64,000 nucleotides of DNA from Chiloscyllium plagiosum (taxonomy: Eukaryota), in the NCBI RefSeq assembly GCF_004010195.1, contig NC_057746.1, positions 7,811,697 through 7,875,696 on the forward strand, given 5' to 3'. This document shows, piece after piece, positions 1-64,000 of this stretch. Both the position numbers and the translations under genes were made by a program. Each line of letters begins with the position of its first letter. Positions within the stretch are counted from its first letter, which is position 1. The notes beneath the pieces were generated by a model. That model saw only the letters and a program-made list of their open reading frames with translations, was not told the DNA's origin and ran no database searches.

Positions 1-769
1 CAACTTAGGTTCCGCAGCATATATGCGACTTCTTGAAAGAGACGATAATCTTTGGAAACCAAGGATGAACTAGCTTGAAAAAAATTTAAAACATGCATCA
101 GCCACAACAGGATGAAGCTGGTGGATATGGCAAACAGTAAAATCACAGAATTCTTTCTGCTCTCTATCTCTGGGTCATTCTCCATTTTTCTCTGACCCCT
201 CAGTTCCTTACGCATTCTCACGGCCTCGAAGATGTGTCTGGCAGTCAGAATGTTGAGAAAGAGAATAAAAGTGAATGGTAACATTGGTGTTAAAAAATGT
301 TCAAAGTATTTAAAACTCTCCCATTGGTCACGATTATAACTGGACCTAATACTACAATGCCATGGAACATTGTTAATAATCTTTTTAGGTTCAAATCGAA
401 AGTAGTTGGGAATGTTTTTTAAAGAAAAGAAAATGCAGATTGTTACTACAAACCTCTTTGCAGTTTTCTCTGTGCAATACTGAGATTTTATCTGGTGAAA
501 ACAAATGGCGATAAATCGATCAAGAGAAAAAACGACAGTGAACCAAACAGAGCAATCAATGGTCAAACAAGCCAGGACATAGATAACACTACAAACAGGA
601 GTGATGTCCAGGAAACACCGTGGATAATAATAATACGGAAATCTGTGAAGTACGATGTCGAAAACTATGAACAGTAGATCAGATGTTGCCATGGCGACCA
701 GATAGCAAGTGGTGCATGTAGAAAGGCCGCACTTCCACCGAGCTAAAATGATAATCACAACTAGACAAA
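1..769 (-). CDS. Class A GPCR, GPR139/GPR142-like shark expansion family, exon 2 (runs off the window at position 1)
   Basis: Stop-free minus-strand frame after a polypyrimidine/CAG acceptor at 770-772: VCLVVIIILARWKCGLSTCTTCYLVAMATSDLL...CSVWFTVVFSLDRFIAIC...YCTEKTA...LTPMLPFTFILFLNILTARHI...DPEIESRKNSVILLFAISTSFILLWL. Shows 7TM spacing, the TM2 Asp and a DRF motif. Confidence 0.9.
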
Positions 770-891
770 CTGCAAGAGAGAGAGAAAGGAATAGACAGAC
801 TTGAAGTTACTGATCAAATATTCGCTGATGCCTGAGCCCAGACTTAAAATAATGGCACAAAGATAATTGTTGCTCCATGTCATATTAAATT

Positions 892-1167
892 TGCTGCCTC
901 ACAGCGCCAGAGACCCAGGTTCAATTCCCGACTCAGGCGACTGACTGTATGGAGTTTGCATGTTCTCCCTGTGTCTGCGTGGGTTTCCTCCGGGTGCTCC
1001 GGTTTCTTCCCACAGTCTAAAGATGTGCAGGTCAGGTGAATTGGCCACGCTAAATTACATAAAGGGGTAAATGTAGGGGAATGGGTGGGTTGCGCTTCGG
1101 CGGGTCGGTGTGGACTTGTTGGGCCGAAGTGCCTCTTTCCACACTGTAAATAATCTAATCTAATCTA
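892..1167 (+). mobile_element. tRNA-derived V-SINE (HE1-like), slightly 5'-truncated, in the GPCR intron
   Basis: B-box GGTTCAATTCC, V-domain TCTGCGTGGGTTTCCTCCGGGTGCTCCGGTTTC, CR1-like 3' end and (TAATC)n tail. Confidence 0.9.
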
Positions 1168-1732
1168 TTCTAAAGAGTCTGAACCACAACAGCAACCTCT
1201 CTCTAAATGAATCATTTGGCTTTTTTTAAAGACAGAGGGAATAACATGAACAGCAGATTGCTAACCAAAACACGTCATGCACACAATGTTTTTCAGGTGG
1301 GCAGCGGTTGATTTCATTTGTTTTATAGGTTACCCAGACTGGCTGCAGTTTCCCCTGAGACCACAACATCCACACATTGACACCTCGAAACAGTAAAACA
1401 AAGAATGGGAGACACCTAACATGGACATTGATTGTAAAATTCATATCTTTGGTTCTGGAGGCTCAACAGCTCAGAGTGCCCCCAGATGATGTGTACATCC
1501 ATACTGTATGTGGACAGTACAGGGCAGTGAATCACTTCACAGTGTCCAGAAATGAATGCTGTGCACAATGCCGATAAACAAATGTTCGGTCATTGAGTCC
1601 CTCCCTCATGGACAGGATAGAACATCCAGACAATCCATACTTTCATCTACCTATCGCATTCACAGTTACATTCCCCATAGCCCAACCACCCTCCCCATTT
1701 ATCTCTCTGTCCCCTTGGCCCACAAGCTTCTT

Positions 1733-1825
1733 TCATGATGATGGGCTTATGCCTAAAATGTTGATTCTCCTGCTCCTCATATGCTGCCTGACCTGCTGTG
1801 CTTTTCCAGCACCACACTCTCGACA
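1733..1825 (+). mobile_element. Degenerate Penelope-like terminal (pLTR) fragment
   Basis: Matches the arm of the 53033-53253 element; hammerhead core mutated. Confidence 0.6.
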
Positions 1826-2029
1826 GTGCCCTAGTCCAGTGCTCAATAAGTCAAAGGTTAAGTGCATCCATCATGCAGAGCACTGGGTCACACAGCACCC
1901 GACATCAGTGAGGAGAATCCTTTGGGAAGTAAAGACTTAACTTCAAGAAAAGAATTTTAAAAACACCAAGGACAGTCCATGACAGAATGCTTGTGCTCCA
2001 GAACACTCTCTCTTCCAGAAAAAAAAGAC

Positions 2030-2230
2030 ACTGAAAGAAATGCGGATGCTGGAAATCATAAACAGAATTAGAATTTTCTGGAAAAGTTCCACAGGCCTGG
2101 CCACATCTGTGAGGAGAAATCACAGTAAACCTTTCAGCTTTAGTTACTGGATCTGAAATATTAACTCTGATTTCTCTCCACAAATACTGCCAGATCAGCT
2201 GACCTTTTCCAGCAATATCTGTTTCTTGTT
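2030..2230. mobile_element. Old palindromic Penelope-terminus-derived repeat
   Basis: GATGCTGGAAATC...CTGGAAAAG...GGAGAAATCA arm mirrored by TGATTTCTCTCC...CTTTTCCAGC. Confidence 0.5.
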
Positions 2231-3699
2231 GTTGTTGTTATTGACTCAGTCTTCTGTATTGCACTAACCTCTGGAACAATGGCAGTCACGTTCTCTGAAT
2301 CTTACAGACTTATTGGATACCACATGAAATTTGTTTGACATTAGCTACCCAATGCTCCAACAATAATGTTTGCCCTTAAGTTAAGTATTTGGAATTGAAG
2401 AAAGGGGACTTTATTGCATCGGAGAGTTTGATCCGCTGTGTTACTCCCCTGATGTAAAACGCACTGTGCCAAATATGTCCCAGTGAGCAGGGTTGATGCA
2501 GCAGCCCTGACATTTGCCACCTGCTGTAGGAACGTACAGCTCAGTGTTATCGTTACTGCAAACATTTATAAACTTCTAAGTGCGAGCTGGCAATAAGGAG
2601 TCCCTTGAATACTAACTCACTCGCACCCCCAACACAATTTACATCCCTCAATAGCCACTAAACAGTATGGGTTTACTCAGCACCTAAATGTGATATCCTA
2701 TAAACCACCCCACCTGTAAACCACAATCATTGTCAGGACTGACATCCCGTGTGACAATCGGTGCAATGGTGCCCCATGGTATTGTGCAAAGAACATCACT
2801 CAAACAAGGGTCAACAGCAGAACAACGCACATATTTTTTTTGACAATCAAAGTATTCAACAATACAAATTATAATTCATATTTTTATCAGTGTGCTACTG
2901 ATGGACATGAATCAACTGGTGACTCAGATATATTATCCACCGAGTCCCTGTGTCCTGAACATCAGATCAGCTGAAGGTCCCAACAGCAGGGATAACTATC
3001 AGTCCGAATGGTTGGATGCTCTTGATCCCGATTGGACCCTTGGAGCAACACAACAATATCAAATATCCTAAATCACACATCAGTCACAACAAACCAACTT
3101 GTCTTTCATCAATGTAAAATCCTGGTGAACCACCCAGTCTGCACCATTCTGAGCTCTGTGGACCACATAGAAAAACAGATTTCACAAAGTTGTCAGAGCA
3201 CTGCACTCCATGGTTTAACACTGTGGCCTCAAAGTGAATCAGTTTTAAATGATAACCAGATGATTCATCTATCTATTCCAACACAATAACAATAGCAATG
3301 ATCAAAATAATAATAAGACTTATTCAAACCGGTAGGCAAAGACTAAAAAACAATCCCAAACGAATGTACATGGAAGCCCCTTCACATTTACCAGTATTGC
3401 TCCAGGAACATCAAAGGGTAACAGCAACATAGGGCATCATGAGATACATCCTGTTGGACAATATTGTTTGATCCTCTGTGTGAGAGCTGCTACCACTATA
3501 CTCCAGCTCTCAATGTTTGTCTTAATAAACTCGACAGCACAGTACTGTCCAACGTTTTACAAATGGCACAACTCATTCTTTTGACCGTCAAATAATTCAT
3601 CATTGTGCATCACAACTGGAATCCTGTGCTCAACGCCCCTCCCAGTGAACTGTCCTCACAAATATCATGCCCCCCCCCCCCCCCCCCACATCCACTGAC

Positions 3700-4110
3700 T
3701 GAAAATAAAAACAAAATTGTCAAAGCTATCTGTGCTGACATTCACTTCTCACTATGTAATGACTTGCTCAACTCGATGTTGCCAACCTTTTGTATCTGGG
3801 CTGCCATTTGGAGGGAGATGCCTGAGCAAAACCCAACAACACAATCCCTTCACATCAAGGAATGGGGAACACCAGGTATCACTAAGAGGTGAGAGGTTGC
3901 AAAACCCATCTGATCGATAGCAGGCTTTAAACTCCCACAGAGAGAGAGAGTGTCTGGCTAAACACTTTCTTGACCAGCCAGAGCCGGTGCTAAGGCAAAC
4001 CCCATCAATGAGGCCTCAGGGCAAACCCATTCTGCACAGTATAGAGAAACAGTCAATGCTGCACATTGCTGAGGAACCTCCGAATCAAAATAATATTTTT
4101 TAAACTCAGT
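3700..4110 (+). mobile_element. Vingi/Ingi-like non-LTR retrotransposon 3' relic
   Basis: Broken translation GFKLPQR..WLNTFLTSQSRC..NPHQ*GLRANPFC..EKQSMLHIAEE resembles the Vingi C-terminal cysteine domain. Confidence 0.4.
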
Positions 4111-4241
4111 AAGTGAGGATGCTGACATCTGGCATCAATATTTGCCTTTCTAATGGAAATAAAATAATTAAGAGTCATACACTGGGAATAAGTCTGATTT
4201 AATGCAGAGATGTACACAACTTAAGCTGTTACAAGACTTAC

Positions 4242-4308
4242 CAGGAATACCAACAACAGCAAGGATGGTGTAGTATCCTTTGGCGACCATCTGTACTGGA
4301 AGATGCAT
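4242..4308 (-). CDS. Exon 1 of the same GPCR (MHLPVQMVAKGYYTILAVVGIP + 1 nt)
   Basis: ATG at 4308, 67 nt long, ends at a GTAAGT donor (4241-4236). Phase 1 matches the exon 2 acceptor, giving ...VGIP-V-CLVV. Confidence 0.85.
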
Positions 4309-5039
4309 TTTGATTTTCGTGAAACAATCTCTCCCTGCTGTTGGCAATCTGTCGGAATGGGAGAATCCTCTCGAAATTGGAACTGACACAGTTGGGAGAA
4401 TCCTCTCGAAATTGGAACTGACACAGTTCCCGTGATTTTTAAAAAAAAATTCTGCATGGAATCTCCATTAGGAAACTGTGATTATATCTTCAATTTTTTA
4501 ATATCATTTTGAACAAATAGATTACGACAACGGGTTTATTTTAATGATGTGATATCATGGAGATTTGCCTCTGTAATTGAATACCCCAAAGACTGGATTA
4601 ATCTGAACCTATTAGGCATCATAATTAATTTCAATTTGCCTTCAAACAACAATACTTGCAGTATTTCACATATTATCAATGCCATAAATATCTAAATATC
4701 TTCTGATAGTCTTTTCCGTGAAGCCCTTCATTTTGCTCAGTTTATTCAGTGCCTCATTCTGTCGAGCTCCTTGAGAGCTCTTCTACTGCACACTGTTATA
4801 CCACTTCTGTTCTTGTTCATTCCGCTTTCCAACTCATTTGGGAAACTATATCTCTGAACCAGCACTCTAATACTGAACTTGAAGCTGATACTGATTGCAA
4901 CAAGAACTGGAACTTATACTCAGACAAATACGAGAAAAGAAACAAATTCAGAACCTTACCTTCAGAATGAGAGAATGACAGAATCACATGGAACAGAAAA
5001 AGCTGTTCGGCCCAACATGTTTGTCCTACCAAAATTGGA

Positions 5040-6030
5040 CCAAAGGTAGATGAGGGCAGAGCGATAGCCATCGTCTACATGAACTTTAGAAAGATCTTTG
5101 ACAAGATATCACATGGGTAGGTTATTGAGGAAGGTAAAATCTCACGGGGAGAAAGTGAGGACTGCAGATGCTGGAGATCAAAGTCGAGATTGCAGTTCTG
5201 GAAAAGCACAGCAGGTCAGGCAGCATCCGAGGAGTAAGACAGTAGATGTTTCGGGCATAAGCCCTTCATCAAGAATGATGTGGGGCTTATGCCCGAAACG
5301 TTGATTCTCCTGCTCCTCAGATGCTGTTTGACCAGCTGTGCTTTTCAAGCACTATACTCTGGACTCTAAATTTCACAGGATCCAGGAGAGACAGCAAATT
5401 GGATCCCAAATTGGTTTGATGGTAGACGGTAGAGGGTGGTGGGAGGCGATTGTTTTTCAAACTTCAGGCCTGTGACCAGCCGTGTCCCACAGGTTCTGGG
5501 TCCACTGTTATTTATCATTTATGACAATGAATTGGATGGGAATTCCAGAGGTACCATTAGTAATTTTGTGGATGGCCCCAAGATTGAAGGTACAGTGGGC
5601 AGAGAAGAAGGTTATCTGGAAATGCAGCGAGATCTTCAACAACTGGGCCATTGGACTGAGGAGTGGCAGATTGAGAATAATGTTGATTCGTGAAGAGTGT
5701 TGCATGTTGGCAGAACTTACATAGTCAATGGTAGGGCCCTGGGGAGTGTGACAGAAGAGTTTTTTCAACTGTCAGATCATTGAGTATTTGGATTGTGATG
5801 TCTTTTTGCAGCTGTAAAAGACATTGGTGAGGTCACTCTTTGAATACTACATGCGGTTCTGGTCGCCTTACTATATGAAGGATATTATTAAACTGGAAAG
5901 AGTACAAAACAGATTTACTAGCATGCTGGCTGGACTAGAAGGTTTGCGTTATAAGGAGAGGTTAAATGGGCTGCGACTTTTCTTCCCTGGAGAATGAAAG
6001 ACTGAGGGGTGACCTTGCAGAGGTCTATAA
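5040..6030 (+). mobile_element. CR1 LINE ORF2 (RT) fragment, degenerate
   Basis: DEGRAIAIVYMNF, RPVTSRVPQ-VLGPLLFIIY, RLRGDLAEVYK motifs. Confidence 0.9.
5148..5368. mobile_element. Fold-back Penelope-terminus element inserted in a CR1
   Basis: Inverted arms around CCCTTCATCAAGAATGATG; flanked by an imperfect duplication AAATCTCACGG / AAATTTCACAGG. Confidence 0.8.
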
Positions 6031-6962
6031 ACACACACATATACAATTCACTCACACACACATAGACACACACACACGCAATTGGCATACACACCTAGAA
6101 ATTATTTTTATGCCTTTTTCTGGAATACCTTCCTTTGCTTGGAGACACAATTGACTCTGCTCATCTATAGTTCCTTCAATCTTCCCACAGCACAAACGTG
6201 CTAAACCGTCCCCATCACAAGCTAAATGGACAATCTCTCAAATTATCAGCGATTTCAAGTTAATGCACTCGACCACTCTCACTTCGTCTTTCCATATTCC
6301 CAATTTCTAAGGAGCAAACAGGGACAAATTAGTTTGTCACTGAATGATAATTGAGAAAATTAAGCTTTATTGGGTAATTGGAACAGAAATGTTATCTTCG
6401 GTTCTTAAATGAGCCAGGAAGCCAGACACTGAATCGCCTTCATATCAAGAGACTTCAGAAGTATTATTGTGGACCCAGGACAAATCTTCATGACAGAACT
6501 TCAAGTTAATAAATATATAGAATTATGACTCTAATCAATCATGTAACTACCGTCAATTGTCGTAATCACCCATTTCGTTCACTAATGCCCTGTAGGAAAG
6601 CGAACTGCTGACTATACTCGCTCTGATGACGGAACTGAAGATATATATCTCGAACTGAAACGAAAGATGGTGGTGATCACGCTGAGTAAATAGTCTGTCG
6701 GAAATTAAGCAATAAATATATAGGGAGATCGCGGACAGCTGTAAGAAGAATCGTGTTGTAATGGTCTGGCACTTTAACTTTCCAAACAGACTGGGATTAC
6801 CACAGTGCTAAAGGCTTGGATGGGGAGGAATTTGTTCATTGCATTCGAGAAAACTTTCTCAATCAATAAGTAGATGTCACAACTAGAGAACGGTAAGAAC
6901 TCTGCATTATCCACTTAAAAATGGCACAGGCTGACGATACCCGAAATGGAGGGATTGTATAT

Positions 6963-7703
6963 TGTTACGAACCCTCATGAGTATAGTGGGACTATATTCT
7001 GGCAATCCTTATCTAACCACAAGAGCAGGTTGCTATGGAAAAGGCCAGACACACTATTCCAAGAAGGTCGCCGAGAACCTTACTTTCGCTTATTTTAAAC
7101 GCACATGTGAAGTGGAAATTCCAGGTATGTTGCAGCATAGTCCAGCTTTTATTGGTAGAGGAATTGAGTTCCGGAGTACTGAGGTCATGTTGCAGTTGTA
7201 TAAGACTCTGGTGCATTTTAAACGTACATGTGAAGTGGAAATTCCAGGTATGATGCAGCAGGTCAAACCACTCGGCTTTAAGCAGAACAGTATTTATTTA
7301 ATCACGAACAATGGAAAACAGAATTTAGAATAACAACTATTTGAAAACCATCCAACTCGAAGCAGCAACTAAACTGAGGAACTGACCCACTTCCTGCAAC
7401 ATACCTTCCTAAACACAGCCTTTGTCAAATGGTAAATTCAAACTCATGTTCTTACAGGTAAGAGAGATTTCAGAGAGAAAGCCAGTCACCAACCATCTGG
7501 TGAAGCTTGAAACCTTCCTTCGATTGCAGGCAGCCTCTCATTGTTACAACTAAACGAAGCCAGAAAAGAACAGAACTAGCAGAACTTACCTGCCATTGTT
7601 AAACTAGACTTCAGCCCAGACATATTGGCACCTTTGCTTTTACGACCTCTCTTGGAACAAAACAAAGGACAGAATAACCTTTGTAATGTTATAGCATCGT
7701 CAC
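6963..7703 (-). mobile_element. Probable Gypsy LTR
   Basis: TGTTACGA...TCGTCACA termini form a TG..CA inverted repeat; lies downstream of the minus-strand gag relic at 9400-10210. No TSD seen. Confidence 0.5.
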
Positions 7704-7879
7704 AGCTCCAATACAAAAATGGTTTCATTTTAAATCACTTTGTCTTACTCTGTTAGTACACTACATTATGTTGACGATAGCTATGCAAACATGCCTTACT
7801 ACATTCTATTTCAGTCTGTTTACTCCTGCAACTGAACGCCTTCATTTATTCATTCAAGGCTCAACAATGCGTCGGCAAT

Positions 7880-9400
7880 TATCCCAACCCAATCTAGTCC
7901 CACCTGCCAGCACATGGCCCATATTCCTCCTGTTCATATACGCATCCACATGCCTCTTAAATGTTGCAATTGTAACAGTCTCCACTACTTCCTCTGACAG
8001 CTCATTCCATACACGTACCACCCTCTGCGTGAAACGTTGCCCCTTAGGTCTCTTTTATATCTTATCCCTCTCACCTTAAACCTATGCCCTCTAGTTCTGG
8101 ATTCACCGACCCCAGGGAAAAGACTTTGCCTATTTACCCTATCCATGCCCCTCATAATTTGAAAACTTCCTCAGCCTCTGACACTCCCGGGAAAACAGCC
8201 CCAGCCTGTTCAGCCTCTCCCTATAGCACAAATCCTCCAACCCTGGCAATATCCTTGGAAATCTTTTCTGAACCCTTTCAATTTTTACAACATCTTTCCG
8301 ATAGAAATTAGACCAGAATTGCACAATATTACAACAGTGGCCTAACCAATGTCCCGTACAGACGCAACATGACCTCCCAATAAATGTACTCAATACTCTG
8401 ACCAATAAAGGAAAGCATAACAAACGCCTTATTCACTATCATATCTACCTGCGACTCCTCTTTCAAGGAACTATGAAACTGCACTCCAAGATCTCCGTGT
8501 TCAGCAACACTCACTACGACCTTACCATTAAGTGTATAAGTCCTGCTAAGATTTGCTTTCCCAAAACGCAGCACCTCGCATTTATCTGAATTAAACTCCA
8601 TCTTCCATTTCTCAGCCCATTGGCCCATCTGGTCCAGATCCTGTTGTAATATGAGGTAACCCTCTGCGCTGTTCACTACACCTCCAATTTTGGCGTCACC
8701 TGCAAACTTACTAACTGTTCCTCTTATGCTCGCATCCAAATCGTTTCTGTAAATTTCAACAAGTAAAAAACACAGCACCGATCCTTGTGGCACTCCACTG
8801 GTCACAGGCCTCCAGTCTGAAAAACAACCCTCCACCACCACGTCTGTCTTCTACTATTGAGCCAGTTCTGCATCCAAATGGGTAGTTCTTCCTGCATTCC
8901 ATGAGATCTAACCTAGCTAATCAATCTCCCATGGGGAAACTTTTCAAACGCCTTACTGAAGTGCGTATAGATCATATCTACCGCTCTGCCACCATCAATC
9001 ATCTTTGTTACTTCATCAGAAAACTCAATCAAGTTTGTGAGACATGATTTCCCACGCACAAATCCATGTTGACTATCGTTAATCAGTCCTTGCCTTTCCA
9101 AATACATGTACATCCTGTCCCTCAGGATTCACTCCAACAAGTTGCCCATCATCGACGGCAGGCTCACTGGTTTATACTTCCCTGGCTTTTCATTACCACT
9201 TTTCTTAAACAGTGGCACCACGTTTGCCAACCTCCAGTCTCCTGGCAACTCACCTGTGACTATCGATAATACAAATATCTCAGCAAGAGGCCCAGCAATC
9301 ACTTCTCTAACTTCCTTCGGAGTTCTCGGGTACACCTGATCAGGTCCTGGGGATTTGTCCACATATACCCGTTTCAAGACATTCAGCACTTCCTCCTCTG
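7880..9400 (-). mobile_element. CR1 LINE, 5'-truncated, with RT
   Basis: ORFs DKSPGPDQVYPR, SQHGFVRGKSCLTNLIEF, PVTSGVPQGSVL, KFAGDAK. Confidence 0.95.
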
Positions 9401-10210
9401 TTCGATCTATTTTTTAATGTCCATATTCACCTGTCAATATTGCTTTGTTTGATCCAGTCAAACTTAACGTATCTTTGACCACGGTCCCTCCTTAGATTCC
9501 TGAAACCTTGCCTGTACGCATCTGGCTACAGCTCATACACACTTAAAATGGCTTTCTTCACCGCCTCATATTCTCCAGATACCTCCTCTGATGATGAGGT
9601 AAATACATCATTAGCTTTACGTACCAGCTTTGTTCGGATCAACAAAACCCACATGGTCACTGGTCACTTCATTTCTTTAGCTACTTTCTCAAATGCGATG
9701 AAAAAGTCTTCTATATCCTTCTCCTCTTATTATGGCAATGCTTAGATATAATTGAACAGGTCGGTGCCAGCCCTTGGCTGCGATGGGTTTGCACATCCTC
9801 AGTGATCTACTCACTAAGCCGACCTTCTACCTTCACCTCCATTCTTTTTAACCAACTTTCCTGTTGAAGTGCCAGTTTGTGAAGGTCACACTCTCTCTTT
9901 ATTTCTCCCTTTCCTCTCTCTATTCTCTTTTTGTTTTTCTAAAGTGATTCTGTTCGTTTCTTTTTGTTATGCTCAGCCCTTCCTTTCTTTTTTTTCTCTC
10001 TCTGCTAAAGCCGTTTGTACTTTTTCACATTTGTCAGCGTTTAATCGTAAATTAAACTGTTTCCATTCTTTCCATGTTCAAGCTGCCTCATTTCTAATTC
10101 AATTACTGCCATTTCCAGAGATTTTGATGACATTTTCAGAAAATGTAAATGCCGAGCTGTTACTGGAATTATCTCTTTTTATCTCACAGATGAAGGTGAT
10201 CTCAACTCCA
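9400..10210 (-). mobile_element. Gypsy (Gmr1-like) gag relic
   Basis: Minus translation EEKDIEDFFIAFEKVAKEMK*PVTMWVLLIRTKLVRKANDVF..SEEVSGEYEAVKKAILSVYEL*PDAYRQGFRNL; 5' extent is uncertain. Confidence 0.75.
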
Positions 10211-10214
10211 CCTT

Positions 10215-11440
10215 GTCAGCAATTTCCAACTGCTTTGTCTTGGATGGAGAGGTGATTAGAAACCAGCAAAGTCGATGGTGATGCCGTATGGTTGAATGGT
10301 CCTAAGATGGAAGATGAGGCGTTCTTCCTCCAGGCATCAGATGGCTTGGCGTTGGTGGTAGAGGAGACCCAGGACTTGCAAGTCCTTGGTGGAGTGGGAA
10401 GGAGAGTTGATGAGGTTGTTGTGTGCATGTGTCCTCGAGATGTTCCCTGGAAGTTTCCAGAAGTTGGCATCCTGTCTCTCCACCTTTCCCCACCTTTTCC
10501 TCCACTACATTGATGACTGTACCAGCAGCGCGTTGTGCTCCCACGAGGAGGTTGAACAGTTCATCAGCTTCACAAACATCTTTCACCGTGACCTCAACCA
10601 TCTCAGACACCTCCCCCCCTTTTCTGGACCTATCCATCTCCATCTCTGGCGAACAACTTACTGGTTTCTAATCACCCCTCCACTCAACTCATCCCAGATC
10701 CAACCCTCGAACTGAGCACTGCTCCCTTGACCTGTCCGAATTGTCCATCTTCCTTCCTACCTATCTGCTTCCCCTCTGCACCAACCTAGCACTATCAGCC
10801 CCCACCTGCATCTACCTATCGATTTCCCCAGCTACCTTCCGCCCACCACCTTCCCCACACTTCTATTTATATCTCTGTCCCTTTTCCCCAGCTCCCATGT
10901 TGCCCGAAACGTCAATCCCCCGGCTCCTTGGATGCTGCCTGACGTGCTGTGTTTTTTTTTATATATATCTTATTTAAACTCCATCTGCGACACCTCAGCC
11001 GAAGGTGGACTGTTCCACATATCCTATGAAGAAATAAGCCTAGTTAGGATCCATGCAGGGGTCCATGGTCTGAAGGAAGTGGGCGGATTTGAAGGAAAAG
11101 TTGTTGAGGGTGAGGACCAGTTCCATCAATCGAATGAATGTGTTGGGGAGGGACACTGCTTGGGTCAGGAGGAGAAGAGAAAACGAAGAGTTTGGAGGCC
11201 TTCGTCGTGGTGGGTGGATGCGTACAGGGATTGGATGTCCATGGTGAAGATGAGGCAATAGGGGCCTGGGGAACCGAAAGTCGTGAAGCAGGTGGAGGGT
11301 GTGTGGGTGTGTCATGAATGTATGTAGGGAGCTCCTGGACCAAGGGGTACAGGATGATGTCAAGATGTGAGGAGATACGTTTGATGCATCAGGAGCAGGT
11401 GGAGACGATGGGTTGACTGGGGCAGTTTGGGTCAGGAGAT
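10215..11440. mobile_element. Rearranged Neptune-like Penelope element (GIY-YIG C-terminus minus, RT plus, terminus plus, RT minus)
   Basis: LEEERLIFHL (minus), FLHYIDDC..HEEVEQFI and PFLDLSISIS (plus), GCCCGAAACGTC terminus near 10902, LIRLMELVLTLNNFSF-like segment (minus). Confidence 0.75.
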
Positions 11441-11982
11441 AGTCAGTTCAAGGCTAGTCAAGCCTGGTGAAGGAGCTCAGTCAGAATGAGGATCATTTTC
11501 ATTGGTTTGGGTGTACTATAGTCCCCATCATCTAGAAGTTCATTCAAAATTTGGTCATGGCGAACTGAGCTTTACACCAGTTATATGAAGATCAACATGG
11601 AGCTGAATAAAATAATCAGTGCTTGGGATCTTCTCTGAGAGCACCCATCAGTCCCTATCCCTGTCAGCTTCTTCCAAATATCTCCAGTGGGTCCCAGAGC
11701 CCCATTTGCACTTGATTTATTTCAGCTCACTGACACAGTCCTGTTGGAATTCCTCTGTTAAACAGCAGCTCTGGTCCGGAAGTGAATAGTATAATTCTTC
11801 CTGCGGCCAGCCAATGTGCTGTTCGAAGGGATGTCTGTATGAGTGCTGCGTGTAGATACAAGTACATCCACACTTAAACCATGGTGTTGATGTGGGAACC
11901 TCTCGGAGTGCTAGTGATGCTGCCGTTGTGTATTTGTCTTTGTTCCAGCCTTATTCAGCTGCCTTGCTACAGTCAGTACTGT

Positions 11983-12075
11983 GTAAAAACAATGACTGCA
12001 GATGCTGGAAACCAGATTTTGGATTAGTGGTGCTGGAAGAGCTCAGCAGTTCAGACAGCATCCGAGGAGCAGCAT
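11983..12075 (-). mobile_element. Penelope terminal fragment
   Basis: GTAAAAACAATGACTGCAGATGCTGGAAACCAGA, also seen at 13884-13952, 31191-31260 and 50782-50816. Confidence 0.7.
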
Positions 12076-12438
12076 TGTCTTTGCACCGTTCCCTTTGAAC
12101 ATCTCGATGTGGAGCAACTTCACCAAATTGTTTAAAGTTTCCACAAATTCCCGGTATTCAATGGACATTCTTTGGTACTTTTCTCTCGTCTTCAATTCCT
12201 CCAATTACATTTCAGGCAATTGTCTCTCTATTACTATCATGCATAAGCTCAAAGACACACATATCTATCATGCTCCCAACCTCATCCCCATTCCTTTGTC
12301 CTGTGGTCCCTTATATCCATCTCTATGTTCGTATTGTCGTCAGCAAAGGTTATCTAAGATTACAAAGGCACTTCGGTCAATTGGGGCAACAGGCTGAGTG
12401 GTGGCAGATGGAGTTTATTCCAGTTTAGTAAAATAAAC

Positions 12439-12712
12439 GGGCGGCACTGTGGCACAGTGGTTAGCACTGCTGCCTCACAGCGCTAGAGACCCAAGTTCAA
12501 TTCCCTGCCTCAGGAGACTGACTGTGTGGCGTTTGCACATCCTCCCCACAGTCCAAAAATGTGCAGTTTAGGTGAATTGGCCATGCAAAATTGCCCGTAG
12601 TGTCAGGTGAATGGATAAATGTAGGGGAATGGGTCTGGGTGGGTTGTGCTTCGGCGGGTCTGTGTGGACTTGTTGGGCCGAAGGGCCTGTTTCCACACTG
12701 TAAGTAATCTAA
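12439..12712 (+). mobile_element. V-SINE (HE1-like)
   Basis: GGGCGGCACTGTGGCACAGTGGTTAGCACTGCTGCCTCACAG head; TTCCACACTGTAAGTAATCT tail. Confidence 0.9.
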
Positions 12713-12851
12713 AGAAAGGACTTGTACAATTAATGGTAAGGCCTCTGGTAGCTTTCTTGAACGGAGACACCGAAAGATTCAGGCATTGTTCCTTAATGTT
12801 GTGTCACAGGTAGACAGGATGGTTAAGAAGATTGTTAACATGCCTGCTTTC

Positions 12852-15038
12852 TGAATGCCCGGTTCCTGCATGAATGGTGAAAGAATCGAATCCTTCCACC
12901 ATGTGTCAGTTACAGACCACTAGTCAACAACCCACAAGCCAGGGACACAGCCAGACAGAACGGATTCAGGATGATCCAGGTAATGATTCCAGACGCTCAC
13001 AACAGACTTCACAAATACAGACAAGAAATTGCGCGTCAAAAATCGTTAATTTCGAAAACCACCAATCAGGAATGGACCCAGACCATAGACCAGGCCGTCA
13101 CCATAGTACAGAACAGGACCACACACCGCAAAAAAACGGCACTAAAAGAAAAAATGGCCAAACTAACACACAACAGAGAGGACACCACAACACACACCTG
13201 GGTTAGAAACCTCTCCCACAGATAGCTCACAGATACGGAAAGAACAATACTGGCCAAGGGACTCAACTACAACCACAGGGACGCCAAGGCAGTAGACTTC
13301 CTAGCGGCACTAGAATGTACACTCAGGAACAATGGACTGACAGAAGAGACACAACAAACAGTGAGACAAAGTACCGTACCCCGATAACAAGGAAAATACA
13401 AACACATAACCTCAACACCAAGGACAGGGAAGCATTAAAAACACTAAGAAACGATAAGAACATAATCATACTACCAGCAGACAAAGGCAGAATGACGGTC
13501 ATCCTGGACAAAGCAGACGACATCCAAAAAGCACAACAACTACTTGCAGATACCAACACGTACCAAAAGAGGGAGTTTGACCTCACCCCACAGCTCATAG
13601 GATAAACAACACACTGAGGAATCTACAAAAAGACGGACAGATAACCAGGCTTGACCTACAAAGAATGAAACCTGAAAGTAACAACACCCCCAGATTCTAT
13701 GTACTACCTAAAGTGCACAAACCAGACATCCCACTCAGACTCATAGTATCATTACCAGGGACACCATCACACAAACTGGCTAAAGAACTACAGCAGAAAC
13801 TGAAACACCTGATCAGCGGATTCAGACAGTCTATACAATCAACACAGGAATTCTTGGACATCATCAGAAATATACACNNNNNNATTGCTGTGCTCTTCCA
13901 GCACCACTGATCCAGAATCTGGTTTCCAGTATCTGCAGTCATTGTTTTTATCCCAAACAGGATAGGGAATCTATCAACAAAGACGGCATACTCAAACTAC
14001 TGGACCTGTGCCTCACAACACACTTCACAATCAACATCCAAATATATTAAACCTATCAACAAAGACGGCATACTCAAACTACTGGACCTGTGCCTCACAA
14101 CACACTTCACAATCAACATCCAAATATATGAACAAATCAGCGGCACACCCATGGGCTCACACATCTCTGGACTCATAGCAGAAGCGGTAATGCAAGGATT
14201 AGAACAAACAGTCTTACCACAAATTCAACCCAAACTCTGGGTCAGATATGTGGATGACATCTTTGTAATCATTAAAAACACAGAAATAGAGAACACAAAC
14301 CGGATCATCAACGCCACACTCACAGGAATCCGATTCACGAGAGAGGAAGAAAAGGACAACCAACTCCCATTCCTAGACGTGATGGTACAGAGAACACCTA
14401 ACGGAGAATTCACCACAAAGGTATACAGGAAAGCCACACACACAGAACACGTCCTGAACTACGACAGCAACCACCCCAACACACACAAAAGAAGTTGCAT
14501 CAAGACACTATTCAAAAGGGCCACAAAACACTGCAGCACACCAGAACTGCAAAAGGAGGAAGAAGAATACCTATACAATGCATTCGCCAAAAATGGATAC
14601 CCGCGCAATTTCATCAACAGATGCCTAAGGGAAAGACAACGGAACGAGGAAATGCCGCAACCCAAAGGACTAGCCACACTGCCATACGTCAAGAGCATTT
14701 CCGAACTGACAGCCAGACTACTGCGACCACTAGGACTCATAACAGCACATAAACCAACAGCCACTCTCAGACAACAACTCACCAGAACGAAGGACCCAAT
14801 ACCCAGCATGAGCAAAACCGCCACTGCAGCGGACAGCTGGAACTGACAACCGGAAGCGGCAGATTCAAACCACTACAACTGCCGAAGGAAACACCACAGA
14901 AGCGCTTCACAGGAGGCTCCCAAGCACTGAGAATGTCACCTAGACAGGGGACGAAACGTCTGCAACACAAATTCCCAGCTCGGTGAACAGAACTACAGCA
15001 ACGAGCACCCGAGCTACAAATCTTCTCACAAACTTTGA
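12852..15038 (+). mobile_element. Penelope-like element (Poseidon-type) with RT, GIY-YIG deleted, 12-bp TSD
   Basis: ILPADKGR, PRFYVLPKVHKPDIPLRLIV, GTPMGS, WVRYVDD, LPFLDV, VYRKATHT motifs. TSD ATGCCTGCTTTC at 12840-12851 and 15039-15050. Assembly gap at 13878-13883. Confidence 0.92.
14924..14963 (+). ncRNA. Minimal type I hammerhead ribozyme motif (one core mismatch)
   Basis: GCA-CTGAGAA-TGTCACCTAGACAGGGGAC-GAAAC-GTC-TGC: stem I GCA/TGC, stem II, palindromic ACGT in place of stem III. Confidence 0.65.
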
Positions 15039-15479
15039 ATGCCTGCTTTCATTGCTCAGACCATTGAGTGTAGGAGTTGCACGTCATGTTGAAGTTGTAC
15101 AGGACATTGATGAGGCCACTTTTGGAGTACTGTGTATAGTTTGAGTCAACCTGCTTTGTGAAGCATGTTATCAAGTTGGAGACGGTTCTGCAAAGATTTA
15201 CGAGGATGGCGTCTGAAGTGGAGGATTTGTCTTATACAAACAGGCAGGATAGGCTGGGACTGTTTTGACTGGAGTAAAGAAGATTGAGGGGTGACATTTT
15301 GAAGATTTACAAAATCGTGAGGGACATAGATAAGGTGAATAGCAAAGGTCTTTTTCCTAGGACGGTGGAGTTCAAAACTAGGCACCATATTTTTAAGAAA
15401 AAAAAGTTTTAAAAAGGACATATTTATTTCTAATTTATTTCTAAATACAGACAGCGGCTCATGTGCGGAATGAATTTGA

Positions 15480-15803
15480 CTAAATTAGATTCCCACAGTA
15501 TAGAAACAGGCCCTTCGGCCCAACAAATCCACACCACCCTCCGAAGAGTAACCCACCCAGACTCATTCCCCTACATTTACCCCTGACTAATGTATGGACT
15601 GCTATAGGCAATTTAGCGTGGCCAATTCACCTGACCTGAGCACCTTTGGATTGTGGGACGAAACCAGAGCACTCAGCGGAAACCCACGCAGACACAGGGA
15701 GAATGTGTAAGCTCCACAAAGACAGTCACCCAAGGTGGGAATCGAATCCGGGTCCCTGGTGCTATGAGGCAGCAGAGCTAACCAGTGAGCCACTGTGCCG
15801 CCC
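15480..15803 (-). mobile_element. V-SINE (HE1-like)
   Basis: Reverse complement of the SINE head, V-domain and tail. Confidence 0.9.
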
Positions 15804-17637
15804 CACACCCAAAACTCCAACCACAACCCCCACGCTCCCCCCAACCAAAGGAAATGGTGGATATGCGCATAATTACAACGTCTAAAAGACAGTTGGATAA
15901 GTGGATGAATAGGCAAGGTTTGGAGGGTCATGCGCAGGCAGGTAGTACTTTGGGAACATGTTCAGAGTAGACGAGTTGGACAAAAGGGTCTATTTCCGTG
16001 CTGCATGACTCAATGACTTTGCATGAAAAATAACAAACCAATACATTACTCAGTTAAATATTCGAGTGTCACCCATGCTGTGAAGTAGTGTTAATTCTTA
16101 TTTTACATGTTACCCAGGTGTTTTGAATAACAGGAGTTTATTCTGATTGTTTATTAAGTTTAAGTATCCTGTTATATAATGAATGATCTCCTCAAGCTTT
16201 AGTCACTATCAATGTGCCTGCATTAATTTCAAGCCAAATTAGTGTTCTACTTTGGGATAATTTCTGAAAGTTTCATGATTCCATAGATCCTCAGCCACAA
16301 AGACCTAATGACCAGTCAATGACTATAATGGGGATTTTACCAAACAGTGTTTGTGGAAACCAGCACAAATATGGACTTGTGGAAATCTCCCTCGTTATTT
16401 CATACAGAGCTACCAAATAAGATATAACTGCAACAGGTCTGCAAGGAGCCTTCAAATTGTTTAGATTTCACTCTTTAAATCTTTAGATTTCATTATTCAA
16501 TGATAATTGAGAACAATTCTATTAAACAATTCTTTGAAAAATCCTTTGTCTAATTTTCTAAGTCAACGTCTGTTTGACTATATAGGTTATATGGCAGTTA
16601 ATTTGTCTCGTGTACATTTTATAGAAGCTGTAATATGAGAAATACTGCTATTTTGTTTTAACTACATTGATGCTTGAAATGCATAACATGTCCGTGCATT
16701 GTTAAATCTTGTAAATAAAATGCTTGATCATGATTTCATGATGAATTTCTTCTAAAAGCTGGGAGGAATTGCAACATTTCCAACAATTGTTTGCAAAGGT
16801 TTCATTCCCAACCCTGACAGGCCATGGTACCATGATCCCATTGCTTCTTCAATAAAGCTTTGTGCCTCTGTGAAGAAGAGGATGTTTTCTCATGATCGCG
16901 AAATGTTAGCATAGCTAATGACATTGAAAAATGTAGCAGCAGTTACAGAAACCAACATTTCATTACTTCAACAGTTGGCATTTGGGAGCCAGATACTGAA
17001 ATTCTTCATAATGAGTGCAACAGTCACCTACATCGAGGTGTTTGAGTGTGCCATAGAACTCGCTGACATAAGATATGATAGCACAGTCCTCAATCCATTA
17101 CGTTTAAATACTTTTCGAAATGCGAATGTGGATCCAGCTAGTCCTTTGATCTGAGATTCAAACATATTTTGCCATATTCTCAGGAGTTGCTGTCTATGAA
17201 TTTCACTTGCTGAGTTTGTAATTTGTTACTTAACCATCACTTTCACCCAATCACTTCGCAGGTTATTTGATGAAGAAATTGACCCTGAAACTCCTCCAAG
17301 GGCCGAGCTGTCAGTGAGGAGGGGACACAAGCAACAAAATGAAGGAATCTCTCAAACTGCCCATTTTCCTTGCAGTGGGCTTCACTGAGGACCTTTGATA
17401 TCCAGAAATTGTACCAGAGCAGCTACGAACTCTTGGATGGTTGGATGTGGGAATGTGTAAACCACACTGCAGACAGAATCATCTCTCTCCAATAGTTCCA
17501 TCATGAAGCCAGACAAGAACTCGGAGGGTTGCTGGATGTACTGGACCTAAACACAATCTTCTTCTCAGAGACTCCTGTAAAGGCCATCTCACCAAGCTTC
17601 AGTAACACATCACGGGAATCTTCAATCTCTCGACCAT

Positions 17638-17701
17638 TAGATTAGATTACATTAGATTACATTACAGTGTGGAAACAGGCCCTTCGGCCCAACAAGTCCA
17701 C
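17638..17701 (-). mobile_element. 64-bp SINE/CR1 3' tail flanked by a 59-bp direct duplication
   Basis: TAGATTAGATTAC...CAGTGTGGAAACAGGCCCTTCGGCCCAACAAGTCCAC between identical 17579-17637 and 17702-17760. Confidence 0.9.
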
Positions 17702-18466
17702 AAAGGCCATCTCACCAAGCTTCAGTAACACATCACGGGAATCTTCAATCTCTCGACCATGGTTTTCCGAATGTTATAAATATAGCAGGAATAGAGCTGG
17801 GTGATAGTACTGGGAACTTGCTGCTGTTTCATGTCTTTTTCTGTGAAAAGGAGACCCAGTGACAGACCGAGGATCCAGCAGTACGAAGGGTTACGAAGCA
17901 TGTGGTGTACAGGATCTCGTTCTCCTCCATGTGTCTGAAAAAAGCTGCTGTCACTGTCTGATCCTCAAAACGCCTGCTGAAATATTCCTTCCGCTTATCA
18001 CCAACAAATCCCAGGATTTCAGCCTAGACCCAGACACGGATCCCAGCCTATTCCAGTAAATTGGATGCAGTGGGACAGATGGTCACTAGCACTGAACATC
18101 TTGCGAGCAGCTTGTGCTGGATTACACTGTACACAATATCATACACTTCACACCAGAACTGAGGATCTGTATTTCTCTGACTGTCAGAAAAATCAACACT
18201 GTCTTTGAATTCATACAAACCATTGAATGTAAACAGCAAACCCTTTGGTTCTTCCAGACCTCTCCCTGAACATTCCCAAAGTAAGGATAATGATCCAGTA
18301 TCAGGTTCCTCAGGTTTTTTGACAGTTAATAGTGTTCAAATCCGGAAATTTAACACTGAAAACAAATGCAAATTCTGTATGTATTTTCCCACTTGCCCAG
18401 TCATAAACAACCTATTGTTCCATTATTGCTTTTCCGATCCCTGGGTTGCAATCACTGTTACCGTAC

Positions 18467-20092
18467 ATGCATTGACATAAGTAGCAAAGATGTGTTGTTA
18501 GGCTAGAGGTTGTTAAGGTGGAATAAACCCCAGGACCAGCAGCGATCTATCCAAGATCGCTGAGGGAGGCAAGAGGGGAAATAACTGGGGCTCTGACAGA
18601 TATATTTGTAGCATCCTTAAACACAGGTGAGTTGCCGGAGGACTGGAGAGTTGCCAATGTTACTCCCCCTGTTCAAGAAGCGTAGAAGGGATATTCCAGG
18701 TAACTACAGACCAGTGAGCCTGACGTCAGTTGTGAGGAAATTACTGGCGAAGGTACTGAGTGATAAAATCTATTTATGTTTGGAAAATATATTTATATTT
18801 GGCTTATCAGTAGCAGACAACATGGTTTTGTGTGGGGGTATCATAACTTGCCAACTTAATAGAGTTCTTTGAGGATGTGACCAAGCTGATAGATGAAGGA
18901 AGGGCTGTGGAAGATATATACATGGACTTTAGTTAGGCGTTTGATAAGGTTCTCCATGGTAAACTAATGGAGAAAGTGAAGTCACATGGTGTGCAGGGTG
19001 TTCTAGATGGGTGGATAAAGAATGTTTGAGCAATAGGAGATAGAGAGTAATAGTTGAAGGGAGTTTCTCGAAATGGAGAAAGGTAAAATCGGTGGTGTTC
19101 CACAGGGATCATTGTTGGGGCCAGTTTTTTTGTGATATATACAAATGATCTGGAAGAGGGCACTGTTGGTATGATCAGCAAGTTTGCAGATGACACCAAG
19201 ACTGGTGGAGTAGCAGAAAGCATAGGGGACTGACAAAAATACAAGGGAATATAGATAGACTTTTGATAGAGAGTTGGGTGGAGATGTGGCAGATGGAGTT
19301 CAATCCAGGTAAATGTAAGATGATGCATTTTGGGAAGTCTGATTCGAGAGCGAATTATATTGTAAACAAAAGAGCCTTGGGAAAAGTTGATGAACAGAGA
19401 GATCTGGGAGTTCAGGTTCATTGTACCCTGAAGTTTGCTGCAAAGGTGGATATAGTGGTCAAGAAGACATATGGTATGCTTGCCTTCATCAGACGGTTAT
19501 TGAGTACAAGAGCTGGCAAGTCATGTTAAAAGTGTACAAGACATTTGTTTGGCCGCATTTAGAATACTGTGTATAGTTCTAGTCGCCACATTTACAAAAA
19601 GATGTGGACGCTTTGGAGACAGTTTAGAGAAGGTTTATGAGGATGTTCTCTGGTATGGAAGGTGCTAGCTATGAAGAGAGGTTGTGTAAGTTAGGTTTGT
19701 TTTCATTAGATCCAAGCAGATCGAGAGGGGACTTGATTGAGGTTTACAAGATCATGAAGGGTATAGACAGGGTGGATAGAGACAAGCTTTTTCACAGGGT
19801 GAAGGATTCAGTAACGAAAGGTCATGCTGTCAAGGTGAGAGGTGAAAGATTAAGAGGGATACTCGCGGTAAGTACTTTACACAGAGGGTGATGGGTTGTG
19901 GAATGCGTTGCCAGCAGAGATAATAGTGGCAGGCACGGTAGACTCATTTAAGATGCGTCTGGACAGATGCATGATTAGGTGGGGAGCAGAGGGATGCAGA
20001 TGTTTAGGAATTGGGAAATAGTGAATTTGGATCGGCTCAGGCTTGGAGAGCTGAAGGGTCTGTTCATGGACTGTAAATTTTCTTTGTTCTTT
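18467..20092 (+). mobile_element. CR1 LINE inserted in the NACHT exon
   Basis: PGNYRPVSLTSVV, KFADDTK, WQMEFNPGKC, RGDLIEVYKIMKG; TCTTTGTTCTTT tail. Confidence 0.95.
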
Positions 20093-20619
20093 GTGCTCCC
20101 AGATATGGAATTACTCTGGGGATAAAAATTGCTTTGGAATAACTGATGAGTTTGTTTTTTTTTCCTAGTTCTCTCCAGAAATGTTTGTCTCTCTACACCT
20201 CAAGATCTTGGCCTCTTACGAGCAGTTCATCATCCATAAATGCCCGATCTCATATGTTAACGATCAGCAGTAACTCAGTGTATTAATCCACCAGCTCAAA
20301 AGTGTTCACCACCTCAGTTACTGGGACCGTGTTCACTCAGGTTTCCAGTTTGCACCTGGAGCATCACCTTGTATTTCTACTGATGAATTATCCACTATTG
20401 AATAAATTGTTGTCGATTTTATTTACAGCTCCAATCAATCTATGTGCAGCAATTAAAGATGTTGAGTAAGGTCATGTCCAAGTCATTCTCAGGTTGTCAA
20501 GCTGTTACCAGAAGGATCAGTTCTTGGCCACTGCAGTTCACAATGATTTGGATGTGGGGGCCATTTACAATATTTTCAAATTTGCAAATGACAAAATCGC
20601 TTAGTGGGATTGCACTTAG

Positions 20620-21845
20620 TGGGACACACACACACGCACGCACACACTCAGATTCTGTCTCATGTACTCACAAATTCATTCCAACACACGCCTCCTCACA
20701 GACTTAGACCCCTTTACCCTCACACTCACACGCATGCACACACCCTCTCACAGACACTCATAATCCCCCACCCTCTCACAGACACTCATAATCCCCGCCC
20801 CCCAACCCCGCCCCCCACACACCTACAAGTACACATACACATATAAGTTTGTGGGGTTAATTTGTACTTGTAGAATTACATTTTACTTTGCTCAAAACCT
20901 GCATGAATCCATGGAAGATTCCGTAAATCTTTTTTTTTTCAGAATCAGTCCGACCTTTGTGGCACAGACAACCTAACAGGGAGTTAACACCTACAATACC
21001 TTATCTCGGTCGACATGACACCAACTGTTAAAATGCACTTGAGAACGTAACCTTTAAAAAAGGTTTTGCGATTTACATATGAAAACACTGACATCAACAT
21101 GACCATTCTAAAAGATGAGTGTGAGGTTGTCAATTTTGGAAAGACAAATAAGAATGCGGAATACAGGGTTAACGGTAGGGTTCTTAGTGTGGTTGCCTGG
21201 AATGGAGAATAGGTCGTGCGAGGATAGGTTGAGAGTGCTAGGCCTTTATCTCATTGGAACGGCGAAGGATGAGGGGTGACTTGATAGAGGTGTATAAGAT
21301 GATCAGAGGACTAGATAGAGTAGACAGTGAGAAACTTTTTCCCCGGGTACAAGAGAGTGTTACAAGGGGACATAAATTTAGGGTGAAGGGTGAAAGATAT
21401 AGGGGAGATGTCAGGGGTGGGTTCTTTACCCAGAGAGTGGTGGGGGCATGGAATGCGCTGCCTGTGGGAGTGGTAGAGTCAGAATCATTGGTAACCTTTA
21501 AGCGGCAATTGGATAGGTACATGGATGGGTGCTTAAGCTAGGACAAATGTTCGGCACAACATCGTGGGCCGAAGGGCCTGTTCTGTGCTGTATTGTTCTA
21601 TGTTCTATGTACTATGAGAGACTTAACAAACAATCCGGGTCTTTTTCAATATATAAATTCACTTACATCACACTGTAAACTTTTGCGATAAGTTCTGCAT
21701 CTTATAATGTCATTCTCCACAATCACCAGATGAAGGAGCAGCGCTCCAAAAGCTAGTGCTTCTAAATAAGCCTGTTAGACTATAACCTGATGTTGTGCGA
21801 ATTTTAACTTTGTGCACCCTAGTCCAACACCGGCATCTCTAAATC
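20620..21845 (+). mobile_element. Penelope (Neptune-like) non-coding terminal repeat with (CA)n, interrupted by a CR1
   Basis: Ends in a hammerhead-like motif (21724-21758) and ...CTAGTCCAACACCGGCATCTC; the two halves rejoin across the CR1 at the ATGAG duplication. Confidence 0.65.
21120..21612 (+). mobile_element. Young CR1 3' end with internal deletion
   Basis: ERRRMRGDLIEVYKMIRGLDRVD..FFTQRVVGAWNALP ORF; (TTCTATG)n tail; ATGAG on both sides. Confidence 0.9.
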
Positions 21846-22269
21846 TTAAAAGGGATAGAGAGAGTTAATGTAGAAAGCATCCATCACTGACAAGACACAA
21901 GTCAGTAAAGTGATGACATAATATCCAATTTGGCAGGATGAGCAACACTTGAAAAGCTTGACATTTGACAGGACAAATCAGCACGCCATGTTGTATCCCA
22001 TCCACAACCTGCAAATTCACTCTCTCCACCAACAAAATCCAGAGGCAACAGAAATCACAGCAATTACTCATCAAGGTTCTTTAGAGAGCACCTCACAGGC
22101 CTGCAACCTGTCTGATGCCAAAGAAAAAGGGCATCAGATATGTGGAACCATCTGAAAAGCCCCCTACATGTCACACACCATGAAGACTTGGAACGGGATT
22201 GCTGTTCTTTCACTGTTGACATCGAGTGGGTGATGTTTCCCCGACCAGGTAACGCACTGCCTGATCTCA

Positions 22270-22760
22270 GAGTCATACAGTATGAAAACATTCCCAAAAT
22301 ATGCGATCTGACCAGTTTCCTAAACCAAAATAGTCCCATTTTCCAGCATTTGGCCCACATTCCTCTAATCCATGTCCAGATCCATGTCCATGTCCATGTC
22401 CATGTCTTTTAAACGTTGCAATTGTACCAACTTCTACCACTTTCTTTGGCAGCTTGTTCCATATACACACACCTGTTTGTGAAAATATCACCCTCCGGGC
22501 CCTTTTAAATCGTTCCCTCTCACCTTAACCATATGTATGTTGTCTTGGGCTCTCTTAACCTGGTGAATATACTTTGGCTGTCACCTTACCTATGCCCCTC
22601 ATGATGTTATACATGTCTATAATGGTCACCCCTGAACCTCCAAGTGAGAAAGCACACCTTATCCAGCTTAGCCTTATAACTTAAACATTCTAGTCTCTGT
22701 GACATCCTAGTAAATCATTCTGCACCCTTTCAATTTAATAACATCCCTCCTAAAGTGAGA
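22270..22760 (-). mobile_element. CR1 3' end
   Basis: IWNKLPKKVVEVGTIATFKRH; internal (CATGTC)n expansion. Confidence 0.8.
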
Positions 22761-23064
22761 TAACCTAATAATATAATCTAATCCTTCTGATCTCATTAAG
22801 CTTTTGGTACACACATGGAAAAAGAGATGATTTCCAGGCCTAAGTGACAGGGACTGCCTTTGACGAAAAGGTCACATTTGACTGAGGCATCAAGGAGCCC
22901 TACCTTTTTTCTGGATAGTGTCTTTGGCCCAACCATATTTAGTTGCTACACCAACCAGCTTTCTTCCATCATAAGGTCAGACGTAGGACACTCACTAATG
23001 GTTGTAAAATGCACAGAACCATTTGCAACTCCTGATTTACTCAAACATTCATTGTATAAATAGA

Positions 23065-24650
23065 GTAATAGAGTCATAGAGATGTACAGCATGGAAATTG
23101 ACACTTCGGTTCAAATCGTCCATGCTGAAAAGATATCCTAACGAAATCTCGTCCCATTTGTCAGCACTTGGCCCATATCCCTCAAAACACTTGCTGTTTA
23201 TGTATCCATCTGGGTGCCTTTATATGCTTTAATTGTACCAGCCTTCACCACTTCCATACATGCATTATCCTCATCATGATAACTTTGCATAGTTAGATCC
23301 CTTTTAAATCTTTCCCTCTTACCGTAATCGTATGCCCTCTATCCTGGACTCCCCCACCCGAGGGAAAATAAATTGTCTGCTTTCCCTATCCATGTCCCCC
23401 GTGACTTTATGAACCTCTATAAGGTCACCCCTCAGCCTCCAACGCTTTAAAGAAAACAGCCCCAGCCTACTCAGCTTCTCCCGATAGGTCAAATCCTCCC
23501 ACCCTGGCATCATCTTTGTAAATCTTTTCTGAACCCTTTCAAATTTCACAACATCCTTCCAATATGAAGAGACAAGAATTGCACACAATATTCAAAACGT
23601 GGCCCAACCCAATTCATGTACAGCCGCAACACGACCTCCCAACTCCTATACTCAATACTCTGACAAATAAAAGAAAGCAATACAAATGCCTTCTTCACTA
23701 TCCTCGCTACCTGTGACTCCATTCCCAAGGAGCTATGAACCTGTACTCCAGGGTCTCTTTGTTCAGCAATACTCCCTCGGATCTTATTATTAAGTGTTAA
23801 AGTTCTGCTAAGATTTGCTTTTCCAAAATGCAGCACGTTACATTTATTTAAATTCTAAATTTTCTCCATCTCCCACTCATTAGCCCATTGGCTCATCTGA
23901 TCAAGGTCCTTTTGTAATCTGAGATAACCGTCTCTGCTGTCTACTACACCTCCAGTTTTGGTGTCATCTTCAAACTTGCTAACCATCCCTCGCTTACGCA
24001 CATCCAAATCATTTACATAAATGATGAAGAGCAGTGGAACCAGCACCAATTCTTGTGGCACACCACTGGTCACAGGCCTCCAGTCTGAAAAGCAACCGTC
24101 CACCACCACCCTCTGTCTTCTACCTTTGACCCACTGCTGTATCCAAATGGCTAGTTCTCTCTGTATTCCATGAGATCTAACCTTGCTAACCCGTCTCCCA
24201 TAGGAACCTTATCAAATGCCTTAATTAAGTCCATGTGATCACGTCCACTGCTCTGCCCTCATCAATCTTTTTGTTATTTCTTCCAAAGACTCAATCAAGT
24301 TGTGAGACATGATTTCCCATTCACTAAGCCATGTTGACTATCCCTAATCAGTCTTTGCCTTTCCAAATGCATTTGCATCCTGTCCCTCAGGATTCCCTGC
24401 AACAACCTGCCCACCACCGATGTCAGGCTCGCCAGTCTGTAATTCCCTGGCTTTTCGTTACTACCTTTCTTAAATAGTGGCATCAAATTGGCTAACCTCC
24501 AAACTTCTGGGAGCTCATCAGTGACTATCGATTACACACATTTCTCAGCAAGAGGCCCATCAATCACTTCCCTAGCTTCCCACTGAGTTCGAGGATACAC
24601 CTGATCAGGTGTTGCTGATTTATCCAACTTTATGCATTTTAAGACTCTCA
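23065..24650 (-). mobile_element. CR1 LINE RT region
   Basis: PGNYRLASLTSVVG, PVTSGVPQ, KFEDDTK, RLRGDLIEV; (GAGTCATA)-type tail. Confidence 0.95.
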
Positions 24651-24699
24651 TTATCTCATTTATGAAGCCTTTCCATTTTCTAGCCGTCCCTTTATCTGC

Positions 24700-24990
24700 G
24701 AACATCCGCTGTTGGAAGATGTGGACACTATCCAGGCTTGACCTGGCAATGTTGTAATGCTGGGCGATGAGAGCAGTGTGTCATTCAGATCTTTTGTTGG
24801 TGTTATCCATCAGGTTACTGACGTTCCAGCTCCCAAAATTAATTTGGCGATGGGGCAGAGTTGAGATGGAAGCTGCCTGTTTGAGGATTCCTTTAACGTG
24901 GAGTGGTCACTACACATCAACCATCACATGGTCCCAATGACGGTAGGTCTGGAGCTAATGGCAGGGAAAGTCCCAGAAAATTGAAGACCA
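24700..24990 (-). mobile_element. RTE-clade LINE 5' relic (endonuclease N-terminus)
   Basis: Minus translation NFGSWNVSNLMDNTNKRSE*HTALIA. Confidence 0.5.
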
Positions 24991-25011
24991 AGCTCTGCTT
25001 CAGGAATCTGG

Positions 25012-25178
25012 TTCGAAAAGTGTGGTGCTGGAAAAGTACAGCAGGTCAGGGAGCATCCGAGGAGCAGGAGAATCGACATTTAGTTAATGTCAAGGGCTTA
25101 TGCCTGAAACGTTGACTCTCCTGCTCCTCGGATGCTGCGTGACCTGCTGTGCTTTTCCAGCTGCACGCTCTCGGTTCT
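25012..25178. mobile_element. Fold-back Penelope-terminus element, degenerate centre
   Basis: GCTGGAAAAGTACAGCAGGTCA...GAGGAGCAGGAGA mirrored by TCTCCTGCTCCTC...TGACCTGCTGTGCTTTTCCAGC. Confidence 0.8.
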
Positions 25179-25660
25179 GTCACCATCATGAGCAGTTCTC
25201 ACTGTCTCCTCCGATTTAGGACCATGTTGGACTTGTTTGAACAGGGATTAAATAAATCGTGTTTGGGTAATCTGAGATTAATTGAGGGTAAAGAAGCCTG
25301 TGACGAAGCTGAGCCATTGATTTTTGCCTTTTTCTGGCAGACCCTGTTCTGAGCTCATGGACAAACCTATTTGTCCTTCTCAAGGAGTGTTTGAAAGAAC
25401 TTCTCAGCACTGTAATTTCTGAGCATGCAGTGTCTGCCAAGACCACGGAAGGAACTGCTCACGTCATGAGCATTGACTACAAAATCCAAAATTCAATTAG
25501 AGATGATATGAACATTGCAATTACAATCATTTATTTTCACTCCAAGGACAGTGAGTGGGTTATGAATGACAGGAGAAAGCTAACTGAAGGAACAATGTGG
25601 CAGATATATTTGAAAAATAAACACACAACAGCGTCTCCATGGAATCCCATAAGAAAGAAA

Positions 25661-26980
25661 CCAGTCAGACGTCCCAACAAATCCCCTTGTGCGGTAAATA
25701 AGCTCCTCATGAACCTCTGATACAGCCTGGGCCAGAAGCAGTACATCACAGCCATCAGTGCCTCTGCTCTGACACAAAGGAGACAAAAGACTCAATCCAC
25801 ACCAGCCTCGAACTATCACTATCCCGCTGAAGGAATGTTTCTCAGGCAATGCCTCACAGCCGATCTGATGATGACCAAGATACCTGAGTCACAGAGTGCC
25901 CACAGCATCTGTTCAACCCTGAAACCGTACCCAGCCAACAGCTTTGTGGAAACCATTGGCCTCTAGACTAGGAAATCCCAGGACTAGCTTAATGAGAATA
26001 AGCAGGAGATCCAGGATCTCCGAGACTGCAAACGTGAGGTATTCGTAAATCAGCAGCTCCACCATAACTCCATCTAAAGGAAACAAGCGGAGACACAACT
26101 GAAGGCCGAGATGTAACAAAGAAGCTGTGACTTAAAGGTGGGTGGAGAGAGTCAGTAGGAGAGTCAGCGAGTCACTGACAGCCACAATGTGTGCGGCTTC
26201 TTCAGCTCAATCAAAGCCATCTCCAGCCCGAGTACCCAGAGAGTGACCCCACTGAGAACCAAACACAGAGAGTCCCTCATCAAAGACCGAGAGGCGGTCA
26301 GCACTCGCTGGGGAGAGCACTTCGTGGGCCTCCTCCAACAATTCACAGCCTTCAGCACAAGTGTTCCTGACACCATCCTACAACACACTACAAACTACCA
26401 TCTCAGCAAACCTCCAATCCACCCTATGGGCAAAAACACCTCCAACAACAGAACAACAGGGCCACTAGCATAGACGGAATCCACGGGGAATGAGTCAAGA
26501 ATGTCTCTCCGATGAGAGACATTCTTGACATGAATCCACCTCACCATCCTTTTCTGGAATGAAAGGTGCATGCTGGGAGATGTCAGAGACGCCTTTATTG
26601 TGACCAACTTCAAGAAGGAAAGCATGTCCGATCATACAGAGAGATTTCCAATGTCCGTCATGGAAAAGACCATCGTGAGAATCCTCCTCAGTGCCTCCAC
26701 CCAGTGACTGAATAGCTCCTTCCGAGACTACAGCGGGAGCTTCTGCCCCTCAAAAGGCAGAATATCCAGGATTGTCAGTGTGTGACAAATCAAGGCAGAG
26801 TGCCGGGAACAGCAGCAACAGCACATGGCCTTCTTCAATCTTCAAGCTTTTGACTTTATGAGGGATTATGGGATATCTTCCGCAAATGGGGATGCCCACA
26901 AGAATTCTGTCACCATTCTCCACCCGCTTCACAATGACTTCCAAGCTGTGGTCTTCACCAACGCATTCGCCACTTACATG
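25661..26980 (+). mobile_element. RTE (BovB-like) LINE relic, part of segmental duplicate A
   Basis: DSHNVCGFFSSIKAISSPSTQRVTPLR..LIKDREAVSTRWGEHF; DVRDAFIVTNFKK. Confidence 0.75.
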
Positions 26981-27699
26981 AGCAGGGTGTGACAGAAACA
27001 ACTAAGGAATTCTACAACCAACATATTAGATCTAAGCCCTGCAGTCGTATTACATTCAGTCGTGAATGATGGTAAACAATTAAACAACTCATTGCAGGAG
27101 GAGGTTCCACATATATCTGCAATAATCAACAACGGGTGAGCCCAGTAAATCATTGCAAAGATCAGGCTGAACCCATTCACTGAACTCTTCAAACTGAAAT
27201 GCTGATGGACTGATCCATCTTGGCCTCCTCTGGTGGGTAAAAGTTGGGACCTTGACAACATCCCAGCAATGGGACAGATGTCATGTGCTCCAGAACATAC
27301 TGTACCCCTGGGCAAGCAGTTTCTGCTGAGCTACAGCACTGATATCTACCTGAGAGAGTGGAAATGTGCCCACGTATGTGCAGTGCATAAATAACAGGAC
27401 AAAGACAATTTGGCGAATTCCCATCTCATCAATATGATATCAATAATGAAAATGTGAATGAAAGCTTCATCAACAGTGCTATGGAGGAGCACCTACATAC
27501 CAACAATCTGCTCAGTGACACCACTCAACTCCTGACTTCACTCCAGCCTCAGACCAAACATGAACAAAAGGACCTGAATTCCAGAACTAAGCAAATGGGT
27601 GGATTTATTTCTTTGGTAATCAAGTGGCTATGATCAAATGATTTATGATCTTCAGTCACGGCACTTTCCCCTTAATGATAAATACAATATTGAAAATAT

Positions 27700-28250
27700 C
27701 TGCATAAAATTTCAAGTTTGACTCACAAATGTTAGTTTGGATCATGCTGGACATCAATGTAGATACACAATTCTGTTTGGACACTGGGATGGTGGAATTG
27801 ACATGCACTGGATTTTGTTGATGACGGATTCAATGCAAGATGCCATGTAATCCATCACTTTTCTAAGACCTACAATAAGGATCTGCTCCAAAGTTGAGAG
27901 TTACGAAGTTTATGTGGCACACTAGATGTCATCAACATGGACGAACTTACCAGACATGGTCAATGGCAGCTCATTTGCACACATGGTGAAAATTGCACTG
28001 ACCCTTGAGCTAGGCCATTGGCCATGTCTGCTCCATGTATTTCACCCTTGATCAAGGACGATTCTAAATTGTCTGTTGTCAGAAAATGTTTGCATAACTC
28101 TCCAGATCCAGTTTGGGATCTGTCTGGAGATATTTAGGAGCCGGTCATTCTGTATTGGAGTTGCCAATGTGATCTAGCAACACTATGTTTATATTCCTGC
28201 CTTTTCAATCGTATTTTTGATGTATATGGTAGTGCAAAGATCATGTGTTT
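27700..28250 (-). mobile_element. Vingi/Ingi-like RT relic (duplicate at about 50130-50620, plus strand)
   Basis: NGLAQGSV..FTMCANELPLTMSGKFVHVDDI*CAT..STLEQIL resembles NGLPQGSV..NDLP..KFIYADDICCA. Confidence 0.5.
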
Positions 28251-28599
28251 ACTCGTATGACCATGAATCAGCTGTTTACTGCTGTTATTTAACTGAGCAA
28301 TAATCAGCTGATTACTAACATTACGAAATTTAGCATTAATTAGGTGTACATTCTGATTATTGAAGTGAATAATCTTCAAATGCAAAGAAAAAATCATTTA
28401 TTTTGGTTCGATTTTAAGATACAAATAAATAAAATGGGTTAACTCTTTTTTGTAAAAAACTTAAAACTGACCTGCAGTATATTTCTCGAAGACTAAGGAA
28501 CAATCGAAAATAGTCACACTCACAGAATTCCACTTTCCAGACAATGTCCCAGATAACACTATAGCCATCTCAGGACAGGCCCTGCCCACTGGCAGAACA

Positions 28600-31500
28600 G
28601 AGGCATCTCACTACGTATAATAACCACTTCAATCCCCTTGATAGGATTTTAGCATGTAACTCACTCCTTGGTCTCTGTTATTCAACACATAAAACCCACC
28701 TCAACCCCTTGATAGGATTCAATCATACAACTCACTGTGGGGTCTCTGTTATTCTACATATAAAAACCTCAAACCCATTGATAGGATTCCAATACGTAAT
28801 TCACTCCCGTGTCTCTGTTATTCTACATATAAAAAAACACCTCAAACCTGTGGATATGATTCCAATATGTAACTCACTCCTATATATCGTTTACGTTCAC
28901 CACCTCACACCCCTTGATTAGATTCCTGACTGTACCTCACTCCCAAGTTTCAATTATTCCAGACATAATACACCTCAAACCCTACAGTTCGATCTCAGTT
29001 TGTAACTCACACTTGGGCATTTGTTTTGAGAAATAAACCCTGATAAATCGATAAATCTAATCTGTCACCCATTCATGTATATCTGTTACTCCATACATAA
29101 ACCACATCGAAACCTTGTGTAGATTCCTGTCTGTATCTGGTATTCCATATATATATACCACCCCGAACCTCTTCATTAGATTCCAGTCTGTAACTCACTC
29201 GCATATATCTGTTATTCCATACATAACTCACCTCAGACACCTCAATTAGATTCCAGTGTGTAACTCAATCCTGTGTATTTGTTATTCTATATGTATAAAC
29301 CAACACAACCTCCTCGATCAGATTCTAGTCTGCAACTCACACATGGGTGTCTGTTATTCCATATAAAAACCAACCCAACCTCTTCGATTTGATTCCAATC
29401 TACAATTAATTTCAGATAATTGTTCCTCAACATAAAACCTACTTCAGACACTTCAATTACATCTCTTTTTTTAACTCACTCCCAGGTATCTATTATTCTG
29501 TATATAACCCACTTCAAATCCCTCAATTAGTTTCCAGTTTTTAACTCATACTTGGGTATTTTATTTTCATATAAATACAACCTGATTCTTCAATTAGATA
29601 CTAATCTGTAACTCATTCGTATATATCTGTTATTCCATATAATTACCAACCCGACCCCGAAATTAGATTCCAATGTCTAGCACACTCCTGCATATCCATT
29701 ATTCCATATATAAACCACCCCGAATTCTTCAATTAGATTCTAGTCTGTAACTTACTCCTGGGTATCTGTTATTGAGTATCTGGTATTCCATATATATATA
29801 CCACCCCGAACCTCTTCATTAGATTCCAGTCTGTAACTCACTCGCATATATCTGTTATTCCATACATAACTCACCTCAGAAACCTCAATTAGATTCCAGT
29901 GTGTAACTCAATCCTGTGTATTTGTTATTCTATATATATAAACCAACACAACCTCCTCGATCAGATTCTAGTCTGCAACTCACACCTGGGTGTCTGTTAT
30001 TCCATATATAAACCAACCCAACCTCTTCGATTTGATTCCAATCTGCAATTAATTTCAGATAATTGTTCCTCAACATAAAACCTACTTCAGACACTTCAAT
30101 TACATCTCTTTTTTTAACTCACTCCCAGGTATCTATTATTCTGTATATAACCCACTTCAAATCCCTCAATTAGTTTCCAGTTTTTAACTCATACTTGGGT
30201 ATTTTATTTTCATATAAATACAACCTGATTCTTCAATTAGATACTAATCTGTAACTCATTCGTATATATCTGTTATTCCATATAATTACCAACCCGACCC
30301 CGAAATTAGATTCCAATGTCTAGCACACTCCTGCATATCCATTATTCCATATATAAACCACCCCGAATTCTTCAATTAGATTCTAGTCTGTAACTTACTC
30401 CTGGGTATCTGTTATTCCATATATAAACAAACCCAATCTTCTCAATCAGATTCTAGTCTGGAACTCACTCCCGCGTATCTGTTATTCCATATATAAACCA
30501 ACCAATCGTTCTCGATCAGATTCCAGTCTGGAACTTACTCCTGTGTATTTGTTATTCTATATATAAAGCAACACAACCTCCTCGATTAGAATCTAGTCTG
30601 CAACTTATTCCTAGGTGTCTGTTATTCCATGTATAAACCAACCCAACCTCTTTGATTAGATTCTAACCTGTAACTCATTTCGGATATCGGTTCTTCAACA
30701 TAAAACCCACTTCAGACACTTCAATTAGATCTCAGTTTGTAACTCGCTCCCAGGTATCTATTATTTTGTATATAACCCACTTCAAATCCCTCTGTTAGTT
30801 TCCAGTTTTTAACTCATACTTGGGTATTTTATTTTTATATAAATACGACCTGAATCTTCAATTAGATACTAATCTGTAACTCATTTGTGTATATCTGTTA
30901 TTCTATATATTAACTAACCCATCCCCAGAAATTAGATTCCAGCGTGTAGCACGCTCCTGCATATCTATTATTCCATATATAAACCATCCCGAATACCTTA
31001 ATTCGATTCTAGTCTGTAACTCATTCCTGGGTATCTGTTATTCCATGTATAAACGAACCCAATCTACTCAATCAGATTATAATTGGAACTCAGCCCAGTG
31101 TATATGTAATTCCATATTTAAACCAAACCAACCTCCTCGATCAGATTCCAGTTTGTAATTCCTCCTGAGTATCTGCTATTCTATATATAAGAGGTAAAAA
31201 CAATGACTGCAGATGCTGGAAACCAGATTCTGGATTAGTGTTGCTGGAAGAGCACAGCAGCAACCAACCCACCCTCCTCAATCAAATACTAGTCTATAAC
31301 TCACTCCTGGGTATCTGTTATTCCGTATATAAACGAACCCAACCTCCTCGATCAGATTCCAATCTGTAACCCATTTCAGGTATTCGTTCTTCAACGTATA
31401 ACACACCTCAGACACTTCAATAAGATTCCAGTTTGTAAGTAGCTCCAAGGCATCTAATATTCTGTGCATAATGCACCTAAAATCCCTCATTTAGTTTCCA

Positions 31501-32310
31501 TTTTGCATCTCATTTTTGGTATTTTATTTTTATATAAGTAAAGTTCCGATTCATCAATTAGATTCCAATCTGTAACTCATTCATGTATACCCGTTATTCC
31601 ATATATGAACCAAGTCGATCCCGAAATTAGATTCCAGCCTGTCGGACACTCCTGGGTATAAAGTATTCCATACATAAACCACCCCGAATCCCTCGATTAG
31701 ATTCTAGTTTGTAACTGACTCCTGAGTATCTGTCATTCTACAGGTAAACCACCCCAAATCTTCGCATTTAAATTCCACTCTGTTACTTACTCTTGGGTCT
31801 GTGCTATTCCATATGTAAAGCACCCCGAATAGCTCAATTAAATTCCAATTTGTAATTCACTCCCATATCTCTGCGACTCTGTACATGAACCATCCCAAAC
31901 TTTTAAATTGGATTCCAGTCTGCAACTCACTCCAGGGTATCTTGTATTCTGTCTATAAAGCTCTCGATGAGATTTAAATCTGTAATTCACTTCCATGTAT
32001 CTATCACACTAAATGGAAACTACTCTGCATCCCTCATTAAGATTCCTACCTCTAACTCACTCCCATGCTTCAGTGTCTCTGCCCATCAACCGCAATGAAT
32101 TTCTCGATGAGATTCCAGTCAGTAACTCATTCTTGGGAATCAGTTCTTCTCAATATAAACTGCCCTGAACTTTTTGATTATATTCCAGTCTGTAAGTCCC
32201 TCCCGGGGATCTGTTCTTCTCAATATAAACCATACTTCACTGTTCGATGATATTCCAGTCTGTAACTCACTCCTGGGTATCTGTCATTCGATATAAGAAC
32301 ACTCCGATTT
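28600..32310. repeat. Satellite array, about 59-bp monomer, with higher-order structure
   Basis: Consensus near ATTAGATTCCAGTCTGTAACTCACTCCTGGGTATCTGTTATTCCATATATAAACCACCCCGAACCTCTTC; 29133-29775 is repeated at 29776-30418. Confidence 0.95.
31191..31260 (-). mobile_element. Penelope 3'-terminal fragment inserted in the satellite
   Basis: GAGGTAAAAACAATGACTGCAGATGCTGG...GAGCACAGCAG interrupts a monomer after TATATATAA. Confidence 0.8.
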
Positions 32311-32429
32311 GATTTCAGGCTTGGACAATGTTTTACCCAGTTACCATCTCGACATCCAAATATCCTTCTGTCAAACCCTGTCCTTTGGTCAGTGTGTCTG
32401 TCTCCCGGGATATCAGTATATTGCCATAG

Positions 32430-33770
32430 TCATCTCTCAGCCATTTTGAATTGGTACATGGAGTGTGTGGAGGGGATCAATTACCGAGGACACAGGCACA
32501 AAGTATGAGGGGGGACATTTAGAAGGGATGTGCAAGGCAAGATCTTCACACAAAGGGTGGTGTGTGCCTGGAACGTGTTGCCAGAGGAGGTCGTGGATGC
32601 AGACACAATAGCAGAATTCAGGAAGCACCTGGATGTAGAAATGAATAGGGATGGAAAAGAGGGATTTGGATGCTCTAAGTGAAGGCAGCTAAGGGAAGGG
32701 CAAGGCGTAACAGCGCATACTTGGAGGGTCAAAGGACCTGTTCCTGTGCTGTATAGTCTTTTGTTCTTAGTTCTTATGTTCACAGGTATTTGAAAGTGGA
32801 GTTGCAGTTAGATAGGATAGTGAAGGGGTCATTGACATGCTTGTAGTTATTGGTTTATGCATTCAGTTGAGGAGTTGGGCGCGTGTGGTACTGTGGCTGT
32901 AAAAGACATTGGTTAGGCAACATGTGGAATATTGTGTGCAAATTCGGTATCCCTGCTGTACGAGGATGTAAGATTAGATTAGATTCCCTACAGTGTTGAA
33001 ACAGGCCCTTTGGCCCTACCAGACCACACCAACACTCCGAAGAGTATCTCGCCCAGGCCCACTTCCTTCTGAAAAATGCGTATAACACTATGGGCAATTT
33101 AGCATGGCCAGTTCACCTGATCTGCACATCTGTGGAGTGTGGGAGGAAACCGGAGCACCCCGAGGAAACCCATGCAGACACAGAGAGAATGTTCAGACTC
33201 CCCACAGACAGTCACTTGCAGCTGGAATCGAATCTGGAACCCGGGTGCTGCGAGGCAGCAGTGCTAACCACTGAGCCACCATGCCACCAGTGCTGTGATA
33301 CTTGAAAGGGTTTAGAAAAGATTTACAAGGATACTGTCAGGGTTGGAGAGTTTTGGCTACAATGAGAGGCTGAATAGGCTGTGGCTGTTTTGACTGGAGC
33401 GTGGAGGCTGAAGAGTGATCTTATGGAGCATGAGGGACATGGATAGGGTAAACAGAAAAGGTCTTTTCCCTGGGGTGGGGGAGTCCAGAACTAGAGGGTA
33501 TCGGTTTAGGGTGAGAGGGGAAAGATATTTTTCATGCAGAGGGTGTTGCACATATGGAATGAGCTGCCAAAGGAAGTGATGGAGGCTCGTACAATTGCAG
33601 CATTTAAAAGGCATCTGGATATGTGCACGAATAGCAAAGGTTTAGAGGGATATGGGCCAAGTGCTGGCAAATGGGCCTTGATCGGGTTAGGATATCTGAT
33701 TGTCCAGTTGGACCGAAGGGTCTTCTTCTGCGCTGTCCAATTCTGTCTCCGTGACTCTGTGACATGACAT
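32430..33770 (+). mobile_element. Two CR1 3' fragments; the second is interrupted by a minus-strand SINE (32970-33290)
   Basis: FTQRVVCAWNVLPEEVV and QRVLHIWNELPKEVMEA motifs; SINE V-domain on the minus strand. Confidence 0.85.
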
Positions 33771-34320
33771 GTCAGTTGAATAGGACATTGTCTTTTATTT
33801 GACATTTACCCAGAATATTTACCCCTGCAACTGGGCTGGTGCCTAGAACAATTCAATAACTGTAGTTTCTTGTGACATGAGGGGTGTCTTTGTAAGTGCA
33901 ATGACAAAGTAAATCCTTCCCCATCATCCTGACTGGAGAACAGTCTCTTCCCCGTGTGAACTCACTGGTGTACACTGAGGTGGGAAGAACACTTGAAGCC
34001 AGCCAACCTGTGAGAGCACCTGAATGGTCTCTCATGTACGAACGAATGGATGGGAAGTCAGAGTTCTGCTACTTTATAGGCATTTCAGCATGTGAATTGT
34101 TAAAAGGTCAGTGTGAACTTGTTGATGTGCCAGACAAAAGAATAAATGAGTGAATCCTTTTCTACATTCTGATCAGGTGAATGGTCCCCTACCCCTGGCC
34201 CCTCCCCTGCTGCCCCCACCCTTGCCATAGGCCTCACCACTTCCCCTCGGATGAGCTGGTTGCCTGAACCCAGGTCCGCAGTGAGAACATGTGAGTGGCC
34301 TCCTCTCAGTGCGTACACAT

Positions 34321-34629
34321 TTAGATTGCTTACAGTGTGGAGACAGGCCCTTCGGCCCAACAGGTCCACACCGACCCGCTGAAGCGTAACCCACCCACAC
34401 CCCTACATTTACCCCTTAACTAACACTACGGGTAATTTTAGCATGGCCAATTCACTTAACCAGCACATCTTTGCATTGTGGGAGGAAACCGGAGCACCCG
34501 GAGGAAACCCACGCAGACACAGGGAGAACGTGCAAACTCCACACAGTCAGTCGCCTGAGGCGGGAATTGAACCCGGGTCTCTGGCGCTGTGAGGCAGCAG
34601 TGCTAACCACTGTGCCACCGTGCCGCCCA
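34321..34629 (-). mobile_element. Young full-length V-SINE inside the zinc-finger exon
   Basis: Complete head to tail; ACACAT(T) duplicated on both sides. Confidence 0.92.
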
Positions 34630-34849
34630 CGACACATTGATGGTGTGTCACTTCCCAAGCACTTTTACTCCATTCCCCACAATTTGAAAATTTAAATTCC
34701 AACTCCCCAGTGTGAATGTGGTCATGTATCAACAGTTTGGATAATTGAGTGAATCCATTCCCTCAGTAAGGGACCGCATTGTGGCACACTGCTTAGGCAT
34801 GCTGGCTCACAGCTTGAGGGACCTCGGTCCAATTCCAGAATTGGATGAA

Positions 34850-36790
34850 GATAGAGAATGTGGAGAAGTGAATGGTGACATTTTGAAAACGTCCATATTA
34901 CAGAGGAGGAGGAGCTGGATATCCTGAATTATACAAGTGGAAACATCGCCAGGACCTGATCAGGTGTATCCTAGCACTCTGTGGGAACGTAGGAAAGTGA
35001 TTGCTTTGATATTTGTATCATCGACACTCACAGGTGATGTGCTTGTAGGCTGGAGGTTGGCTAACGTGGTGCCACTGTTTAAGAAGGAAGGTAAGGACAA
35101 GCCAGGGAACCACAAATCAGTGAGCCTGATGTCGGTGGTGGGAAAGTTGTTGGAGGGAATCCTGAGGCACAGGATATGCATGTATTTGGAAAGGCGACGA
35201 CTGATTAGGGATAGTTATCATGGCTTTGTGCGTGGGAAATCATGCCTCACGAACATGATTGAGTGTTTTCAAGAAGTACCAAAGAGAACTGATGAGGGCA
35301 GAGCGGTGGACTTGATCTCTATGAACTTTAGTAAGGTGTTCGACAACATTCCCCATAGGAGAACTGGTTAGCAAGGTTAGCTCTCAGAGAATACAGGAGA
35401 ACTAGCCATTTGGCTACAGACCTATCTCAAAGGTAGAAGACCGAGGGTGGTGGTGGGAGGTTACTTTTCAGACGGGAGACCTGTGACCTGTGGAGTGCCA
35501 CAAGGACTTCGTTTCACCATTTACGTAAATGATTTGGATGTGTACATAGGAGGTATAATTAATAAGTTTGCTGATGACATAAAAAATTGGAAGTGTCGTG
35601 GAAAGTGAAGAAAACCATGGACAAAACCAACGTCATCCATAAAATGCCATGCAAGGACTGCCACAAACACTACGTAGGACAAAACAGGAAGAAAGTTAGC
35701 CACCAGGATACATGAGCACCAGCTAGCCACAAAAAGACCCTCTCCCTCATAGCCCTACACACGGATGAAAAAAACCACCATTACGACTGGGACAACACAT
35801 CTATCCTGGGACAGGCTAAGCAAAGACATGCCAGAGAATTCGTAGAGGCCTGGCACCCCAACCACAACGCTATAAACAAGAACATAAGTCTAGATGCCAT
35901 CTATCAACCCCTCAGAAAATGAACAGAAAATGACATCACCACAAACCCCAGGAACCCCATCCAGGAGAAAGATATAAATAGAAAGCAGGAGACAACAGCT
36001 TCGCTTCACTTGGAGGACGCCATTGATGATGTTACCAAGCCAGGTAATGAAACATCTGGGTATCAAACCTACAGCTCAGTAAGCAAACCTACACCCTAGT
36101 GAAGAAGCTTACCTCAGATTACAATGGGATCTTGATCAGATGGGCCAATGGGATGAGGAGTGTCAGATGGAGTTTAATTTAGATAAATGCGAGGTGCTGC
36201 ATTTTGGGAAAGCAAAGCAGAGATGGAATTATGCACTTAATGGTCAGGTCCAAGGGATTATTAGGGTCCAAGGGAGAGTATAGGAGTTGGGAGGTCATGT
36301 TCGTCTTTACAGGACATTGGTTCGGCAATTTTTTGGAATATTGTATGTAATTCGTGTCTCCTTCCTATCAGAAAGATTTTGTGAAACTTGAAAGGGTTCA
36401 GAAAAGATTTACAAGGATGTTGCCAGGATTTGAGGATTTGAGCTATAGGGAGAGGCTGAATCGGCTTTGGCTGTTTTTCCTGGAGTGTGGGAGGCTGAAG
36501 GGTGACCTCATAAAGGTTTAGAAGATCATGAGGGGCCTGGACAGTGTAATTAGACAAAGTATTTTCCCTGGGGTGGGGGAGTCCAGAATTAGAGGGCATA
36601 GGTTCAGCGGAAAGATGTAAAAGGACCAGAAGTGGCAACGTTTTCATGCAGAGGGTGGTGCATGTATGGAATTATCTGTCAGAGGAAGTGGTGGAGAATG
36701 GTATAATTACAGCATTTAAATGCATCTGGAAGGGTATATGAATAGGAAGGGTTTAGAGAGATATGGACCAAGTGCTGGCAAATAGGTCTT
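34850..36790 (+). mobile_element. CR1 LINE RT region with nested Penelope fragment
   Basis: SPGPDQVYP..WRLANVVPLFKK..HGFVRGKSCLTN; continues after 36106. Confidence 0.93.
35613..36097 (+). mobile_element. 5'-truncated Poseidon-type Penelope: GIY-YIG domain and terminus, 9-bp TSD
   Basis: NVIHKMPCKDCHKHYVGQ-TGRKLATRIHEH..AREFVEAWH. TSD AGTGAAGAA at 35604-35612 and 36098-36106. Degenerate hammerhead at 36020-36059. Confidence 0.9.
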
Positions 36791-37321
36791 CCCCAACAGT
36801 TCATAGATATGTAGGTTAGGTTGATTGGCCATGTTAAAGTACAGGGTTATGGGGTTGAGAGTAAGGTGCCGGGTCTGGGTGTGATATCATTGGAAGGTCG
36901 GTGTAACTTGATGAGCTAAATGGCCTCTTTCTGCACTGTAAGGACTCTGGTTCGACTTGGAGCAGGTGAATGGTATCTCCCTGGTGTGACTGCATTGATG
37001 AGTTTCCAGTTCAGATGGTGATCTGTATCCCATCACATTATTCTCAGAGTCCGCATAGTTTTTCCACAGTGTGAATCCACTTGTCGCTTGACAGGTCACA
37101 TGATCAGCTAAAACCTTGTCTGTGTTGAGAACATGTGCCTGGTTTCTCAACACTTAATCATGCTCTTCCATTTCATGTTCAAACCCCAATGGTATTCAGG
37201 GTACAATAATAAACTGGGTGACTCTCTCAAATCCTGACGTTTACTTTTGTTTCAATTTTCCAATTACAAATCCTCCCCACTGATAGACTGTAAATTACTT
37301 GAAACTGTATTAAAACAGGGA

Positions 37322-37648
37322 AGGTGATGGCATTGTGGTATTATCACGAGACTATTAATCCAGAGATCTCGGTGACGTTCTGGAGACTTGGGTTCAAATC
37401 CTGCTATGACAGAGGTGGGATCTATTGTTGTTAAAAACCTGGGATGAAGCGGCTCATGGCCATGAAACTATTGCTGATTGTCAGAAAACCCCACCTGGTT
37501 CACTAATGTTTTGTTGGGCAGGAAATCTGCCATCCTCCCCTGGTCTGTACTCGGTCTGAATCCAGACCTGCCCTCTGGGAAAATGAGGAAAGGACATAAA
37601 ATCCTGGCCTGGCCAGCACTGTCCACATGCCATGAATTTATTAAAAAG
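37322..37648 (+). mobile_element. Older tRNA-derived SINE of a second family
   Basis: A-box-like TGGCATTGTGG, B-box GGTTCAAATCC, LINE-like 3' end with A-rich tail. Confidence 0.65.
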
Positions 37649-38149
37649 AAGTGTGTGAGATAATTTACAAAACCACAATTACAAGTTGTGAAACTGTGCT
37701 GAATGAAATGGATAATTAGTGAGATGAGAACTAGGGTGAAGCAACCACAGGAGCCGATGATTGACTGATGTATTTCACTGAAGGGATCCTTCCCCCTGGT
37801 CTGGGCCTAAACATGATGCTGTGCTCTTTAGGAACAGACTGAGGGAAGAGGAGGTTTGTTGATCTGGACAGATGTTGTTCTTTCATCACCACTAGGTGAA
37901 TAATCTGTAGCTCCTGACCTAACAGCATTGTGGGAGCACTGTCAGCACTCACACGGCAGTCGTTCAAAGGTTAAACATCAGGTTCCCAACAGACAACTGC
38001 GGAATGGCAACATCGACTGGTCTTGGCAGTGAAAACAAAATTCCAAGAATACAGATTTGCAAATAGGAATGCACATACCAGCTTCAGAGTATCTCATTAG
38101 CTGCGGAAACAATGTTGCTTTGCATTTTATGGACAATGTGCATTCAGCA

Positions 38150-38475
38150 AATTGATCTTCCCTGGAATCTACCTGTTCAATATGATTTGCCCCAGAATCC
38201 CCCTACTCAACATGATCTTCCTTATATTTCACCCGCTCAACCGCAACTTGCCTGGAATCTATCTGTTCCACCTGATCTTCCCAAGAATCTACCACTCAAT
38301 CTGATCTTCCCTAGAATAAACCTTCTCAACTGACCTTCCTTATAATATATCTGCTCCACCTGATCTTGCCTAGAACCTACACATTCAATCTGATCATTTC
38401 TATAATATACCTGCTCAACATGATCTTCCCTGGAATCTAACGCTCAATCTGATCTTCCCAACATTCTAGCTGCTA
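38150..38475. repeat. Diverged 30-bp minisatellite, about 11 units
   Basis: Unit approximately CCTGATCTTCCCTAGAATCTACCTGCTCAA. Confidence 0.9.
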
Positions 38476-40443
38476 GGAGATGACACTGGAACGGATCAAT
38501 CTGAATTTCTCTTGCAGAAAGCTCCCATAGACACAATGAGCTCTGAAGGTTCACTCTAAGTGGTATGCATTCAACGATACTGTGACTTGGTGCAAATAGA
38601 GCAGCAGTGGAGGCCAGGGATCACCTTCTTCCACCAATGTCCAACCTTATACACCTGGCTCTGAATTGCCCTGTCTGTGTTAGAATCAGTTGTAGGAGCA
38701 ACGTCTGTCATCAAATGATGGAGAAGTTCTGCAGCTGCTGGAAGTCTGTCATCCCAAACGAAGTGCTGGATATTCTCAGAAAGTTGGGCAGGATCTATGG
38801 AGAGAATAAAACACAGTTCATGCTTCAGATGGGAATAAGAACAGTTCTCAATTTTATCGTGACTATAAGCTCAGAAACATAAGAGAAATGCACTGTAGTG
38901 TAAGGAAAAAAATGTGATTGGAGAGAAACTGAGGGAAGATAAAAAATTGTAAATTAGCAACACATGAGCAGTGGGGGAAACTCATTTCAACACAGTTGCA
39001 ATAAGCCGTAGTTACATTCCTAACTGAGCTAAAATACACTCATTATTAAAGTGGACTGGAGACAATGACAATGTGGTGATCAGGGACTGTAGAGGTGAGA
39101 CAGAGTAATGGATGGACATAGATTCAGATCAACAGTAAGGAGCCATCGCAGTCCAAGAAACATGAAACATTACACATAGAACAGAGCGCAGCACAAAAGG
39201 AATGACATTGGAGAAGAAAGCTCAAAAAGCTCTGAACGAATTTCACTTTTTAAAAAACTCCTGAGAAGTTTCAGGTGGAGCAATTGGAAAGCTATACGAA
39301 CTCTGGTGTCAGAGAAAACCCTTAAATTTCAGGGAATGCCCAGGATGGGGGTAATGTCACTGTGTCATTGTCACTGTGTGATGACATCCGCCACAGGAAC
39401 ACAGAGCATCTGGGTTTGTGCAAACTAGAGATCCCCCACACACTGGGAAGGACGGCAAGGTTCCTGACAGGGGACCCAGGAGATTTACCAGGATGTTTAG
39501 ATAATGAGAGCTTTCAGTGATGAGGTTAGAGTGTAGAAATCGGCACTGAGTGGAGATTTGACAGAGTGGGAGCAGTAGTTTCTGATCGGTTAGCACAAGG
39601 TAAAGAAAATGAAGCTGTTTCCATTAGCTGAACACAATGGATTAGAGAAGAGTTACATCAGTTTGGGGATGTTCCACAAGGAGAATGTGAGAAAGAATTT
39701 TTATGCAATGAATATTAATGACCTTGGACTCAATGCTGACCCACAAACGCGAATAATGCTGAGATCCTGATGCATTGATGGCGGTCATGCTTAAATAAAA
39801 ATCGGTCTGATTAATGATGGAATCTGAATTGACTCAATACTAGCATTGATCCGACAGAATTAATGTGAAATGTCTCTCAATGGACTTAACCCTAAAGATT
39901 CCAGGACAGAAAGCACATCACCTTTCCACAGATTACTGGCTGGTTCTGGAGAAATCTTCAGCTGATTCGGGAAATCTTTCCACAGACTGACGTTGTGAGA
40001 CTTTGCCGATGGATAAATGTCCAACCCTCGGAAGGACATGGCTGGGAATACTCAATAGATCAGGTAGGTGGGATTATACACAGTGAACATTTTAGCTCAA
40101 CGAAATTTCATCAACATCTTTTTGAAGTGGGATAAGTAGGTGATAAATATAAGAAGTAATTAAACGAGGGCAATTGTGTAAGAGTGTAAGCTAGAGTCTA
40201 AATCACAAAGTAAAATATTGTGGACACTGCAGGTGTGGCGTCTGTAGAGATAAAGTTGAGCGTTCACAGTCACTGAGAGTCAGCTGACATTGAAATCATA
40301 AATCTGCTTCTCTTTTCAGAGAGAGTATATGCAGTTTATTAGGACAGACTAAAACAATGGGCTGACTGTAAGAATCGGAGGTAGAGGGCAATCCTTTGTT
40401 GAGCACACTGAATTGTTAACATTTAGTCTGGAATACTCTATAA

Positions 40444-40730
40444 TGCACGGCACTGTGGCTCAGTGGTTACCACTGCTGTCTCACAGCGCCAGGATCCCAG
40501 CTTCGATTCTGGCGTCGGACGACTGTCTGTGTGAAGTTCGCACATTCTCCCTTTGTCAGCGTGTGTTTCTTCCAGGTACACAGTACAAAGATGTGCGGGT
40601 CAGGTCAATTACCCATAACGTTAGGTGCATTAGTCAAATGGAAATGGGTCAGCGTGGGTTAATCTTCGGAGGGTCAGTGTGGACTTGTAGGCTGAAGGGC
40701 CTGTTTGCATACTGTAGGGAACCTAATATA
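40444..40730 (+). mobile_element. V-SINE, diverged
   Basis: GGCACTGTGGCTCAGTGGTT head; GAAGGGCCTGTTT..ACTGTAGG tail. Confidence 0.8.
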
Positions 40731-41199
40731 ATTCGGGAAATACCACTCAGATCATGTGACTTTTTATGTGTTAGTGCCTGGTTAATACGTCTGCACATAT
40801 TTACAATTGCAGGTCCTATTACACTGCCACAGACATATTCCAGCACCGAATTGATATTTGTTTCTTGGAAACAACGTAGCCTTTTAATTTGTGGATAACA
40901 ATCAAGGGAAAGTTTTAACTCCAAACAAAAGTTTTCGACGAGTCCTGTGCTATATCCCTGCTTGCATTTTCCGGATCTACTCTCGAACCTGGTGAGCATT
41001 GTGATGCTGTTCTGGGGAAATGCAGTCTCTTCAGATCTTTCCCTGGTCTCCAAAGCAGTGCGGGATCTCCTGACCAATACAACAACCATGACACTGTCTG
41101 ATTTCTAATCTATGTTTTCTATGAGGTTGCTGCCCACCATTCCTGCAAATATATTCACCTCTGTCTGCATTTATTTAGTAACTGGTAGTTCCAACTGGT

Positions 41200-41880
41200 T
41201 GGTGGGCACTTGCTCCATATCCCTCTTTAACTTGCACATCCATCTGCTTATGAGGCTAAAAGCCCCTGAAACATCCCTATCATTTCTGCCTCCATTGCCA
41301 CCCAGACACTGCGTTCCAGACACCAACCACCCTCTATGGTAACAAACCATGTCACACATTTCGTTTGAATTTTCCCATGTTCATCTTCAATGTATGCTCC
41401 TTAGTTTAAGACATTTCAATTCTTGGAAAGAGAATTCTGACTTAACTCTATTTATGTGTCTCATAATTTTATACATTTCCACGGAGTCTCCCCTCAGAAT
41501 CCGCTGCTCTAAGGAAAACAGCCTGAGTTTGTCTAGAGTCTCCTCAAAGCTCATACAGGCAGCATCCTGGTAAACCTCTACTGCACCCTCCACACCCAAA
41601 CCCCTGAATACTCACAGCAAGTCTTCCTCTCTGTCACCCTCCAACACATTACCCATTAAAAATCTGTCCATGCCCTCCTTAAATGTACTCTGTGTCCTGC
41701 TATCCACTCCATTCAAGGGGGAGGGAATTCCACAGATTCATGATCTTTTGGGAAGTAATTTCTCCTCATCTCTGTTTAAATCTGTCAGCCCCTTATCCTA
41801 AACTATGTCCTCTTGTTCCAGATTGTCTCACTAATGAAACCTTCCTCTCTACCTCGTCAAACCTCTTTTCCAATCTGCAG
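41200..41880 (-). mobile_element. Old CR1 3' fragments
   Basis: LDKLRLFSLEQRILRGDSVEMYKIMR. Confidence 0.7.
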
Positions 41881-42134
41881 AGACAGTGATGGAAAATAGC
41901 AGTTAGACAGTTGTTTTACATGAGTCTTTATTGTAGAAAATATGACATCTACAGCACAACCCTCATCCACTGCCCGTATCCCAACTCAACAAAGAGTTCA
42001 ATTAAAATTGTGAGACACGACATTCAATTGGCAAAGCCATGTCGACTGTGTTGTAATAACTTAGTTTTTTCAAGGTCTATATTTAACTTACTTATGTTCT
42101 GACTCCTATCTGGTTTCCCACTGTTGATGGCAGC

Positions 42135-43065
42135 TTCATCAGTAAAGTGATGGAAGGGATCATCAACAGTGCTAACAAGCAGCATCGGCTCAGCAATAAC
42201 CTGCTCAGTGACGCCCAGTTTGCCTTTTGCCATTGTCACTCAGCTCCTGTTCTCATTACAGCCTTGTTTCAAACATGGACAAAAGAGCTGACTTCCAGAC
42301 CTGAGGTGAGAGTGACAGCCCTTGTCATCAAGGTCGCATTTGACCATGTATGGCATCAAGGAGCCCTGGCAAAATCGGAATCATTTAGTATCAGCAGGCA
42401 AACTCTCCATGGTTTGAGTCATACCTGTCACAAAGAAAGATGGTTGTGGTTGAGGAGGGTCAGTCATCTCAGCTCCAGGACATCTCTGCAGGAGTCCCTC
42501 AGAACACCCCGAGGAGTCCCTCATGAGGCACAATAATCTTCAGCTGCATCATCAATGACCTTCCCTCTGTCATAAGGTCAGAAGTGGGAATGTTCTCCGA
42601 TGATTGCACAATGTTCAGCACCATTCGTGACTCCTCAGATACTGAAGCAGTCTGTGCTCAAATGCAACAACATCGAGGACAATATCGAGGCGGGTGTCGA
42701 CAAGTGGCAAGTAACCTTCACACTACACAAATGCCAGGCAATGACCATCACCAAAAAGGGACACTCTCACCAATTTCTTTGACATTCAAATTTATAACCA
42801 TCATGGGATTCCCCACTGCCATTGACCAGAACACAAATGGACTCACCACATAAACACAGTGGCTACAAGAGCAGGTCAGAGTCTAAGGATAATGTGGGGA
42901 GTAACTCACCTCCTCACACCCCAAAGTCTATCCATCGTCTCCAGGGCACAAGTCAGGAGTATAATGGAATAATCCCCACTTGCTTGGATTGGTGCAGCTC
43001 CAACAACACTCAAGAAACTTGACACAGTCCAGGACAAATCAACCCGCTTGATTGGCACCACATCA
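42135..43065 (+). mobile_element. CR1/L2-superfamily LINE RT relic (DIKAAFDRVWHQGAL type)
   Basis: LLSDAQFAF..HSAPVLITAL.QTWTKEL..VTALVIKVAFDHVWHQGALAK; MFSDDCTMF. Confidence 0.8.
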
Positions 43066-43069
43066 CCCA

Positions 43070-43350
43070 GGGAAAAATTCCCAGCATGTCCAGTCTCTCC
43101 TGGTTAGTCAAACCGTCCAGTCCTGATAACCTCCTCATAAATCTTTTCAGAAGCCCTTCTACTTTAATAATATCCTTCCTAAAGCAGGGCGTCCCGAACT
43201 GTATGCACTGTTTTAAAAGTGGCCTTACCAACAAGACATCCCAACTCCTATGCTCGGTGCTCTGATCAATGAAGGCAAATGTGCCAAACAATGCTTTCAG
43301 CACCCTGTCTACTTGTGACACCACTTTCAAGGAAGGGTGTATCTGAACCT
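43070..43350 (-). mobile_element. CR1 fragment
   Basis: LVRPLLKQCIQFGTPCFRKDIIKVE. Confidence 0.75.
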
Positions 43351-44399
43351 ACGCTCACTATCCTCCCAGGCAAACATTCCAGACCCGCACCACCCACTGG
43401 CTGAGAACACTTTCTCTCAGAAAACCTTCCGTATGTGAGTACGAAGTGCCAGTCGTAGCTTTATCCCAGTTCAATATCCCTTCCTCACTGAGAACTGAAT
43501 TTTCAGCTCAACATTATTTTGTCACAAATTTGCTATTCTTAATATCAGTGTCTTTAGTTTAATGATTATTTGTGCATAAAAAGCATTTTGTTATCATGAA
43601 CCTTAGCACAATCTCAAAAAAATTGTAAATAGAAAGCAGCTGCCGTCATTTCATACCGATAACAACAGGAATGAGCAATGATTGATCGCTTAAAGAAACA
43701 AACTTAGGATTTAAATTGAGAGACTCGAACCAGGTAATTATAATGGACTTCAGAGTTGGAAATTGTGCATGTTTTATGTGAGAAAATTGGATTTTGAATA
43801 AATGAATTTCTAGTTTATATTGAAGATGCTTATCAAAACTCATACTCAATAGGAAGAAAACTTGTAATTTAATAGCAGAGTAGAATAGAACTCTCCTGAT
43901 CCAATTTAATGTATGTATCCTAAGCAGATTTGCATTATTCTTGTGAAATTAAAATTTGTCTGTTCTTCTTAATTGACTGTGAGATTTCTCAGCCACTTGT
44001 TCAGTTTTCATCTCTCAATCAAAGAATATCGTTATATTAGTCAATATTTTTAAACCTTTTCTGTTCTTCCTGAATTACAGAATTAGTACTAATTGTTTTT
44101 GCACCTTTATACATTGTCGATGGTCTATGTCCGTGTCTCATGGTTAATTTGAATTATGGCTACATTAATTCATGTTCACATGGACCATCCCTTAAAAGGA
44201 ATTGAGCATTGCCCATCCAATTGGCAATGGAAGGAGGCAATCTGATGGAAAGTGTTGGAAGCAGAGTGTTAAAAAAAGGAGTTGAGGTAAAAGCAGTCAG
44301 TTCTACTGGGAATCCTGAAACAATGTGTGACATACTGACACTATTTAAGGACAAGGATCACATCAATAGGGATGAGGAATGGGGATTTTATTCCAGGTT

Positions 44400-46100
44400 A
44401 CCCACTGAGCCCCTAACATCTCCTGATAGTATCCACAACAACACCCAATTCATGGCCTTCCCCTTACTCTGAAGTTGAATTGTCTGGTATCGGTCGCCGG
44501 CTTCATAACCAACATCCTGGACCAACCTCAATAAGTGGCTGTCCCGGGAAACAGTAATATTAATGAAACACGCTCCTGACCGCAAGGAGAAACTGGCCCC
44601 ATTTCCTCAATATGTCCAGAGGACAGTATAGATGGACAATGCCACTCCTCAGGACGTGTTTGCTTTTTGTTGATTGATCCTGCTACCTGCAGAAGTTAGC
44701 AATTGGCAAGGATAGATGGGCCAGGGTGGTGCAGGGCCTGTCCGCAGATACGTGGACTCGAAGGAAAGATTCCCCAACAATGATGTCCTGGTAGACCCCT
44801 CAATCCAGCCGTTAGAACGAGCCTTACACCAACCTGTAAACATTGGTGATGGACTGGGAGTCCCAAGCCATGGGAGTCTGGAGATTATTAGGAATGGTTT
44901 GTGGCCTATTACAAAACATTTGCAGGTGATCAAGCCTTTAATCTTGAAGCTGACTCACCTTTGTCTAATGTTATGTTTTTGCAATGTGGTGTCACTGATA
45001 TGATCCAGACAACCAATATGAACTGGTCCAAGAATTCCCAGTCACTAATGAGGTGAGTGGTGGTCTTCTATTGGAATGGCCAGACCGAGACTGAATCCCG
45101 ATACAAGTTACAAGCCGTTAGAACGAGCCTTACACCAACCTGTAAACATTGGTGATGGACTGGGAGTCCCAAGCCATGGGAGTCTGGAGATTATTAGGAA
45201 TGGTTTGTGGCCTATTACAAAACATTTGCAGGTGATCAAGCCTTTAATCTTGAAGCTGACTCACCTTTGTTCAACGTTATGCTTTTGCAATGTATTCCTT
45301 CTGATGTCGTTGATATAACCCAGACAAACAATATGAACTGGTCCAAGAATTCCCAGTCACTAATGAGGTGAGTGGTGGTCTTCTATTGAAATGGCCAGAC
45401 CGAGACTGAATCCCGATACAAGTTACAGAAACAAAAGAAACCTCGTGAGCCATATATCCCGTGTGCCAACCCCGACTGGATTTACTGAGGCCTGCATACC
45501 CACCCTTGGAACGTGCAGCCCTCCACTCCCTCAGTTCCAACCCCAACCTCACTATCAAACCAGCAGACAAGGGAGGCGCGGTAGTAGTTTGGCGCTCCGA
45601 CCGTTATACCGCTGAAGCTAAACGCCAGCTCGCAGACACCTCCTCCTACTGCCCTCTTGACCATGACCCCATCTCCCACCACCAAACCATCATCTCCCAG
45701 ATCATCCATAACCTCATCACCTCAGGGGATCTCCCATCCACCGCCTCCAACCTTATAGTCCCACAACCTCGCACCGCCCATTTCTACCTCCTGCCCAAAA
45801 TCCACAAAATCGACCCATTGTCTCAGCCTGCTTCTGCCCCACCGAACTCATCTCTGCATACCTCAGATCCCTGGCCAGCGACCATTGCTGAGCAACGCTT
45901 TCCTGAGGGGATCCTGGAAACGGGAACAGGCCAGCCCCAGTACTACACCTTTGGGACAGGGAACATGTCAGCTCATCTCCAAGGGATGAATGGCAGCCCC
46001 TTGCTTTAACTGTGGGAGCTATGGGCACTGGGGAGAAAAATGTCCTTATCTTTCGAGCTGGAGCTAACTCAGGGATCGACAGGCTTGCATCCTAGCTAAA
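44400..46100 (+). mobile_element. Endogenous retrovirus gag relic (capsid-like region and nucleocapsid knuckle)
   Basis: Largely collinear frame MKHAPDRKEKLAPF..LERALHQPVNI..MFLQC..NMNWSKN..FYW; CX2CX4HX4C knuckle CFNCGSYGHWGEKC at 46002-46043. Confidence 0.6.
45460..45868 (+). mobile_element. Neptune-like Penelope RT N-terminal fragment inserted in the gag relic
   Basis: ERAALHSL..NLTIKPADKGGAVVVW..PRTAHFYLLPKIHK. Confidence 0.85.
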
Positions 46101-46384
46101 GGAGAATCTGCAAATATGTACCAACTCTTGTGCTTTTGGAATGGCCCACAGTTTCGGAGCCTTGTGGGAACACAGGTGATTGAACTTCCACAAATAATTT
46201 CCACGGGGTAGCTTATTAATAATGCTGGGTTTGTCCATCCAGTCTGGCAGTTATCAAATGTTCAGCTCACGCTGAGACAACTGATGCAGTCTCCAAAGGA
46301 AATTAGGGGTTGGTGCAAACTTCAGGCCACATTGGGTTCCCAGTAAAACTCGGTTAGAAGCAATATAAGGCTGGGGTATACCAG

Positions 46385-46512
46385 GAGAAAGTGAGGTCTG
46401 CAGATGCTGGAGATCAGAGCTGGAAATGTGTTGCTGGAAAAGCGCAGCAGGTCAGGCAGCATCCAGGGAACAGGAGAATCGACGTTTCGGGCATAAGCCC
46501 TTCTTCAGGAAT
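46385..46512 (-). mobile_element. Single-arm Penelope terminus with an intact hammerhead core, 14-bp TSD
   Basis: Minus strand reads ATTC-CTGAAGA-AGGGCTTATGCCC-GAAAC-GTC-GATT. CTGGGGTATACCAG at 46371-46384 and 46520-46533. Confidence 0.85.
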
Positions 46513-47093
46513 ACCAGACCTGGGGTATACCAGACCTGGGTAAGATACAGAAACCACTGTGGGGGGAGACTCTGCTGAACTGCACAATCAATGGACAATG
46601 TAAGGCTGGGTATGCCAGACCTGGGTAAGATACGGAAATCACGGCGGGGGGGGGGGGAGACCCTGTTGAACAGCAGAAACAGTGGACTCAAATGGTGTGC
46701 TCCGTTGTCACTCAAACCAAGCTGTGGGTGACCCCTGTGGGGCAAGTTTGTGCTGCTTCTTTGTTCCTACCCTCATTGATTCTGTGCATAACTGGACACG
46801 CTTGGGCAAGGAGTGAATGGTTAATACTTTATTACAAAACTGGAACACAGTCGAATTACGTACGAACGGATAATGGCACCTCTTTCACTTGCAGCCACAA
46901 GGCCTTGCCCTGGCTCCTATTATCCTGCACTGGGAGTTGCTATCGCGAGGATGTGGTTCCCCTTTTACCACACGTACTCATTCAGATTTGAACGACCTTC
47001 ACCTCGTACCAAAAGAACGCTAAGATACACTGAGCGACTCTTTGCCATTATCTCTCCACCACCCCCCCCCCCCCCCCACTTTATGAAAGGGGT

Positions 47094-47795
47094 CGGCTAA
47101 TAAAGGAAGTTAGAATCATAGAACATAGAATATTACAGTGCAGCACAGGCCCTTTATGGAACCGCTCGTCTAACAAAGGAATTTAGACAAATACAATATA
47201 GAATATCACAGCGCAGTTCAGGTCATTTATGGAACCAATTAGCTGATAAAGGAAACGAGATTCATACAGCATAGAACATTATAGTACAGTACTGGTCTTA
47301 TAAGGAACCGCTCGGCTCAGATATGAAGTTACACTCATAGAACATAGAACATTACAGCCCAGTACAGGCCCTTTATAGAATCGTTCAGCAAATAAAAGAA
47401 GTTAGAGTAACACGATATAAACATTACCGTGCAGTACAGACATTTTATGCAACTAATCGGCTAATAAAGGAAGTTAGACTGATACAACGTAGAACACTAC
47501 AGCGCAGTACAGGTCATTTATTGAACCGCTCGGCTATGAAATGATGTTACACGAATACAACAGAAACAATATAACGCAATACAGGCCCAATATGTAACCA
47601 CTCGGCTAATGAAGGATGTTAGATTCATACAATATAGTGCATTACCTGGCAGTACAGAACATTTCTGGAACCGCTTGGCTAATAAAGGAATTTAAACTAA
47701 TACAACATAGAATATCATGGCGCAGTGAATGTTGTTTATGGAACCGCTCGGCGAATAAATAAAGTTACACTCAAAGAACATAGAACATTAAGCAC
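47094..47795. repeat. 73-bp tandem array, about 10 units, containing a CR1 3' tail
   Basis: Unit approximately CGGCTAATAAAGGAAGTTAGANTCATAGAACATAGAACATTACAGCGCAGTACAGGCCCTTTATGGAACCGCT. Confidence 0.92.
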
Positions 47796-48027
47796 ATGAC
47801 ATCTTCCTTGCCATTTCAATGTTAAAGAATGGACAGATGAGACGTTAATTGACAACATCAGAGTTGCCCTCATTTTTCTGTGTAAAAAGTGCCTGGGTAC
47901 TTTTTCACATTTTCGGTCCATGCCTGTGCTGTTGCTCCATCAGAACACTTTGGCTCGGCAGGCGACAGGTTTTCGATATTTAAAGTTGTCAGGATCCACA
48001 AACTTTTCAATATCCAGTGCCTCCTGT

Positions 48028-48321
48028 AGATTAGATTAGATTAGATTAGATTACTTACAGTGTGGAAACAGGCCCTTCGGCCCAACAAGTCCACACCTCC
48101 CCGCTGAAGCGCAACCCACCCATACATTTACCCCTGACCTAACACTACAGGTAATTTAGCATGGCCAATTCACCTGACCTGCACATCTTTGCATTGTGGG
48201 AGGAAAACGGAGCACCCGGAGGAAACCCACGCAGACATGGGGAGAACGTGCAAACTCCACACAGTCAATCGCCTGAGGCGGGAACTGAACCACTGCTAAC
48301 CACTATGCCACCGTGCCGCCC
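48028..48321 (-). mobile_element. V-SINE with (ATTAG)n tail and a deletion in the tRNA head
   Basis: Same family as 34321-34629. Confidence 0.9.
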
Positions 48322-51300
48322 ACAATAATTCCATAATATCAGGAAGAGTAAATTAAATTGGCTGTAGACTGGGATTTGTGAACATGGGTACCTCAGGAGG
48401 AGGTTAAAATGGATCAACGTCTTCGTATTTTTGGTTGAAGATTGTTGCAAATGCTTCAGCTTTATCTTTTGCACTGATGTGCTGGACTCCCCTTTAAATG
48501 AGTGTTTAATTTTTAGAGAGCAACCTCCTTACCCAGTGGTTTAATTGTCCACCAACGTTTATGACTAAATGTGCCAGAGAGTAGATCTGTAGAATTTAGA
48601 AGTTATGCAAAAACAGAAATTACTGTTGGAACACGGCAGGTCTGGCAGCATGAGTGGAGAGAAAGCAGAGTCTCATTGATTGTGTGATCACTTAGCTCTG
48701 TCCATCACTTGTTGCAGACAAACGTCGTCCTGTTTTGTAGTTTCACCAGGTTGGAACCTCATATATTGGTTTTCAGTGCTGTCTGTATGTCCTGTTGTAC
48801 TCTTTATTAAACCAGTCTGAAGGCTTCCTATTCATATACTGTACTCACCCAGATGCCTTTTCAATGTTTTAATTGTACCAGCTTCCACCACAGAGACATA
48901 GGGTCATCCAGCATGTAAACAGACCCTTTCATGCAAACAGTCCAAGCCGAACAGAATTCCAAACGAAACTGCTCCCACTGCCTGCTCCTGACCCATATCC
49001 CTACAACCCTTCCTATTCATGTATCAATCTAAAAATCTTTGTTTCATATTTACATCACCCTGTGCATGAAGGAATTGCCCCTCAGGTCGCTTTGAAATCT
49101 TTCCCTTCTCACTTTAAAACCATGCCCTCTAGTTTTTATACTATCCATGCTCCTCATGATTTTATGAATCTGAATAAATTCACTCCTAACCCTCTGTCAC
49201 CCCCAGAGTAAAAACGTTCCAGACTATCCAATCTCTCCCTGTAACACAAACCCTCCAGTCAGATATGTTGGGAAACAGTCTATGATTGTTTGTGCAAGAT
49301 ACAAATCAGATGCAGCAGATGGCCCGCTGAACTTCATGGACAATTCGTCATAAGTTGGTCGATCTGTTTGAAGGCTGCCCCATTTCACACAGAGACAGTG
49401 ACACACCACATAATGCAGTGTTTATAAAATATGCGGCAGGCAGATTTGTGACAATGACTTTTGGAATGTCCCAACTCAGTCAGCAGGTTGTGTTGCTGAG
49501 CCTGTCTTGGTGATGCACACTGAAACCATCCACACAGAGTCCATTCTCTGTCATTTCCACCTTCAATGTTGTGTTCAAACAGGGAAATTCGAGCGATGTG
49601 TAATTAATAATCAGCAGAATGTTTCCGTGCCCGTGTTTAACATGATGCCATGAGGATTCGTCGGGAGACGCGTCAATGCTGATCACTTCCAGCATCCCCC
49701 AGTCCCTCCAACGCCTTGAGTGCATCCCATGGGATTGCTATCTCTGCTGGCTCTGACCTGCCAGTGAGGCAGGACCTGCCCTGAGATGATCATAATGTTG
49801 TCTGGGACATTGGCTAGAAAGTGGGATTCTGTGAGCATGACGATGTTCGATTGTTGCTGGATTAGGCTGTGAGTAATATACTATAGGTCAGGTTTACGTT
49901 TTATACAATAAAGAGTTCACCCCTCTTTATTTCTTTGAATCTTAAAAGTAAACCAAAATAAATGATTTATTTTCAGTTGAAGATTATTCACTTCAATAAT
50001 CAGAATGCATACCTAATTATTGCTAAATTTAGTAACTGTAGTGAATAGCTGATTATTGTTCACTTCACTAACCGCAGTAAACAGCTGATCCATGTTCAGA
50101 TGAATAAACACATGAATATGTGCACTGCCATATACATCAAAAACATGATTGACAGTGCCTGAATCTAAATATAGTCTTGCTGGTACAAACCGGCACCTCC
50201 AGTAAAGAGTGACTTGCTCCTAAATATCTCCAAACAGCTTCCAAACTTGATCCGGCAATTAGTCTAAATTTCCTCACAACAGACAATTTAGACTCGTCCT
50301 TGAACAAGGGGGAAGTGCAAGGAACAGATTGGTCAATGGACAACGCTCAGTGCAATTTTCACCATTTTTACAATTGAGCTGCCAATGGCCATGTCTCTTA
50401 AGTTCGTCCATGTTGATGACATCTAGTGTGCCACATAAGCTTCATAATCCTCCGAGTTGGAGCAGGTCCTGATTGAAGATGTTCGAAAAGTGATGGATGA
50501 CATGGCATCTTGCATTGAATGTCTCATCAACAATATCCAGTGCATGTCAGCTCCACAATCCCAGTATCTAAACAGAATATTGCATCGACATTGATGGCCA
50601 GCATGATTCCATACTAACATTGTTGTGTGTGATTCACACTTGAAATTTTATGCAGATGCTTTCAATATTGTATTGATCATTAACAGAAAAATGTCATAAC
50701 TGAAGATCATAAATCCTTTGATCATAGCCTCTAAATTGTCTAATAAGCAAACCCATCCATTTGTTTAGTTCACTTTCAAGAATCTGATTTCCAGCATCTG
50801 CAGTCATTGTTTTTACCCCATCCATTTGTTTAGTTCACTTTCAAGAGTGAGATCTAATGACAACATAGAGCACAAATGAAGAGTCTGTATGTTGCAACCA
50901 AGATCAAATTATTATTTAGCCCAAGCACTTCGAAAATATCCAATTATTTTCACTTGAATACAAATATTCCACACCTAACTGTTTTCATGACAATAATTTA
51001 ACTATGTTTCCAAATATTCCAGATACGAGGACAGATTAAATTGATTCTATCTCGCATGTGAGTAATCTGGGCTATGAATCTCAGTGTGCATGTGCAGGAC
51101 ATAGCACATCGAACATTGCATCTCAGTACAGCCCCGTCGGCCCTCGATGTTGCGCCGACCTGTCATACCGATCTGAAGCCCATCTAACCTATACTATTCC
51201 ACGTACGTCCTTATGCTTGTCCAATGACGACTTAAACGTACTTAAAGTTGGCGAATCTACTACCGTTGCAGGCAAAGCATTCTATACCCTTACTATGCTC

Positions 51301-51489
51301 TGATATAGACTTATAATACCATTATGAAAAGCTGTGAAATAGACAGGCAGCACGCTAGAAGAACATAGCAAGCCAGGCAGCATCAGGAGGTAGAGTCGAT
51401 GATTCGGATGTAATCCTTCTTCAGGACTGGGCTATCAGGAGGTTGACATTTTTGTCTCTGATGAAGGACAGTAAAGCAGAGATACTTAC

Positions 51490-52960
51490 AGAATGGCGGT
51501 ATATTTCCAAATCAGGATGATGATTGACTTGGAATGGAATGTGTAGTGCACAGTGATCCCATGAACCTGCTGCTCGTGTCCGTCGAGATGATTGTGGGTT
51601 TTGAAGGTTTAGTTTGAGAAATTTGGTGAATTTCTGCAATGCATTTGGTCGTTGGTAAATTTTGCTGCTACTGAGAGTCAGTGGTGGAAATAAGACGGTT
51701 GTGGTGGCAATCAAATGAACTGTTTTATCCCGGATAGTGTCAAGTTTCTTGAGTGTTGTTGCAGCCTCACTCATGGCGGCAAATGGGGAGTGTTCCACCA
51801 CACTCCTGTCTTGGACGTTCCAGATGGTGGACAGATGGAAGGCTGGAAGTGCATTATTCCCTGCAGTATTCCGAGCTTCTACCCTGCCTTGTCACCACTG
51901 TATTTAAATGGATAGTACTGTTCAGTTTCTGATCAATTGTAATCTCAAGATGGCGATAGTTGAGGAATCAGCATCGGTAACCCCATTGAATTTCAAGGGA
52001 TGAATGTTTGATTCTCTGTTGTTAGAATTCATCATTGTCTGGCATTTGTGTGCCATATGTACTACTTAAGACGTTTCATCCCAAGCCTGGATATTGTCCA
52101 GGTCTCACTGAATTTGGATAAGGAGTGCTTCAGTACCTGATTTGATGCAAATTCTGCTGAACACAGCGTAATCATTCGCTAATATCCCCATGGCTGTCTC
52201 TATGATGGAGGGAGATCCATTGATGAAATTACTGAAGATGGTCAGGCCGAAGACACTCCTTTGAGAAACTCCTGCAGAGATGTACTGCAGCTGTGATGAC
52301 TGACCTCAAAGAACCTCAACTTTCTTCTTTTCTGCCAAGGACGACTCCACCTAGTGGAGCATTTTCCCGATTTCCATTGCCTCCAGTTTTGCTCAGGCTC
52401 CTTGAAGCCACACCAGGCCAAACGCAGCCTTGATGTTAAATACAGTCAGCCTCACCCCCACCTCTGCAATTCAGCTCTTTTCGTTCATGTTTGGCCTAAG
52501 GCTGGAGTGAGGTCAGGAGCTGAGTGGTGTCACTGAGCAGGTTGTTGGTATGTAGGTGCTGCTTTGTAGCACGGTTGATGAAGCTTTCCTTCACATTTGC
52601 ATGATCGATATCATATTGATGGGGTGGGAATTCGCTGGGTTGGCTTTGTCTTGTTATTTATGCACATCACATACCTGGGCACATTTCCAATTTCTGAGGT
52701 AAATGTAAGCTGGAACCGCTTGCCCAGGGGTACAGCATGTTCTGGAGCACATGTCATCTGTCCCATTGCTGGGATATTGTCAAGGCCCCAGCCTTTATCC
52801 ACGAGAGGATGCCAAGATGGATGAGCCATCAGTATTTCTGCCTGAAGAGCTTAATGAATGGCTGTCGCCTTATCTTTGCATTGATTTAATGAGCTCTCCC
52901 ATTCTTGATTATTGCAGATATACGTGGAGCCACCTCCTGCAATGAATTATTTAAATGTTC
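51490..52960 (-). mobile_element. CR1/L2-superfamily LINE RT relic (same type as 42135-43065)
   Basis: Reverse complement gives AACATCAAGGCTGCGTTTGGCCTGGTGTGG and HSPFAAMSEAATTLKKLDTIRDK. Confidence 0.75.
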
Positions 52961-53032
52961 ACAGTCATTCACGTCCGGATGTGCCAGGACTGCAGGGCTT
53001 AGATCTAATATGTTGATTGCAGAATTCCTTAG

Positions 53033-53253
53033 GAGAAAGTGAGGACTGCAGATGCTGGAGATCAGCACTGAAAAATGTGTTGCTGGAAAAGCGCAGCAGT
53101 TCAGGCAGCATCAAAGGAGCAGGAGAATCGACGTTTCGGGCATTAGCCCTTCTTCAGGAATCCTGAAGAAGGGCTCATGCCCGAAACGTCGATTCTCCTG
53201 TTCCTTGGATGCTTCCTGACCTGCTGCGCTTTTCCAGCAACACAATTTTCAGC
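53033..53253. mobile_element. Near-perfect fold-back Penelope-terminus element, hammerhead core on each strand, 14-15-bp TSD
   Basis: Arms meet at TTCAGGA-A-TCCTGAA (centre 53160). TSD TGCAGAATTCCTTAG at 53018-53032 and TGTAGATTCCTTAG at 53254-53267. Empty paralogous site at 27002-27016. Confidence 0.92.
53158..53195 (+). ncRNA. Minimal type I hammerhead ribozyme motif, intact core
   Basis: GAATC-CTGAAGA-A-GGGC-TCAT-GCCC-GAAAC-GTC-GATTC: 5-bp stem I, 4-bp stem II, ACGT palindrome; predicted cut after C53190. Confidence 0.75.
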
Positions 53254-53289
53254 TGTAGATTCCTTAGTTGTGTCTGTCACATCCTGCTC

Positions 53290-54723
53290 ATGCATGTTGT
53301 GAATGTGTTGGTGAAGACCACAGCTTTGAAGTCATTGTGAAGCAGGCGGAGAATGGTGACAGAATTCTGTGGGCATCCACATTTGTAAGAGATATCCCAA
53401 AGTCGCTTACAATTGACAGGGTCGACGATCTTTGTGAGATTGAATAGTATAGAGGTTGCTGCTGTTCTCGGCACACTGATTGGATTTGTCACACACTGAC
53501 AATCATGGTCATTCTACCTCTTGATGGGCGGAAGCTGCACTGAAACTCGGGAGGAGTTCTTCAGCCAATGGGAGGAGGGACTGAGGTGGATTCTCATGAC
53601 GAACATCCCCATGGCGGACAGTGGAGAATCTCGCTGTACTTCAGACCGGTCTCCGTTCTTGAATTTGGTCATAGTAACTGCATCTCTGAGATCTCCCAGC
53701 ATGTTCCCTTCATTCCAGACATGGAATGATGAGGTATATTCATGTCAAGAATTATTCTCTGCCATATTTCAGTCCTTCACCGGGGATTCCATCGGTGCCA
53801 GTGTCCTTGCTGTTGGAGGTGCTTTTGGGTGGGTTGGAGGTTTGTTGAGATGGTGGTGGGTAGTGTGTTGTGGGATGGTGTTAGGAACACTTGTGCTGAA
53901 GGCTGTGAATTGTTGGAGGAGGCCCTTGAAGTGCTCTCTCCAGCAAGTGCTGACTGCCTCTCGGTCTTTGATGAGGGACTCTCTGTGTTTGTCTCTCAGT
54001 GGGGTCACTCCCTGAGTACTCGGTCTGTAGATGGCTTTGATTATGGTGCAGAAGCTGCACACATTGTGGCTGTCAGTAAGTCACTGACTCTCCTTCTGAC
54101 TCTTTCCACCCACCATCTATTCTTTAGGTCACGGCTTCCTTATTACCCTTCAGCCTTCAGTTGTGTCTCTGCTTGTTTCCTTTAGCTGGAGTTATGGTGG
54201 AGCTGCCAGTTCAGCAACAACTCATGTTTGCAGTCTTGGAGATCCTGGATCTCTTGCTTATCTCACTGAGCCAGTCCTGGGGTTTAATGTCGAGAGGTCA
54301 TGGGTTTCCATACAGCTGCTGACTGGGAAGGGGTTTAGGGTGGACCAGATTCTGTGAGCACTCTGTGGGAGATCCTGGATCTCTTGCTTATCTCACTGAG
54401 CCAGTCCTGGGGTTTACATGTCGAGAGGTCATGGGTTTCCATACAGCTGCTGACTGGGAAGGGGTTTAGGGTGGACCAGATTCTGTGAGCACTCTGTGAC
54501 TCAGGTATCTTGGTCATCATCAAGTCGGCTGTGAGGCACTGCCTTCGGAGGATAGCCATAGTTCAAGGCTGGTGTGGAATTAGTCTTTTGTCTCCTCCAT
54601 TGTGTCTAGATTCAGGGCAGAGGCACTGACGGCTGTGATATACTGCTTTTGGCCCAGGGTGTGTCAGAGCGTTATGAGGAGCTCATTTACCTCTCAGGGG
54701 GATTTGTTGGGACGTCTGACTGG
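53290..54723 (-). mobile_element. RTE (BovB-like) LINE relic, segmental duplicate B
   Basis: IKAIYRPSTQGVTPLR..LIKDREAVSTCWREHF; GDLRDAVTMTKFKNGDRS. Confidence 0.78.
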
Positions 54724-54824
54724 TCTATTTGCTATGGTGAAGCTGATCCCATCGACACAGTGTTCTGTGTTTGTTTTCCATGAAGAAGTTGTAACTTTAA
54801 GATCTTATCCTTTAAGTTGTCCTT

Positions 54825-56110
54825 CTGCTCCTCCAGCTCCTACACCCCTCCTTATCTCTGTAACCTTCTCCACCCCCTACATCCCTCTCTATCTGTGTAA
54901 CCTCCCCAGTACTAAAACCCCTCCCTATATCTGTAACCTCCTGGAGACCTTACACCTTTCCCTTTCACTGTTACCTCCTCCAGCACCTACACCCCTCCCT
55001 ATCTCTATAAGCTCATCAGCACCAAAACTCCTCCAGATCTCTGTAACCTCATCCAGGCCATACATCCGTCACTATCTCTGTATCCTCATCCAGCTCCTAC
55101 AGCCCCTCACTATCTCTGCAACCACCTACAACCCCGACACACCTCCCGATATCTGTCACCTCCTCCAGCCCCTACATCCCTCCCTATTTCTGTAACACAC
55201 TCCAGCCAATACATCCCTCCCCGTCTCTGTAACCTCCTCCAACCCCTACACCCCTCCCTATCTCTGTAACCTCCTACAACGTCTACACACCTCACTATAT
55301 CTGTAACCTCCTCCAGCCCCTACACCTCTCCCTATCTTTGTAACCTCCTCCAGCCCCTACGCTCCTTCCTGGCTCTGTCAAGTCCTCCAGCCCTCACACC
55401 CCTTCTTTATCTTTGTAACCCCTTCCAGCCAGTACAACCCTTCCTACCTGTGTGACCTCCTCCAGCCCTCGCACTCCTCCTTGACTCTGAAACCTGCTCC
55501 AGCCCCTACGCACCTCCCTTTCTCTGTAACCTCCTCCAGCCCCTACATCCCTCCCTATCTCTGTAACTTCCTTCATCCCATTCAGCCCTCCCTATATCTG
55601 TATCCTACTCCAGACCTTACATCCCTCCCTGTCTCTGTAACACCCTCCAGCACGTACATCCCTTCCTGTCTCTGTAACCTCCTCCAGCCACTACATCCCT
55701 CCCTAGCTCTGTAACCTCCTCCACTCACAACACACCTCTCTATCACTGTAACCTCCTTCAGCCCCAAATCCCTCCCTAACTTTGTAACCTCCTCCAGCCC
55801 TTACACCCCTCCTATCTCCATTACCCCATCCAGCCCCTACACCCTTCCCTACTTCTGTAACGCTCTCCCACTCCTTCATGTTTTCTTATCTCTGTAACCA
55901 CCTCCAGCATCTACACCCCTCCCTACCGCTGCAATCTTCTCCATCCCCTAAATCGCTCACTATCCAAGTAAGTTTCGCCAGTCTCCTAAGCACCTCCCAA
56001 TCGCTGTAATCTTCTCCAGCCTCTGTCACCTCCATCAGCCCCTACATGCCTCACTATCTCTATGACCTCCTCCAGTCCCGACACTCCTCCCAATCTCTAA
56101 CTTCCTGTAA
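54825..56110. repeat. 37-bp C/T-rich minisatellite, about 35 units
   Basis: Unit approximately CTCTGTAACCTCCTCCAGCCCCTACAYCCCTCCCTAT. Confidence 0.95.
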
Positions 56111-56111
56111 C

Positions 56112-56410
56112 GCTCAGGCCATCGCTCCCTGCAAAGGACCAAACGTTCAGGACAACAGCAACTATAACACTACACAATCCTATCATGGCAACCTCTGCAA
56201 GACATGTCAGATCATCACCATGGATATTACCATTACACAAGGAAACAGCTCCCACCACATACATGGCAGGTACTCATATGACTCAGTCAATGTTGTCTAA
56301 CTCATCCACCTCAGGCCAGGATACTCTGGTGCATGGAATATTGGTGAGACCGTACACAGACTATGACAACGGATGAATGGACACCATGCAGCAATCGCCA
56401 GACTAGAATA
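56112..56410 (+). mobile_element. Penelope (Neptune-like) GIY-YIG relic
   Basis: HGNLCKTCQII..HIHGRYSYDSVNVV*LI..WNIGETVHRL*QRMNGH. Confidence 0.75.
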
Positions 56411-58129
56411 TTCTCGCCCAATCGAGAATACACCATCTGGTGTATTCTCGTCCAGTCTCGGGAGCAGACAGGACTTGAACCCAGGCCTCCTGACCCAGAG
56501 GTAGGGACACCACCATTCTGCTGTAAGAAAACGCCTTTTCTAAATTTACAACTGGGGTCCTCAAAATGCCACATTTTTTGTAATATGTTTCGACTGGAGT
56601 TGAGATAGGGTGGGGAGTAGGTCTAGGTGAGATGCTCCTCAAAGTGTCACTGTGCACTCGATGGGCTTAATGGCCTACTTCCACACTATAGTGATTCTAA
56701 GATTCTATGCTGGGATGTTGCATGATCTGGATATCTATCAGTTGAACTGCGTGCTCCTTGTGTGGGAGCCAATTCACAGCAGGGCTCAGAGACCTCCTTT
56801 CTGCTCTGATATTTTTTCATCATCGAGTCAACACGGAAGCAGACCCTTCTAATCAAAGATGTTATTACACATGTGGAGCAGGTGGTACTTGTACCCTGGA
56901 CCAGAGGCAGAAATACTAACACAGTATTGCAAAATCACCCTCCTATTTTTCTAAACACCAACAGTATAAGCCTCAACTGTCCAACCATTACTCATCAGGC
57001 AATCTGCCCATTCTTGCATATGGTCCTGCGCTATTCAAACAGGGTCCTTACATTTCTGCTTCGGTATAGACTAAGGCATACTTGTTCCAAATACAAATAT
57101 CTGCACTGACTTCTGCACGGCAAAACTGGAATTACAAATACGCATGTACGTTGAAATCACAAGATAGTGGGAATTTTCGTATAATAGCTGCTATATTTCA
57201 CTTTCTACATCTGTACTTTTGCAGCAATGATACTCAGGAAAAGTTAACTGCAGGTGTGAAAACTACAGATGAAGAGCGATGGGTCAATTTCACTTTCCCG
57301 ATGTTGTCGGTGGGATATGGATGGTGCTGGCAAGGCCAGCATTTACTGCCCATCCTTACTGCACTGATGGCGGTGAGTTGTCCACGTGAACCACTGCATT
57401 GCTGTAATGGAAAGAGTTCCCTTGACTTTTGCAATAGTTCCAAATCAGAAAAGGCAAAGGTTATTTAAGAATTTGTTCTAAGATTATGAGAAACACTGAC
57501 TGGGCCAGCATGGCTGACCTGTTTCCATTTGGACTGGAACTGGGAGGCTTGTCAGGTTACGTCAGTGGACAATTAAGCGTCAACAGCATTGTGGTGGGGT
57601 ATATTCTCACATCTGGAGCAGACTCGGTCAAGATGACTGATGGTCTTCCTGAAAGAACATTACCAGATAGGTTCTGATAACATGCAGTGTCTGTCCTTCA
57701 ACTAGCATTTCTCAATTTCAATTCTTTTTAATTGGTGGGTAACTTGCAGGTAACGGTGCCTTATGCAACTGTTGAGTGGTGCCTTGTAGGTAATGAAGAG
57801 GCATTTAGGAAGCATGTAACTAGCTACTCGCCCACAGAAATTCTAGCCTTCAAGGTGGAGAATGGATCATCAACTGCTTCACGTTCACTACAAAAAGTAC
57901 TTGACATATAAGACTTCATGAGTGATAATGTCTCTTAATTTGTAATTTAACAACTACAATATTTCAGCACTGAGCTTCCTGCAGGCTTTAACACCAATCC
58001 CCACACGGGCCAAAACCAGTGCCGAACGCCAGCAGATTTGAATGAGTCAATCTCAGTTAGGTTCAACGACACACTGAGAAATAGTCAGCAGTTTTCCAAC
58101 AATTTCATTTTCAGTGTATATTTATGTTT

Positions 58130-59410
58130 ATTCAGACCCTGCAGCGATACCTTTATGTTGAGCTCCCTCCAAGGTTGATAGGCCCTGACGATGTATTTCT
58201 CCTTCATGACATAGGAGAAATACATCGTCATTTTCCTGAGTATCATTGCTCCACAAAACTGTTTGTGGAGTTTTCCCAGGATTGGGCGTCCTTCCAGGAA
58301 TTGCCTGTCTTTTACTTGGACTTGATCACAGTCCAGGTCACCTATTCCCGCTACAGGAGCAGGGACTCTTATCAGGGAGATGCTGCTCAGGAACTGATTT
58401 GTCTGAGAGCAGGATTTGCGCTGCCGAGGGAGGACAGAGCTCAGGATATAAGGCTGACCACGGTCGGGGACATGCTGGACGGTGAAGGAGCGGGCTGGAT
58501 AATGCTGGCACAGTTGGTCGTGAAAGTGTCATTTGGCACTTGGTTCACACCCTGGGCCATCCAGAAGCTCATGAACAATTCACCTGTGCCCCACGTGAAA
58601 TCAGGCGGGTGGAGCGTTTCTGGAAAAACTGAACCTTGTACTCCTAGAACTCGACATCAAGCCCGGGCTGTGAAACTTCCCCAACCCCAACTTCCACGTC
58701 CCCACCTCCCGGCTCCGAGCTGTCACGTGGATATCCTCCCGACCTGCCCCCACCCACACGCCCCCGACTCTGAGCTGTCTTGGGGATATCCTCCCAGTGC
58801 CCTTTGCAATGGCACAGAGGGGAATGTGGGCTGTGCCACTTTCCCATCTTCACCCAGGCACACCCTCAGAGTGCCATCTTGTCGTCCGACGGCAGAGATC
58901 CACAATGGAGCGTCTTCTACAAAGAGGTGTGCCCCTTTTCCTTTGAGAACTGTGGGATTGGGAGCAGACGGCACCGCACACTGATGTTACCGAGTAACTT
59001 GAGATGGACCATACGAGGATTGTGTGGCCAGGAGAAGACAGGTTATCATGACAACCTAGAAGGTGTTTGTCTGCTTCTTTATTTTTTTCTGAAGGGGCAG
59101 CTTAAATGCTGTCTGCATGTCAGCCCCATGCACCTGATCTATGGGCACCACAGTATGGTGGGGTGAGTGGGTGGATAAGTCCACGGGCCTTTTCATGGTC
59201 TTGCTCGGGGACCTGGTTCAGGTGGCCACGCACAGATCCAGGGCATTGCTTGAAGTGGCTCTCGCCCATCATGATTGTTTGTCCCTCTTCGAGGTTATAC
59301 CCACGCTCGGTGTCCCTGGACAGGGAGCACATAGTGCTCACAGTGCTATTTTCAAAAAATAGCTTTGCATCACATCGAGGAGTCCCACGCTGTTCCTGCC
59401 CTGGGTGTAT
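58130..59410 (+). mobile_element. Tx1-clade (L1-like) LINE ORF2 C-terminal relic
   Basis: LQRYLYVE..ELPVFYLDLI; PQWSVFY; LHVSPMHLIYGH..HRSR..DCLSLF/RGY..VSLDREH across frameshifts. Confidence 0.75.
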
Positions 59411-59417
59411 TGGATGG

Positions 59418-59515
59418 GAGTCGAAGAGTGTCGTGCTGGAAACACACAGCAGGTCAGGCATCACCCTTGGAGCAGGAGAATCAACATTTCGGCCAGACGC
59501 CCTTCATCAGGAATG
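59418..59515 (-). mobile_element. Single-arm Penelope terminus, degenerate hammerhead
   Basis: Minus strand ATTCCTGATGAAGGGCGTCTGGCCGAAATGTTGATTCTCC. Confidence 0.7.
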
Positions 59516-60989
59516 TTGTTGGATGCGGGCAGTTTTGAAGAAACTTGATTTACAATTAAGTTTTTTTCCGGCCCAGTGGAGGGACACTGGAAATAGTGTA
59601 TGCACTGCCAATCGGAATCACAGGAACCCAACAATCAGCTTTCTGACCAACTAGGATAAATGGACAGGATACTGACAACTTGCATTTATATAGCACCATT
59701 AAGTTTAGCACCTCAAAGCATTTAACAAGCACACTCTGATAATCCAACACTGAGTCCAAGCGATCAAGAGCTTGGTCAGAGATAGTCCCTTTTAAAAGGA
59801 GTAGAGGGTTCCCAGGAGCCAGACGAGTGTAAGCTGAAAGAAATAGAGACTACAGAGTGAGCATAACAACACAAGAAACGAGGAGGAACACTGGCAACAT
59901 CTTTGAAGAGTAACCAGAGTTAACATTACGGGTCTAGTGACCCTCAACTGCCATTAGTCTCTGATTCCTCTCCACAGATGCTGCCAGACCTGCTGAGCTA
60001 TTCAAGAATTTTCTGTTTTCTTTTCTGATTTAGAGCATCTCGGTTTTCAAATTGGTGGAGTCAGCCATTCCATTCGGCCCTTGATCAATGCAAATGTCCA
60101 CAAACAACCGTCACACCTTTCAAACCTTATGACAGAATAAGGGACTTTAAAATTATAAAGCTTTCTCTCTTCAGCCTGCAGCCTATGGAGCTGATCATTC
60201 CGGAAAGAAGAACACGTAGTTCTTTGTTTATGGGGTGGTTGTGTTGTTGTACAAACCCACAAACGCTCAGGATTTAGAAAAGTGCTTTTCACTTTTTTGG
60301 GCACCTTTGTTTGGTCGTTGTACACCGACTAGGCGTCAAGATGTCGCAATTGAGTAATGAAGTCCATTTTCTTTCCAACTGGCAGAGCTCAGCTTAGACA
60401 ATGCCAGGGACACAAGGTGGAGTTTATGTCATGAACCATCTGGGGACCTACCCAACTAAACGTCTAACTGCACTGCACAGAATATCTTACACAGAGTATT
60501 ACGTTGACACTGCACTCAACTCTATTCAATTTGAATTAAACACAGAAATGCACTCACCAAAATGTCAGTTTAGATGTTGAAAATGTTCCCGTCTATTGAG
60601 TCTATTTCCAAAACACCAATCCTATCAGCTCCCCATTCCAACAGTACAGTTGACTCCTTCACCTGACTCCAGGATTGTTTTAACTGAGCAGGAGCCACTG
60701 ACGTGCTTTTGACATCAAAACAATGTGCAACAGAACATGGCACCAAAACCATCTCATCAAACTGAAGGCAATGGAAAGCCTGTTAGTGGCTGAAATCATA
60801 TTAGTCTCCAGATGGATGAGGGTGTCGAGATTGCATGTGTTATGGTGCTGGTCTGCCCTACAGAGGTCCCTCTGGGTTGTCTCCTGGACCCAACCACTTC
60901 CAGTTGCTTCAGTCTTCCTTCAGTCACCAGCTTATGAATGGACCGACCTGATCTTAAAGTCAGCGGTGACTAGCTCCATTCAGAAGTCC

Positions 60990-61150
60990 ATAGATGTGAC
61001 GCTGGAAAAGCACAGCAGGCGAGATAGCATCCAAGGAGCAGGAAGGCCTCCACCTCTCGTCAACGCCCTTGGTCAGGATTCGGCCAGAAACGTTGGCCTT
61101 CCTGCTTCTCAGCTGCCCCCTGACCTGCTGCACTCCCCGAGCTTCAGATC
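60990..61150. mobile_element. Old fold-back Penelope-terminus element
   Basis: CAGCAGG..GGAGCAGGAAGGCC mirrored by GGCCTTCCTGCTTC..CCTGCTG. Confidence 0.6.
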
Positions 61151-61789
61151 GACTGACTGGCTTCCACAGAATCTGCAGGCCTCATAGTCCCCAGCTGTAT
61201 TCGTCACTTCACCAATAAGCAATCTGGTGTAAACTGCTTCCAACAGAATCAAAATCCCAGGCCTGAACTGATCATGTTCACCCCACCTACAAAGTCAATT
61301 TCAGTTTCGTGAGGCGCCTGTGCCTCCCAGCTGGAAGCTTTCAGCTGTGTCAGCAACTCAAGTACAGCCCTGAGATGGGGCGTGGGGGGGTGGTGATTTG
61401 GTGAGAAGATGCATCGATCAAATGTGCCATCTAAAAAAGATGGATTCAGCTCGCATTGCAGGATAGAAATTATTCTCAACGCTAAACAGGAACAGAGAAG
61501 TTGTCCTGGTAAATACCTATCCGTCAGTCAGTGCCTCTGAAGCAAATTATTGAGGAGCGAATTATTGCATATGCTGGAATCTGTACTGAAAACAACAAAT
61601 GCTGAAGATCATAGGGGGCCAGGCAGAATCCATGGAGAGAGAGTGAGTAAGCCAACGCTCAGTCATCTCAACTCAAAACATCAGCCTGCTGTCTCTTCAC
61701 GGACGCAGCCCGATCTGCCGTGACCCCCAGCATCCCTTGCTCGTGTTTGCAAGACGAACGATTTTGTCATTTAATTCATTGCTGTTCAG

Positions 61790-63238
61790 AGACATAGATC
61801 ATAGAACATTACAGTGCAGTACAGGCCCTTCGGCCCTCGATGTTGTGCTGACCTGTCATACCAATCTGAAGCCCATCCAACAATACACTATTCCATGTCC
61901 GTCCATATACTTGTCCAATGACGACTTAAATGTACTTAAAGTTGGCGAATCTGCTACCGTTGCAGACAAAGCATTCCATACCTTTGCTACTCTCTGAGTA
62001 AAGAAACAACCTCTGACAGCTGTCCGATATCTATCACCCCTCAATTTAAAACTATGCCCACTCGTGCTCGCTGTCACAATAATTGGAAAAGGGTTCTCCC
62101 TGTCCACCCTATCTAACCCTCTGATTATCTTATATGTTTCTATTAAGTCACCTCTCAACCTTCTTCTCTCAAACAAAAACAGCCTCAAGCCCGTCAGCCT
62201 TTCCTTGTAAGACCTTCCCTCCATACCAGGCAACATCCTAGTAAATCTCCTCTGCACCCTTTCCAAAGCCTCCACATCCTTCTTATAATGCGGTAACCAG
62301 AACTGTACACAATACTCCAAGTGCGGCCGCACCAGAGTTTTGTACAGCTGCAGCATAATCTCATGGTTCCGGAACTCGATCTCTCTATTAATAAAAGCTA
62401 AAACACCGTACGCCTTCTTGACAAACCTGTAAACCTGGGTGGAAACTTTCAAGGATCTGTGTACATCGACACCGAGATCTCTCTGCTCATCCACACTACC
62501 AAGAATCTTACCATTAACCCAGTACTTTCATTACCGGTTACTCCGACCAAAGTGAATCACCTCACACTTGTCCTCATTAAGCTCCATTTGCCACCTCTCA
62601 GTCCAGCTCTGCAGCTTCTCTTTGTCTCTCTGTAACCTTACAACATCCATCGTCAATATCTACAACTCTACTGACTTTAGTGTTGTCGACGAATTTATTA
62701 ATCCACCCTTCTCCGTCCTCATCCAGTTCATTTATAAAAATGATGAACAGCAGTGGACCCAACACCGACCCTTGCGATACACCACTAGTAACTGGTCTCC
62801 AGGATGAACATTTCCCATCAACCACCACCCTCTGTCTTCTTTCAGCAAGCCAATTACTGATCCAAATTGCTATATCTCCCACATCCCATTCTTTTGCATT
62901 GTGTATAATAGCCTACTGTGGCGAACTTTATCGAACGCCCTGCTGAAATCCATATACACCACATCAATCGGTTTAGTCTCATCTATCTGTTTGGTCAACT
63001 TCTGAAAGAACTCAATAAGGATTGTGAGGCACAACCTACCCTTCACAAAACAGTGCTGTCTACCCCTAATCAAATAATTCTTTTCCAGATGATTATAAAT
63101 CCTATCTCTTATAACCTTTTTCAATACTATACCAACAACTGAAGTAAGGCTCAGTGGTCTATAATTACCAGGGTTGTCTCTACTCCCCTTTTTGAACACG
63201 GGAATCACATTTGCTATCCTCCAGTTTTTGGCACTACT
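61790..63238 (-). mobile_element. CR1 LINE, relatively young, RT to 3' tail
   Basis: ORFs 62870-63403, 62598-62882 and 61856-62494 (LYKTLVRPHLEYCVQFW..RGDLIETYKII); CATAGAACATTACAGTGCAGTACAGGCCCTT tail. Confidence 0.95.
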
Positions 63239-63574
63239 GCAGACTATTCCTGTGGACTTTGCTGAATACAACTTTGGTCCTTTGTCTTCATGCAACAATG
63301 ATACCATTCCCATAGATTTCATTAACTGAGGTGCATAAGATCGTGCATAAATGCAAGGGTATTCTCTCTCTGTCCTCACTTTCAGTTGGTGATCATCTCC
63401 CACAAGAGAAACCCAACACGCTCACTGACTCTCTCGCCAGCATTAACTGCATCATTATGAACATTTTCAGGGTCATCGCTGACCAGAAATTTAACTGGAC
63501 CACATTGATCATAAACAGGTCTTCAAGACCCACACGGAAGGGTGCATGTTTGCTATCTCAAATCTTTCCACCAA

Positions 63575-63910
63575 TTCAAAGTCTCATGTCTCTTTCAAAG
63601 CTTTCCCCTCTCTCCTCAAACCTATGCCCTCTAGTTCTGGAATTCCCCACACCAGGGAAAAGACTGTGTCTATTTATACTATCCATGCCCCTCATAATTT
63701 TGTAGACCTCTGTCTGGTCACTTCTCAGTCTCTGACGCTCCAGGAAAAACATCGCCAGCCAGTTCAGCCTCTCCTTGTAGCTCAAACCCTGCAACCCTGG
63801 CAACATCCTTGGAAGTCTTTACTGAGCCCTTTCAAATTTAACGACATCTTTCCAATAGCAGGAAGACCCGAATTGAAGTCAGTATTTCAAAAGTGGCCTA
63901 ACCAATTTCC
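63575..63910 (-). mobile_element. CR1 3' ORF2 fragment
   Basis: LPGLQGLSYKERLN..TEVYKIMRGMD..TRGHRF. Confidence 0.85.
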
Positions 63911-64000
63911 TAAAGATGTTAAAATTAGTCAGTTCTCATGACACACATATGCGACACGGCTGGGGTCCATTAATAATCAAGAAAAGACCAAGTACGATGA

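Follow-up and report, generated by a model that had tools for sequence, protein, structure and literature searches.

A head-to-head pair of Penelope-like terminal repeats in Chiloscyllium plagiosum, probably a dead by-product of element copying

A 64,000-nucleotide stretch of Chiloscyllium plagiosum DNA (hereafter the window) carries a short palindromic insert with a hammerhead ribozyme core on each strand. Is such an insert a self-propagating, non-autonomous ribozyme element, or is it a recurrent fold-back product of Penelope reverse transcription? A preliminary description of the sequence put forward both possibilities, and they are weighed here against the sister copies of the insert in the genome.

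The insert spans positions 53033-53253 (221 bp). It lies between target-site duplications of 15 nt on the left (53018..53032, plus strand), the last 2 nt of which also match the element end, and 14 nt on the right (53254..53267, plus strand), where one base has been lost. An inverted paralogous segment (~25.6-28.6 kb vs 49.7-54.8 kb, 78-84% identity) has the target site once, on the minus strand at 27002..27016, and the duplications differ from this empty site by one substitution and the one lost base. The 15/14-bp duplication and the uninterrupted paralogous site establish a genuine insertion, as had been proposed. Together with the duplications seen in 48 of 56 sister hairpins, they exclude an assembly artefact at this locus only indirectly.

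The best mirror axis is at 53160, where 55 of 60 positions are paired (at most 24 at any other axis), and the arms of ~93 nt are 93% complementary. The fold-back palindrome of the preliminary description was found, but it is not symmetric: the left arm bears a 35-nt extension without a partner. The predicted RNA fold of the insert has an energy of -172.3 kcal/mol (z -21.7), with none of 200 shuffles equally stable. A long hairpin RNA is expected from either strand, in line with what had been suggested.

In the numbering used here, +1 is the first arm base, which lies on the 5' side of helix I and four bases ahead of the core; the predicted ribozyme cut falls after +32. The unpaired 35-nt tail (53033..53067, minus strand) corresponds to element positions ~+95 to +129, and its outer end is the distal of two fixed ends. 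The left arm (53068..53161, sense on the minus strand) is a terminal repeat of Penelope family B that reaches +1. The right arm (53161..53253, sense on the plus strand) is a family B terminal repeat from +3 to ~+95 without the tail, and on its outer side it stops at the proximal fixed end. The two meet in a head-to-head junction at 53160..53162, which is of the commonest type (+1, +3, with a 1-nt overlap) and is also readable as a cDNA end plus one additional C. The concept of a one-sided tail comes from PMC3846280 and PMC11167929.

The intact core reported for each strand is present, starting at 53163 on the plus strand (53163..53190) and at 53157 on the minus strand (53130..53157), each with CUGAAGA, stem II and GAAACGUC. 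Stem I forms five of five pairs on the plus strand and contains a U-U mismatch on the minus strand. The cores show the features of minimal type I hammerheads, namely CUGANGA, the extra base, a stem II with G10.1-C11.1, GAAA, UH, a palindromic 15.2/16.2 and a short helix I. As an Rfam scan of the window gave no hits at the gathering score, the hammerhead assignment is based on the core motif and on PMC4209133.

Transcripts of either strand contain the antisense arm first and then a single sense core, which makes a dimer in cis impossible. Relative to the hairpin, a forced hammerhead fold is 49 and 52 kcal/mol less stable on the two strands, a predicted penalty of ~50 kcal/mol which should block the ribozyme in the hairpin RNA. 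The proposed cut after C53190 is at the right place for the motif in isolation; inside the hairpin, cleavage is predicted to be prevented. A working "double hammerhead" is likewise at odds with this modelled penalty, with the single sense core per strand and with core survival among 56 hairpins (9 keep both cores, 26 keep one and 21 have lost both). The double core is carried along passively with one type of junction.

The Penelope origin of the insert was confirmed, its arm being the 3' terminal repeat of an RT-endonuclease element. Fourteen of 20 long family B copies terminate in the arm, on the coding strand and behind a pyrimidine-rich stretch; in 12 of these the end is at ~+92 to +100 (the inner point), and the other 2 extend to the end of the tail. 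Among the remaining copies 2 more match beside gaps and 4 have no such end. A fragment of the family B reading frame in the window (45509..45808, plus strand) was used as the probe for long copies, and selection by open-frame length mostly yielded frames crossing N gaps. In 341 exact matches the tail continues into the element body and its ORF, the reading frame starting at ~+165. Since the arm terminates long copies and the tail runs into the body, the repeat is present at both the front and the end of the element RNA.

The parent protein matches the domains RVT_1 (E = 5e-8) and GIY-YIG (E = 3e-4, just under the Pfam cut-off). A CX4CxxC linker and a CxxC within the GIY-YIG motif were found in loci L075 and L064, which belong to a sister subfamily ~86-89% identical to the subfamily with the exact arm. 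By the CX2-5CxxC linker ahead of the endonuclease and the two cysteines within GIY-YIG that define Neptune/Nematis (PMC8557442), the parent is classed as an autonomous EN+ Penelope-like element of Neptune/Nematis type. The most complete RT-endonuclease frame seen is a stop-free family B frame of 893 residues with a repeated N-terminal block (L075 2603-5281, minus strand).

Two Penelope-like families, A and B, are represented by pieces in the window. Family A is degenerate (12850-15040, plus strand), is without the linker zinc finger and has a hammerhead-like repeat of its own at ~14925-15040. Its copies likewise end at two points, ~40 nt apart, and one head-to-head pair was seen among 54 arms from loci chosen for long copies. 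The family A frame (13.0-15.0 kb) was considered as the parent and rejected, as its repeat differs and no arm hit in its 30 loci was the element's own 3'-end repeat. Relatives of the insert in the window are a single-arm sister insertion that runs from the tail to +1 with its own duplication and without a mirror arm (46383..46512, minus strand), an older hairpin of a related subfamily with one tail and 80% identity (5148..5351), and a second older hairpin, also from a related subfamily, whose centre is shortened (25015..25210).

The paralogous segments at 25600-28600 and 49750-54780 form an old inverted duplicate. Around the insertion site, the segment resembles a decayed LINE, presumably RTE-like, with 70-74% matches in four other loci. 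Degenerate tandem arrays with units of ~70, 73 and 37 bp are located at 28600-32300, 47050-47800 and 54830-56100, respectively, and two of the three flank the duplicated segment.

Insertions of this kind are abundant. A DNA search with the window copy gave 3,322 candidates, and all 40 that were scored are 91-100% identical over nearly the full length. The 43-mer of the tail-arm junction has 26,474 exact matches in the genome, and 8,774 hairpins have both stem II regions exact (controls, 0 in each case). A sample of sixty 10-kb stretches chosen arbitrarily, with 568,823 called bases, contained ten young hairpins, and the estimate per 3.56-Gb genome is ~59,000 young hairpins (range, 28,000-109,000). 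They diverge by a mean of 1.9% from the majority sequence, and near-perfect hairpins in such numbers are a large potential source of double-stranded RNA.

Junctions were counted in an unbiased set of 89 insertions, anchored in the tail and blind to the centre (90 fetched among the first 100 matches listed, one duplicate dropped). All 89 are on one chromosome arm, to which the junction counts are restricted; the sets of 122 hairpins and 149 arms used below include loci biased to the window copy or to the search patterns. Fifty-six insertions are hairpins; the other 33 comprise single arms and long copies as well as insertions that are rearranged or interrupted by gaps. The duplications that flank 48 of the hairpins are 12-20 bp long (14-16 bp in 39), and none was found in 168 mismatched flank pairs. 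Among the 56 hairpins there are 53 junction types, comprising 25 overlaps, 3 blunt joints and 28 inserts, and many of the inserts were copied from the arm itself. The preliminary description had proposed that centres unique to each locus would indicate independent events; most are indeed unique, but not all, as common centres recur across subfamilies.

The outer ends of the arms fall on two fixed points 35 nt apart, one for each arm. The distal point is +129. In 52 of 56 hairpins the outer end of the tail-less arm lies at +87..+102, where long copies end as well. Exactly one tail was found in 110 of 122 hairpins and in all 10 hairpins from random DNA, which suggests one start site per nick. 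The end of the tail-less arm overlaps the duplication by at least 1 nt in 37 of 48 cases and by at least 2 nt in 29 of 48, compared to ~25% and ~6% by chance with a calling procedure that favours overlaps. Followed inward from the flanks, both strands are antisense to the element RNA, which is the pattern expected of primed cDNAs.

Among the loci fetched, there are 22 tail arms whose end lies at +70 or later. Two of these belong to long copies (L080 and L089) with an inverted piece made up of the tail and ~6 nt, which ends at +88 and is joined straight to the truncated body; this is suggestive of a second primer that met the first on one RNA, but two cases are too few. Three loci (L078 2561-2857, L179 and L263) hold hairpins with long arms that extend past +1 by 60-130 nt or more on the upstream side, which fits a start of both primers in the 3' repeat of the RNA.

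At the ribozyme front, 56 of the 136 inner ends not cut by gaps fall at -6..+4, 77 lie deeper inside, none falls from -7 to -34 and 3 lie beyond. When 149 arms exact to +2 were followed, 52 stop at +1, 31 stop at +2, 41 match 1-5 upstream bases (some of these are long copies of the sister subfamily) and 25 continue. Five inner ends are at +33, the cut site, against a mean of 1.4, and +19, +25 and +38 are equally high. The cDNAs cross the cut position of the ribozyme, which implies an uncut template.

The base after +1 in the 52 ends is C in 24, T in 22 and A in 6. Removal of the 31 explained by the mirror arm leaves C in 13, T in 4 and A in 4 (sorted by hand, without a significance test), and some of the additional Cs may be chance overlap with the partner arm. 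Copying of a cap adds an extra C. In four loci (L018, identical to L265, and L281, L284 and L206), the cDNA extends to +1 and, after a jump, continues on the first 180-440 nt of the element RNA, producing short partial tandems, with an additional base at the jump in L018 and L284. No pile-up of RNA starts was seen in 2,644 reads on the parent-type stretch (the second of two runs gave 0 reads), and 94% of these reads are host transcripts passing through copies. In D. virilis, the RNA starts further upstream, separated from helix I by 46 nt and an intron (PMC2377424, PMC4209133).

Our main reading, with a probability of roughly 0.65, is that the insert consists of two head-to-head terminal repeats of an autonomous Penelope-like element, made anew by two-primed cDNAs that were joined end to end. 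Both 3' ends of a target cut staggered by 14-16 bp would prime reverse transcription, and the two outer ends of the insert would mark the pair of sites at which reverse transcription is known to start in vitro. A single protein-RNA complex may serve both nicks, with one start site for each. Its template RNA would be uncut by the ribozyme, begin at +1 and probably be capped. The short cDNAs would be run-off products from the repeat at the RNA front, similar to "strong-stop" DNA, and host microhomology-mediated end joining would seal them at the centre. The resulting copy is predicted to be a dead end with its ribozyme locked in the hairpin, and the insert is probably a dead by-product of element copying. 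That coordinated double priming is general to Penelope-like elements, with cuts ~15 bp apart, one cDNA per fixed site and an uncut capped RNA starting at the hammerhead front, is a tentative extension to which we give slightly less than even odds.

Some observations count against the main reading. The one-tail rule needs coordination, and the start sites in vitro are equal on both strands (PMC11167929). The arms usually carry the same subfamily variants, which is also predicted by fold-back, and several inner ends extend to -3 to -6. Neither the RNA reads nor the D. virilis start site supports a start at +1, and family A yielded just one head-to-head pair among its 54 arms. In addition, the assembly is gappy in these repeats, and some centres or discordant arms may be chimeric.

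A non-autonomous hairpin element that is transcribed and copied whole by the Penelope protein would agree with the 26,474 exact 43-mer matches and with the 8,774 hairpins that match exactly in both stem II regions. It would also agree with two loci on the same chromosome, L103 and L107, which are 114 kb apart and have a common 11-nt templated centre with one base different nearby. However, this complex centre has one exact match in the genome, and its sharing may come from local copying, conversion or an assembly mix-up. Copying as a unit in the manner of a SINE or MITE requires one shared internal sequence, which the 53 junction types in 56 hairpins do not provide; a MITE is further rejected by the asymmetric ends, the 12-20-bp duplications and the retroelement parent. 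The commonest centres are spread over 2-5 subfamily haplotypes and occur in both arm orientations, apart from the symmetric one and one with three cases, and copies that have the arm difference of the window copy carry different centres. Whole-unit copying is thus very improbable, and the self-propagating element of the preliminary description is not supported; the recurrent product of Penelope reverse transcription stands. Least probable of all is that centres were uniform at insertion and were remodelled later by instability of the palindrome, or are partly assembly chimeras. Near-perfect palindromes are unstable and many N gaps lie within these repeats, but centre loss is unrelated to divergence (rho -0.07, p 0.56, n = 65), the youngest copies vary no less than the older ones, and single-arm copies halt at the same inner point without any palindrome. 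Individual junctions, haplotype-independent centres and the lack of an age trend make the junctions look as if they were made at insertion, one by one.

The published reading of head-to-head palindromes (PMC3846280) is that a single cDNA folds back and primes its own copy, or that the RNA self-primes on an antisense template. Arms that mostly have common subfamily variants fit with this, as do the short overlaps in 25 of 56 junctions, which are usable for snap-back. With the tail confined to the first cDNA, fold-back predicts that the tail arm is never the shorter one, yet the tail-less arm reaches further in 26 of 56 hairpins (tail arm longer in 25, equal in 5), and by a margin of at least 5 nt each arm is the longer one in 22 of 54. 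This contradicts the literal fold-back of one cDNA in the preliminary description. Also against it, the outer end of the second arm is the fixed point where ordinary long copies end, the commonest centres have loops of 0-1 nt, and the arms differ at +43 in 15 of 97 hairpins, in both directions, against a background of 2.2%. Position +43 is the only site above background; arms are discordant in 5 of 77 at +18 and 6 of 99 at +47, where ~47% would be expected if they were independent. Assembly chimeras could add to this discordance, and either one RNA or two sister RNAs may have been the template. The window copy was rejected as proof of two templates, as its arm differences may be private mutations. 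Taken together, fold-back appears unlikely. Somewhat less likely still is a variant with two cDNAs in which the polymerase halts at +1 because it stalls at the folded ribozyme (helix I, perhaps in a dimer of two RNAs), and not because it has reached the RNA 5' end. In favour of a stall, the boundary coincides with the 5' side of helix I, pairing as dimers has been proposed for minimal hammerheads (PMC4209133), discordant arms indicate two templates in some events, and long copies read through the boundary. The excess of non-parent C right after +1 speaks against it, and the jumps from +1 to other parts of the RNA with an additional base (L018, L284) fit run-off. An initiator-like TCATT motif at -2..+3 also counts against a stall.

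The architecture described here, with an inverted repeat, a one-sided tail, a duplication and a hammerhead, is already published, and the insert is the shortest form of this known pattern. EN+ Penelope-like insertion units have a direct pLTR, an adjacent inverted 5'-truncated pLTR, a target-site duplication and a 30-40-bp tail at one end (PMC3846280 for Pen2a_Av; PMC8557442). The inverted repeat copy, a one-end tail within this range (35 nt here) and the target duplication were all found in the insert, which also shares the head-to-head repeat, the palindrome at the junction and the hammerhead in the repeat. In contrast to the published units, it has two repeats only, no ORF and a sharp inner boundary, and most of the tail-anchored insertions (56 of 89) take this ORF-less form.

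How the inverted repeats and the tail come about is described as unexplained in PMC8557442 and PMC11167929. The junction counts argue against self-priming as the source of the inverted repeats, and if the two-primer reading is true, the run-off cDNA of the second primer would account for the inverted repeat and the one-sided tail throughout the class. In a literature search that covered few subscription papers, no publication was found of the two-primer run-off reading or of ORF-less hairpins as a main product.

Poseidon from Anolis carolinensis cuts and extends both strands in vitro on an uncut RNA template, starting at two neighbouring internal sites that delimit the tail, and its protein is a predicted dimer (PMC11167929); the available text of that paper does not describe hairpin products. 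A hammerhead near the RNA front and two start sites bounding the tail are common to both systems. Unlike Poseidon, the parent here has a CX2-5CxxC linker and an ORF at ~+165, downstream of the tail, and the genomic copies use one start site per strand.

In the lack of helix III, the palindromic 15.2/16.2, the extra base before stem II and the short helix I, the cores resemble the minimal type I hammerheads described in pLTRs (PMC4209133). Dual motifs in Schistosoma are on opposite strands, 100-700 bp apart (PMC4209133), whereas the cores here are 5 nt apart and face away from each other, which precludes a cis dimer. Non-LTR retrozymes (bioRxiv 10.64898/2026.07.22.740005) are likewise non-coding, derived from Penelope repeats, hammerhead-bearing and of high copy number. 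A retrozyme was nevertheless rejected as an identity for the insert, as it needs head-to-tail tandems with hammerheads on the same strand, and the repeats here are head-to-head, with hammerheads on opposite strands, and are not copied as a unit.

The special value of the hairpin lies only in its being a record of how Penelope-like elements copy themselves, and if the two-primer reading is true, this genome would preserve natural examples of the reaction in the tens of thousands. Twin priming of L1 is comparable in that both target strands prime reverse transcription and the inversion is sealed by microhomology. There, the internal position of the second primer varies and the two parts have no overlap, whereas both start sites are fixed in the insertions described here and both cDNAs would copy the same stretch.
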